From Curvularia clavata (taxonomy: Eukaryota), in assembly GCA_023920165.1 (NCBI GenBank), contig CP089278.1, positions 186,001 through 250,000 on the forward strand: a DNA stretch of 64,000 bases. Direction: 5' to 3'. Shown piece after piece: positions 1-64,000 of the stretch. The position numbers were made by a program, and so were the translations under genes. Each line of letters begins with the position of its first letter. Position 1 is the first letter of the stretch. The notes under the pieces are model-generated. The model worked only from the letters and a program-made list of their open reading frames with translations. It made no database searches and had not been told where the DNA came from.

Positions 1-341
1 CACTCAGCAGAATGACACAGCCATAACAAACAAGTCCTAATCTCTTATGCGCGCCTTTTCGGCCCTAATATTCAACCCACGTCTTCAGAAGTTGTCCAAT
101 TAGCTCACAATGTCGCGTATGTACACACCATTGTGACCTAATTGGTGCTCACTTATCGATCGCTCAAAGTGGCGCCGAGCTGAAGAACTGGCGTGGGGCT
201 GTGTTAGGCAACGAGCTGAGCTGAAGTTTGTCGCATAACTCCAAACCCCATATAGACTACTTGTATCCACATTTCCCTAGTCCATCTCTTACTTTCAATA
301 GGACACAGCGAAGTGAATAATCAAATATCAAACATTCAATC

Positions 342-2919
342 ATGGAAGGCTCACGCCCCAAGATCGTGTATGGCGAAGAGGCTAAAAGTTATGTCACAGA
401 AGTCCTTGACAACTGCGTCTGGCGCAGAGCGACTGTTGTCGATGGAAAGACATACTGGGCGACGGATGAAACCGGTGGAATCGGCGAGCAAATCCAGGAT
501 GGAAAGTTCAAGGTCCGGCACATGGGGGGTTATCTTCTTCTAGCTCCGATAGATGAAGACGACTCTGATGATCCGGAAGCACGAGCTAAAGCAATCCAAA
601 AGTACGTTGACGCTCTTCAGGCTACACATCGCTAATCCGTCTAGAGAAAATGACGCTCGCGTCACTGCCTTCGTCAAAAGCGTGGCAGAACGCCTTATCA
701 AATTCCATCGGGGTCGTAAAGAACCAGAAGATCAACAGGAAGGAGCTTTCAGAATGTTCACAGAAAAGACAGCGAGCGATATCATCGACAAGATCACACA
801 AGCTTTCGTCGAGATTCTGTCAGAATATGGTCGCGAAGTAACCGCTCAGGATGTCCAAAACATGCTCGATGAAGATGCCATTGCAACTGTCCTTTTCGTC
901 AAGCTCACAGACTTCCTCCCTGACCTTCTGGTGGACAGGGTCCTTGTCACAGATGTTCATGGCTATCTGGACGACGACTTCGACAATCCCGGCCCTGAAT
1001 TGAGGCCTGACAGTCAAATGATCTCGAGTGGCCTTCTCAGCTTCCAAAACAAGGACTTTGAAGGCCTAAGGCAGCGAGTATTGAGAACAAATGTTGAGTC
1101 ACTCCTGCGGCCTCTGAACAGAATGGATGTCAAAGAGAACGATGATGGCTATGAGTCTGATAGTTCGAGGGTATCACAAGAACACTGCCGGATGTCTCCG
1201 TATTATCCTCCTTGTGACGACGATTGCTGGCTGCGACACATACCACTGCAGGGCGAACGAGCCGCTGAAACCAATGCTGCTACGATTGTGACGAAATCGG
1301 TACCTCCAATCTATCAGAGTCTTGAACCAGATTATATCCGTATTCTTACTATCCAGCCAGGGTTGCGCGATACGACCCTCTCATGTGAGCTTACGGCTTG
1401 CTCCATATCAAGTCTGGCCGGAGATGCATCAGGGGTAACAAGTATCCCTTTCAAAGCACTGTCTTACACGTGGGGAGACCCAACACCATGCCACATTATC
1501 AAGTGCAATGGATATGATCTTCCAATTGCCAATAACTTGTATTATGCACTCCAGTATCTTCGAGAGACAGACCGCCCTGTAGCATTCTGGATAGACGCTA
1601 TTTGCATAAACCAGTACGATGTTGCGGAAAAGAGCGAGCAGATTCGTCATATGTACGAAGTATACCAATTTGCCACTCAGGTTGTAGTATGGCTCGGACC
1701 CCATTACGACAACTCTGAGCTAGCCATGCAGAGCATCAATCACTTGGAGAATGCTGACAATCGACACTCAATACTACGACGAGATCATGGAGCGGTTTGC
1801 ATCTCGAATCTCGAGCGGGTGGTGATTTTTCTGGAAAGCTTGTTTCAACGCCAGTGGTTCTCGCGTAGCTGGATAAGGCAAGAGATTGCAGCTGCCCGGA
1901 AAGTCATAGTTAAGTGTGGGAATGATGAGATTCCTTGGAGTTCCCTGAAAAAAATTGCCAATTGCATGTGGAGGTTGCAGGAGAAGATTGTGTCAAGCGG
2001 AAGCGAGGACACGCCACATGTAATTGACAAATTTCGATCCAGCCCTCTCCGATACCTGAGACGAAAGCTCTTCCCCGGTCAATCTCTTGTTTCCGACAAC
2101 GGCGACTTGCGCAGCTTGTGGTACTATCATGCTGGAGGCTTCCTTGATTACTTGATGGTTTCCAGGGTGTTCGAGGCGACGGATCCGAGGGACAAGGTTT
2201 ATGCGGTGCTAGGTATCGCGGATGTACCAATCGAGAGCAACGATTCCCTGGAAGCACATGGCGACCATACCCCAAAGATGCGCGTAGATTACGGCGCGGG
2301 GGTATCCGAAGTGTACCAATACACCGCCAAATACATCATCAACCGTGACCGGAATCTCGACATCTTGTGCATCTTGTCAACCCATCGCGATAAAAACTCG
2401 AGTGATCTTCCGACATGGACACCTGACTGGCGTGTTCCTGTAAGCTCAATCCCGATGTATGCTAACTGGGATTATGTCGGTTACAAGTTTGGGGCTGCAG
2501 GCTTCACGAATGCCCTTTGGCAGAACCAAGATGAAGTTGGCATACTTGTAGCGCAAGGGTTTTTGCTCAGCACAATCACGGAGCTCGTACCACTGGGGAT
2601 TACCTCAATCCCCCATCCGCCAGAGGAGCCAGCGGGTACTGCCGAGAGTTTTGACCCACAGGAGCACCTAAGACGGATGGCGTTGACAAGCAAGGGAAAT
2701 TCCATAGTTCCGTCCCAGGCAGAAGTAGGAGATGAAGTATGGATACTCTGGGGCTGCAAGCTGCCGATTGTCTTGAGGACTGTAGGTGATGCTGGGTGTA
2801 AGGAACAGTCGAAGTATACGGTTGTTGGTCCATGCTATATCCCAGTGTACATGTGGGGCAGGGGACTGAAAGAGTTCCAGGAGGCTAGGGGAGAGGCACG
2901 CAAGATTGTTTTAGTGTAA
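342..2919 (+). CDS. HET-domain (heterokaryon incompatibility, HET-6-like) protein with long N-terminal extension; exons 342-601, 645-2919
   Basis: HET motifs FKALSYTWGD, FWIDAICINQ, YQFATQVVVWLG, WFSRSWIRQE, ATDPRDKVYAVLG and C-terminal GDEVWILWG..IVLR..VVGPCY. A 43-nt intron (GTACGT..GCTAAT..CTAG, 602-644) joins ORF 342 in frame to ORF 553-2919. Confidence 0.88.
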
Positions 2920-3261
2920 TAGTGAGTTCTTTTATCTGAAATGGCTTAGCACCGCACTACCACACGAGTCTACCAAAGCAATTGTTGTATTGGCAAATTA
3001 TGCTTAAATATACTCTGAGACAAATACAATAAGCTTCGTTAAAAACAAGATTATGTAGTTGGAAAGATCTGAAGACTCAAAATTGGTAGATTTGGTTAAT
3101 TTTGGTGGCACAGAGTCCTGCTATTTTTGTCAACAGGGTAGCTGACTGACGTATAGATAATACGCTCAAATTCACGTTGGCCCTTCGCCTACCTTTTGCC
3201 TGCGGCATAAAGGTTTACGACAGCCTGTCTCGTAGAGTAGGGAATACTGTTTTGAAGCGCA

Positions 3262-3310
3262 CCGGTGGTCATCCGGCGCGACTCCGGTAGTCATCCGGTA
3301 CGACTCTGGT
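3262..3310. repeat. Tandem 22-bp duplication containing CCGG every 11 bp
   Basis: ccggtggtcatccggcgcgact / ccggtagtcatccggtacgact / ctggt read directly. Confidence 0.8.
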
Positions 3311-3694
3311 CAATTCATTGGTTCTGAGGTAGTTCGGGCCAAGGCTCCACGCAGGCACCCGGCCTATTACATGGTATACCCCATGCAACCCCAGCTTTAG
3401 GTTCTGGATTAAGCAGTGCATCTGGTTACTCCTCCGCGACACTAAATGAATGTATTGATATTGTCAAGCTCGACTATAACTATCTAGTACATATTGAATA
3501 CCAGGCTAGGAAGGCAATTTACAGATCGGAGAACGAACATGAGGTTTGTGTGATGATGAAATGCAAGTATAAAGGAAAGGAACCGTCCTCGAGCAGACAA
3601 GATACCGCACACAATTCCCACTATTTACAACACTCTTTCCACCATAGCTAATTAAACTTATTCACATTTCTATCCGAACATCACTAATATAAAC

Positions 3695-4123
3695 ATGTTT
3701 GCCGTCCACCTCCTCGCAGGCCTCCTCGCCGCCGCCACTGTCTCCTCCTCGCCTATTACCGAGGACGCTACCCTCACAGCCCGTCAGACCAACTGGACGT
3801 GCCCTGACTTTGGTCGCAACGGCGCTGGTGAACTCGTCGTTACGCCGGCCGACGCCAAGAACGGCCGCTGCTGCACGACGGGCTGGAGCTACGTCTGGGG
3901 CGAAGGCCGGGAAGCATGCTGCCGCAACGACCCGGCCCTGCTCGACGACCCGACTTACAAGTACGCGCTGCCTTGCAGCAGCGAATTTTGGTCTTCGGGC
4001 GATAAGGTTATATTACTGCGAAACTGCAACCTCGAAGACCCGAACAACTACCGTTGCAGTGCCGCCTGCGATGGCGTCCCCTGGCTGTACCCTACCCCCA
4101 AGCCCTGCCAGGCCAAGAACTAA
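3695..4123 (+). CDS. Small secreted cysteine-rich protein (142 aa, 10 Cys), effector-like
   Basis: Hydrophobic signal peptide MFAVHLLAGLLAAATVSS, short pro-region ending LTAR, 10 Cys including two CC pairs, C-rich codon third positions, AAACATG start context, TATAAA near 3568. Confidence 0.8.
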   Translation: MFAVHLLAGLLAAATVSSSPITEDATLTARQTNWTCPDFGRNGAGELVVTPADAKNGRCCTTGWSYVWGEGREACCRNDPALLDDPTYKYALPCSSEFWSSGDKVILLRNCNLEDPNNYRCSAACDGVPWLYPTPKPCQAKN

Positions 4124-4689
4124 GGGATTCTGCCCGACGGCTGTCGCCCTCGGTTGTACCACAAGACCAGGCCTTGCCTGGCTGAGGACTAGGATGTCAT
4201 GCTAGCATTTAGTGGTGGTTTATTGATTAATCTTATTTGTCTATATTACCTTGTCTGGAGAGATCAGATGGCTCGAGGAGAGAATACATGCTGTTGCGTC
4301 TCGAATATCCACCAGTCCCTTCTTGACGTGAATAGCCTAAATCTATGTGTTGTTTTGACCCAAGGAAAACTCAGTGTAGAGGAACCCCTCAGTGTTTGGC
4401 AAACTGGTAAAAATCATTTTAGAAAACAAAAAATCGCTTTCAATGGCTCTTAGTCAAAACTTGGCAAGAAGCACGCATAGGGAGGAGCACGGTTGTTCTC
4501 AAGGCTTATGATTGATTTCGAGTGCAATAAGCTAGTAGGCTCAAGCTGAGATGCCGCTCAAAACAACGCGGTATTGAATGTAAGAAAGGGGTATCATGCG
4601 TGTGACCTAAACGCCGGGAAATGTGTAGCACAATGGATAAAAGCTTGACGGCTCATGTCGCTTCCGATGATTTCGGGAATGAGACCAAC

Positions 4690-5757
4690 TCAATCAGAGT
4701 CATAACCCACTAATGCCGATAGCAGAGCAGGCTTTTTGGATGAGGCAGCATCCTCGGACTTTGCAGGCGATGTTGTAGGGGCTGCTTCCTCATCTGCGGT
4801 GTCCCTCTTCCTCTTCAAAATGCCTAGATTGATTCGCGATGTCGTCCCACTATCTTTTGAAAGAAAAGGATCAATCGCCGCTCTAGTATTGCCAATTAGT
4901 TTCTGTTGTAAGCCTTGCCGGCTCTTTTCTGCTGCCATCTCTGCTTTCAGTTTCCTTGTTTTGGAAGCTGGCTCCATAGGCTTGGCAGGTGTGTCTTCCG
5001 TAAAAAGTGGTTTCCACGACTGGGTTTCGTGCTCTTGGTCATCCTGGATGCTCGCGCCGAACTCGATCAAGCTGGCGCGAGTCCGATCTGTCTCTATCTC
5101 GTCTGCAATATCCAATCCTAAGCTGAATTTGTCCTGCATGCCTTGTTTGTGTGCCTCTTCCTTCTTCCACACCTTTCGCTTCACACGAAAGTCTTTTCTC
5201 AGCCGTGCATTGACGTCGTACGGGTCTCGCCAGACCTCACTTTTGTCGTAAAGTTCCTCAACTCTTTCTCTATGTTTTTTCTCTGCACCCTTTTCTTCAA
5301 GTTTGCCCTCGAGGTTTGCAAAAGCGTCTTCTCTCCGCCGTTGCCGCTCTTCTTCAGTTAAGAATTTCAGCTCGCCCTCAGCCTCTGCTCCTGTGCCACT
5401 AGGCCCGTAGTCTCGCCGCCGCGCACCTTCGACGACTTTGTACTCGCTATTCTTCGGATCTGTTTGAATCTCCCACCAGCCGCCACAGGCGCTATGCTTC
5501 ATGCGAAAACTCCATATAGGCGTACTGTAATAGTTGCCGATTTTCTTCTTTTCCGCGTTGAAACGTACGCCTTGACCTATGATCGCGGGAGGAGTGCAGT
5601 GGTCACACCATACGGCAAAGGGGAGTTCGAAGCGAACAGTGAGGATGCCCTGCGAGATCTTGTTTGCGCGTTTGCCCAGAGGGTGCGAGTTGTTGTTGAA
5701 ACTTGGAGGATTGGAGGCATCGGGCGGATAGTACCGCCCCATATTGAAGCCCTGCAT
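4690..5757 (-). CDS. saf4: CWC16 family (Saf4/Yju2/CCDC130-like) splicing factor
   Basis: MQGFNMGRYYPP, VRFELPFAVWC..C, GVRFNAEKKKIGNYYSTPIWSF, TDPKNSEY motifs; intronless 355-aa ORF. Confidence 0.9.
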   Translation of the reverse strand: MQGFNMGRYYPPDASNPPSFNNNSHPLGKRANKISQGILTVRFELPFAVWCDHCTPPAIIGQGVRFNAEKKKIGNYYSTPIWSFRMKHSACGGWWEIQTDPKNSEYKVVEGARRRDYGPSGTGAEAEGELKFLTEEERQRRREDAFANLEGKLEEKGAEKKHRERVEELYDKSEVWRDPYDVNARLRKDFRVKRKVWKKEEAHKQGMQDKFSLGLDIADEIETDRTRASLIEFGASIQDDQEHETQSWKPLFTEDTPAKPMEPASKTRKLKAEMAAEKSRQGLQQKLIGNTRAAIDPFLSKDSGTTSRINLGILKRKRDTADEEAAPTTSPAKSEDAASSKKPALLSALVGYDSD

Positions 5758-6318
5758 CGTAGTGGGCGGTAATGCACGGGCAGCGCAACGTGCGCGATGT
5801 CATAGGAAATGGGCGTGTTAACTGTAAGAGTGCAAGATTGCTGAGCCCCAGAATTGGCCGCGGAAGTGGATGACATAAGCAGCTAATCGCGTTAAACACA
5901 CCCTTGTCAGTGAGCCCAATGAAGAACCGTATTACGCCCAAGCATGTGACGTCACCCACGTGCTTAAACACACCCTTATCTTGACACCTGGGAAGTTTCC
6001 GGAAATGGAAAGCAGAATAAGCTTTCTCGTTGATTGCAGCACTAAAAGGCTTGTCTCTTTCTGGAGCTAAATAACGCCAGACGCACATAAAACGCGGCTG
6101 ACTCAGGTTCTCGTAACTCTATTCAACATGACGGCTTCACTAGGCGACACTTCTGGGATGCAGACGAAAAATACTCTCAATCATATTCTTTTAGATAGTT
6201 TATACCTTTCTCGCTTCCAGGACGCCACCCAGCTGGTCATTAGAACCAAGAGTAGTCGCGTTGGTCATATCACAACTTTTCACCTCCCTTATTCCTATAA
6301 ACTACACTGTTGAAATAT

Positions 6319-8626
6319 TTAGGCATCGGTATCCGTGATGAGCTTTGTAATCTTTCCAATCGCAATCGTTTGACCCTGGTCACGGAGGGTGAAACGGCCA
6401 AGCTGAGGGTAGTCTTCGAAACGTTCGACGCAAATGCTTCCAGCCGTGCCTGTGACTTGCAACCTTGCGATGATGCTCATGCCCTTGGTCGCGAAACCGG
6501 GCGCTTTCTTCGATCGTCGTCCAGTGCCCTTCTCTAGCTTGTGCAAGAGTGCGCTGATGGTGACCTCTTCCTGTGCGGCATGAACGTGCAGCACGCAATT
6601 GAAACCAGCGGTCAAGATGGACTTGATGTCCAAAAGCACAACCTGCGCCTCGAACTGAGAGACACAGTGAACAGGTCGCTTGGGCGAGCACAGCACGTAG
6701 CCCTACGTATGCATCGTTAATGTCAGGTTCAATGACGTATATTCTTGAAGTGTACTTACAGGCAGAATGTCTTCTTCTTCTACACCTCGGATTCGCACAC
6801 GAATCTGGTCACCGCAAGCTGCGCCCGGAATTTCGTCTTCTTGCTCTCCGAACAAGGCTGAGATGTGGATAGTTTGTCGGTTAGGCATCATGAGATATCT
6901 TGAACTCGTTAATATGTGTCAGCCAGCTCTCGTGCATGAATAACGTACTTGTTCTCCTTCTTGATGATACCAGACTCGATCTTGCCTTCGATCATGGTAC
7001 CCATGTCCTTGTACTTGGCGGCGATTGGCATCATAAAGGGGGCGTTGAGCTTGCGCTCAAGGGCTTGCATGTTGTCCAGGTACTCAAGCAGAGAGGGTCC
7101 ATCATACCAGGGTGCGAGGTTCTAGAAGAAAAGAAGTCAGTGTGGCTGCCCCAGAAATTGTTCATCGACTGTCATACCTTGGGAACACGGGTCTTGATAC
7201 CGGTAAAAGTTTGAGCGCTAACAGGCATCATGCTGATGTCTGTCTTGGGGTTGTATCCAAGACCCTTCAAGAAGGCCACGACCTTGGTGGTGCACTCCTT
7301 GAATCGATCCTCTGACCATTCGACAGTCGGGTCGTCCATCTTGTTTACAACAATCAGAATCTTGTTGACACCCTGAGTCTTGGCCAACATGGCGTGCTCT
7401 CGGGTCTGACCACCCTTTTCGAAACCAGTTTCGTACTCTCCCTTTCGAGCAGAAATGACAAGAATACCAACGTCTGCTTGAGAAGCACCACTGATCATGT
7501 TGGGCACATAGGTCTTATGGCCTGGAGCATCGAGAATCGAGTACCTTCGCTTCTCGGTCTCAAAGAAACCTCTGCCAACCTCGATGGTCTTACCCTGTGC
7601 TCGCTCTTCCTTGTTCAAGTCGAGCGCCCACGAAATGTACCATGTTTCACGACCAGCATCCTTGGCTTCCTTCTTATACTTGTCGAGGGTTCGCTCGTCA
7701 ACCATGCCGGTACTGATGAGGATACTACCACCCAGGGTAGACTTTCCTGCGTCGACGTGACCTAAGAAGATGATGTTGACGTGCTCCTTGCCGTAGATTT
7801 CGGCGAGAGTCGCCTCGTCAACGTCAGCTATTTCGTTTTCGATGTCTTGTTGCTTCGCCATGGCCCTTTCGGGAGCCTTCTCTCTGGGTGTTGGGCTGTT
7901 GCGGCCCGAAGAGGGAGTTGGCGAAGTGCGACCAGATCCTGCTGAGGCTGGGGTGGGTTCTCCGGTCTTCTCAATAGCCTTGGCGGCCGTGACCTTTGTT
8001 CCGGCGTCAATGGTTCCCTTTTCCTTCTCGGCCTTTTCTTTGGCGGCTGATGGAGCTCCTGGAGTTCCGAGACTGAGGACTTTAGTACCGCCCGTCTTTT
8101 CGACCTTGGGGGTAGTGGTGTCTCCGCCAATGGAAAGGACCTTGGCCTTGGGCGCGCTGTCGCCGCCAATGGACAGAACCTTCGCCTTGGGTGCCTCCTT
8201 CTTGGCTTCAGCAGCAGGTGCTGATGGTGCGCCTCCTGAGGCTGTCATATCTGTGTCTCCGCGCTTCGCTATCCGCACAGGGGCCTGGCCTTGGTTTTGC
8301 TGCTGCTGCTGGGGCTGGAAGTTTTGCTGTCCCTGGTATTGTCCGTAGTTGGGGTAGCCTTGTTGCTGGCCATATTGCCCATACTGAGGGTATCCTTGTT
8401 GTTGCTGGTAGTACTGGCCCTGGCCACCGTACTGGTTGTACCCACCGTATTGCTGGTACTGGTTGTAACCGCCCTGATAGCCACCGTATGGCTGGCCAGG
8501 CACAAAGGAGCTCGCGCCAGGCTGGAAGGACTGCGCTCCGGGGGTGAAAGTGGGCGCATTGTTAAGGTTCATGCCTTGCGCCTGCTGCGAGAGGCGCTCC
8601 TCCTCTTGTTCCCAGTTGTCGGCCAT
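6319..8626 (-). CDS. SUP35: Translation termination factor eRF3; exons 8626-7178, 7121-6949, 6898-6760, 6702-6319
   Basis: Q/G/Y/N-rich N-terminus, GHVDAGKS, DAPGH, NKMD GTPase motifs, C-terminal LGRFTLRDQGQTIAIGKI; three introns restore frame (second uses an AAG acceptor). Confidence 0.97.
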
Positions 8627-9166
8627 GGTGATGACGACGGTTTTTTTCGAGTCAAGGGCTGGGTTCGTGGGGGGGTCGTGGAGGGGTGGGGTATGCGCTG
8701 ATAGCGGCGAAACGGTCGACGTGTGAGAAAGTGCAAGTCACACGTGTGCAGATGCGCAAAGAGAGGCCGTGTAGGTGGCGAGGAGGCCCAGGAGCGACGT
8801 GAGGGCTAAATAGGCTGGCGATGGAGTGTCGTCGGCGAAAAGCGAAAATGTTGCCGTGTCGTTGATGCCCACGCAAGGATTTGGCGGGGTCGCCCTCAGT
8901 GGCTGCGTGGGGCTGACTCAGGCGTGAGGCGCTCTCGCTGCCTAACATTGGCCAGGGCTTGGAGAGAAAGAGAGAGAAACAAATAACACGCTCACTACGC
9001 CACCATGTTCCTTTCATTTCCTCGTAGCATTTCGTCATAATCCTTCCTTCGTCTCTTGCACAAGTCGTTTCCACCGGGCCCTATGATCTAATCACAGTTC
9101 TTCTCTCGTTCTCTCACTACAACCGCCTTGTGATACTTCAAACCGAGCACATCTTCATTGGCCAAG

Positions 9167-11495
9167 ATGGACGTCCTGCTCTCAAAGGTATGACTCTTGC
9201 ATGGCGAGTTGGGCGTCATGGATGACCACGGAGTTACTACTTGCGCCCTTTTTTGCCGTCAGCAAACTAACCATATGGCAGGTCACGCAGCAGGCCATGA
9301 GCTATGCCATCAGAAGTGGCATCGCCATCACCAGCCACTACGCGCTCAAGCAATGTGGCCGCCTGATGAAGACCGTTGATGGCCAGGAGAAACAGGAGCT
9401 TGCTGCTCTGCAAATCAGGCTAGATTCCAAAATCAACATCATCTCACCGGCAATCGATATGATCGAATTAATCGCAGCGCGTGGAAACACCTCACTCGAA
9501 TCTGCAGTTGGACTAACCAAGTCCCTGCGATGGGATATCCAAACACTGGGTAGTCGCGTCGAGAAGGCTGTAGTCGAAGAACAACTCACCAGACGAGGGA
9601 GCTCCAGAGCAAAGTCACGTGACCAAAACATTGTCGAACTCAAAGTCATCATTGGAGAGATGAAGAGACTACTGGAGCGTATCGAAGATGCAGTACCGCT
9701 GATTAACCTTGCCATCACCACTTCTGGTGTTAACCTCTCAACCACCCTCCCAGCTACAGTATCGCCATCAAGGCTTCTCCAAGCCAGTACCTTCCTTACT
9801 TCTGGCGACATGCAGTACTGCGCAGCCAAGCCCAGAGCCCAGCAAATAGGACCGACGTTTACGCTATCTATGTATATGCTGTTCTCTGGTCATGCAAATC
9901 GGTCGCATGAGGAGGACTTGCGAGAGACGACTTGGAAAGAGGTCATGCACAAGGCACGCGTAACACTGATGAGGGTACCACTGGACAACGTTTATGACTA
10001 CCCCACACCCTTTGGACAAGACAGCAGCCGAGCTGAAGAATCCCACCACCGCCACATACCATCTGAAAGTGTTTTGCAGGAATTTGCGTATCAACTGCTC
10101 ATTGTCGAGGATTTGGACGACGGACGTATGCATGAATATGAGGATGGCGAGCCAGTGCCTGAGCCTTACGACGGCATACGCCAAGCAGGCGTACGGGAGA
10201 TTATCCCTATTCATGAAGTTGCCAAAATCTTTTACGCAGACACTGGCAAGATCCTCAACATTGGTGCAGATGGGGAGAGCAATAACCCCATTTTGTTGCT
10301 CAAGCGAGATGTCAACGCAGCACCTCCACGGCGCATGATGGAACGAGATACAGAAGGAATCGGCTACGAATCAGACGACTCTCATACTGTTGGCGGCGAT
10401 GAGTCGGATCTGGAGCAAAGCCAGCTAGAAGACCAACTGCGACGCGAATCAACCCCAAACCCGGAACCGCCCTCGCCACAAGAGCCAGAGCAGCCGACGT
10501 ATCCTTGGCGTCTCCCACCCACTCTCGATCTGGAATGGATGGCCTTTGAAGTGTACACAGAGGATCCTTCGACTGATTCAGAAGTTGACGAGACAGAAGA
10601 TTCAGAGGTGGACATCTCATCACCTGCTCCAGCCAATCAGCCAGCGCATAACGACCGTTCAGACTCTACGTCTTTCCTGAGTCGCTTCTCCGCCCTCAAC
10701 CTACATCCCAGTACACCCACGGACTCTCCAATATCCACACCAAACAACCAAGTCATTCCGTCAGCAGAAAAGGCCTCGGTCCCAGCGCCACAGTATACCC
10801 AACCAGCACCAACGAGCCTACCATCCATTAAAACTTCGCTGTCGCTTCTGGAAATGCTGATCCGCTTGACGGCGCTCCAACAATTCCAACAGTCATCTCA
10901 CCTGGCCATTCCAGACGAGTTCCTCAACTTTTTCCTTTCTGACAGCAGTACCGTAGGCGCAGGTGGCGATGCCGAGATGCGCCGTCGTGTGCGTCGTGAA
11001 GCACGCATGCGTGTTGGATTTGATCCGTACGATGAGAGTCCGATTAAACGCCGAGGCGAGGACTATCTCGAGCACGAACTGCATGAGGGGTACGATCCAG
11101 CCATGTCAGGCGGAGATCATGTCGGTTCGTCGTATGACTACGATGGATATCCAACTAGCCGGCGTTCTTCCACGTATTCACGGTCACGTCCCGGCACACC
11201 AGGGCAGTCCCCTTCAATTCCAAATGCTACACCTGGAATGAACGCTCGCGCTATATCTTCTTCTGCATTCGATGTCTCCAGCACAGGTCGATCGTCGATG
11301 TCGCAGAGTAACCTCACATCACCAAGTCCACTGCTTCGCCGCGCAACCACGCAGCCTGGCCAGATTAGGACCCTCAAACAGCCCAGTTTTCGAGGCCATT
11401 CTTCTTCGCGCCACGGACACGATGCTGCTTCTCGAGGACATGAGCTCAGAGGCAGTGCACCACCGGATACACCGCCCGGCACTGTGGAAAGATAG
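9167..11495 (+). CDS. YRB30: RanGTP-binding protein (Yrb30-like); exons 9167-9187, 9282-11495
   Basis: MDVLLSK|VTQQAMSYAIRSGIAITSHYA, AARGNTSLES, VPLINLAITTSG, VSPSRLLQAS, SLSLLEMLIRLTALQ motifs; intron GTATGA..CTAAC..CAG. Confidence 0.85.
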
Positions 11496-11994
11496 ACGTC
11501 CGGCAAAACAAGCAAGATAGACCCGCACTGGGTTTTCAAAGCACATTTCACACTGGGATGGTGTCTCATGCATGGCAGAAATGGATTTTTCTTTTTTACT
11601 TACTTATGACAAGTTATGTGCATGCTTCAAAGCAGCGGGCGTTCGATACCACTTTCCCCCAAATTTGACGATTTAGTATGAGATTCAGGTAGCATAGAAA
11701 TAGCGTAGTATAGATAAACAAGACGCACCACATCGAGTTGCAGCAGAGGCAAGACCAAAAGACCAATCAGACAAAGGGTGTCAAGTTCTGTAGATTCAAA
11801 TCTACTCTGATTACCCTACACTGCTTCCTATTGAGAGAAAGCCAATAGAAAGAGAACTAAGCTCTAAGCTGTTATTGAATAAAACGCCCTGATGAAACGC
11901 CGGTGATAACCCAAGCCCCAGTTTCGGTATTCCTAGTTACGTCGTGCCGGTCCCTACAAAAGGAAATAACAAGCAGACACGCCGGGTATCGTAT

Positions 11995-13484
11995 CTACTC
12001 CCAGTCCTCCTCGTCGCTCTCCTCAGCAACCGCCTTCTTCTTGTCGTTTTGCGGGCTTCCTGGTGCGCGGCTCGTGGCTCCGCTGACTAGATCGTAGCTG
12101 GCATCGCTGTCGGCTACGCTCTTCTCGTCGTTGGATCGGCGGGGTTGGGTAGTTGTGGGCTTTGCTTCATGTGAGGGCTTGAGGGTGTTGACTGAGGCGG
12201 CGAGATCCTTGGAAGCGGGTTTGGCTGCTGCAGGTTTGGGAGTACTTGAGGTGGGCTTGGAAGCAGCGGCGACAGTTGCGTTGTCGTCGGAATCTTCATC
12301 TTCATCGTCGTCTTCCGAGTCTTCTTCGGATTCTTCTTCGTCCTCGTCTTCGTCATCATCGTCGTCTTCCTCTCCCTCTTCTTCTTCCTCAGAGTCCTCG
12401 TCCCACGCAACCTCTTCATCGGCGGCGGGTGTGGAAGCTGCTTTCAGTTAGTGATCTGCATGATCTTATAGTATAAATCTTCTTATTGTCGAAACGTACC
12501 CTTGAGCATTTCTCTCCTCCTCTGCTCCTCACTTTCAATGACATGGCGCAAAAAGTAGTACCTGCACCAGAAAGTCTTGTACTCGACCTTCTCTGGCACG
12601 CATTTTTCCATGGCGCTCCTCAACTCCTCATGCTTCTCCAAATCTTTGGAAATGGCATCCGTCTTGGACTCTACATCAAACGAAGCCTTCCATTTCTCCC
12701 ACTCTGGGCTAGCGGGGTCTTTGAGGAACGAGTCAAGGGTCGAGTGGATGACGTGCAGCTGGGCGTCAAAACGGGTAGCGTGGACGACCTTCTTGCCTGT
12801 GCTGTCTTTGGATTCGAAAAGGACATCACCTTTCTTGGCCGCTTCAGAGCCAGACTCAGGAGGTGCGATGGTGACGGCGTCGCGGAGAAAGTTACGGATG
12901 TTGCTTCCAAACTTGAGCAACGCTTCGTCGGCCGCATCCTCTGCCTTTTCGACATCCTTGAGGCGTTTCGCAGCTTCGGACTTGAAGCGTGAGAGCATAC
13001 CCTCTGCTTCCTTGACGATATCCGCAGTAAGGGACTCAGGACGATCTGGATGTGCCTCTATGTCCTCCTTTGGCTTGTCCGCAGCGTCGTCTTGTACGGA
13101 AGAGGCGGATCTGGAGGCCGATGCGTCATTGGGCTGCAGGGAAATCTTGCGGGCATGGCTAATAATGTTGGAAACGCTTGCTGTGGCATTCTTGGTCAAG
13201 GGCGCGTATTGCTTGCTTGCGTTGTCGTAGTACTGCTCGCCCTGTGTCGCGTGTGGTTAGCGGTCAGTCGGTCAGGACGACCGCTGGGGCAGTCTCACCT
13301 GCTTCTTCACATTACCCAGGAACCCACCGAGTCTGGCAGCCCATGGACTGCTTGATATCGCCTTGTAAGCATCCTGGAACTCGGTGTTGAAGTTGCTGGC
13401 TGTCTCTTGGTGGGTGCTGTTTCCGCCTGCCGAGTCCTTGGTGGGGTAGCTCTCCTCCTGGATGTGGTCGTAGGCGGAATCCAT
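11995..13484 (-). CDS. DOS2: BSD-domain protein (Dos2-like); exons 13484-13299, 13241-12500, 12440-11995
   Basis: [11 protein letters not shown] start, BSD motif [24 protein letters not shown], acidic region and C-terminal EEDWE. Confidence 0.88.
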
Positions 13485-13948
13485 GGCTACGCTGTTCCAG
13501 AAGGGCAGCGATGGGAGCAGCGAGTGAGGGCGGTACGGTTATGAGGGTTGGTCGCGAGATATGTTGGCGAGCTGCACCAAGGGTTCAGTGCAGTACGAGC
13601 GGGGGCATGCATGATGCTCCGCATGTCAGTGCGCTAGCAATTGGGCGAGGACTACTTGCGGCGTCAGGTACACATACATGTGCAGCAACATTCAATGCAG
13701 CAACAAGCCAACATGTGCTAGTTCAAAGCAGCCAGTGTGACACTCGCATTCAGATTTGCTTTTTCTGTCTATTCCAAGTGTGTATTTTCCCTTCCAGCAC
13801 GGCGATCCGTAGCTGTTATCGTACACCGCGCCTTCTATTTCCCTTCCTGCTGATCTAGCATACGACACTGTCCAACTCGCTATCGTTACCACTTCCATAA
13901 TTTCTATGGCTTGTTTTCTTTTCTCTGGATCATAGTTGCGCTTCTGCC

Positions 13949-14576
13949 TCACCTCTTCTTCTTAACCACAGTGGTGAAACCATCCTCGTCCACTTCCGGC
14001 TCCGGTTTGGTCTTTGGCTTCGCAGGCACAAGAGCCGGCGCATCCGTCATGTCCGTGTCCTCTTCCTCATCGCTCTCCTCGTCCACACTGTCCCACTCGC
14101 CTTCTTGGTTGGTCTCCCGGACATTGACGCTGCCCGTCGCAATCTCCTTGCCGTTTCTCGCCTCCCACTTCTTTCGTAGTGCGTCTACCGTGGCTGTGCT
14201 GCCCTCGCCAATCTCCTTGCGTATGGTCATAATCTCACGTGCGACTGCGATTTCGGTCTCGTCTTCTACGCGCACACCAAATTCATCTTCGAGAACTTGC
14301 AGCAGGATCACCTCGACGTCCTCTGCGTCGGTCAGAGGCTCGGCCGCAAAACGCTCCGAAATCTGGCCTGCAAGCCAGTCGCGCTTCTCAGACGACTCGG
14401 GACCGCCCCACTGGTTTTGCACGGCAATGGTGAGGTTGGCCCAGTTGAAGAGCGCATACCAGATTCCGAGATCAAAGGTGTCTTGGAGATCCTCTGCACC
14501 CAGACGCGGTTAGATGTGCCAGTACGTAATAACCATTTCTCTACTCACCAGCAATGGGGCCGAATACTGAAGTCAT
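13949..14576 (-). CDS. TSR2: Pre-rRNA-processing protein TSR2; exons 14576-14549, 14493-13949
   Basis: WGG domain (LFNWANLTIAVQNQWGGPESSEKRDWL), DEF motif, C-terminal VDEDGFTTV. Confidence 0.92.
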
Positions 14577-16086
14577 GTTGGGCGGGACGTTTGCTGCGAA
14601 GAAACACTGAACGCAGGTTTGCGTCACTTTGGTATAACTTTTTGAAATTGTTATCGATAAGCGGCCCCTCCATTGCCTTGCCTCACGTGAGAACGTGATG
14701 TGCAGATCTTGGCAGCTATGTTTACTTCACCCCTTGATAGTAACTCTGTACTATAGAAGCTGGATCCTGCAAGTATACAAAATCCCTAGAAATACCTGTT
14801 TCATTTCTTGGCAGAGCTTTCCTCAGCAATCACACTCTATATGTACTGTCTATCACTCCTAATATCCACAGTTCGCCCATCCTTACAGTGTTGTCGCTGT
14901 GTTGATCAGGTAGGCATACCAATTACACGTATGCTCCATTCGAGGTTGTAATCCAAGGCATGATGGTCTAGATCTGTAGACAATGGCGTGCACTCCTTTT
15001 TTTTAGAGTGCAATAGGAAAGCAGGAACCCGAGATTAGTCGGGGAGTTCCAACTTTGCTCCAATAACTCTCAGCGCAAGCCTAGATAAGATGCGGAGCTC
15101 GTCCTGCCAACTAGATTGGCTGTATCATTTGATGAGATGCTAGCAGAAAATGCAACGTACTTAGCAATTCGCTTATCATCTGGATGTACATGATGCTCCT
15201 GCGCTAGTGGCTTTAGTGACGGAATTTTCCCCCCAGCGCCGCTGAGGCAATGCAACCACCTGGCCTTGAGCTGTATTGGCGGCTAGGCCATGCCACCGTA
15301 GCATTCCTCTCCGGCAGTGAGGAACAAGTACCGATGCATGTCGGAGCACAAAAAAAGAGAAGAATGACAAATGACCTGCCGTGTTGTGCGTGGCTGTGCT
15401 CCTAGTGAACCATTACAGAGAGCAAAGTAAACCCACCCCCTTATGCCACTGAAGTCATACTGTTGCGTCATGGGAGGAGCTCGCTAGATGGACGACACTA
15501 CTGGCTGGAAAGCTCTATGGATTTCTCGACTGCAGAGCTTTCGACTGTGGCAGCGAAAAACAAATGTAGAAATCTATTGTGTCTTGTGAATATTAGTAGT
15601 ATACATGGTGTTGAAGCAGAGGGGTACGCCTAAAACACGACACAGTCACAACCCACGCGCCAGCGCAGCTGGCGGATAACCAAGATATGCAAGAGCCCCG
15701 GCAGATGGCAAAAAGAAGACGTTCCCGCGATCACAGCCGGGATGGCAGCGCAGATCTGGAGGCATGTAGCGGAGATGCAGGCCAAAAGCTGCGAGCGTTG
15801 ACGTCATGGCGCTAGCTAGACCCTGGTTGTCGAGCGGAGGGGAGAGCTTTAAATTAGTCGCGCATCCTCTTGTCGGGACCCTGCTTTTTTTCCAGACATT
15901 ACTTAATCGCATGTGATCCACCGCTCTTCCATATCGGTGCATCTTATTTCCCAGTAATACTTGCATACCCCACTTCAGCCGGTCCGAATCCCTTAGAGCT
16001 ACGTGAAGCTCCACGATACCACGCCGCTGTCTACAGGCACTTTCCATTGGCATCTTACCACCCTACGATAATATTCTTCCCTCACA

Positions 16087-17689
16087 ATGTCGGCTCCTAC
16101 CTCTGCCACGAGTGAAATGCCATCGCGCACCTTCACCAATCGCTCTGGCGACGACGATGCCATCCCTGGAGAGGACACCTCAGAGGTAAGCTGCCAGCGA
16201 CCTATCTCAACAAACATAACACTAACACTCGTGCAGGTCACCAAGCTCTTTGCAGAGCGATTACAGGCCTGGAAACATGCAGTTGGCTACCTAGAGGACT
16301 ACATTACCGCAACAGAAAAGACCAACCATGCGCACGGAAAGGAGTACGAGCGCGTCTTGAAAGTCGGTGTGACAATTTGTACCAGTTGCACGCATAAACT
16401 AATGCAAAACAGACGGTCAAGGACCCATTGAAGGAAGGCCATCACTTTGACCAATCCCTTGGTGGTATTGCAGGCATGTTTGAGAATATCCGGTCAAACA
16501 CCCAGGTACGATATCCCATACAGAGTAACGAAGGCGGCTCGACTGACCGTACCAGGGCATGTCCAACCAGCACTACGAGACAGCAAAGCAGCTGAAGTCC
16601 GCCATTCTGCCTATTTTTGAGCGCCTGCACAGCGAGATTAAGAACAAGAACAAAGAGCTCACAAAGGGTGCTGGAAAGGGCAGCAAGGCGGTTGACAAGG
16701 CCCGCCTGCAGACTCAAAAGCACATTGAGCTTCTCGGCCAGCATGCCGCCGCATTCGACTCGCACAGCAGCAGTCAGATGAAGGCCACAGACGACCCTTA
16801 CATCCTGCGTCGTGGAATCAACCACCGTCTGCACAAGCAGGTCCAGGAAGAGAACAACAACCGACAAGACCTGATTGCCGTGCAAAATTCGTTTGCGCAG
16901 TTTGAGGCCCACATCATCCAGGAAATTCAGCACGGAATGGGCCAGTTCTTGCAGGTCGTCACTACGCAGGCTGAGCATACAAAGGCAGCGTACGGAGACA
17001 TGGTCGGCACTTCTCAGCGCATCCCCCTCGACTTTGAATGGAACGGCTTCATCCAGCGCAACAACAACGTCCTCATTGACCCCTCTGCACCTGCACGAAC
17101 TCTCGCAGACATTTCCTTCCCCAACCAGAACCACCGTGCGACACAGCCTTTGATTGCTGGCTCGCTCGAGAAGAAGGGCAAGATCATGCGATCGTACGAC
17201 ACAAACTATTATGTCGTCACGCCATCCAAGTTCTTGCACGAGTTCAAGACGGACGATGATTTTGCAAAGGACCCCGCCCCGGAGTTATCTCTCTACCTTC
17301 CCGACTGCGTCATTGGTGCCGTTAACGGCCAAAAGTTCAACGTCAAGGGCAAGGATACGTCCAAGGGCAAGATTGGCGGTGCCTTTTCCATGACACACGA
17401 GGTGGCTTTCAAGGCACACACACCACAAGCCGCCCAGCAATGGTGGGAGGTCATTCGCCAGGCCGCGGGTACGGTCACCACTGAGGCACCTGATGCCAGT
17501 GTGCCTACGAGCCCCGTCTCCCCAAGTGAGAAGCAACCTGCTCCGCTCCAGACACAGGGGCTAGAAAAGACGGAAACCGCTCCAGGTTCAGCAGCGCCTG
17601 CTAGTGCTACTACGCCTGCACCTGCTAGTGCTACTACACCCGCGCCCACCAGTGCTACCGCAGCTCCTGGCGAGACGGTCAAGAACTAG
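16087..17689 (+). CDS. BAR-PH domain protein (Slm1-like family); exons 16087-16185, 16237-16362, 16413-16505, 16556-17689
   Basis: Helical N-terminal region followed by PH domain (GSLEKKGKIMRSYDTNYYVVTPSKFLHEF..PELSLYLPDC..FKAHT..WWEVI); three frame-preserving introns; C-terminal PASATTPA repeats. Confidence 0.85.
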
Positions 17690-18028
17690 TTGCGAGACCC
17701 GCGCGACGCCAGGAGAAGTCTGGAAACAGATCTACTGCTTGAATGTGTGCGGCTTTTACTGACCAAAATATTCCACAGCTGACCTCCCTGATCCCGTATG
17801 GTGATATGACGACGCTGCACATGGGATCCAAGATATGGGTAGAGCTCAACTCCGATGACGCCGTCTCTTTTGTACGAATTTGATGGGATACATGTTGCTG
17901 GTTGGCTTTCGTTGCGTACACGCGTACTCTGCACATATCCCCATGCACACGCACATGCACTTCTGTTATTATACCCCCTATCGAATTCTCTAGTAATAAT
18001 TATCCGTCGGATACCTACGTATTCATAA

Positions 18029-19228
18029 TCAATCCCACATTTGTCGCACATTCAGGTTGACTCTCTTGTTTGCCATCCACCCAGTCCACGCGTGATACTC
18101 TCCTTCGTCTCCTTCTTGTTCTTCTCCTCGTACAGCAGTACCCGGCCATGCCTTTAAATAATCCGGACACGTGCCCGCCACAATCTGTGGTACGCCATGC
18201 CATGCAAAGCGCGAGTCCCCACTCATGTAAACCGCACTGCCAGACCTCAGCCTCAAGGTCAGAACCCTGTCGCTCCCTTGGCCATCATTCTCGTCGTCCT
18301 GAACACCCGAAGTCCCCAGCACAAAAATGGCGTCGCAGCCTAGGCTCACGCTGATTAGACCCGTAGCACTGGTCTCGGCCACGTCGCGATGCAGGCTGAG
18401 TGTGTCGCCTGGAGAGTACAAGTTCACGATTGCGGCTTCAGCTTTTGTGGCGGGGAAAAGAGATTCCAACAGGCCCTTTGTGTCTGAGGGGAAAGGTGGA
18501 GGTACCGTTGAAGGATACTGCTTTGCGGTCCAGTCGTACTGACCCCCGAGTGTGGTCCAGCGAAGCTTTTTGTTGAGCAGTTGGCTTATATTCAGGGGTT
18601 TGTGGACAGTGGGGTCGAGAGGATTGGCGAGCGGAGTGGAAGAGGATGGGGGGATGGAGAAGAAAGAGGATTGGGCAGGAGGGTAGGAGAGGCTATAGTG
18701 AGTGTGAATGTTTGTGAGATGAGAAGGGTGAGAGAGATCTCGGTGCAGCAAACGTGATAGCAGTATGGATTGGATTTCTGCAGGGAGAAGACAGGGGATG
18801 ATGTGGAGGCCTACCTGGTGTCAGGGCTGGAGGAACAGAAGGGCGGAACAAAAATGTTGACCGAAGAAAACTCCTGGACAGCAAATGCACATGAATTTGG
18901 GACGGCAGTTGAGATGAGATGTAAGAATTCAGGTTGCCCTACCTGGCATGTCGCTATGTTCGAAGACTGGCACTGATGCGGGGATGTTGGCGTCTTCCAG
19001 ATTTACGTCTTGGCCAGCAAAATTCCGAAAAATAGGGTCCAAGTCTTTGGATGAATACTCTTTTACCAGATGTATTTTACTATTGGTAGTCGTTCCAAAC
19101 GCATCCTCGCCGGACAGATCAATAATGTCCTGGTCATGGTTCAGTGCATCCAGCTTCATCTTCTGGTATTTCTTGTAGACATTCCGAATACCATCTGGCG
19201 GCCTTTGATGTGGATCGAGGTGATGCAT
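18029..19228 (-). CDS. AlkB-family 2OG-Fe(II) dioxygenase (ALKBH1-like); exons 19228-18943, 18810-18029
   Basis: KKLRWTTLGGQYDW, EAAIVNLY, HRD..HGV iron ligands and RVNLNVRQ 2OG-binding motif. Confidence 0.92.
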
Positions 19229-19608
19229 GCTGGGCCAGGGACTGCAGTGAAGGCAGGCGATTAAATCGTGGTGGTGGCATATGTAAGGGATTGTGGGGGG
19301 CAGGGGTTGTGGTGAGCCCTAATCTCGCGTTTGCGGCTGATGGCGGCGCGTTGCCCAATGCGGCGAGGTGTTTACCGTCTCTGAAATTCCCATGCACAAC
19401 ACCAACACCAACTCTCTTCTTCTCTCCTCCCGCTCTGTGACCCCCGCAGCGGCTCCGCCCACCCACGACTACTAACCACAGGTCACGATTACGAGAGTTC
19501 GCTCAGAACGAACATCGACCGCCGCTACTGCACTTCGCAACTTGGACGCGGCTGCACCAACACGCTTGACCGCTCGTCGTCTGCAGGACCCGCAGTCGAC
19601 ACTTAGCT

Positions 19609-20755
19609 ATGGAGAACTACCAGAAGTTGGAGAAGGTCGGAGAGGGTACGGATGCGTCTACATAGCAGCCTCGCTAGCTGTAACATTGCCTGTTTGCTTC
19701 TGCTAACGCCTGTCAGGAACCTACGGTGTCGTGTACAAGGCGCGCGACCTCACTACCAAGGACCAGCGCATTGTTGCCCTCAAGAAGATTCGTCTCGAAG
19801 CCGAAGATGAGGGTGTCCCCTCGACTGCCATTCGCGAGATTTCTCTCCTCAAGGAGATGAACGACCCGAACATTGTCCGCCTGCTGAATATCGTTCACGC
19901 CGACGGTCACAAGCTCTACCTTGTCTTCGAGTTCCTCGACCTTGATCTGAAGAAATACATGGAGGCGCTGCCAGTCAGCATGGGCGGACGTGGCAAGGCG
20001 CTGCCTGAAGGCTCGGGCCTTGCAGGCCAGACTCTGAGCATGGACGACAAGACAGTGAAGAAGTTTATGATGCAGCTTTGCCAAGGCGTCCGGTACTGCC
20101 ATTCTCACCGTGTCCTGCATCGCGATCTCAAGCCTCAGAATCTGTTGATCGACAAGGACTGCAATCTCAAATTGGCGGATTTTGGTCTTGCCCGGGCTTT
20201 CGGTGTCCCGCTGCGAACATATACTCACGAGGTACGTCAATTGCCAACACGTATTATCTGGCTTCGTTTCTGACACAAAATAGGTCGTCACCCTGTGGTA
20301 CCGTTCCCCTGAGATTCTACTTGGTGGTCGCCAATACTCGACCGGTGTCGACATGTGGTCTGTCGGCTGTATCTTCGCTGAAATGTGCACACGCAAACCC
20401 CTCTTCCCTGGTGACTCTGAGATTGACGAGATCTTCAAGATCTTCCGGTATGTGCTCCCCTCATTTACATATCGACCCCCAACTAACAAATACCAGCATC
20501 CTTGGCACACCCAACGAGCAGGATTGGCCTGGTGTAACGTCCTTCCCAGACTTCAAGCCTTCGTTCCCCAAGTGGGCTAAGACGGACATTGCAAACATTG
20601 TCACCAACCTTGACGAAGTCGGTCTCGACCTGCTTGACGCGCTCCTTGTATACGACCCCGCTGGCCGCATCTCGGCCAAACAAACCGTCATCCACCCCTA
20701 CTTCGGCGGCATGAACGGTGACACACGCCACGAGTATAGTAACGGCTACCACTAG
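19609..20755 (+). CDS. cdc2: Cyclin-dependent kinase 1; exons 19609-19645, 19717-20231, 20284-20447, 20497-20755
   Basis: [59 protein letters not shown]. Confidence 0.98.
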
Positions 20756-21139
20756 CGATCCCTGGAGGACGCTACGAATATGATGCAATTTTAGTGGCTG
20801 TGGCTGCACAGTTTCTTGCAGAGGGCATAAACCTTTGGGGCTGCGTGAGATTTGCCGCTATGTTCTGGATACACGGATTAGGACTGTACCTCATCGGACA
20901 GCACGAGGCGTTTCGGTCGGGATATGTTATGTACGAAAACACTTGCATCGAATATCACTCTATAACTAAGGTTGCCCTGCATATGCCATGTGGATCACAA
21001 GCACGTTGATTTCCCTCCCGTCTTGGTGTTGTACAGGGCGCTATGACGTAGACTGTGTGCCCCACTTCAGCCCTACCGCACGCATCCCCGTACGTACCAG
21101 GTCGAATCCAGCACAGTGCCCACCTGCTTAGAAGAAACC

Positions 21140-22484
21140 ATGGCTTCTCCCGCGCCCACGTTGCTGCCCCCTGGAACGGGTCCTCGTCTGATTGTATACC
21201 ACCAGACGATTCATGATCCCAACGGCAACTATCACTCGCTGCTGCCACTGCTAACTAACAACACGGGCATCACGCATGTGATTGTTGCTGCGATACATCT
21301 CAATGAGGGCGCGGGGAACATCACACTAAACGACCATCCTCCAGACGACAAGCGGTTCGACCAGCTATGGGGAGAAGTGAACTGGTTGCAGGGCAGCGGG
21401 GTCAAGGTGCTGGGCATGCTAGGAGGGGCAGCAAAAGGCAGCTATGAGCGACTTAGTGGCGACGACGAGAGCGTACGGCATAATCCTCTTATCTCACAAC
21501 GGACCGAAGGGCCTTTATTCTGTTTTGTCTAAACACACCAAGGAGTACTAACAGCAAGCGCAGTTCGAAGCATACTATACGCCCCTCCAAGCCATCATCT
21601 CCAAGTACAAGCTCTCAGGTCTCGACCTCGACGTGGAGGAAGAAGTCACCCTCACCACCGTTACTCGCCTGATATCGCGCTTACGCACCGACTTTGGACC
21701 CAATTTCCTCATCACACTCGCGCCCGTCGCCACGGCCTTGATTCCCGATCCCAAGGTACCTGCACACCTGCGCCCGCCCCGCCCTATGCTCGCGTCCGGG
21801 CCTAGCCCCAACCCTTTGCACCCAACGCTGCCGCACCTGAGCGGCTTCAGCTACCCCGAGCTCGAATGCAGTGTGTTTGGTAAAGAGGTAGCGTGGTACA
21901 ACACGCAGTTTTACTGCGGCTGGGGAGATGCCACGAGCACGCAATGGTACGACGCCATAGTGGCAGCAGGCTGGAAGCCCGAACGCGTCGTCATGGGCGT
22001 AGTGACGCATCCCGGCAACGGCGCGGGGCACGTCTCGCTGGGCGCGTTGGCACAGAACTGCGCGCGGCTACGGGACAAGTATCGGCATGTAGGCAAAGGG
22101 TTTGGCGGCGTCATGGGCTGGGAGTACTTCAACGCAGGCGACTCGGATGCGGATATTGTCCATGTTTCGTCGCTGGGCTTACAGAGCACCAATAATAGCG
22201 AGAAATCCACCCAAGCAGGCTGGGTCGCTGCTCTCGGTCGTGTCCTCCGCACCGAACACTTGCCTCAGTCGCATACCGAGCGGCCCCTGCAAAACGTCAC
22301 GGCTGACCAGATTCGCAGCATGGTAACCAGACTACCGCAGGCAAACAGCCCGTGGCCCGACGAAGAGGTGCAGAAGCTCGTTGTGCTGGGGTTCGAGCGG
22401 CATGAGGCGCTTGCCGCGCTGAATGCTACAGATGGGAATGTGGAGCTCGCAGCGGGCTTCTTGTTTGAGCATTATCCACAGTAA
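21140..22484 (+). CDS. Non-secreted GH18 glycoside hydrolase (ENGase-like) fused to C-terminal UBA domain; exons 21140-21472, 21564-22484
   Basis: GH18 motifs THVIVAAIH, KVLGMLGGA, GLDLDVEE, WYNTQFYCGWG, FGGVMGWEYFN; no signal peptide; C-terminal VQKLVVLGFERHEALAALNATDGNVELAAGFLF is UBA-like. Confidence 0.88.
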
Positions 22485-23705
22485 AGAGTTATATAGATTC
22501 TTTATTTGGCTTAGTTTAAGGAAGAAGAAAAAAAGTTGGATAGATGATGCATGTGCAAGCGTTGTTGAGAATGTGAAGGTCAATCGTATCATCATGACGT
22601 GGCATGAGATGTGAGAAATATAGCATGACTTTTTGTTTGGATGGCCCAGTATGTGGCGTGAGAGATGTATGTGTGTAGATAGCAGATGCGGGGGTTGTTA
22701 TCAGAACGCGAGTCAGATGCATGATTCCATTGTGTTGGCTTCTGAGTAATGCACAAAGGCATGTGTTTGTTTGGACATGAGTGAGATCCCAATAAAATGT
22801 TCATTTATTGATTGATTTGGAGCAGAGAGATGAAAAACAAAAGGGGGGGTATCCTTTGACTAGCTACGGAACGCGCGCTCGCAAAACAAAAAAAATGACA
22901 ACAGCCACCACTCGTCAATCTCGCTACGATGATGCGTCTGGGACAAACCCTATTCGGGTTGCCGTATGCAACTTGGAGAAATAGTAGAAAAAAGAAAAAA
23001 AAGGAATCTAACCGGGTAAAAACTAATACAGGAGCAATCGTAAATCTATCATCTAAAGGTATGAACGTGAAGCGTAGCGAAGGGTGAGCGAGGGAGGAAA
23101 AAATAATACTAAGAAAAGAATGGATCCACCTCTTATGAGAAGTATCCAATTCATCCCACATGTCTGAGTGCTTTCCGAAAGCCCGACAACTCGTCTATGG
23201 CCTCACGAAGCGACGGAGCGGTAGACGAAGACGACGACGAAGAACGATTTCGGACTCGTGTTCGCGGAACGGGAACGGGGACCTCGAGCAAGGCGGTAGA
23301 ACCGCTGGAGCAGCTGCGGCCCCTGCGAGCAAAGGTGGGGGGTGGAGCCGTGAGCCCCACAGGACCCGGGGTGGGTGGAGCATGTGAAAACGAGTCGTCG
23401 TCGGACGAGAAGGACGAAAACGACAGGGTCGGGGTAAGAGCGGTGGTAGTGGCGTGAAGACTGCTGATTACGGAACCGAGGTATTAAGCAAATGATGGCT
23501 CATGCAACATATGAAAGTGTGCTTTTGTGAGAGTGGGGAGATCATGGGTGCCGTTTTAATCATCGAAGAAAAGGCGACATCTTCGGTGGCTGCAACGCTT
23601 CTGCGTCAAAGAGCAGGGCGCAGGCTCCTCAAAGACCGCCATGTACCGATGAATTCGACGGTGGAAACATGGGGAGAGAGAGAGGAAAAGAGTAAGACGG
23701 GTGTT

Positions 23706-25552
23706 TTACCTTCCATCATCACTAATGGTTGGGCTCTGTCTCCTGCTGTTCATCTGCGTGTTCCGGTATGTTTCCTCGTTAAGGGTGTCCAGGCTACGGG
23801 CCGGACTAGGGGTCGTAGCCCTGCTGCTTCTGCTTCTGGTTGGAGAGCTTGGTCTCGAAATCGCAATCTCGTACGAGGGCAGATCCATATCCATGCCGCC
23901 AGGGGTCCTTGAGCCTGCAGGAGTACGGACAGCGGTGTTGTAGCTAGGTGTTCTGGCTAGTGCGTCCATGTCATAGTCGGATGCAGGAAGATCAAAGTAT
24001 GCTGGCTCGCCGGTGAGCGCAGGGGTACTGTCGCCCGAGGAATTTTGTCTTGACGGCTGGAAGCGGGTGGGACGATCGCTGTGGTTCATGCTGAGGTTGG
24101 CAAGACGGTGCTGCAGAGCTGCAGCCGAGGCACCACCACCTGATTGATGCATAGCAGCGTCCAAAGACGTAAGATCCTCGGTTGAGCCGCGGCGACTTTG
24201 AGCAAAAAAGGGCGTATTAGCGCCACTGTTCATCATGCTGCGGTAGCCGCCAGGCGTCATGAAACCCGAGGGATCAATGTCGTTGTAGAGCTCGTCCAGC
24301 TGATGCAGTCCGTATGTCGGTGGGGCGTTCTGGTTAGCCTCATCTTGAATAGCCTGCTGGGTCAAGATATTCTGATCGACCACAACACTCTGGTCTTCGT
24401 TTGGAGGCAAGTTGGGCGAGATGAAGAGGTGGACGTGGTTCTTGACAAGCAGCTGACTGGTGTGCCCTTCTGGGTTCTTGAGGTTGACGAAGAGGCGCAA
24501 CTTGTGGCTTAGGCGAATGTTCTCGGTATCGACTGATTGGCGGCAGTTCTTGAGTGACTTTGGCAGGTCGAGCGTCATGGAGAAGCGATGTGACTCGTCA
24601 AAAAGCGCATCGGTGTCTTCTGTTCCCTCAGGTACCCTGTGTGCAGAGTTCTCTGGCATGTCCCCTTCGGTCACGGCGACTTGCATGTCCTGTTGGTGAC
24701 TGATGCGGCGACCAGCGTATTCTGCAAAAAGTTGGCGAGTCTCAATCAGCTCCATCTTTATGGTGGATATCTCGACACCCTTTCTGAGTGGAATGAGGAC
24801 AAAGTCGGCGGTTATGGATGTTCCAACAATGTAGTTCTTCTGGGGGACGGTAATCTTGTAGGCAAGCTTGTTGGCCCAAATGTCCTCGTTGATCTGCTCC
24901 ATGGGCATGGATTCGAGGAGGTCGCGTCCAAGGGTGCGAATTACGCGGATGTGCGCCGAAGCACTGAGCTGCTTGCTCATGTAGCCTCTATCCACCGTTG
25001 CCTTGAGAGTGTAGACGATCCAGTTTGACGGAAGCCCCTCGACGCTCTGGTCGAGGTTGGGAGGCATCTTGAATTTGAAGTCCCACTCATGGTATCCGGC
25101 ATTGATCTTGTGCGCCTTGGTCTTGTGGCCCGCATCGATAGGAAACAGGTGCGATTCCTCGAAGAGAAAGTTTGTCTTTTGGGTTATGGGCTGCGGGCTG
25201 ACTGTGTTGGTCAAATGCCATCTGTGCACGCAGAATATTAGCATGCGATTGGAGAGGCAGCGCCAGGAGGGGTGCTACCGTACGAAACTTTGCGTGTGCC
25301 GGTGAGGGTTATGCGCAAGCTGCGCACCGACATGGACTCTGGGTTGTTCAGGACCAATTTGCCCTTGAGTTCTGTCTCGTGCGACTCGGACGGCTCTCCA
25401 TAGAAGACGACGAAGGGGGAATCCGGTCTGCGCAACCAATTAGATTACAGTCACTCATGGTGGGGGGCTGCAAGGTGCAGTGTGTCGGCATACTTGATCT
25501 CCAGGGTAGGGGCGGCGTTTCTGCCGAATACGCCGACGCTTGGGCGAGGCAT
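23706..25552 (-). CDS. creD: Alpha-arrestin, CreD/Rod1-like Rsp5/HulA adaptor; two 5' introns, possible extra terminal exon 23460-23151
   Basis: MPRPSVGVFGRNAAPTLEIK start, arrestin N and C domains (LKGKLVL, HEWDFKFKMP, YTLKATVDRG, WANKLAYKITVP), PY-type motifs PPTY, PSY and LPSY. Confidence 0.85.
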
Positions 25553-26236
25553 GATGTAAGGCTGGTTTGGCAAGGAAAAAACAAGATTACTCCAAGAACA
25601 AAACTACCATCACAGGGTCGGGTGCAACGCGGGGGGGAATTGGCGGACAGTATATATCAGCGGCCGCCAGTCGCAAGCTGACACGAGTAAGAATATAGAG
25701 GCGGAGGCAGCGGAAGGCAGCCGAGGCGAGACGGAGAGGGCGGAGCTGAATGACGGACGGACTGGGATAGCGATGTGGTGAGACTGGCTTGCGAGGCTGA
25801 GAAGCAAGCGTGGGAGTCTGAGGGTGGAGGGTTGGTTGAGAGGAGTCGTGTGTCAGGGTGCCATTCGCCAGGTTCTGTGAGCAGCGAGGGCAGGCAGGAT
25901 ATAAGGAGACGAGAGGATATCGAGTGGCGCCCACGTGCGTGTCTGGGATAGATATACTTTGGTATGAGCAAGCCCGCAGCGTGGGATGGCGGCCACGGAC
26001 GGGCAAGGGCGGTAGCAGAAACGGAGCTAGAGTGCACCCTGATGAGCTCATGGGCTGCGTGGTGGAGACGACGGCGGCGGGCGTGATTAGCGTGTTTGCA
26101 GGCGATGTCTGGGAATATTTTTCTGGCCGCGATTAGGATCCAGCAGGTGTTCCGATAGCGCCATGGAACTCAGCACTGCCCGATTGCGATAGACACGGCC
26201 GCCAAAGCATTACGCGCGTCGTTAGTCATATACATC

Positions 26237-26327
26237 CATGTGCATGTGGTGCGTGTGGTGCATGTGCTATCATTTACACATGTCGCACACATGTGAAATG
26301 TGTGCCATGTCGATACATGGCCATGTG
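26237..26327. promoter_or_regulatory. Cluster of six CATGTG/CACATG E-box-like hexamers upstream of creD
   Basis: Hexamers at 26237, 26243, 26261, 26277, 26288, 26322; function inferred only. Confidence 0.4.
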
Positions 26328-27384
26328 TGAATCGATATCCCAATCCGCCCTTTCGTCTCAAGTCTCTCGAGACCATCAGCCAAGCCAAGCATTGCGCCAC
26401 AGCCTCGTGTAGCCGCTATCGGCCAAGCTGCAGCCAAAATCCCAAAGCCACGGTGAGCAGCGATGCACCTCGCCGGTGCCTGGGAGAGGATCAATTTCAG
26501 CATTGCACATCTCTCGCGCTGGTGGGCTGACGCCCAACCCCCTTCCTGCTACCCTTCCGACTTGTCTGCATTGCGTGTCGCATCGTGTCGCTGAGGAGCC
26601 ATCTTGTGTGCTTCCCGCCCTGGCACGTGACATGACTAGCCTCATTGCGTCACTGCTTTCTCTTCGGCACACATGCATCAAACCGACTCAGAGCCTTCGC
26701 CTGTTCAGCACAACAATTTCACTCACATGGCCATTGACCGCCACAGCCACCGCCGCAGCCCTCTACATACAAGTATTCAAGAAGCTCGCCTGGCGCAATA
26801 CGCGAGGGTACCTACAATCCCGGCCCGGGCGAGCACGGCCATGGCAAATCTGCGGCTAGACGTGCATTGCCGCAACGGTGGATATCGCAGAGCCTCAACC
26901 ACGGACCCGCTTCTAACAGGTGCCACTACATACATACCCTCAAGAATTCCCGCACCGCCCGCGGGCCATGCACTAGTACCCCTGCCCCTCTCTCGCACAC
27001 ACGCCCGCCAGGAGAGTTTTCCGGCCGGATATCATATCGCCATCATTTCCGCATCAGCCTGCAGTTGGTGGAGATAGCAAAAACTTGATTTTCCCCTTAT
27101 CCCAGCGGACCCTGCTGCACACTACGCGTTCTAGAACAATAACGTCTACCTGACACATGCGAGAAGAGAAAAAAAAAGGCCGCTTCCTCCTCTCATAGGG
27201 CTGAGCTTGTTACACATCATAGCCTCCTAGCTTGCAAGTGAACCACTCGTCGGGTCATATCGGAGCTTCGACCGTGTCGTCTCCAACCACCAAACCTCCG
27301 ATCCAAGACGACTCTGGCAAGCATCATCGACGCTTACTCCAACTCGGCTCTAACTCTATCTCTCCTGATCCCACCACCCCAGCA

Positions 27385-29780
27385 CTACGAACCATTTGCG
27401 CTCGCAATCGCAGACATGCTGCTGTCGTCATTGCCTGTGCCTTCCTTGGGCCGGTCCCATGTTCTGATGTGGCCTGCGGTCATAAAGTCAGCACGAGGTC
27501 CACTTCTCTTATCTAACCTTTGGCCCCTCCGACCAAACTCAACAACTACCAGGCGCTACACAGCTCCGAGTGCACGGGTGTTCCTGCGCGCGCGCACGTC
27601 TGCCTGCCGCGCACTAAAACAACCCTTATCGCAGATCGCAGGGATGTAGTGCCCAATGTGCAGCCCATGAGTGGACACAAAGTGATGTACAACGAAAACT
27701 TTTTGACCATGCCAACTCACCGTTCTTGCATGATGTGAGGATGCAGTCCTCTTCAAACCCGAGCCAGCACAGTGGATGCTCGTGTACCGTTTTAGCCTAC
27801 GCAACCATGGCGATTAGAATTTGCTCATGTTGAGGTTTCAGCGCGACTCACCAACACCGGAGGTAGCATAGCTGTGCGGGCCCGCGGCTCCACTGGATGT
27901 ACCACTTCCTCATCGTCCGACATGCTGCCTGACGTGAGGTTAGAGTTTGACCGCAGCCGGTTCATGGAGCTGCCCGTTTGAGAGCGCTGCATCTTGAGAT
28001 TGGACGACGCGATACTTCCGCGCTGTCGTACCGAAGCCTACATCAGCGTCAGCATTCCCCTTGACAGCGTCGACATTTTCTTCGACTTACTGCCCGCGGC
28101 CGGTGCAACATGCCCACACTAAAGTCCCATAGCAATAAGCGACAGTCTTCTCCCACGCTGCCAATACGATAGTTGCGCTCGTCACAGCGCCATGGGTCAA
28201 ACTGCACAGCCGTCACCCACGAGTTGTGTCCCTGGCAGCGTGCAACGAGCATGCTATCCTCCAATGACCATATTGACACGAGGTCGTCTTGGCCTCCGGT
28301 AACTACGTATCGTCCGTCTGGCGACCAGCACACGCACATCATGCCGCCGTAGTAGCTCATGTAGTGGTGCAGCAGCTTCTCCCGGAGAAAATCCATGATC
28401 CTGAATGACCCGTCCTCGGACACTACCGCCAGGTGACGGCGATCGGGCGAAAATTCAAAAGCATTGACCTTGGACCTCGACACCTGCCAGTAGGATACAG
28501 GGTTGGTCTTTTGGTTCTTGGAATTGACAGACTTTTTGATTGTCAAGAGCGACTTGAGCTTCTTTTCGCCGTCGCTCATGCTGTCGTCCGAAGGCGACGA
28601 CGTCACCTCGTCGGGCACAAACACGGCGTCCTCCTTCTCCTTGTCGTACACAACCAGACTGCCGTCCATGTGTGCTGCCAAAAATAGATTCTCGCTGTTT
28701 GGCAGCCACCGTATGTCAGACACGGCCGTGGCATTGATGACGCCATTCTTGTTGATGCGCGCATATTTTTGCGACATGGGCTCGTACCATATGATGTCGC
28801 CTGTGGAGAAGCCCATGATGATGTCAAGGTGATTGGGGCCTTTTGTGATTTGGTTGATGTCGTGACACAGCGCATGAGCCTTGGTAAAGAGTATCTTTGT
28901 CAAGTGCTCCTCCTTTGTGGGCGACGTCAAATCTAGCCATTGGAATGCGCGGTTGACGTTTGCAAAGGCGTACAGGCCATTGGGATTGTGTTCTTGCAGC
29001 CGCTTGGTCAGCGCCTCGTGTGGGATCACTCTGGACACAAACGACGAGTTGCTCTTAACAATATTGCTCTTGGGCTTCCTTCGTTTGGACGGGTCCTTTG
29101 AGTCCTTGCCGTTTACCACGGCCAGCGCTGGGTTTCCCTCTCCGAATACGGGTGTCTTGAGGCCGTCCAAAGGCGATGCCGCGAATCCATTTGCGCCGTG
29201 AGAGTCGAGATCGCTTGCCTGGCTATTGGACTCGTGCGGCGATTCCTGGATGCTCTGGGGGACCTGGGACCGTGTGCTGTTGCGGGTGCCGAATCGATAG
29301 AGCTGCGATTGCGAGGGCTGGCGGGGCGCGAGGGCGACGAGCGAAAGCTTAGTCCCGGCGGTGGGTGGAGAGATGGTGGTCGCGAGCGGATTGTTGCTCT
29401 GGACGGGGGCTTCCGAGGGATGCGGCGGCGGGGTGGCTAGGTGGAGGTCGTCGCGGAGCACGTAGGTTCCTATCATGGCACCAGTGTTAGCAGCAAGCAA
29501 GCAATCAAGCAGGCAGCCAGGCAAGGGAGCCAAATACCTTCTCCGACTACCAGCTGATAGTCGGGACCCGAGAGATGGGTGATTGTGTTGTTGGTCTCGA
29601 TAAGCTGACCAGGTTGGGCACCTGGATAGCCTCCGACGGGATAGCGCGGTGGAGGGGGGAGGACGCTGTATAACATCAGTCAAGGGCGCGCGGCGCAGGT
29701 GGAGCATGATAGGGCTGCGATTGGTGGTTGGACGGGTGGCAGGCGGTCAGCACAAAGGGTAGATAGAGCACTTACAACAT
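27385..29780 (-). CDS. creC: WD40 catabolite repression protein CreC; exons 29780-29776, 29665-29538, 29469-28091, 28037-27852, 27796-27721, 27473-27385
   Basis: Spliced start [32 protein letters not shown] repeats ([44 protein letters not shown]), terminal GHIRTWDRP. Confidence 0.93.
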
Positions 29781-30033
29781 GCTTGCAAGCTGTGCTGCTG
29801 CAGTGCAAGCTGGCGCGGACGAACGGGGCGGACTTTGGCAACGGTGGAGCAGTCCCTGGCTTAGCTGGCGACAAGGTATTGGAGACCTAGTTGGCGGGCG
29901 ACGACATGAGGTACCACGGCGGTGGGTTGGGGACGGAGGCGCAGGCGGGTGTAGGGCCGAGAGAGAACGAGCGAGATGGGTCGACGAAAACACGCGCGGG
30001 CGGGCGGCAGAGCAGCAAGAACAAGCGACGATA

Positions 30034-30100
30034 GGGCAGGACAAGACAGGACAGGACCAGGACAAGACAAGGCCAGGACAAGGCCAGGACAAGAACAGGA
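30034..30100. repeat. Degenerate GGACA/AGACA/GGCCA repeat in the creC-GEM1 divergent intergenic region
   Basis: gggcaggacaagacaggacaggaccaggacaagacaaggccaggacaaggccaggacaagaacagga read directly. Confidence 0.7.
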
Positions 30101-30643
30101 AGCGTGGGCCAAAGAGCCGGCGGGATCTGGGGAAGGGAAAGCGGAGACGCTCGCCTGCCGGCTCCGTGCCGTATACGCGCTGCAAACCGTGCCAGGCCTC
30201 TCTTCATCCGTGGTGCTGTGCTTGGTGGAAGATACAGAGAGAGAGTATTATAAACGGATGGATGCATGTATGGACGGACGGACAGGTACATCTAGTATGC
30301 ATGCACGTCAAGTATGGTGCAGGGACGCGCTACACACGACAGCCAACCAGCCGCCCATCCATGCTGCCTCTCTCCCAGCGACCACTGTTGCGGGGCTTGG
30401 TTGCGGGGGGCACAATGCGATCGTCTCCCACGTGTGCCAAGCCCCGTTGGACAGCGGACAGGCACGCCCACTGACTTGTCCACGACACTGCTTTCGCCAT
30501 GGTCAACCACCGCCCTCGACCCGCCCCCTGAGACTGCACTGCTGCAAAGGCACTGCCCCGAGACCGTTTCTGCTTGCCCAATACCCCTCCGCCGCCCATA
30601 AACACGCTTCCCGCCTGAGATGCAATAGGCATGCAGCCGGGAC

Positions 30644-32631
30644 ATGGCGACCGGTATGTGGAGTGTCCCCTCCCGAGCACCCATGCTGACACGGCCCTCT
30701 AGTACGAATATGTCTCTGCGGTGACGACGGCGTCGGCAAGAGCTCCATCATCACATCTCTGGTCAAGGATGTCTTCGTCACAGCAAAGATCCAGCCTGTC
30801 TTGCCACAGGTGACGCTGCCGCCCACGCTGGGAACGCCCGACAATGTCACCACCACCATTGTCGACACCTCCGCCCTCCCCCACGAACGCCATGCTCTCC
30901 GCATGGAGCTGCGCAAGTCCAACGTCATCCTGCTCGTCTACTCGGACCACTACAGCTACGAGCGCGTCGCCCTCTTCTGGATGCCCTACTTCCGCTCCCT
31001 CGGCGTCAACGTGCCCGTTGTGCTCTGTGCAAACAAGTCGGATCTGGCCTCGAATGGCACAACCTCACAAGTCGTCGCAGAGGAGATGCTGCCCATCATG
31101 AACGAGTTCAAGGAGATTGACTCGTGCATACGGGTAAGTGCAAAGGAGCACCACAACATCAACGAGGTCTTCTTCCTCTGCCAAAAGGCCGTCACACACC
31201 CCATTGCGCCCCTCTACGACTCCAAGGAGAACATGCTCAAGCCGGCAGCCGTGTCTGCGCTTCGCCGGATTTTTCACCTCTGTGACACGGACAAGGACGG
31301 CTATTGGAACGACCAGGAGATTCACGACTTTCAGATCAAGTGCTTTGAGAAACCACTGGGCGACGACGATCTGGCAAACATCAAAAGGTCCATGGAGCGC
31401 TTTGCACCAGGTGCGACGGACGAGTATGGCATGGACGAGAAGGGCTTCTTGCTGCTCAACAAAATCTTTGCAGAAAAGGGACGTCACGAAACCATTTGGA
31501 TTATCCTGAGAAAGTTCCACTACACCGACAGTCTCAGTCTTCAAGACACTTTTCTGCATCCCAAGTTTGAGGTTCCTCAGTTCTCGTCGGCCGAGTTGAG
31601 CCCTTCGGGATATCGCTTTTTTGTCGATCTTTTCCTCAAGTTCGACATGGACAATGACGGCGGGCTGAATGACCGAGAGCTGGTCAACCTCTTCGCCCCC
31701 ACGCCGGGTATGCCAACTTCGTGGGTCGATTCCGCGTTTCCGTCCTGCACGGTCCGCAACGAGGCGGGCTACATTACACTGCAAGGGTGGCTGGCGCAAT
31801 GGAGCATGACCACGTTCGAGGAGCCCAAGACGACGCTGGCCTACCTCGCCTACCTTGGCTTCGAGAGCGGCGAGCGCGGCGGCACGACGAGTGCACTCAA
31901 GGTCACCAAGGCCAGAAAGCGGCGAAAGAAGCCGGGGCGTGTCGAGCGCAATGTCTTTCTGTGTTACGTACTCGGCTCCAGTGGAAGCGGCAAAAGTTCA
32001 TTGCTTTCTGCTTTTCTCCAACGCCCCTTCAGCCAGACGTACCACCCGACGATTAAGCCCCGATCAGCCGTGAATAGCGTGGAGCTCAAGGGCGGCAAGC
32101 AATGTTACCTCATCTTGGAGGAGCTGGGAGAGCTGGAGCCGGCCATCCTGGAGAACCAGGCCAAGCTGGATGCGTGCGACTTGCTATGTTACACATACGA
32201 CTCGAGCGACCCGACGAGCTTTGCACATGTCGTCGAGCTGCGGAAGAAGTACCCTCACCTAGACGAGCTGCCGTCCGTCTACACTGCACTCAAAGCGGAC
32301 CAAGACAAGACGATGCAGCGGTGCGAACAACAGCCGGACGAGTACACGAGCGCGCTGAGAATGGCGCCGCCATTGCACGTGAGCGCCAAGTGGAACAGCA
32401 TCTCTGAGCTGTTTGTTCATGTAAGCCCCTTTTTTTTCTCTCCTGTAGGTAAGACGGTAGGAGCTGACAAATGTTGGGCAGTTGGCTGAGAGCGCGACGC
32501 ATCCGTCTACGGCGTTTCCCAAGCAGGAAGAAGACGAGTATGACTATCTGAATCTTAGTCTGGCGTTGGGGGCCGTCACGTGCGCAGTTGCTTCTGCCAT
32601 TTTTGTGTGGAAGCGACACAGCAGTTCATGA
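30644..32631 (+). CDS. GEM1: Mitochondrial Rho GTPase Miro; exons 30644-30653, 30703-32420, 32482-32631
   Basis: [18 protein letters not shown], two EF hands ([14 protein letters not shown]), second GTPase GSSGSGKS, C-terminal TM anchor [21 protein letters not shown]. Confidence 0.97.
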
Positions 32632-33401
32632 TAGTGGTGTGGCGTTGTTGTTGAGATGGGCTGGACATGCAGTTGAGGAGAGATGGGTTTGCTTCTCTGT
32701 ACATGATAAGAAGAAATGCCAGGGTCAAGTTCTGTAGAGAATAGATGAGCCGGTGGCCAGCGCGTCGGCACAGGCTGTGCATGGGGGCGGGAAGGTGTTT
32801 GTTTGTACGTAGAGTAAAAAAAGTAGCGCAGGCGAGGAACCTCACGGCCCTCTAGCGTACCGGTGTTGGTGCAGCGGCCAGGTTGGGCACAGCGACTTTG
32901 TACCGAACAGGCAATTGGGATCCCCGCGGCGACACGCCCGCCCCGTCATGGAGACGCGCATGCAGGGTGACGGACAGCAAGTGTGTATCCATCCAGCTCG
33001 TGCGGCGGCTGTTTGGGCAGAGCAAGTGGAGCCAAAGGGAAACGCGCTGGGTGAAGACGTGAAGCCCCCCCCCCTTGTGGCGCTCCGAGTCATGGCTGGC
33101 CTTCATCGGGTCTTCTCCGCTGGGCAAGGCGCGCTAGGCCCAATGTGGCACTAGCCTGGGCCTGCCTGACAACTGTGTGTGCACCGGCCTGGGAACCACA
33201 ACTGCACTGCATTGTCTTGCCCGCTGGTCATGGTCGCTCTCGTTGTATCTTCTCACCCGCCCGCCGCCTCTGCTGAACCTCTTCCTGTCTGCCGCCCTGC
33301 TCGTGGATGCTAAATCTGACCAGGCGCTGTCCTAATCACGCCGCGGCAAAGGACCCCAGCCCGCCAGTCTTCTGATCTTTGCCCTCCGCATTCCTCGCGA
33401 T

Positions 33402-33450
33402 ATGGTAAGTGCCTACCGCTCCCTCAGCATCCGTCCCCCACCAGGCCCGG

Positions 33451-33488
<38 letters not shown>

Positions 33489-36400
33489 ATGCAGTAATGC
33501 CCAAGCAGAGGGGAACACGAAAGTGCAGGTATAATACGAAGTGATGTTGCTGCTGCTCCTGCTGCTGCTCCTGCATTCCCGGCAAAGGTCCGCGCCGCCC
33601 ATCCAAAGCCCAAGCTGACCACGTCTTGCACCCCACAGGCGACCAACCGAGCACAAGAGCTGGACCGCCTGTACCAGATGCGAAATCCCCCCCGCCGTGG
33701 CCACGCGCCCCAGATTTCCATCAGCGATGACAACCATCACGTCACCGAGGCCATAGGCGACCTCTATGGCGGAGACAGCGACACCGAATCAAACAGACGC
33801 AGCCTGCGACCCCTCAGCTTCGTGCCCAGTCCCAACGGCGATTCGATCCAGTCTTTCGGTGCCTTTGAGGCCTTCGATCCGTTCCCAAACTCCCCTCCGG
33901 CCAGGTCCCCGCTGCGGCCCCCAATGTCCTTTGACCACCCCGCCACCCCGACCAGCCCACAAGATGGTTCCGACGCGCGCCAGAACAAGTCCCCAACCAC
34001 GAGAAGTCCTCCCAATAATGGCCAGATGTCCCCCCCGCTGTCCCGCTCCAACTCGGGCACCGCCTCGCACCAGTTTCCTCTCAACGACCTGGACTACGAA
34101 TCGAGCCCAGCCGGTCTGGCACAGGAACTGAGCAATCTGCAGGCCATCCGCCGAATGTCCATGGGCGTCAACAGTGCCGACCCTGACCTGCCCTCGTTCC
34201 AATCTGCCAACACGCCCCCGTCGCCACCACCCACATCCGAAGACGACGAGTCGAAGCTGTTTTGGGTCCCCGCGCGACTGCATCCCGAACTAGCGCCCAT
34301 GGAGTTCAAGACATTTATCGAGGACAAGATCGATAAGACCAGACGCCGCTCCGGAGATGCCGACTCGCTCAACCCGGACAATGCTCTTGGGCGCCAGGGT
34401 TCAGGCGCGGGGTTGCGGAGAAAGAAGTCGATGCTCTCGAGGCAGATTGACACAGGTATTGGCTACAAGGACGGGGCTGAAAGACTAGAGAGGAAACGCT
34501 CTGGCGCGAAAGCACCCGGGGGTCTGGCTAATCTCCAGGAACTCGAGAACATCCAAGAAGATCCCGTGTCCATGATAAGACGCTTGAGCATTGACCACAA
34601 GAACGCTGGAGAGAGCGAGATGGGTGAGGATGGAGATTTGCCTATTGTTCCGGGAAGCAAGCTAGGTGGCATGGGAGCACTGAAGCGATCCACGCGTACC
34701 ACCTACCGCCGAGGCAGTTTACGTAAGGGTGGTCCGGCTCTTTCACGGCGACTGGTGAGCCATCGGCAGGGAGAGGGAGACGCTGAGGAGTCCCCCTCCA
34801 CCTCGCCCGTGCACTCGAACGAAAACATATCCGAAGTCCCACCGCTGCCCATCTCACGCGTTCAGTCCGAGCCCGTTCATTCAGCTTTTGAAGGTTCGCA
34901 CAGCAATTTCTCGAGACCGCAGCAGAACCGCTCGCCTCCTAGCACTGCAGAGAGGCCGGGTTCGGCAGAGGGAGCTCCAGGGTCATCTTCTCCCGAGCCG
35001 CAATCGTCGCCTCAGCCGAGACGCTTTCATTCCAGAATTGCTTCAAACGGTCGCACCACGGCACCCCTGCCAGGATATGTCCCTTCAACACAACAGCAGG
35101 TCCCTCAGATCGTCGAGACTCCCCCGCCACAAGATCAGAGACCATTTCAACCACCAGAGCGCTCCTCTTCACGTCAAATTCCACCTCCTTCTCAACAACA
35201 ACCGGCTGGCCCTCGTAGTTACCCTCAACCCCAACAGCCTCCTTCCAACCAACAACGCCAGTCTCCTTCCGCCCGGCCGAACCGTCATGCCCAAGCTGCT
35301 CAAGCTTCTCCAATTAAGCCTTCCCAGTCGCTCGATGACCTGGTCGGCCATAGCTCACCCATGCCTGGCACGAGCAACCGTGTAGATTCCTTATCAATCA
35401 TTCCTAATGCTCCCGAGGAAAAGAAGTTGGAAAAGAAGTCCAAAGACAGGAAGGACAGCTCTGAAGGCGGTGTCAGGAAAACGAGTTGGGGCTGGTTTGG
35501 TGGTGACAAGGAGAAGGAAAAGGACAAGGGCGAGAAAGAAAAGGACAAGGACACCCCCAAAAAGACTAAGAACAAGCTCAGCAAGCCGCAAGAAAAGGGC
35601 CACGACGATACCAGACTCGACCTGTTGCAGACATCTATTCAGGGTAGCGGTCGTGGACGTGAGAGTGTGGTGCTGGACCGTGAAAGTGTCAAGTTGGAAG
35701 AGGAACGCAAAAAGGAGAGTGCCAAGAAGAATTCTGGTGACGGCAAGAAGGAGAAGGAGCCTGGTTTGCTGTCGTCTATTTTCGGAGGTGGAAAGAAGAA
35801 GGGCGAGAAGGAGTCGTCTCATAAGAAGAATGCTTCTCGCGGATTATCACCAGATCCCCCGGTGCGCATCTTGAAGCCCGACATTGACTACAACTGGACT
35901 CGGTTCTCGATTCTCGAGGAGCGTGCCATATACCGCATGGCCCATATCAAGCTTGCGAACCCTCGCCGTGAGCTCTATTCGCAAGTCTTGCTCAGCAACT
36001 TCATGTACTCGTACCTTGCAAAAGTGCAACAGATGCATCCGCAAATCTCCATTGGCAATTCCAAGCAGGCCAAGCAGGCCCAACAGGCTCAGCAGGCTCA
36101 GCAGGCCGCGCAACAGAAGAAGGAGCAAGAACAACAGATGCTGCTGCAGCAACAGCAACAGCAGCAAGCGGCTCAGCAGCAAGTCGTTCAGCAGCAGCAG
36201 CAGCAGCAGCAAGCGCCCCAACAAGCGCAGCCAGAGGAGTTTGCTCAATATCAGCGGTATCAACAGGTAATAGCCACCGTTGTAGTTTCGAAACTCAGCT
36301 AATAGGTATCTCAGCAGCAACAGCAACAACAGTACGAACAGCAACAGAAGACCCAGGAATGGCCTAGCGTATTCCAACAACAAGAAAATGGCTTCTCGCC

Positions 36401-36629
36401 ACAACCCCAGCAAAACGGAAATCAACGAGGTGCTGTTCAAAACGCCTCGTACAACCAGAACCCTCGCGACTCGCATCATTCTAGCTACGGTGCGAATGGA
36501 ACTAATGGCGGCAGCGGCGGATACAGTGTTGCTAATGCACAGAACTATCTGGGCCATCCGGGCAAGGGTAGCTATGAGCACTATGCAGAGACTGGCCAAG
36601 CAAAGGCGGCCGATGATGATATGTGGTAA
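33402..36629 (+). CDS. ZDS1: Zds1-like PP2A-Cdc55 regulator; exons 33402-33404, 33639-36266, 36315-36629
   Basis: LFWVPARLHPELAPMEF and Zds_C domain RFSILEERAIYRMAHIKLANPRRELYSQVLLSNFMYSYL; poly-Q C-terminus; ATG-only first exon is inferred. Confidence 0.88.
33456..33485. repeat. (AG)15 microsatellite in the predicted first intron of ZDS1
   Basis: Perfect AG run read directly. Confidence 0.95.
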
Positions 36630-37388
36630 TCCTCTATTCGGAAGCGATCAGGACTGTAGGGCATCAATCCTTATTGAGCCCGGCCTCGATCGAAACCATA
36701 CCGGTTCCTTCTTTTTTTTCCCACCTTCTCTATATTCTGTGTACAGTATTCCAGTGCGTCCTACATTGTGTGTTGCATTTTGTCTAATTTTTTTTTTCCT
36801 TCCCATTGTCGCAGTTGCAGAGTTGCACGGGCTGGCGAAGGGTGGAAGGGAGGGGCGTTTGCGGGGTTTAGGGGCGAGCTGGATGTGTGTGTCTGTCTAG
36901 ATAGATGGTGGGCGAAATATAAAAAGAGCAAAGCTAGGGCATATGGAGATGGAAAACATATTTCAGCGTTTGCCGAAAAAGCGCAGGATGCGTCCAATGT
37001 GCGTTTTTTTAATCATGATAATGGGATTGTGACTTGGAATATATATATTTTCGTCTCATACAGATTGATAGAAGAGGTGCTTTGCTCGTGGCGTCTATCG
37101 CTATTGTATGGGTATTTGGAAAACCGCAAGGAGGATTATACGGGATAGAGCAGGCGATATATAAGACGCTGACGTCATTTTCTTATGAAACCCTCAACAT
37201 GACGGTAATCTGCGTGTTCTGTTCTTACGCTTACTTCTCCCCCCCTTCCCCCGCCTTTTTTTCTTTTTCTTTTTCTTCTTCTACCCGCCTAGTCCCACCT
37301 ACCATCTGACCCACTCAAAGCAAAAGAACAAAGTATCCGAGAAAAAAAAGAGACGAAAGAAGAAGAAGAAGAAGAAGAAAATATAGCC

Positions 37389-38277
37389 ATGTCCAGCATC
37401 CCCTCCCTCTCCACCAAACTCACCCCCATCTACCCCCCTCCCTCGTCCTCGTCTTCCTCCCAGGAGGAAGACTCCCCCACCACACAATCCCTCATCTCGA
37501 CCCTCAGCCTTCAACGCCACATCGAAGGCGGATATTTCGCCGAGCTAGATCGGAATCCACTCCTCATCCCAAACCCTTTTCTGGCGGACGATGAAACAGA
37601 AGCAGAGAAGAAAACAGCATCAGAGCCGTTCTCAGGCGACAATAAAGTCCGAAATGCAAGCACCAGTATCTACTATCTCTTGACGAAGGCGGAGCCGCAG
37701 GGGCATTTTCATAGGAATAGGGGGAGGACGGTAAGTTCTACTCCTTCCCTTCCTTTCTAATATCGCATATCTCATGTTCCCTCTCTCTCTCTCTCTGTCT
37801 GTCTTTGCAAGTGGGTTGAGTAAGGGTTTGCTAAGGCAGAGTAGGTTCACACGCTGATTTCCGGGCGGGGCCGGTACGTTCTTATTCATGCGGATGAGGC
37901 GGGGGATACGAAGAGGGTCGAGTCGTTTGTTGTAGGTATGGATTTTGCAAAGGGGGAAAAGAGTGTTTGGGTTGTTGAGGGTGGAAAGTATAAGGCAAGC
38001 TTTTTGCTGGATGGGGCGGAGGGAGAGAGGTTGTTGATTAGTGAGGTGAGTGTCTCCTCCACCCCCTTTTTTCCAAAAAAACAGGAGTGGTTTTTTTTCT
38101 TGGTGGTGAATGGGAAAGAAGAAGGGGTCGAGAAGAGGAAGCTAACGTGGGTTTGTGCAGACGGTCATTCCTGGGTTCGAGTACTCGGATCATGATTTTC
38201 TGACGGAGGAGAAGTTTAGGAAGTTGGTTACGAAAGAGCAGGCGGAAGAGATGAAGTGGTTGGTGAGGAAGGTGTAG
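37389..38277 (+). CDS. DUF985/Cupin_5 protein; exons 37389-37730, 37845-38045, 38161-38277
   Basis: LQRHIEGGYFAE, RNASTSIYYLL, HFHRNRGRT|VHTL, WVVEGGKYKASFL, LLISE|TVIPGFEYSDHDF. Confidence 0.9.
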
Positions 38278-38528
38278 GGCAAGTTAGAGGCTGACTTGGT
38301 GGATTGCGATTAGAATCGAAATATTTAACAACATTGAAAAGGGTGTGTAAAATCGCTGAACGCTAAAGACTAAATCAAAAATGACTCCCATAGTACATGC
38401 TTCAACATTCCGTCCAAATATATCATAACACGTAATCCACAATCCGGCTCTTGATACATGCTTGAAAGATCTTAACATAGGCCCAATTCAGGCATGTTAG
38501 TCTAACCAATTACCCATGACTTCGTCTA

Positions 38529-41228
38529 TCACTGCATTGGCTTGATGCCGTTGTACAAATCATCCAATTTGAGCTCCTCCACATCGCTCGTCCACTCATG
38601 CACTCTGGGCAGGGTAACTCGCCACCCTCTGTCTTCCATCTCGTCTAGCAGCGAGATTGTCTTGCGCTCGGCATCGTCCTGGTCAGTAGCGCAGATGACG
38701 AACGTGGTGAGGTAGAACATGACGAATGGATATTTGGAGTTCAGGAAGTGCTGGATGTAATATTGCCATGCGTTTGCTGACGAGGGACGGTCGAATGCTG
38801 GAAGGGTTTAGTATATGTGCATTCAAAGTGGTAGAAAGTGACTCACGCATGGCGTTCCAACGGTAGACATGACCCTCCCATGTCGCAAAGTTGAGACCAG
38901 TCTTACCCAAGCTCTTGATCGCAGGCATAGGCCAAGCGCAGTAGTGCGTCTGTATCGAGCCCTTTGCCATGATAGCATTCGGGTGCTTTTGCTTGTATGC
39001 TTGCGCAAAGTCTGACAGACATGTCCGTGGTGGAAGAGGTAGTGATGGTGCGCGTTCGCCTTCGGCCTTTGTGGCATCGTCTTCGTAAGGAAAGTAGACA
39101 TCAGGGGCTCCATCTGCGCCTTGTATAATTATCGGACGCGTTTGTGGCTCCTCGTATTCTGTAACAAGACTCACAATACCATAGCGTTCCAGATCTTCTA
39201 TGACACGCCGGACGAAGCGGTTGTCGTCCCGTGAGATATTTTGCTGCGTCATTTTCTTCTGCTTGGCTGCAATAATCTTCGGATCCGGGTCGTACGTCCG
39301 CCATCTGTTTCCTTCATGTTGAATTTCACCAGGTGGGGGATAGCGCAATTCAGACGAGCATTCTATCTGCATCTCTTCAAGGTAGATTTCCTGTACGGAT
39401 GACGGGATCACTTCGCGAATGACACGCTTAGCAATTTGGCGAGGTGAAGGATCCCCGACCAGCATCAGTAACGTGTCCTGCACGATATCCATGAGTCGAA
39501 ACGGCAGCCCAACCTCGCGGTCCATAATTATGAATTGCCAAGAATCGACCACAATAGGATCGTACATTGACGTCTTCCGCATACGGAACTGGTTCTTGAT
39601 CTCTTCGAGTGTAAGGGTAGTAGTGAAGTCGACCGTGTCCAGCTCGTCTAAATTGACAGCCGACCTATGTCGACTGATGAATAGATCAGGCTCGGTTGGG
39701 TGAACAGTCGCATCGGCATGTGTACCCTCATACACCACAAGATACAAAGACGCAGTCCTCTTTCGAAGCTCGTCCAAGAACGCTTGGGTCATAGGATGAC
39801 CGATGGCCATTTGTCCACATAGATAATTGCGGGATTGCCGTTGGACCCACACATTATCTTCTTGTTTCAGTCCGATGTTCGACGTGAAATCTCCTTTGTT
39901 AGTGGGTATGAAGCCCATGTAAACACCAGTTGCGCATTCCCCTAGTATGCTGTTGGGGTCGTACCAGTGGTCGTTGTAAAGCTTGAGCATCAGGAGTTTG
40001 CATATGGTGGTGTAATCTTCAAAATTCGAGCAGATGCTAGCGAGAGTCCAAGGAGTAAGCAGCGTGGGGAACCACCGATAGCTAAAAAAGATTAGCATTG
40101 TTGTTTGGCTTTGGGATTAAACTTACAGAATATCCCAACAGGGCTTTGTCATTCTCAAACCCTCAGTAGTGCTTGGTATGGTGCCTCCGAGCAGCTGAAT
40201 TGTTTTTATGTCGCCTCCGGCTAGTGTTTGTGCGCAGATGGCGACACGAAGATACTGAACCGCATGTGGGCGCCATGCCTTTTCGAAAAAGTCACAGTAC
40301 ATCTCAAGCTGACTAGCCTGACAGCCGACGAGAAACTCATTGATGCTCTTAGACCTTGTTGCATGTTCGAGTGTTGCAGCTTCACTGTCGTTCAAAACCA
40401 TGATACGAAACCAGGCTCGAATGATCTCTGTGCCGGTGTCTGGACCAATATTCTCCTTAGTCCCAGGTGAGTTGAGGCAGTCATGCGAATCGTCTAGATC
40501 AGGAACGATTTTGTACAACCGGCGAATGATATCGGCGCAGAGATCCTGATAAAAGTGCTTCAGGACAAGAATAGTCCCATCATCAGGCAAGCCGTCTAAC
40601 GAATTGATGGGTATCCGAGGATCCAAAGGCGACCGCAGAATCATAATTCTCTCTCCTTGCTTCTTGGCGTTGGGGTGAGGCGACGTAGTATGGATACCTG
40701 GTGTCTCTGGAGTCGGGCCGCGGTTGAGGTTCGACACTGGCTCGCGCATTAGCGTCAGGTACGTGTAACACAAGATCATGACTTACTCAATAAAGAGTCC
40801 GCCAGTTGTCTGACATCGTTCTCCATTTTGTTTATCCACTTGATATAGTCCTGAATGTCACCACCGCGGGGGTAAAAGCGATCCTGAATTTGGCGCCTGA
40901 GGTCTACAGACTGGCGTAACTTCATGATCTTTTGCTTGGCCACGTCCAGCGTGGTAACTGTGGTTTTTTCTGCTTCCATATGAACCTTCCCCCAGCGCAT
41001 GGTCATCTGGCTCCACTCGTCATGGTGCCGGGAACACCAGATGTCGCTCGTGTTCGAAGGGAGCGCAACCCAGCACGCTCGCCCATCCGACTCGACAGCC
41101 TCGCAAACAGCTCCAGACGATGTAGGGGAGTCTGGAACGTCACTCAAACGTAGCAGGCGTCGCGTGTTGCCTCTGTAGTTTGCGGGTCGTCGTTCTTTTG
41201 AACTGCTGATATGAAGCTGAATGCTCAT
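38529..41228 (-). CDS. Uncharacterised 851-aa protein; exons 41228-40787, 40736-40127, 40081-38847, 38797-38529
   Basis: Four long ORFs joined in frame by three canonical introns (total 2556 nt); no family recognised. Confidence 0.8.
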
Positions 41229-43397
41229 GGCTGGGGAGAGGGTGGGGAGGGCTTCTACGACACTCGACAAAAGGAAACCTGGGTATAACGCGACACGAGA
41301 AAAATGGATAAGGAAAGGAAAAGAGAAAGTCTACAGAGCGAAAACTAAGGGGACAGGGCGTCTCAAGCCTTGTCCGTAAGCAAGGCTTTGGCATGTGTTG
41401 TCCGTCCGGTCGGGATGTGCCCCGCGAAGCAACGCTATTTCACAGGCCATGTTTGTCGAATGCGGCACGGCAACAGTAGAGGCACAGCCAGGATCCTTCA
41501 GCCGTGTGGTTTCAATTGGTCGTTGTTGTGGACAGCGCTGCAATTGGCTGTTGTCGCAAGCCCCAGATAAGGCACGGATCATACCGTAGTGTCGCTTCGG
41601 CTGTAGACGACATACGGGACGCTCAGGTGGAGAAGGAAACGGTTGCTTCGTGCGGTAAACCACCAGTAGCAACTAGATGTGTGGGTCGGCGTGAGCTAGT
41701 TTTGGCAATATATCTAACCTAGGCGAGTATAGCATGGGAACAGCGTGTACGGTCCAATGGCAGCTCATCCTTAACCGCTTTGCCCTTGTGACCGGCTGGC
41801 CTCATCATCCCTCCCACCCAACCTGCTGGTGTCGGGGGTCAGCCATTGCTGGAGGCTCTGAAGCAAACAGCTCCTTGTGGTGATAGAAGAGCATTGATGT
41901 CTGCTTGAGCTGCCTTCAAACGACGAGATACGAATGTAAGACATTGCCACATGCTCTGCCCTACACACCATTAGTTTACTTGTCTACCATTGCAATGCGC
42001 TCTTGGTAGTGTATGTATGTGCATAGCCCATTGCCAAGAGAATTAGAGGCTGTGGCAGCCCGGTGGCATTCTCCTCAGTATCGCATCCAAAGACATGGAT
42101 GGCATGCATGTGTCTTGTCACTGCAGCGTAACGCAGGCCCGAAACACTCGACATAGGTATGCAGGGACTGTACCTGAATACCAGGCTGTAGGGCAACGAT
42201 GTCCCTTACGTGTAAAACACCAAGGCAGTTCAAAGAATGAGGAGGATAAACTTATTTCAGAACACACGGAGATTGGTAGGGTGTAGTAAGCCTCAGGCGG
42301 CTAGATCTGTATGCAGGCGTTTATGCACTGTGCAGGAGTGTGCACACCGACGAACTTGGGGGGTCACACACCAACCGAGCGGCTCGGATCATCAACTCGC
42401 CGCTTTTTGGGGGCCAATGGAGAACCCAGACAGCCTCTCAGCATATCGCGACGTTATGGTTCAAACTCACGAGAGCTTTTCTTTTGCTGCTGCTGCGCCT
42501 CATCACTTTAATTACCTCTTTCGGGTTGGTGAATCTCGCTGGCCGATTTCCTTCCTCGTCGCTCCGAGTCACCATATCTTCGTGCGACTACGATTGGATT
42601 TTACTTACGACATTGACACGATACATTGCATTAGCACGTCATGAGATAGGTGAACTTAGGAGTATAGCTATGTGTCCTGAAGACAGTGGTTGTGTGGGAG
42701 CAGAAGCAGAACAGGCAAACTTCTGTAAGCGCGCGCGTTCACCCATACTACAAGCATTTTGGTTCTTTCGAACATCCTTTCATTACTCGAGTAGGATGGG
42801 ACTGGCTGCTATGCATGCATTCAGGATTCTCGATAAGACGATCAGTTGGCTGTCTTCAGGTGTCTAACCCTATGGACTGGTTGCGTTTCACGAAAGATGT
42901 GTTGTTAGCTGATGATTGTTGGTGTTTGGGGAACCAGACCAATGAAGTGGCTTGTGAAGGCTTGCCGACAGCCAGTCTGATGTCGGATCGACCTATTTTG
43001 CAGCCCTTGGATATCCGGTACATCGTACCCACTATAGCGGCCGTATAGCGTCATACACGCAGATGAAAGCTCCGACTTGTAAGAATGGGACACAGAGTTA
43101 TATCCGGTGGGAGTTGAGTCGGATTACCCCACATTTCGGAATACCACATTCAGCATGGTCTTGGAGCCAGCCGAGGTCGAGATGCGTGCTGTTGGAGCTG
43201 TTAGCACGGTATTGCGGAACGCGTTTCTCTTTATATGCTTTCTGACCTAAGAAAGAGACTGTAAATCAACTGTCGGAAAACTCAAAGCGATCATTGCGAT
43301 TATTTTGAGCAATTGTCCTTTCTCGAACTTCCTTGCACGCGTCCGCTCCCCCGCATAGCCCCGCGCTCCATTGGCATCACCCCTTCCAATCTCCAAA

Positions 43398-44882
43398 ATG
43401 GCAATATCGCCAGCGATCCGTATTGCGCCCTCGCGTGCCGCAAGAGCTCTCAATCTGCTCCGCACTGTACAATACACGCACCCTCCGTCATGTCCCTGCC
43501 ATTCAAATCCCAACTACCATCAATCGTCAGCTACTGTGCAGCAGGCACGCCGACACCTGGCTACACCTCTAGATCACTCTCAGCAGAAAGAATATGCATT
43601 CGAAATGGCAGCCTCCAGTATCCGCTTTGGGCCGGGATGCACGAAAGAGGTGGGTATGGACTTCAAGAACATGGGCAGCAAGCGTGTCATGGTCGTCACG
43701 GACGAGAACGTGCGAAAGCTGGATGCAATGAAGCAGGTTGTGGAAGGGCTAGAGCGAGAGGGCGTGACATATGAAATCTTCGACAAGGTCCGGGTAGAGC
43801 CAAAGGACCACAGCATAAAAGAGGCCATTGAGTTCTCAAAGCCATGGCGGCCAGACTCCTTCCTGGCTGTTGGTGGTGGAAGTGTAATTGACACTGCTAA
43901 GCTGATGAATCTCTACACAACCTTTCCCGAGGCCGACTTCCTCGACTTTGTCAACGCGCCCCTGGGCAAAGGAATGCCCATCCCCTCAAAGCTCTTCCCA
44001 CTCATTGCGGTTCCCACCACTGCTGGAACTGGTTCTGAGACGACAGGTACCGCAATTTTCGATCTGGTTTCTAAGCGGGCGAAGACTGGTATCGCACATC
44101 GCAACCTGAAGCCTACACTCGGCATAGTAGACCCAATAAACACGCGTACCATGCCATCTGCTGTTCACGCATCTTCTGGTCTCGATGTGCTCTGCCATTC
44201 CCTGGAATCCTGGACCGCGATCCCCTACTATGAGCGCACTCCCCGACCTACCAATCCCATCAACCGTCCCGCATACCAAGGCGCGAACCCGATTTCCGAC
44301 ATCTTTTCTCTTAAGGCATTGAGGGATACAGTCAAGTACCTTCCACGTGCTGTCAAGGATCCCGAAGACCACGAGGCGCAGTCACAGATGCTTCTCGCTG
44401 CAACGCTTGCTGGTGTTGGTTTCGGCAATGCAGGCGTACATCTATGTCACGGAATGTCATATCCAATCTCTGGCCAAAACCCGGGATACAAGCACGCAGG
44501 TTACCAAGTAGATCACGCCATTATTCCGCACGGAGTGAGTGTTGCAGTGACCGCACCTGCCGTATTCAAGTTCACCGCGGCGTCCAACCCAGACCGACAC
44601 TTGGCCGCAGCCGAAGCTTTTGGTGTGGACATTTCAAATGTCAAGGCAGAGAGCGCAGGAGAGGTACTGAGTGAGGCTTTGGCAGAGTTTTTGATCAAGC
44701 TCGGTGATCAGCCTCGAGGATTGAAGGCGCTTGGATTCGGCACAGAGCATCTGGACCAGCTCGTCGAGGGCACCATCCCACAGGCAAGAGTGCTGATGCT
44801 GGCTCCCAACCTGGAGATGCAGAATGTTGACGCGGAGAGGGAGCAGTTGCGCGGTTTGTTCGAGGAAGCAATGGAGTACTGA
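43398..44882 (+). CDS. ADHFE1: Hydroxyacid-oxoacid transhydrogenase (iron-containing ADH family), mitochondrial
   Basis: Arg-rich presequence, CPCH motif, EYAFEMAASSIRFGPG, AVGGGSVIDTAK, PTTAGTGSETT, GNAGVHLCHGMSYP. Confidence 0.95.
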   Translation: MAISPAIRIAPSRAARALNLLRTVQYTHPPSCPCHSNPNYHQSSATVQQARRHLATPLDHSQQKEYAFEMAASSIRFGPGCTKEVGMDFKNMGSKRVMVVTDENVRKLDAMKQVVEGLEREGVTYEIFDKVRVEPKDHSIKEAIEFSKPWRPDSFLAVGGGSVIDTAKLMNLYTTFPEADFLDFVNAPLGKGMPIPSKLFPLIAVPTTAGTGSETTGTAIFDLVSKRAKTGIAHRNLKPTLGIVDPINTRTMPSAVHASSGLDVLCHSLESWTAIPYYERTPRPTNPINRPAYQGANPISDIFSLKALRDTVKYLPRAVKDPEDHEAQSQMLLAATLAGVGFGNAGVHLCHGMSYPISGQNPGYKHAGYQVDHAIIPHGVSVAVTAPAVFKFTAASNPDRHLAAAEAFGVDISNVKAESAGEVLSEALAEFLIKLGDQPRGLKALGFGTEHLDQLVEGTIPQARVLMLAPNLEMQNVDAEREQLRGLFEEAMEY

Positions 44883-45593
44883 TGCGTTTTTGTTGGCGAT
44901 TCAAGTATGCAACTTCTACTGTAAAGTAAAATTAGTCACCTACCTTTATGCTACATGCACGTCAAACGCTGCAACGAGTAAACAGAGATTGTGCTGCTAG
45001 CTGCATGTCAGAACATCGACTAGGGGTGCGGAGAAAACGACACCTTGGCGAGGGCGATCAAACGCGTTTCAGTTTTGTCCCCGGCCCCCCGCGTCTTCAC
45101 CCCCTCATTCGCGATTTCACCATCAAGAACTATGTGTTTGATGAGCTTTGCACTGATTTAATTACCTGTCATGTCTTCGGTTTGGAATCGAGAAAGCTAG
45201 GTTTGCCAGCTCAGGAAACTCCGAAAGCCATGCATTGTCATGTGGTACCACAACGCTCTCAATGCGCTGAGATATTCGACTTGGGCAAGCACGTGAACAC
45301 AATTCATGATCTTCAGACCCAAGCCGTCGCAGCCATAGCGCCATAGAACACGAGGTTTTAGTTTTGGGTCTGTGGGGAAGCAACGGACCGTCTTACGGAT
45401 TGGTTTCATCTTACTCCCACAATCGTTTTGCGTTTCAACTATTAGGGCTAGAACACCACCTTTGGACACCACTTTTTGCTATTTGTAGGAGGTAGCTGCT
45501 CCATGTTTGCCTGATCATTCTCATAATTTCTTATTTTATTTTTTGACGTTGACGATTGTTTATTTGCGATTTCTTTTATTCAATATTTCCAAA

Positions 45594-46952
45594 ATGAGAT
45601 CTACAATCGGGCTGGGCTTGATTGGTGGTGCTCTAGCACTAAGGAGCGAGAAGATCGACTTCTTTGCACAGCAGCAGGCTCTCCTGCAGGGCGCATGCCC
45701 ATCAAACTACATTCTCCAAAATGAAGAATGCCGACCTTCAGCAGAGAGCACAATGGTCCAATCGGCGCTGACTATCGAGTCCAACGCCACACACGTCGCC
45801 CAATTTACACATTCGTTAGAAGAGTCTCGAAATCGAGCGCTGCAGTCAAAGAGTTTCCCATGGTCCTTCTGGCCCGAATGCTTCATAGCAAGCCACGACT
45901 CGGACCCCTTTTGCGTCTTCAGCAACACAGAATTCGCATCAGGGCGGGGCATTTCAATCGTCACCACACATGCCATCGCCTACTCGATGCTCGAAAACGA
46001 CGCATTTAAAGACCTAGACGCCCTCGAATACAGTAACAACTACGAAAATCCGCCTTTTTACGAAAAAGTCTTTCCCGGCAAAGGACGAGGCCTCGTAGCA
46101 AACAAGACACTGAACCGGGGCGACCAGATCTTTTCCTCAACCCCAATTCTCATCACCGACGACCTAGATGGTCTCCCCGAGTCGGAACGCCTCGCTCTGT
46201 GGCACCGGGCCATTGCTGCCCTCCCCGCAGCGACCCGTGAGATTTTCTGGAGTCTAGCCCCACGTTTCCCAGACGGTGAGACAGACGCCCACGAAGACCG
46301 CATCACAACAAACTACTTTGAGGTTGAAGTCGATGGGAACATGCTCTCTGGCCTCTTCCCCGAGATCGCCAGAATAAACCACGACTGCCGGCCCAACGCA
46401 GCATACTTCTTCGATGAGGAGACGTTGACGCACCGGGTTCATGCTATCCGGGATATCTATCCTGGCGAAGAACTCTCAATTACATACATTAATAACGAAG
46501 CTCCGCGAGATAAGCGCATGAAGCGGCTCAGTAACGGCTGGGGCTTCAAGTGCTCGTGTTCCTCGTGCAGTGCGCATCCACGGCTGGTAGCGGAGTCGGA
46601 TGCGCGGCTGGTGCAGATGAAAAAGGTCATAGATGTGCTGAATGACTGGTCGGAAACATCTGCTGCAACGCCCGCACATGCAGAGCTACTAGTGAGCCTA
46701 TACAAGCAGGAGAGGCTGCATGCTGGGCTATCAACGGCGTATCAGCACGCATCAGAAGTGTATAGTAGTTTTGGGATGAAGTGGGAAGCGGTGCGGTATG
46801 CGCGGCTGAGTCTCGAATGGAGCATGCTGGATAAGGGCTGGGGAGATCGCGATGTCGCCGCTATGACGAGGATGGCGACGGAGCCCGAGTCAACATGGAG
46901 CTGGAACAGGAGACTGAGCTTGAAGTCTTGTGGATGTGGAAAGAGTCATTGA
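45594..46952 (+). CDS. SET-domain protein (SMYD/Set5-like) with signal-peptide-like N-terminus
   Basis: GKGRGLVA, ARINHDCRPNA, GEELSITYI, post-SET WGFKCSCSSC, helical C-terminus; AAAATG start. Confidence 0.88.
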   Translation: MRSTIGLGLIGGALALRSEKIDFFAQQQALLQGACPSNYILQNEECRPSAESTMVQSALTIESNATHVAQFTHSLEESRNRALQSKSFPWSFWPECFIASHDSDPFCVFSNTEFASGRGISIVTTHAIAYSMLENDAFKDLDALEYSNNYENPPFYEKVFPGKGRGLVANKTLNRGDQIFSSTPILITDDLDGLPESERLALWHRAIAALPAATREIFWSLAPRFPDGETDAHEDRITTNYFEVEVDGNMLSGLFPEIARINHDCRPNAAYFFDEETLTHRVHAIRDIYPGEELSITYINNEAPRDKRMKRLSNGWGFKCSCSSCSAHPRLVAESDARLVQMKKVIDVLNDWSETSAATPAHAELLVSLYKQERLHAGLSTAYQHASEVYSSFGMKWEAVRYARLSLEWSMLDKGWGDRDVAAMTRMATEPESTWSWNRRLSLKSCGCGKSH

Positions 46953-47130
46953 TCATGGAAGAGAGACATAAATGATATATCTCGGTATCCAACCGAGTAG
47001 AAAAACTACTACTGATTTAGTATTAAAGGTGGTTCGTTAGCGATTATCTATCTAAGCTAAAAATTAGGCAAAGGAAAAGAAAACAACCATGTGCGAAGCT
47101 GGATATACCCGCTACCCAATCTTAGCACTC

Positions 47131-48916
47131 CTAACTTTTTTGTATCTTCGCTCCCCTAACTTTTGTGTTGTACACGGTATTACATTTGGTTCTCGCCTCC
47201 GACGCAGTAATCTTGAACGGCTCGCCAGCACAGTTACCGCTGGACCGGAAGCCTCCGGCATCGCAAAGGTGCTTGCCAGCTTCTGGTACAGAGCCCTTGA
47301 GCAGATTTGGCGCCTCGATAATGGTAGCTGCCATGCCGCCAACCAGATGGAAATCGACATGGCAATGGAAAAACCACACGCCCGGGTTGTCGGCCTTGAA
47401 ACGAATAATGGCGTATCCGTGAGCTGGGACAACTAATCCGTCGCGCTTGGAGGGTACCTCTGGGAAGCCACTTTCCTGGCGATTCCAGGTTCCAGAGCCT
47501 TTGGCGACGATCTGGAAGACGTGACCATGGAGATGCATGGGATGTGGTCGGTTGTGCGGGTTATGCATGTGGATCTGAACGACCTCCCCGGACTTGACGA
47601 TCCAAGGGTTGACACCAGGGCCGTACGTTGCAGGGTCCATGCTGCCGGTAGTCAAGGCCGTGTACAGCGTGGGAACTTTAGGTGGGACCCAAGGGTCAGA
47701 ATTGAGGGGTGTGCGTGTTCCGATTCCCGGAAAATAGGTCTGGTTGGTGGTGAAATCGATCCTGTTGTCTACAGGCGACAGGAGTTTCTGGCCATCGAGC
47801 GGTTTCACAACAAAATCCTCCAGGACGCGAACCTCTGCGCGCTTCTGCTTCTGGGGCAATTCCCTCTCGACTTCCTCGATCATGTCGTAGATAATCTTGC
47901 CAATGACGGCAAACTCATCTTTGATGGGCACATCACCAGTCAGCATGTCAGTGTCCATCTGCGCATACCAATGGGAAGCGCCTTTTGGCTCTTCTTGACC
48001 CTTGACCACCACAGCATAACTCTGGCCGGCGCAGAGAACGATTGCATCCGCTTCATGCGGCACCACCTGTACACCATCGATTTCGACTACACTCAGTGTG
48101 TAGTTGTCGATACGGAATCTGCCGCATGCGACCGCGCCGACATTGACAATGCGGAGTAAATATTTCTTGCCCTTCATTAACTTGATGTCGAAAGGCTTCT
48201 TGGCGTCATTAAAGAGAAAAGAATTAGGTGTGTCGAACACTGCCTGAGTATTGTCCGGACTCATGTAATCATCGATCATTTGAGGCATTGTCCGGTGGAA
48301 CCTGCAATATGTTAGCACAAGTACATATATTCATAGCAGCGTACGCACCAGTCCGACATGGACAAATGTATTTGCTTATCAACTTTCAAGGTCTTCTCCC
48401 AGGCTTTGTCATGTACAATCATCTTGCCTCGAAGACCATCCGGATATTGACCCTTTTCGTGCGCGTGATACCAATGCGTTCCAGCAGGGTTTGCGACGAA
48501 TGTGTAGGTATATGATTGCCCAGGTTGAATAGGACATTGTGTGATTCCACTAGGGCCATCGGATAGTTGTGTGCCAGCCTGCCAGATACCGTGGAAATGC
48601 AGAGACGTGGTCTGATCAGGGAGTTTATTGTGCACCGTGATAGACAGCGTGTCGCCTACATCACACTCGATAGTGGGAATGGGCCATTTGCCGTTGATTC
48701 CTATGACTTGCTTCGAGAAGCCATCGGGGGCAGCCTACAGCTTATGAGAATTGCTCGATCAAACAAAATAAGGGAAACTATGCAACTTCTCTAAACTAAG
48801 TGGCATAGGAATTTTGCACTTACCGTTACATAACCAACATTAAATTCGTAGCTGACTGTCTTAGCATTCGCCACTAGGGCGCAAACCAAGAGACACACAG
48901 CTTGGAGGAAATGCAT
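47131..48916 (-). CDS. Secreted multicopper oxidase (AA1, Fet3/Abr1-like, no TM anchor); exons 48916-48824, 48734-48349, 48301-47131
   Basis: Signal peptide; Cu ligands HFHG, WYHAH, HPMHLHGH, HCHVDFHLVGGM; GQYPDGLRG motif. Confidence 0.92.
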
Positions 48917-51463
48917 CGTTGTTCGGGGGAGAGGGCAACAACGCAACGCAAAATGACATGTGAGAGTGGTGGTGTCAGGAAGTAATATAAGTACGGGCAC
49001 GGAGGTTTCGCAAGAAACAGTCCACGTCCTCGATCTCTAATCTGAGACTCATCGGTCGGATGCTGTCTTCGCACAATCAATACTCCTAAAACCTGTGCCC
49101 CTGGGCGAGGGGCGATCATCTGTTAGACAAAGCGTGCAGCCATCCCAGAAAGGGTAGTTTATATGTGCCCAGCAATAACGAAAACATGCGTTGAGATCCG
49201 ATCACATGGCTGAAGCGTTGATCAAATAAGCTAGAGCCTCCTTGCGAATCCAGAGATAGCTGAATTCTAATCTCGACTATGGCGTTGTAGATGGGGAAGA
49301 CAATTAATGTTTGTCTATAAAGTTGATTCCGGTATGGCGTAACTGGAATTGAGGCACATATGCGATTGTCTCAGCCATCGTTCGTGACTGGCCCCTTTCC
49401 AATGTGACACGGTGCTGCAGGATGACGAGAAAAAGAAATGGAGTAGAAGCGACGTGCATCCAAAGAATGCTGTGCTAGCACACTTTGGCTAGGAACAGGC
49501 TAGTGCGGCTCAATGGGTTGAGCTTAGCGTAAATCTCGGTACTAGCACCGACTCGCTTGTTGGATTTCGGATATGCGTGGGAGAGCCGGCGTTGCTGAGA
49601 GTACTCAATACGGACACCCGATCAAGACTTATGGCTGTATTTCTTTTTGAAAAGTTGCCAGAAACTTACCTGGCTATGAATAGGTGTTACAAGTTGGTCA
49701 AAAGATGAACATCTGATGCATCTCGGTAGTTGCTACAAGTAAGCGTGCCTGTGACGACATTCTTGTTGCAGGTCTAAATTCGTCTGGCAGTTGCTTATTT
49801 CCAAAGCCTGGGGTATTCAACAAGTAACTGCGAAATGAAACGACAGGCCGTTCCCTGCGTGCACATGCGTCTAGAACCTCCGGGTGAAGTTCTTCGGTGA
49901 TCCTTGCATGAAACTGCGGTGGCAAAATCGAGCTGTTGGCAAGTATAACTTGACAGCGCATGCAAACGTAGGTGTTTGAGTGGCACCATAGGGTGCTCGC
50001 GTGCCCATTAGGATAGTGGTGTTTAACAACTCGTTGACTCGACCAGATACGTGGCTTGCAGAGGTTCCGGGCGGCTGAACGTGACTGCGTTGCGGGAACC
50101 ATGTGTATTGAGATTAATATACTCGAGATGCAGACCAGTTGGTCAAGCAGACCTGTGAATATTGGGGCAGCTGGAATGAGAACGACGGTTCCGGGACCTG
50201 CAGGGTTTCGTAACGTGTGCAACGTTGAACTTGGCGGGCAAAGGAGAGAAGATGTATCAACGTCCTCTGGTATTGTAAAGCTGAAAAGCTGAGACTAGTT
50301 TAGGCGACTGCACGCTCGCCTTTTACTCCAACCTGGGAAACATGGACCCAAAGAGACGGGCCGGTAATCTGATTGTCGTCATGGCCGGGCTGGGTATGGT
50401 ATTGTTGACCCAATTTCTCGGATGCGGCTGACGGACGGACGGACAAAGCAGGGGCCCGAGGCGCCGACCTTGCGCAACTCCACGATAGGGGCGCATTACC
50501 TCAACATATCGACGATGGGATTTCATTCTCGATGGGAATTGATGAAAGTGCATTTGCCCGTGCCTTTATCCATTGATTGCTATCCCTTATGCGATGTGAC
50601 TTGCAGGATGCCGGCGCACTGCAGGTGGGCATACAGTGTGTGGTGATATGGAATGACATCAAGCAAGCCTTGGTGGGATCTGTGGTCTACGAATTGTAGA
50701 GAATACTCTGTGGCACACCGAGGTGGTATCCACTCTCGGCATAATGAAGCCTCCGTAGTAACGAACAGGCGTACAGCATATACTGCTAGGATCTAGCTGC
50801 AAACGTGATCTAGGATATGACGTGTCAACACCTCGAATCGCCTTCTATGTGGATTTCGGTGGTGTGTTTCATTTGTGTGATATCTGCCAATAGTGTAATT
50901 CACACTCCATCTTCAACACACAACGCGCTACACACACCCCCACCAATACAGCGAAATATCTAGAAATCCTTACCGGGAGTTTGCTACATCATACCCGAAT
51001 GTGCTTCGCCAACCACAATACGCATATCCATCCCACTACCTTCAAGTATTATCTCGGACCGGAAGTCTTGGCAACCGAGTATGACGCCGCTAAACCCCTT
51101 CGAGTCGGCCTTGCGATCAAACACGACTTCCGAATCCTCCATATCCTACAAGTCGGATGTTCGGACATTGTTCTTCTGGTCCGCGCTGATGACGACGTAG
51201 AACTGCGCCTCTGTGGGCCCACAAAATTGCCTGAGAGGAGAAACTTTGATAAGAGATGCGAAATGAGTTTTTGTCCGAGGACAGGAAACATATCAGATAT
51301 AAGGAATCCAGGTGTTCCGCCTGTCTAGATCTCCAATCTATAGTGCACACAAGTTGGCAATATCCATACAGTTGGTGGAACCTTTTCTCAGTCAAACGCT
51401 TTACGAAGTTTGCCTTGATCAATTCGACACACGCACATACGCACACAAAACAATATTACCACG

Positions 51464-52467
51464 ATGACGATTCCACCTCCAGCACCCGATTCATGCACAC
51501 AGGTTGGCCCCGAGCCATGCACAGTCGAGAGGACGATCCTAGGGTACTATCCAGACATTGGCGTCAACGCGGCGTATGCAGGTTTCTTTGGCCTTTGCGC
51601 ACTTCTTCACATTGCTCTGGGACTTCGGTATAAGACATGGTCGTACGCGGTAAGTCTCTTTTTTAGTCATTTGCGTGCTCGGGAGCTCTTCTGACAATGG
51701 CATAGGCAGCTCTGAGTCTTGGTTGTGTAGGCGAGGCAGTCGGATATGTGGGCCGAATCATAATGTGGGACAATCCGTACGACCAAGCGGGATTCCAGAT
51801 GCAGATTTGCTGTCTGATCATCTCACCTGCCTTCATATCCGCCGGTATCTATCTCACGCTCAAGCACCTCGTCATAAACTTTGGCGAGTCTTGGTCACGC
51901 ATACGGCCAGCGTGGTATACATATATTTTCATCGCAGGAGATTTGGTATCGCTTGTGCTGCAGGGTGTGGGTGGTGGCCTAGCTGCAACTGCAGACTTTG
52001 GCAGCGAGGAACAAGACATCGGCACGGACATTATGATTGCTGGTGTGATCTGGCAAGTGGTGACGCTGACCGTCTTCGGCTTCCTACTCATCGAATACGG
52101 AATCCGAACGTACCGCCATCGCCAGGAGCTTTCGGCCGAGGCAAAAACGCTATTGGCGAAGAAGTCATTCCGATGCTTCATCTTTGCCATTGCGCTGGCG
52201 TTCTTCACCATTTTCGCGCGATGCGTATACCGCATTCCTGAGCTTGCCTTCGGGTGGAGGAGTGAGTTGATGCGTGAGGAGTTGGACTTCATCATCCTCG
52301 AAGGAGCCATGATTGTCACGGCCGTGACGGTGCTGACCGTCTTCCACCCTGGATACTGTTTCCCAGCTCTGAGCAGTCGAGGCAACAAGACTAAGTCGAT
52401 CCGGGGCAAGAGCATCTACGAGGATGAGGATGTGGAGATGATGCCTGCTCGCACTCAGCCGTCTTAA
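51464..52467 (+). CDS. RTA1-family lipid-translocating membrane protein; exons 51464-51649, 51706-52467
   Basis: GEAVGYVGR, QICCLIISPAFISAGIY, DLVSLVLQGVGGGLA, RCVYRIPELAFGW, HPG; multiple TM helices. Confidence 0.92.
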
Positions 52468-52786
52468 AGTTTGCAGCGTTTGCATGGATTTTCTTTTGTC
52501 ACAGACATGATTCTAGGAGTTGTTGGAAGATTTAGATATGATTGGCTCAGAATGTGTATATGTAGAAAGGTGACGCGCAGGATTTCTTTTGTCCACAGGT
52601 AGCATGAGATCTGGGTGTTTGGGTTTGCATACGACATAGCATATTGGTCGATAGGGCGTACAATGCCAACTGCTTCTTATTATGTTTCATGACTGTCCCA
52701 TTTGCAGCACTTGGTCTTTGATTTGTTTTTGTCTTCCATAAATAGCCGCAAGACGGATCTGATAGGAGATTGGTTGGTTGTTCGTG

Positions 52787-52816
52787 GAGACGATGTGTCA
52801 GAGACGATGTGTCAGA
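52787..52816. repeat. Tandem 14-bp duplication GAGACGATGTGTCA
   Basis: gagacgatgtgtca gagacgatgtgtca ga read directly. Confidence 0.75.
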
Positions 52817-54300
52817 GCAAGCGTCCAAGTGGTCATCGCGAGGAGAGACCGAGTCAGCGACTGACAGGGAGACGCGGAAGGCTTGGCAGGCAAGACAGCC
52901 GATGCGGATGGGTGCATGTCAGCAGTACGCGTGTCAGTAGATATCGAGGTAGATACAAGGATGGGGTGCAGGAGATGGCATTGTTCTCGCTAAAGTCTGC
53001 GCGATGGGACGACCCGGAGCTAGAGGAAACCCTTGGACGGCTGGCCAATTGCGCAACACATGTCTCCTGTCCATGCCTACAGCCGCCGCATTGGGACGTG
53101 CCGCGGTCGTCTGCCATGTGGCGTTGTCGTCTCACCACAAGTGCTGGCTGCAGCCGATGACGTCAATTGTGGCACACGAGTATTTGAACCCTCGTTTACC
53201 ATGCTTCCAGACGAGCTGGCCTTTTTCTTTCTCTGCTTGGTGTTTTTTTGGTCATTTTTGGCGTTTGACGTGTTCCGCCCTCGACACGGCTTGCGAAGAC
53301 ATAATCTTCCGCTCACGCCCTGGCCCCGGCTACCCACCAGCGCACAATCTGCCTCTCAAGTGCTGACTGATAATACAGCCGCCAATCACGACCATGTCCC
53401 CTAGGACTAGCATACCGTTTCGTTTTGCAGTGACGGCCCCGCGACGTCACTTTGTTGCACCGCAGCCCAGGTGCGAGGACATGGCAGCCGTTTTCGCTTG
53501 CGCCATGGACCAGCCCGGATAGGAATAGCGCCTCCAGCCACACACGCGCACCGCCACAAGCACATCGACTCGTCACCACTCGACAATGGCGGCCCAACGA
53601 CCCAACGCCTCCTGACAGCAGCATTCACGACACCCGGGTCCATCCCAGGGGCTAGCAGCTAGTCCCTTCCAGTGTCGCAGGGCAGGGCCGGGTGGCACAG
53701 GGCAACCCTGGAGTCTGGAACCCGCCGCAACTCATCCGGATTGCCATGGCCACAGTTGTACCGCCGAAGCTAGCCCTGCAGCTGAGGCACAGAAGCAGCA
53801 GAGTACTGTTGGGGGCCCCTTTTGCAACCTGACGGCTGTCTTCTGGCTGTCGTCCCAAGCCGTCGACGTCTTGGGTATCCTGAGGCAGCCTGATAGCACG
53901 TGAGCTGATGGCACTCGCCCCCTCATTGGCTAGGAAACCATCTCCGCAGCATGTTTTTTGTCGGCGCTTTGAACCGAGGAAGCGCTCCTGGTCGCGATTC
54001 CCGTTGCACAGAACAGGACAAGAGGCACGAGAAGCACAAGAGGCGGAATTCTGAGGCCTCGCTGGCGGGAGAGCGTGGCCCTCGACATCGAAACGTGGCG
54101 ACAAGGCCTTCCGATGCGGCCATCCCCCCAGGGCCGCCGCCGTCTCATCGACTTCATAGTCCGCGGAACTGCCACCAGCACATAGTCACTGGCGCGAGCT
54201 CGTCGCCCATCGCCAAGCCTCGCCTGGCTCCACTACCATCATCAACCTTGGGGCTTCCGCCAACTGCAACACTTCACCCACGCCCCGACTGCCTGCAGAA

Positions 54301-56375
54301 ATGGACCTTTCAGACCGATGGCAGACTATTGCCCCTGCCTCAGACGAGCCCGGACAGCGACGCGCCGCGCCAGACCGGCGCAAACGGCGACAGGCCGTTG
54401 CTGTGGCTTGTGTGCACTGCCGCAACGGGAAGGCCAAGGTACGTAGGACCGTGTTACACCCAGCCAGTGTCATGAGTCTTCGGTGATCCGGGGTCCTCTG
54501 CATTGTCTTTCAGCGTCCGCTGACGCCTGGCAGCAATGCAGACAACCCGACGCCCGCCCTCCTGCCAACCACGTGCCACTGTAGTCCTCTGCTACTCTTC
54601 TATGGGTAATCACTGGCCGTGACACTACCTGTAGGTAGCCGATTTACTGCTTTGGCATCTTTCACCCAAGCTCCAAGGCCGCTAATTCACCCTTTTACAG
54701 TGCGATGGCACCAGACCACGATGCAACCGCTGCAAGGACAACGATCTCATCTGCCAGTACGATGTCGCAGAGGGCGTCTCCAGAGCTGAGCGAATGAAGA
54801 TTATGAAGCGGGACAGCATCACCGGCGAGCTCGAAGACCTAAAGCGTATCGTAACCTCGCTACGCTCAGGTACCGATGACCAGGCCGCAGCCATTCTCGC
54901 GAGATTACGACTTGGTGAGACTCCTGAAGACGTTGCAAAATCTCTCTCCCTGGCATCCTCTCCAGCAGCAGGCGCCCAGCCGCCCAGGTACGCATCACTA
55001 CATCACAGCTTCCTCCCTGGCTTCAAAAAAAAACATGTTGGTAACTGGGGTTCAGCTTACTGGGCCAGGAGTCCACCGATACCTCTGGAAGTGCAATGAG
55101 CCACGAATCAAATCTCGATCCCAGCAAACAACCTTCCAAATTCCGTCAAGGCTCTGTACCTTCTTTGACTTCGCCCACAAGCCAGACTCATGCCTGGTCA
55201 CCTTCGGCAAATCTTTCTCAGCCCGCATTTCCGCATCCAGTGGTAGGAAAGCAGCCAGGCGGTGGTGATGAACAGCCTTTCTTATGTCCCTTGTTTGACC
55301 GAGACGACTATCTTCTCCCAAAAGCAGACACCGATGGTGAAAGCGACGACGAAGACCTTGAAGAGAGAACTATTGACCCTCGGCTTACCCAGCAGGTTTC
55401 AAGCTTCGACCTCCGCCCCATTCCATCCTCTTCAAAAAGGTCCTCTATTAGCCAGAGAAGGTCACCACACCGACAGAATAGGGTTCGGTCTATTTATCCC
55501 ACTCATCTTGCTGGCCGACAGCCGATGGTGAACACCATCCGTATCCACCCAAATCTCGACATCCGCAGTTTCTTCGACAATACATTCTTTTCTACCGATG
55601 CCGAGTCAAGCAAACATCCTTCTGAAACACAACAGACGCGTAGCAGCAACCTTTTTGTTCCAACGTGGGCTATGCTTCCGATCAACACGGTGCCTGATCC
55701 TGGCTCACTCAAGCGCACTGTGCCAAATATATTGCAAGAAGCTGCGAATTTGATAAAAAATGGACGGCCAGTCGAGGATATTATTGAAAAGCACCCCAAT
55801 ATTGCCGCTCTGTTTGACGAAGGAGCTTTCAACAACTCGGGCATACTTTCCAAGTGGGCAGTTGGCATGGTACACGGCGTACATCTCAAAGGTAGCCTTT
55901 CCTACTCGTCTGCCACCGTAGAGCCAATTCACTAACTTGCCTAGGCAACACGTTTACATGCTTCGGCTCCATGTATGTCTTTTGGATACTAATACGCTGG
56001 ATGATTTCACCCTCGCCCGAAACGTATAACGCTATGCCCGAGTGGCTGCGCCCGACCCCGAATCAGCTTTTCATGCCACATATCAACATTGTCGATTTTA
56101 TAGTGTGGCCCGCCTTCCGTGAGCTTGCTGCTCAAATCCCGGCAATGCAGGAAAGAATGGAATGGCTCATGGATATGAGCCTCGGGATCCAGTGCGATTG
56201 GTCGTTCCCCACCAGCGAGGCTCTGTGTAAAAATGACGAGACAGGCCAAACGGATCTCTCCGAGCCAGCAAAGCAGGTCATCCGAGACTTGACGAGTTGG
56301 AGCGTTGGACCGAGTTTTAGGGGATACGTGAGCAATGCGGATTCCTATGTTAGAATCAGGACAGAAGGATACTGA
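54301..56375 (+). CDS. Zn2Cys6 transcription factor with DUF3425-like C-terminus; exons 54301-54438, 54701-54987, 55056-55891, 55945-56375
   Basis: ACVHCRNGKAK|CDGTRPRCNRCKDNDLICQY binuclear cluster; C-terminal PEWLRPTPNQLFMPH..DFIVWPAFRE. Confidence 0.9.
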
Positions 56376-57294
56376 GCGAAGCTGTCATTGGGACTTCCTT
56401 TCACAATGCGATAGAATTCAGGGCGTAAAACCACGCAATGTGGTACAAAACGGAAAACACGGCAAAAAGGACAGCCTAGGGCCATAAACTCGGCGTACAA
56501 AAACAAAGAAAAACAAAGAAAACGAGAAACATCAAGTGTCACAGGAAAAAAAAACAGAATACGAACAGAATGGCTTGAAGAGCATTCTGATGAAATACCC
56601 ATGTACTGCATCAAGTCGCCAAATCTCGCCGAAGCATATTGCACGGAGTTTGCCAGCCAGCAGGCATACAAGACCATAGACGTTAGCATACATGTCTAGA
56701 TAAAACAACATCGACTCTCTTCTCTCACTTTGATGTGCCTATATGTTGACTCTTTGTACTGCATCGTCACCAGGTTATGAAAAACATGAATCGCGACTAA
56801 GAAATTGTCTTGCACTTGGCACTTATAATGTCGTACGCTTTTAACTCGATGCTTATTTACTAAGCCTCTAATTCTATATGCATTAAAAAGGCTCTCAAGC
56901 ACCAAAGACTTCGCTCTCGAATTTCTACCTAGACAGAGACCCGTTTTGGATGCCGGATTTCTAAGGGGCAGCCTGCCGTTCTTTCAAAGATACTTTTGAT
57001 GGACCGATCGCCGATGGCGAGCTAGCGGTTTAGGAGAAAAATAAGCGTAAATTAGTCTAAAGTAACGCGCGTAATTTATCAATTTTGTTGCTTAAATCTA
57101 CTACTACATTATAGTGGTCTTGCAGACCTATAGAGTAAGCGGGTTAAGCGCGCTTGGGTGATTTTGGTGATATGTGGCCCGTGCAGAGTCACGATTTTCC
57201 CTCCACCCTAGTAACAGTGCAACATCTCCACCAAAAAAAGAGGGAAGCCCAACACTCTTCTCAAGGCGTTTTCCCCTATAGCAAAAAGGAGGTT

Positions 57295-57391
57295 TTCCGA
57301 CACCGGGAATCGAACCCGGGCCTTGCCGGCGCTGTAGCGAACTAACTCTGCGAATGAGAGCGGCAAATCCTAGCCACTAGACCATATCGGA
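57295..57391 (-). tRNA. tRNA-Glu(CTC) with 25-nt intron (57354-57330)
   Basis: Minus strand TCCGATATGGTCTAGTGGCTAGGATTTGCCGCT-CTC-A[intron]CCGGCAAGGCCCGGGTTCGATTCCCGGTGTCGGA; acceptor, anticodon and T stems pair; T5 Pol III terminator at 57287-57283. Confidence 0.95.
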
Positions 57392-59231
57392 TGTTGTTGG
57401 TGACTGATGAAAGCAACTCAGATTGTACTGGTTATGTTTCTGTAATCCACGGCCTTTGTGCTGCTATATTCCATGTAAAGTTTCTGGTTCCTGGGGGGTG
57501 AGGCAAAGAAAATTTTCTTTCCACACTATGGTGTGGGGATATCATACGCTAGTTGTACATCCGTGTGTAACGAGGTGATAACATGAAGAAAATGAAGCAA
57601 AGAGAAGAAAAGGTGATCAAGAAAAAATATCTTTTTCCGTACAAGAACTTAAAATGTTGCCAGCAAAGCCGGTGTCCTTCAAGTCAGATTCTTTGCAAGT
57701 CGACATGTTATCGGCTGGTGGGTGATCCCAAGTAGTGTTTACCTTTGCTCGTCCACGAAGAAACAAGAGAATACAGCCGTCCGGCAGTCCTAGCTGGAAT
57801 CGTTCTCTCATGTAACTCGACACGTTCAGGAGGAGCGCATGGCAATTCAAAACCCTGGGAAGAAACCGGGTCGACCTGGGACGCATCTTGAACATTATGG
57901 TAGGGGTAGTCTGCAAATCCACGGATTGCTTATCATAAGCCTTTTCAGGCTCCTTGACCTTTCAGTCGTGACCTGTACGGACACAGAGAAGGAATACGGA
58001 CGGAGACTGCAACGGGTCCCTTCTGAACGGTAATGGCAAATCGCACACGATCCTAGCAGGCGTCCGTCTAGGATGACACAGCGCGAGTCAGGCCAGGTTG
58101 GCTAGTTCAATTAAGAGGATTAAAGGGCGAGACAGCAGTGTAGAGACTAGGCGTAAGCCTACATAGAGAGAATTCTGCCTCAGCGCACAGACCTGGGGCC
58201 TGGCAAGCGATGGCGAAGGCAGATGATCACCGCCACAACCCACCAGAGCCACGATTGGAAGGCTGTCGAGTGAAATCATGCGGCACCCTTCGTCCAAATG
58301 TTGGCGAATATCTTTGAACATATCGACGTCTTTCTTTATGCCTGACTCCAGACAGTGCTCTTGAAATAGACTGCATTTCGAAGCCACAGTAACGAGCTGT
58401 CCGAGATTTCCAGGTCCTAGGTGTTGACGGCATCTGCGTTAACTCGGGAAACTTTGGCTTCCCTTCCAATGCAAGACACTCCATAACTCGCTTCGAAGCA
58501 GTGCCTCCAACTAACTTGACTTTTTACGAGCCCAATCCCTTGGCAACCCCCTCGTTGGATATCTATGATATAGCCAGCCTTACCAAAGGTGGCAAATGCT
58601 CCCTCCTTGAACACGTTCATAAAAAAGGCAGAGACATAGTAGGACACCTGCCCATGTCGAACCCCTTATTCGAGATCAGGCTGCAATTGATGGATTTGAG
58701 TTTGGTGGGCATGGTGCAACTCGGTCCAAGTTGGCCAGAATTGGTCAAAATCGCACAAAATCAGCGAGAACTGGGCGGAGGGACGGCAAATCGGTCGTGG
58801 CTATGGGGATAGTACTTCCCAGTCTCGGGGGTTGATACTGCTCATCGCTTCCCGGTGTATTGTTTATTCGATCCGCAGACGGACGAACAGATTGACAACA
58901 ACTGTTCCACATGGCGACAAGCCTACGAGACGTCTGTAAGCTATTAGGTGCGTCTATCATGATGCCGACTCGAGAATCTTTCTGCGAATTGTGGCCATTC
59001 CCAAAGAAAAGCATAGAAGCGAATAAGCTACAGTTTTTGGCCTTGGGATCATTCCACTTCTTGTCCACTTCTGTGTGTTCAGTAGCATTATCTTGCGAGT
59101 ACACGATAAAGATGCTATGAATTAGGAGCTCCATACAATCTAGGCAATCTCCTGCACAATGGGTGTCATGAACCAGAAAATGACTTTCTCGTCCTAGAGC
59201 TCGGCCCGATCCATGTCAAGTAGTCAAGTCA

Positions 59232-60077
59232 CTAGACAGCCCAAGGCAGTACCCCGGTGCGATGATATATAGTCCTCGCGCGATTATCCAGCAAGACTTC
59301 CTTGGCGGCGTTCAGGCGCTGCATGGCCTCAGTTGCGACCAAACGTTCTTCAGGAGTACTGGCATGGTCGGGATGTATGGTACGGGCTTTGTGACGGTAA
59401 GCTGAATGGATGACCTCAGCAGCAGCATGCCAGTCAACCAAATCGAGCATGTTATATAGAGTCATGTCGACTGGAGGTGTGACCAAGGGGTTATTGCGCC
59501 GTGGGCGGGCTGGGCGGCGGTCATGTGATGGTGGTGGTGGTGATTGAGAAGGAGGAGGAGTTCCTGCCGACGGAGTGGTCGGGTTGAGAGGAGACGAGTG
59601 TGGAGCATCGAATTGAGGACGCTGATGCCACGGGATATAATTTTCCCAGTTCTCCCAGTTGGGATCCTCACTCGAGAAAGAGAAAGTAGTATCAAGCGGA
59701 CGAGGAGAGGAAACAGGTGTCGAGCTTCCGCGGTCCGCCAACGGCGTCCGTGGCGTACTCATCTTGGGCCGCTTTGGTGTTGCGGTGAACGGCGTGGGAA
59801 GTTGCTCTTCAGGATCCATGAAGATGGCAAACTCGGCCTTGCGCTTTTTTCTCCCCTTGCTCTGGGAAGACGGAGTGCCTTTGGCGGCAAACAGGGTGCG
59901 CTTGACAACCGGGGTCGATGGAGCCGGAATCTCGACCATCAAAGAGGGGCGAGGACTTGAGCGCCGTGGTGCAGCGAGAACGCAATTGAAACTGACTTCC
60001 AGGTCCGCGTTGTCGGACTCTGGAAGCGGGGTATTGATGGCAAGCGCTAGGAAGTATTCGTCATCAAAGTTGATCAT
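59232..60077 (-). CDS. Protein with disordered S/T/P-rich N-terminus and C-terminal J (DnaJ) domain
   Basis: LYNMLDL..VIHSAYRHKARTIHPD..AMQRLNAAKEVLLD..RTIY J-domain pattern with intact HPD; probable 5'UTR intron 60194-60090. Confidence 0.82.
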   Translation of the reverse strand: MINFDDEYFLALAINTPLPESDNADLEVSFNCVLAAPRRSSPRPSLMVEIPAPSTPVVKRTLFAAKGTPSSQSKGRKKRKAEFAIFMDPEEQLPTPFTATPKRPKMSTPRTPLADRGSSTPVSSPRPLDTTFSFSSEDPNWENWENYIPWHQRPQFDAPHSSPLNPTTPSAGTPPPSQSPPPPSHDRRPARPRRNNPLVTPPVDMTLYNMLDLVDWHAAAEVIHSAYRHKARTIHPDHASTPEERLVATEAMQRLNAAKEVLLDNRARTIYHRTGVLPWAV

Positions 60078-60445
60078 TGTGTTGATATACTGTTGTAGGG
60101 TTAGAAATCATAGCTCTGTCAATTGGCATCGAAAATCAAAGAACCAAATAAAGAGACAACTCAAGACAAGTTGAAGAGAAAACATGGTACTTACCTTTGA
60201 TGATACTGAAGTGAGTCTTCAATTGCGAACTGAAGAAGGATATGTCGGGTTGAATTGAGGAGTTGAGTGTTGGAGAAGTAGGTGAGTTGAGGTTGGTTGA
60301 TATGAGAGGTTATGATTGAAGGAGAGTTGATATTACTTTGAGTGACTGAAGTGATTGAGATCTTGGTTGTCAGGCACAGGGTCCGCGCTCCACCCGTGGT
60401 GAAGCTAATTGCAAACAAAGACAGCGTGGGGTGGCTGGCGCCAGA

Positions 60446-60549
60446 ACGCGGCAACTACGCGTATAGCGTGTAGTTTTCTCGTGTATAGCAATATTTCTTT
60501 CGCGTAAAGGTGTATGCTGCCTCGGTAGCCACGATGTTGCGTGACGCGA
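60446..60549 (-). promoter_or_regulatory. Four MCB/SCB-like (ACGCG) elements upstream of the J-domain gene
   Basis: ACGCG 60446, ACGCGT 60457, TTTCGCGT 60498, ACGCGA 60544. Confidence 0.5.
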
Positions 60550-62060
60550 TTTCGGAGGCGTTTGGTGCGCTCGTTTGCAGACCGTAAAATGAATGTATGG
60601 CGAACGCACCAATATTGTGGGGCTGATGTCTGCGCTTGACTTCCTGATCAGCCCAACTAAGGCAATCGATACGTATCGCAATAGATAAGATTAATACAGT
60701 GATCGGTGAGAGGCAGACTTTGGCTTCACAGCGATGGAACAGTGCGCTTTCTTGGGACAGGGGCGTTTACCTGTTGCGCAGAAATCACTGTTTAATTAGC
60801 AAAAAGTGTATTTGAAGAGGAATAGACCTCGTTTTATACACGTTAAAACTCTGGTACAATATCGTGTGTGTAGGCTGTGTTGAAAGTCTCTTGAGTTGAG
60901 AGCGGCGCAAATCAACGCTGACTTTGCGGTCTCAATCTCGCAAGAAATTGAATAGCCCCTTGGCCAGAAGATGTATGTATTCTTAAGAGTGAGAAGTAGT
61001 GCTAAGGCGCGTGAATGTCACTGTTTTTGACCGGATGGTGCCGCTGCTTTATAACATCAGTGCAATATCCAGCCATCACTGGATGGTTTAACGTATCGAG
61101 ACCTTAGCTCTCGCTACTAATTCCATGCAAATATTCCGTACAATGATCTGGAACAATGGCCATGCGCTCTGAGCGTAGCGCTTGTGACTGATTAGAGCTA
61201 GGTGTATAACCAGAGCTGCAGCGTCACGCTTAGATCATCTTTATATGGCCGGAGAAGCACTGCTTCATTAACCCTCGCATAACTCCCTCACTCGAGCTCG
61301 GGGAAGATGGCAGCATTATCAATGCGGTTCTTGGATCGAATAGCTAGGGCGTGTAGTTCGTGTGGGATTGACAAACATCTCGTGTACGAACATTGTTCAC
61401 CGTATTTGAAATCCAGTGACTGCCTTTTTGCTGCTCTGTGCTGCAAACGCCACACCCTGTATACATTTCTTTTTTCTCACCGAACCCTTCGCACGTTTGT
61501 TTCCATCGGGCCGGCAAGGATTAAGAGGCCGTCGTTTGTGTCAACCTAGGGTGTTTCTCGAGAAGGTTGAACATAGCGATTGTCACCGTATAGAGCCAGG
61601 AATGAAACCATATCGTTGCGAATGGAAGATGGATCGGGGGAAACTAGGCAAATGCAGCGATCTTGTTGATAGACAAAGACATAGACAGAGAGGATTTGTG
61701 TTTGATATCAGGTGATGGAAGACGGATGACGAAGGCATGGGATAGCTAGTTTGGTTGGGAGACAGTGCTTTGGCATCGGCCCGAGCTCCGACGACAACCG
61801 TATGTCAGTATGATGGCAATATCACACCAACATTCTATCTACAGCTATGAATGCAAAGAAGCTTCCGGCCGATACTGTGTCGAGTCTTCCTTCCTTGCGC
61901 ACGACGAATGGAGTACAGACTACAAGATGCAAGCGAAGCGCCAACACCGATGCGGGGAAGCCACGTTCAGCCGAGGGAACCTAGGTAACACGCGCCTACG
62001 GACAACAAGCAAGCCTCACGCGAATCTCCACCACTGTAGCTGATTCTCGTATCACACATT

Positions 62061-63129
62061 ATGACGACTCAAAAGAAAGCTGGAAGCGACACGAAGCTCG
62101 GTCCTGCGCCGACGCGACTTCGCCAGATTGCACTAACTACGAGGGACCTAGAGAATACGAAGCTGCTGCTTGTAGGGTCACGACTGTCAATAAGCCATTG
62201 AAAAGCTGATGGAGTGACCAGACATACATCCTGGGTGTAGATGTTGTTTTCGAGGATGATGCCGTTGAGCAATGGGGATTGAAGAATTTCCTAGGTTTGC
62301 AGAGGCCATGCATCACCAGAGCTTCGTACACTGACAAAGCTGCAGTTCCGCTAGGAGGCGACTTTATCGAAGTCGTCGCGCCAACGAAAGAGGGCACGAC
62401 GGTTGGAAGATTGCTAGACAAACGCGGTGAGGGCGGCTTCATGATTATCATGCAGACTGGCGACGCAAAGAAGCGGTGCGACTACATCAAGGAGAACAAT
62501 TTGGCCAACGTCATCGTCGAGCACGAGTACCGGGATGCCATATGCATCCAGTACCATCCAAAAGGCATCAAAGGTATGTCTGCCCCGCGCTTCGCGTTGT
62601 CCCCCAAACACGCGCCAGCAAAGTGGTGGTGGCGCAGGTGTGGTGGCTGATGCGCAGACCAGGCGGCATGATGGCTGAACTCGACTCGCACACCCCTGGG
62701 CCAACTAATCCAGACCCCGTCGGGTCGCGTTTCTCTCCATGGCACGCATGTGGCCCGGCTGATGAGAGTTACATCCGCGGAATGGAACGGACGGGTCACT
62801 TGGCGCTCGAGGGCTGTGTATTGCGCCTACAGCCAGGCGACATGGGCCACGAGGCAGCTGCACGACAGTGGGAGGAGATCTTTGGCGTGTCACGAAGCCG
62901 AGATCTGCTCGCTTTTACCAACGCACGGCTGGGCTTCATTCCGGGTGAGGCAGGCCTTGCAGAGGGCCTTGTGTCGATCACGGTCGGCGTCAAGGGCAAG
63001 GAACATTATGATGCGATACTAGAAAGAGCACGGACTGCAGGCATCTGTGGAGATGGTTGGATTCAAATGTGCGGTATCAAATGGTACTTCTCGCTAACGG
63101 GCCACGGCGAGGACAAGGGCAAGCTCTAG
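62061..63129 (+). CDS. Glyoxalase-like (VOC fold) protein; exons 62061-62171, 62222-62294, 62346-62573, 62663-63129
   Basis: RLRQIAL, WGLKNFL|VPLGGDFIEVVAP, TTVGRLLDKRGEGGFMIIMQ, QYHPKGIKG|GMMAELD; three introns restore frame. Confidence 0.82.
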
Positions 63130-63886
63130 CTGAATGGCTGTTGGGCGTACTTGTCGGCCACGACTTGTGCCACGTAGTCCGACGACGCCTATCGACGAAA
63201 CAGCCAACAGGAGCGAGGTGGGCACGAAGTGCCCCGCCTACCCATGTGTATTCAAGTTGCAATGAACTGCTACTCTCTCATGAAGAAATCCACATTCAAG
63301 TCCTGTCGACTGTTCTCGACCCCTCGCTTATCGGATTAATAGGATCAATTCCACTGGCTGTCCCGCCGGGGAACGCGGTGCAAAGTATGCCTCCCACGAC
63401 GTCGCCGGAAGCATGCAAGCTATTAACAACTCTCGCCAACAACAACAGCAACAACCCTCTCCGGGACATGATCCGAATCGCCAGAGCCGACACTGCTTTC
63501 GCCTCCATCCATGTCGACTTGCCACGGAAGCATGGAGGCTTGGCTCATGACGGCTGTTTTCCAGACGAGCAGGCCGAGTTGGTGCCTGGAAACGCCTTGA
63601 GGACAGCCTCGTACCTACGCACCATTCGTGCATGACACGCCCAGATACTCACTGGCAACTGTACGCGACAGGCCGGGCCTTGCACTTCGCACGTTTGCAC
63701 GGTCCTCCGCCCACAACATGTCGCGCTGGCTGTACCCATGTCGTAGTTCGAGCACCCGCTTCCGCGCCACCACTACAACTACTCTACTTTGGGAACAGTT
63801 TGCAATTCCGTACTGATCGATCCGAACAATCACGTGCCCTGAGGCCGCACGACTGCACACATACAAATAGTATGTCGTCACGCCCA

Positions 63887-63983
63887 GTGCCCCCCGCCCG
63901 CCCGCGCTTGGTGCCCCGGTGTGCCCCGGTGTGCCCCCTCGTTGCCAGATCTGATGGCTATTCATTTGCCCAGCATTATAAAA
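63887..63983 (+). promoter_or_regulatory. GTGCCCCGGT tandem repeat (CreA-like sites) and TATAAAA; probable promoter of a gene beyond the window
   Basis: ccccgc 63892, ccccgg 63914 and 63924 match SYGGRG on the minus strand; TATAAAA at 63977. Confidence 0.4.
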
Positions 63984-64000
63984 GTCGAGCTCGGCTATCA

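Follow-up and report, generated by a model that had tools for sequence, protein, structure and literature searches.

The minus strand of the window (the whole stretch of Curvularia clavata DNA that was analysed, 64,000 nucleotides) was found to encode a J-protein of 281 amino acids, the disordered front part of which carries short islands that are conserved, at constrained spacing, in a family of fungal relatives. Three of these islands resemble the ABBA, D-box and KEN motifs, and with a probability of roughly 45% they form, judged from their sequence, a multivalent docking module for a coactivator of the APC/C (Cdc20 and/or Cdh1). The features concerned, with their coordinates in the window and the evidence for each, are as follows.

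59232..60077 (-): coding sequence of the 281-aa J-domain protein (P0001), a single exon, stop included (open reading frame translation)
60090..60194 (-): 5'UTR intron, 105 nt, GTAAGT...ACAG (spliced transcript contigs)
60033..60068 (-): N-terminal helix, aa 4-15, followed by TPLP (AF2 helix, block pLDDT 71-83; consensus ..A..TPLP)
59889..59903 (-): KRTLF, aa 59-63, not conserved (motif counts, alignment)
59814..59858 (-): basic KGRKKRK (aa 74-80) and ABBA-like FAIFMD (aa 83-88) (anchored logo, motif counts)
59769..59780 (-): TPKR, the sole full CDK-consensus site, lying within the second basic patch, which reads PKKxK in relatives (motif scan)
59724..59750 (-): D-box-like RTPLADRGS, aa 110-118, with a proline-directed Thr at P2 (alignment, logo)
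59685..59723 (-): S/T-P cluster, aa 119-131, consensus NSTPxPSPRxPDTPF (alignment consensus, conservation profile)
59631..59666 (-): KEN-like island DPNWENWENYIP, aa 138-149, family consensus DPxWE[DN]xENYxP (alignment)
59256..59462 (-): C-terminal J domain, aa 206-274 (Pfam PF00226, PDB matches, AF2)

The J-protein gene is real, transcribed and spliced. Its open reading frame translates to exactly 281 amino acids, and contigs from two public runs of two studies (X1 and X3), which cover the whole gene, join position 60089 to 60195 with GT..AG at the intron ends on the minus strand. A 15-letter loose end at 60091 in a third run (X14) matches the end of exon 1 when read by eye. In the final 400 nt of the leader after splicing no ATG precedes the one at 60077, which has an in-frame stop 13 codons upstream. 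Because the splice signal is on the minus strand, the overlapping plus strand frames at 59625-59960 and 59818-60174 were read as non-coding shadows of the gene.

The X1 and X3 contigs are 95-99% identical to the window and, given this identity, their source is taken to be a related strain. Six differences were counted across the 846 nt of the coding sequence (N23N, V28A, P42L, E145E, R245C and Y271Y), compared with 18 listed differences in the downstream 329 nt, and none of the six changes a residue in the ABBA-like, D-box-like or KEN-like islands. At 3370 and 4213 nt the two spliced contigs far exceed the 846-nt coding sequence, extending approximately 1.2 kb past 60500 and at least approximately 0.7 kb below 58903; the excess could come from long UTRs, from read-through or from neighbouring transcripts that overlap. 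A metatranscriptome run (X12) contributed a single contig of 151 nt, which covers 59051-59201 only.

The window is ordinary filamentous-ascomycete DNA, with HET, Yju2, Miro GTPase, Zds_C, multicopper oxidase, RTA1 and other families. The HET-domain (heterokaryon incompatibility) frame lies at 553-2919 (+). A long frame at 33498-36302 (+) matches Zds_C (the C-terminal region associated with activation of the mitotic Cdc14 phosphatase) at E 1e-28, placing a cell-cycle regulator 23 kb from the J-protein gene, and no link between the two is assumed. The downstream neighbour, at 54686-56375 (+), consists of three consecutive frames which resemble one intron-split gene; by eye the first is Cys-rich and similar to a Zn-cluster regulator, and the last matches DUF3425 at E 4e-17. 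Of the window's reading frames the 26 largest include neither Cdc20 nor Cdh1, and the one WD40 protein among them, at 28049-29746 (-), was rejected as a candidate for either at 55 bits versus a cut-off of 200 with the CDC20/Fizzy model.

The original prediction, which was made from the sequence of this stretch, described a protein of 281 residues with a C-terminal HPD J domain, 16 S/T-P sites and a series of motifs at given positions, and all of these were present as described. Pfam DnaJ (PF00226) was matched at aa 207-271 (E 1.9e-9, 37.9 bits versus a cut-off of 27.8) and the same model was matched by 37 of the 39 family members aligned. The nearest PDB chains are all J domains, with E values down to 1.6e-4. 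With the family alignment as input, AF2 predicted helices at 206-210, 220-234, 242-263 and 265-274 (block pLDDT 96-98), the HPD at aa 235-237 (nt 59367-59375) falling between the second and third of these; outside the J domain it predicted the helix at aa 4-15 and otherwise coil, at a pLDDT of approximately 45-70. A J domain with an HPD implies activation of the Hsp70 ATPase, and such activation of an Hsp70 is expected of the predicted C-terminal domain, in which 36/39 members retain the HPD. Neither a G/F region nor a zinc finger nor a DnaJ C-terminal domain was detected, and besides DnaJ no Pfam family reached E 0.1 in the window protein; since the G/F-rich, zinc-finger and DnaJ C-terminal features are absent it is classed, by its predicted domain content, as a class C (type III) J-protein.

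A word-indexed protein search with the window protein returned one relative, and the breadth of the family was judged instead from an exhaustive phmmer search of 1.84 billion representatives, which gave 110 matches, 42 of them with E up to 1e-10. The alignment used here (A1) comprises the 39 members whose match extends past the J domain; short fragments limited to that domain and J-domain proteins with a different architecture were left out, and P0035 and P0051 are further family members outside the 39 counted. The source names of the approximately 40 relatives are all 'hypothetical' or 'DnaJ-domain-containing', and none is characterised. Species-level names are attached to 14 members, of which 13 are Pleosporales by name (Clathrospora, Pleomassaria, Periconia, two Pyrenophora, Byssothecium, Lentithecium, Karstenula, Melanomma, Ophiobolus, Coniothyrium, Massarina and 'Pleosporales sp.') and one is a Lizonia (Dothideomycetes incertae sedis); lineage was checked for three of the named members, the other named ones being placed by name, and the remaining members derive from metagenome or run assemblies. 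Judged by these matches, the family is lineage-restricted to the Dothideomycetes, essentially to the Pleosporales. No homologue of the targeting region was detected outside the family with phmmer, Pfam or the ESM Atlas, where aa 1-200 gave no usable feature match and all structure rows had a TM below 0.3. The phmmer matches P0063, P0081 and P0091 form a second group with a C-terminal J domain and similar ends (..YDRTG..), which has G/Y/S/R-rich repeats where the J-protein family has its motif cassette and may be a sister architecture.

Mean column identity in the 39-member alignment is 22% and the N-terminal half lies mostly at 0-30%, against which five islands stand out at 60-90%: the N-terminal helix with TPLP, the basic stretch with FAIFMD, RxPL, NSTPxPSPRxPDTPF and DPxWE[D/N]xENYxP. 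The motifs of the window protein listed in the original prediction (PSLMVE at aa 44-49, KRTLF at 59-63, KGRKKRK at 74-80, FAIFMD at 83-88, TPKR at 100-103, RTPLADR at 110-116 and WENWENYIP at 141-149) coincide with these islands in part. The expectation that such motifs would be conserved islands in a divergent region held for the ABBA-like, RxxL and xEN motifs and failed for KRTLF and PSLMVE, the latter being PxIxIT-like and found at the aligned place in only 2/39 members. TPKR, which is the one full [ST]Px[KR] site among the 16 [ST]P sites, was conserved in part only, with [ST]Px[KR] in that region in 10/39. The extreme N-terminus (aa 1-19, 60021-60077, minus strand) is conserved across most full-length members; its helix and TPLP fit none of the motif classes considered, and this end of the protein could provide a second site for docking or regulate the J domain intramolecularly.

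Expectation by chance was estimated from 100,000 composition-preserving shuffles of aa 1-200. A lone RxxL or TPxR in one sequence means nothing, because 64% of the shuffles contain RxxL and 58% contain [ST]Px[KR]. The other patterns were found in fewer shuffles: [DNE]xEN in 6.8%, RxLF in 4.7%, R[ST]PL in 3.4% and strict ABBA (Fx[ILV][FY]x[DE]) in 0.66%, or 0.087% when K/R at -3 was added. ABBA, RxxL and [DNE]xEN occurred together in 0.027%, a figure for a pattern picked after the fact. The single-sequence ABBA match and the triad are thereby uncommon, and the independent evidence is conservation across relatives.

That conservation counts against one reading of the protein. The original prediction had Hsp70 recruited to either APC/C coactivators or cyclin-CDK, the second through KRTLF as a cyclin-docking Cy motif, and the presence of KRTLF at aa 59-63 together with the 16 S/T-P sites would suit a J-protein docked on cyclin-CDK. 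RxLF was found at that place in only 2/39 members, however, and a relaxed Cy pattern in 6/39; the stretch that holds KRTLF is peculiar to the window protein, and RxLF arises in almost one shuffle in twenty (4.7%). The cyclin-CDK branch loses its basis because KRTLF is not conserved, and docking of this kind is highly improbable. The APC/C-coactivator branch gains support from the conservation of the other islands, from which we infer binding to Cdc20/Cdh1.

It is quite possible, on the other hand, that the islands, as short linear motifs, serve one or several partners that have nothing to do with the APC/C (a kinase, a phosphatase, an import receptor and a client handed to Hsp70 are candidates) and that their likeness to ABBA, D-box and KEN is coincidental. 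The three islands were compared with published degron rules.

The island around FAIFMD is taken first. The ABBA rule is Fx[ILV][FY]x[DE] (PMC5717348), and conserved basic residues lie upstream of the Cdc20-specific ABBA motif of Clb5 (PMC4195823). The strict rule is satisfied in 23/39 members, including the window protein, where the motif is in predicted coil, and a relaxed form in 36/39, with a basic stretch upstream in 36/39. In the anchored logo (n=37) P1 is F in 26 and I in 7, P3 is I in 29 and V in 7, P4 is F in 29 and Y in 5, and P6 is D in 33 and E in 4; upstream, P-4 is R in 25 and P-3 is K in 15 and R in 5. Against coincidence stand the rarity of the strict motif in shuffles and the fit of its basic flank; 16/39 members nevertheless fail the strict rule, which is itself short and hydrophobic. 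A handful of alternative motif classes was compared by eye against known consensus patterns, and PP1 RVxF, PP2A-B56 LxxIxE, calcineurin PxIxIT and SUMO-interaction motifs all fitted FAIFMD more poorly than ABBA did. Several relatives read PxIxIF at this island.

The second island fits such rules in part. R110 is nearly invariant and L113 invariant in the alignment, the region is predicted coil, and RxxL is present in 38/39 members, RxPL in 33/39 and R[ST]PL in 16/39. PMC5717348 gives Pro as frequent at P3 of the D box, Cdk phosphorylation at P2 as slowing degradation, as in Dbf4, and x[D/E][hydrophobic]xN[N/S] as the consensus beyond RxxL; non-canonical D boxes can carry basic residues at P2, P5 and P7. 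The R-[T/S]-P-L form, with Pro at P3 and S/T at P2, fits these rules and argues against an unrelated partner. Beyond it the island departs from the consensus: P6 is D/E in 15/38 only, P7 is R/K in 25/38 and hydrophobic in 11/38, and P9 is Asp in 19/38, with Asn not among its top residues. The conserved Asn at P12 (29/38) belongs to the NSTP island. The absence of Asn at P9, the basic P7 and the frequency of RxxL by chance favour an unrelated partner, and the RTPL island would be a non-canonical D box at best.

In the third island D138, E145 and N146 are nearly invariant. E-N was found in 36/39 members and [D/N]xEN in 34/39, as against [KR]EN in 10/39 and true KEN in 8/39. Among the 36 members with EN, the K position is K in 8, R in 2 and I/L/V in 17; D/N stands directly before it in 32/36 and E before that in 24/36, and Pro is the third residue after N in 19/36. 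KEN is usually preceded by acidic residues, with Asp/Asn at P-1, according to PMC5717348, and the D/N before xEN agrees with this. The K of KEN is missing in 31/39 members, however, the window protein having W-E-N, and the adjoining DPxW, which is conserved in 30-33 of the 36 and lies outside any degron rule, hints on sequence grounds at a different partner. DPxW was also considered as an AP-2 DP[FW] motif, which fitted the conserved positions more poorly than KEN.

The arrangement of the islands again favours the coactivator. The distance from ABBA to RxxL is 16-24 residues in 32/33 members and 46 in one, and that from RxxL to xEN is 27-34 residues in 33/33, with a median of 2 S/T-P sites separating the D-box-like island from xEN; inter-motif spacing is likewise reported as constrained in the BubR1 cassette (PMC5179498). 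Taken together, the strict ABBA motif, its basic flank, the R-[T/S]-P-L form, the D/N before xEN and the constrained spacing fit published rules, and against an unrelated partner it weighs that three islands within approximately 65 residues fit three degron classes of one receptor. In favour of such a partner it weighs that no homology to a known APC/C regulator was found above threshold in a Pfam search of the 39 members. On the side of the coactivator, Cyclin_N2 (PF16500, the APC/C-binding region of cyclin A) was the sole recurrent non-J family, in 3/39 members at E up to 5 (best 0.0075) and all sub-threshold, the window protein scoring 13.5 bits versus a cut-off of 24.

In the cassette a basic patch immediately precedes an ABBA-type motif; the D-box-like motif, R-[T/S]-P-L, follows 16-24 residues on, then comes a cluster of proline-directed phospho-acceptors and, at 27-34 residues from the RxxL, the KEN-like motif E-[D/N]-x-E-N-Y-x-P. 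If the coactivator reading is right, the cassette would dock on the WD40 propeller of Cdc20 and/or Cdh1, and this docking could be gated by CDK, through phosphorylation of P2 in the D-box-like motif and of sites in the S/T-P cluster beside it. The J-protein would then most probably be turned over as an APC/C substrate, by which its Hsp70-recruiting activity, probably nuclear, would be confined to part of the cell cycle. The proposal that the protein is an APC/C substrate, and with that a cell-cycle-timed co-chaperone, is tentative and in our view somewhat doubtful as it stands, yet it is the simplest form of the coactivator reading and more likely than an Hsp70-recruiting regulator.

Such a regulator would sit on the coactivator either as a pseudosubstrate block or as a platform from which the J domain loads Hsp70 onto Cdc20/Cdh1 or their complexes and remodels them. 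The non-J part of J-proteins normally specifies the client or site for Hsp70, which accords with this role, and 36/39 members retain the HPD, so that Hsp70 activation would be under selection together with the cassette. The combination of ABBA, D-box and KEN is moreover known in the inhibitors Acm1, a pseudosubstrate of Cdh1 in budding yeast, and BubR1/Mad3, and also in cyclins (PMC5717348 and PMC5179498). A pseudosubstrate-style cassette combined with Hsp70 firing could strip or remodel coactivator-APC/C, checkpoint complexes or coactivator-inhibitor pairs, an outcome we consider unlikely; on this reading such remodelling would be an invention of a single order of filamentous fungi, gated by CDK phosphorylation inside the D-box-like motif. 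The idea is reached by reasoning from the cassette, the motifs have many lysines next to them (in the basic clusters of aa 74-80 and 102-105) with nothing to suggest that ubiquitination is prevented, and the full-text literature, subscription journals lying outside the search, held no precedent for a J-protein acting on Cdc20/Cdh1. Nor did that literature contain a J-protein with an ABBA/D-box/KEN cassette, in agreement with the original prediction, which knew of no described protein with this architecture.

Class-C J-proteins are Hsp70 co-chaperones which have only a J domain and a specialised targeting region. The window protein resembles them in its J domain with HPD and its targeting region, here with the J domain C-terminal and the front part disordered, and differs in that its targeting region has no detectable homologue outside its own family. 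In auxilin/Swa2 a C-terminal J domain likewise stands behind a motif-rich region, as in the window protein. SV40 large T antigen uses a J domain and an LxCxE motif to bring Hsc70 to Rb-family complexes, and for the Hsp70-remodelling reading the logic would be the same, a J domain and a short motif docking on a cell-cycle regulator for remodelling by Hsp70; large T is viral, however, with an N-terminal J domain, a different target and no sequence relation, and the comparison is an analogy of mechanism only.

The S-phase cyclins (cyclin A and Clb5) share with the window protein a disordered region with an ABBA motif, basic residues upstream of it, and a D box (PMC4195823), whereas the window protein has no cyclin box and carries a J domain in its place. 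The constrained spacing of the J-protein family has its counterpart in BubR1 (PMC5179498). Acm1 and BubR1/Mad3's ABBA-KEN-ABBA cassette resemble the family further in having several degron-type motif classes on one disordered chain with CDK-type sites around them. They show no sequence homology to the family, and the order and number of motifs differ; the family mostly lacks the K of KEN and has a J domain attached.

The family is young and fast-evolving, in a fungal order rich in plant-associated species, and it offers a compact natural example of how a disordered chain acquires linear motifs and keeps their spacing fixed. The place where Hsp70 acts is decided by J-proteins, and what mitosis destroys by APC/C coactivators. 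If the proposed docking proves true, the protein would be new as a cell-cycle-timed co-chaperone or as a chaperone-based regulator of the APC/C.
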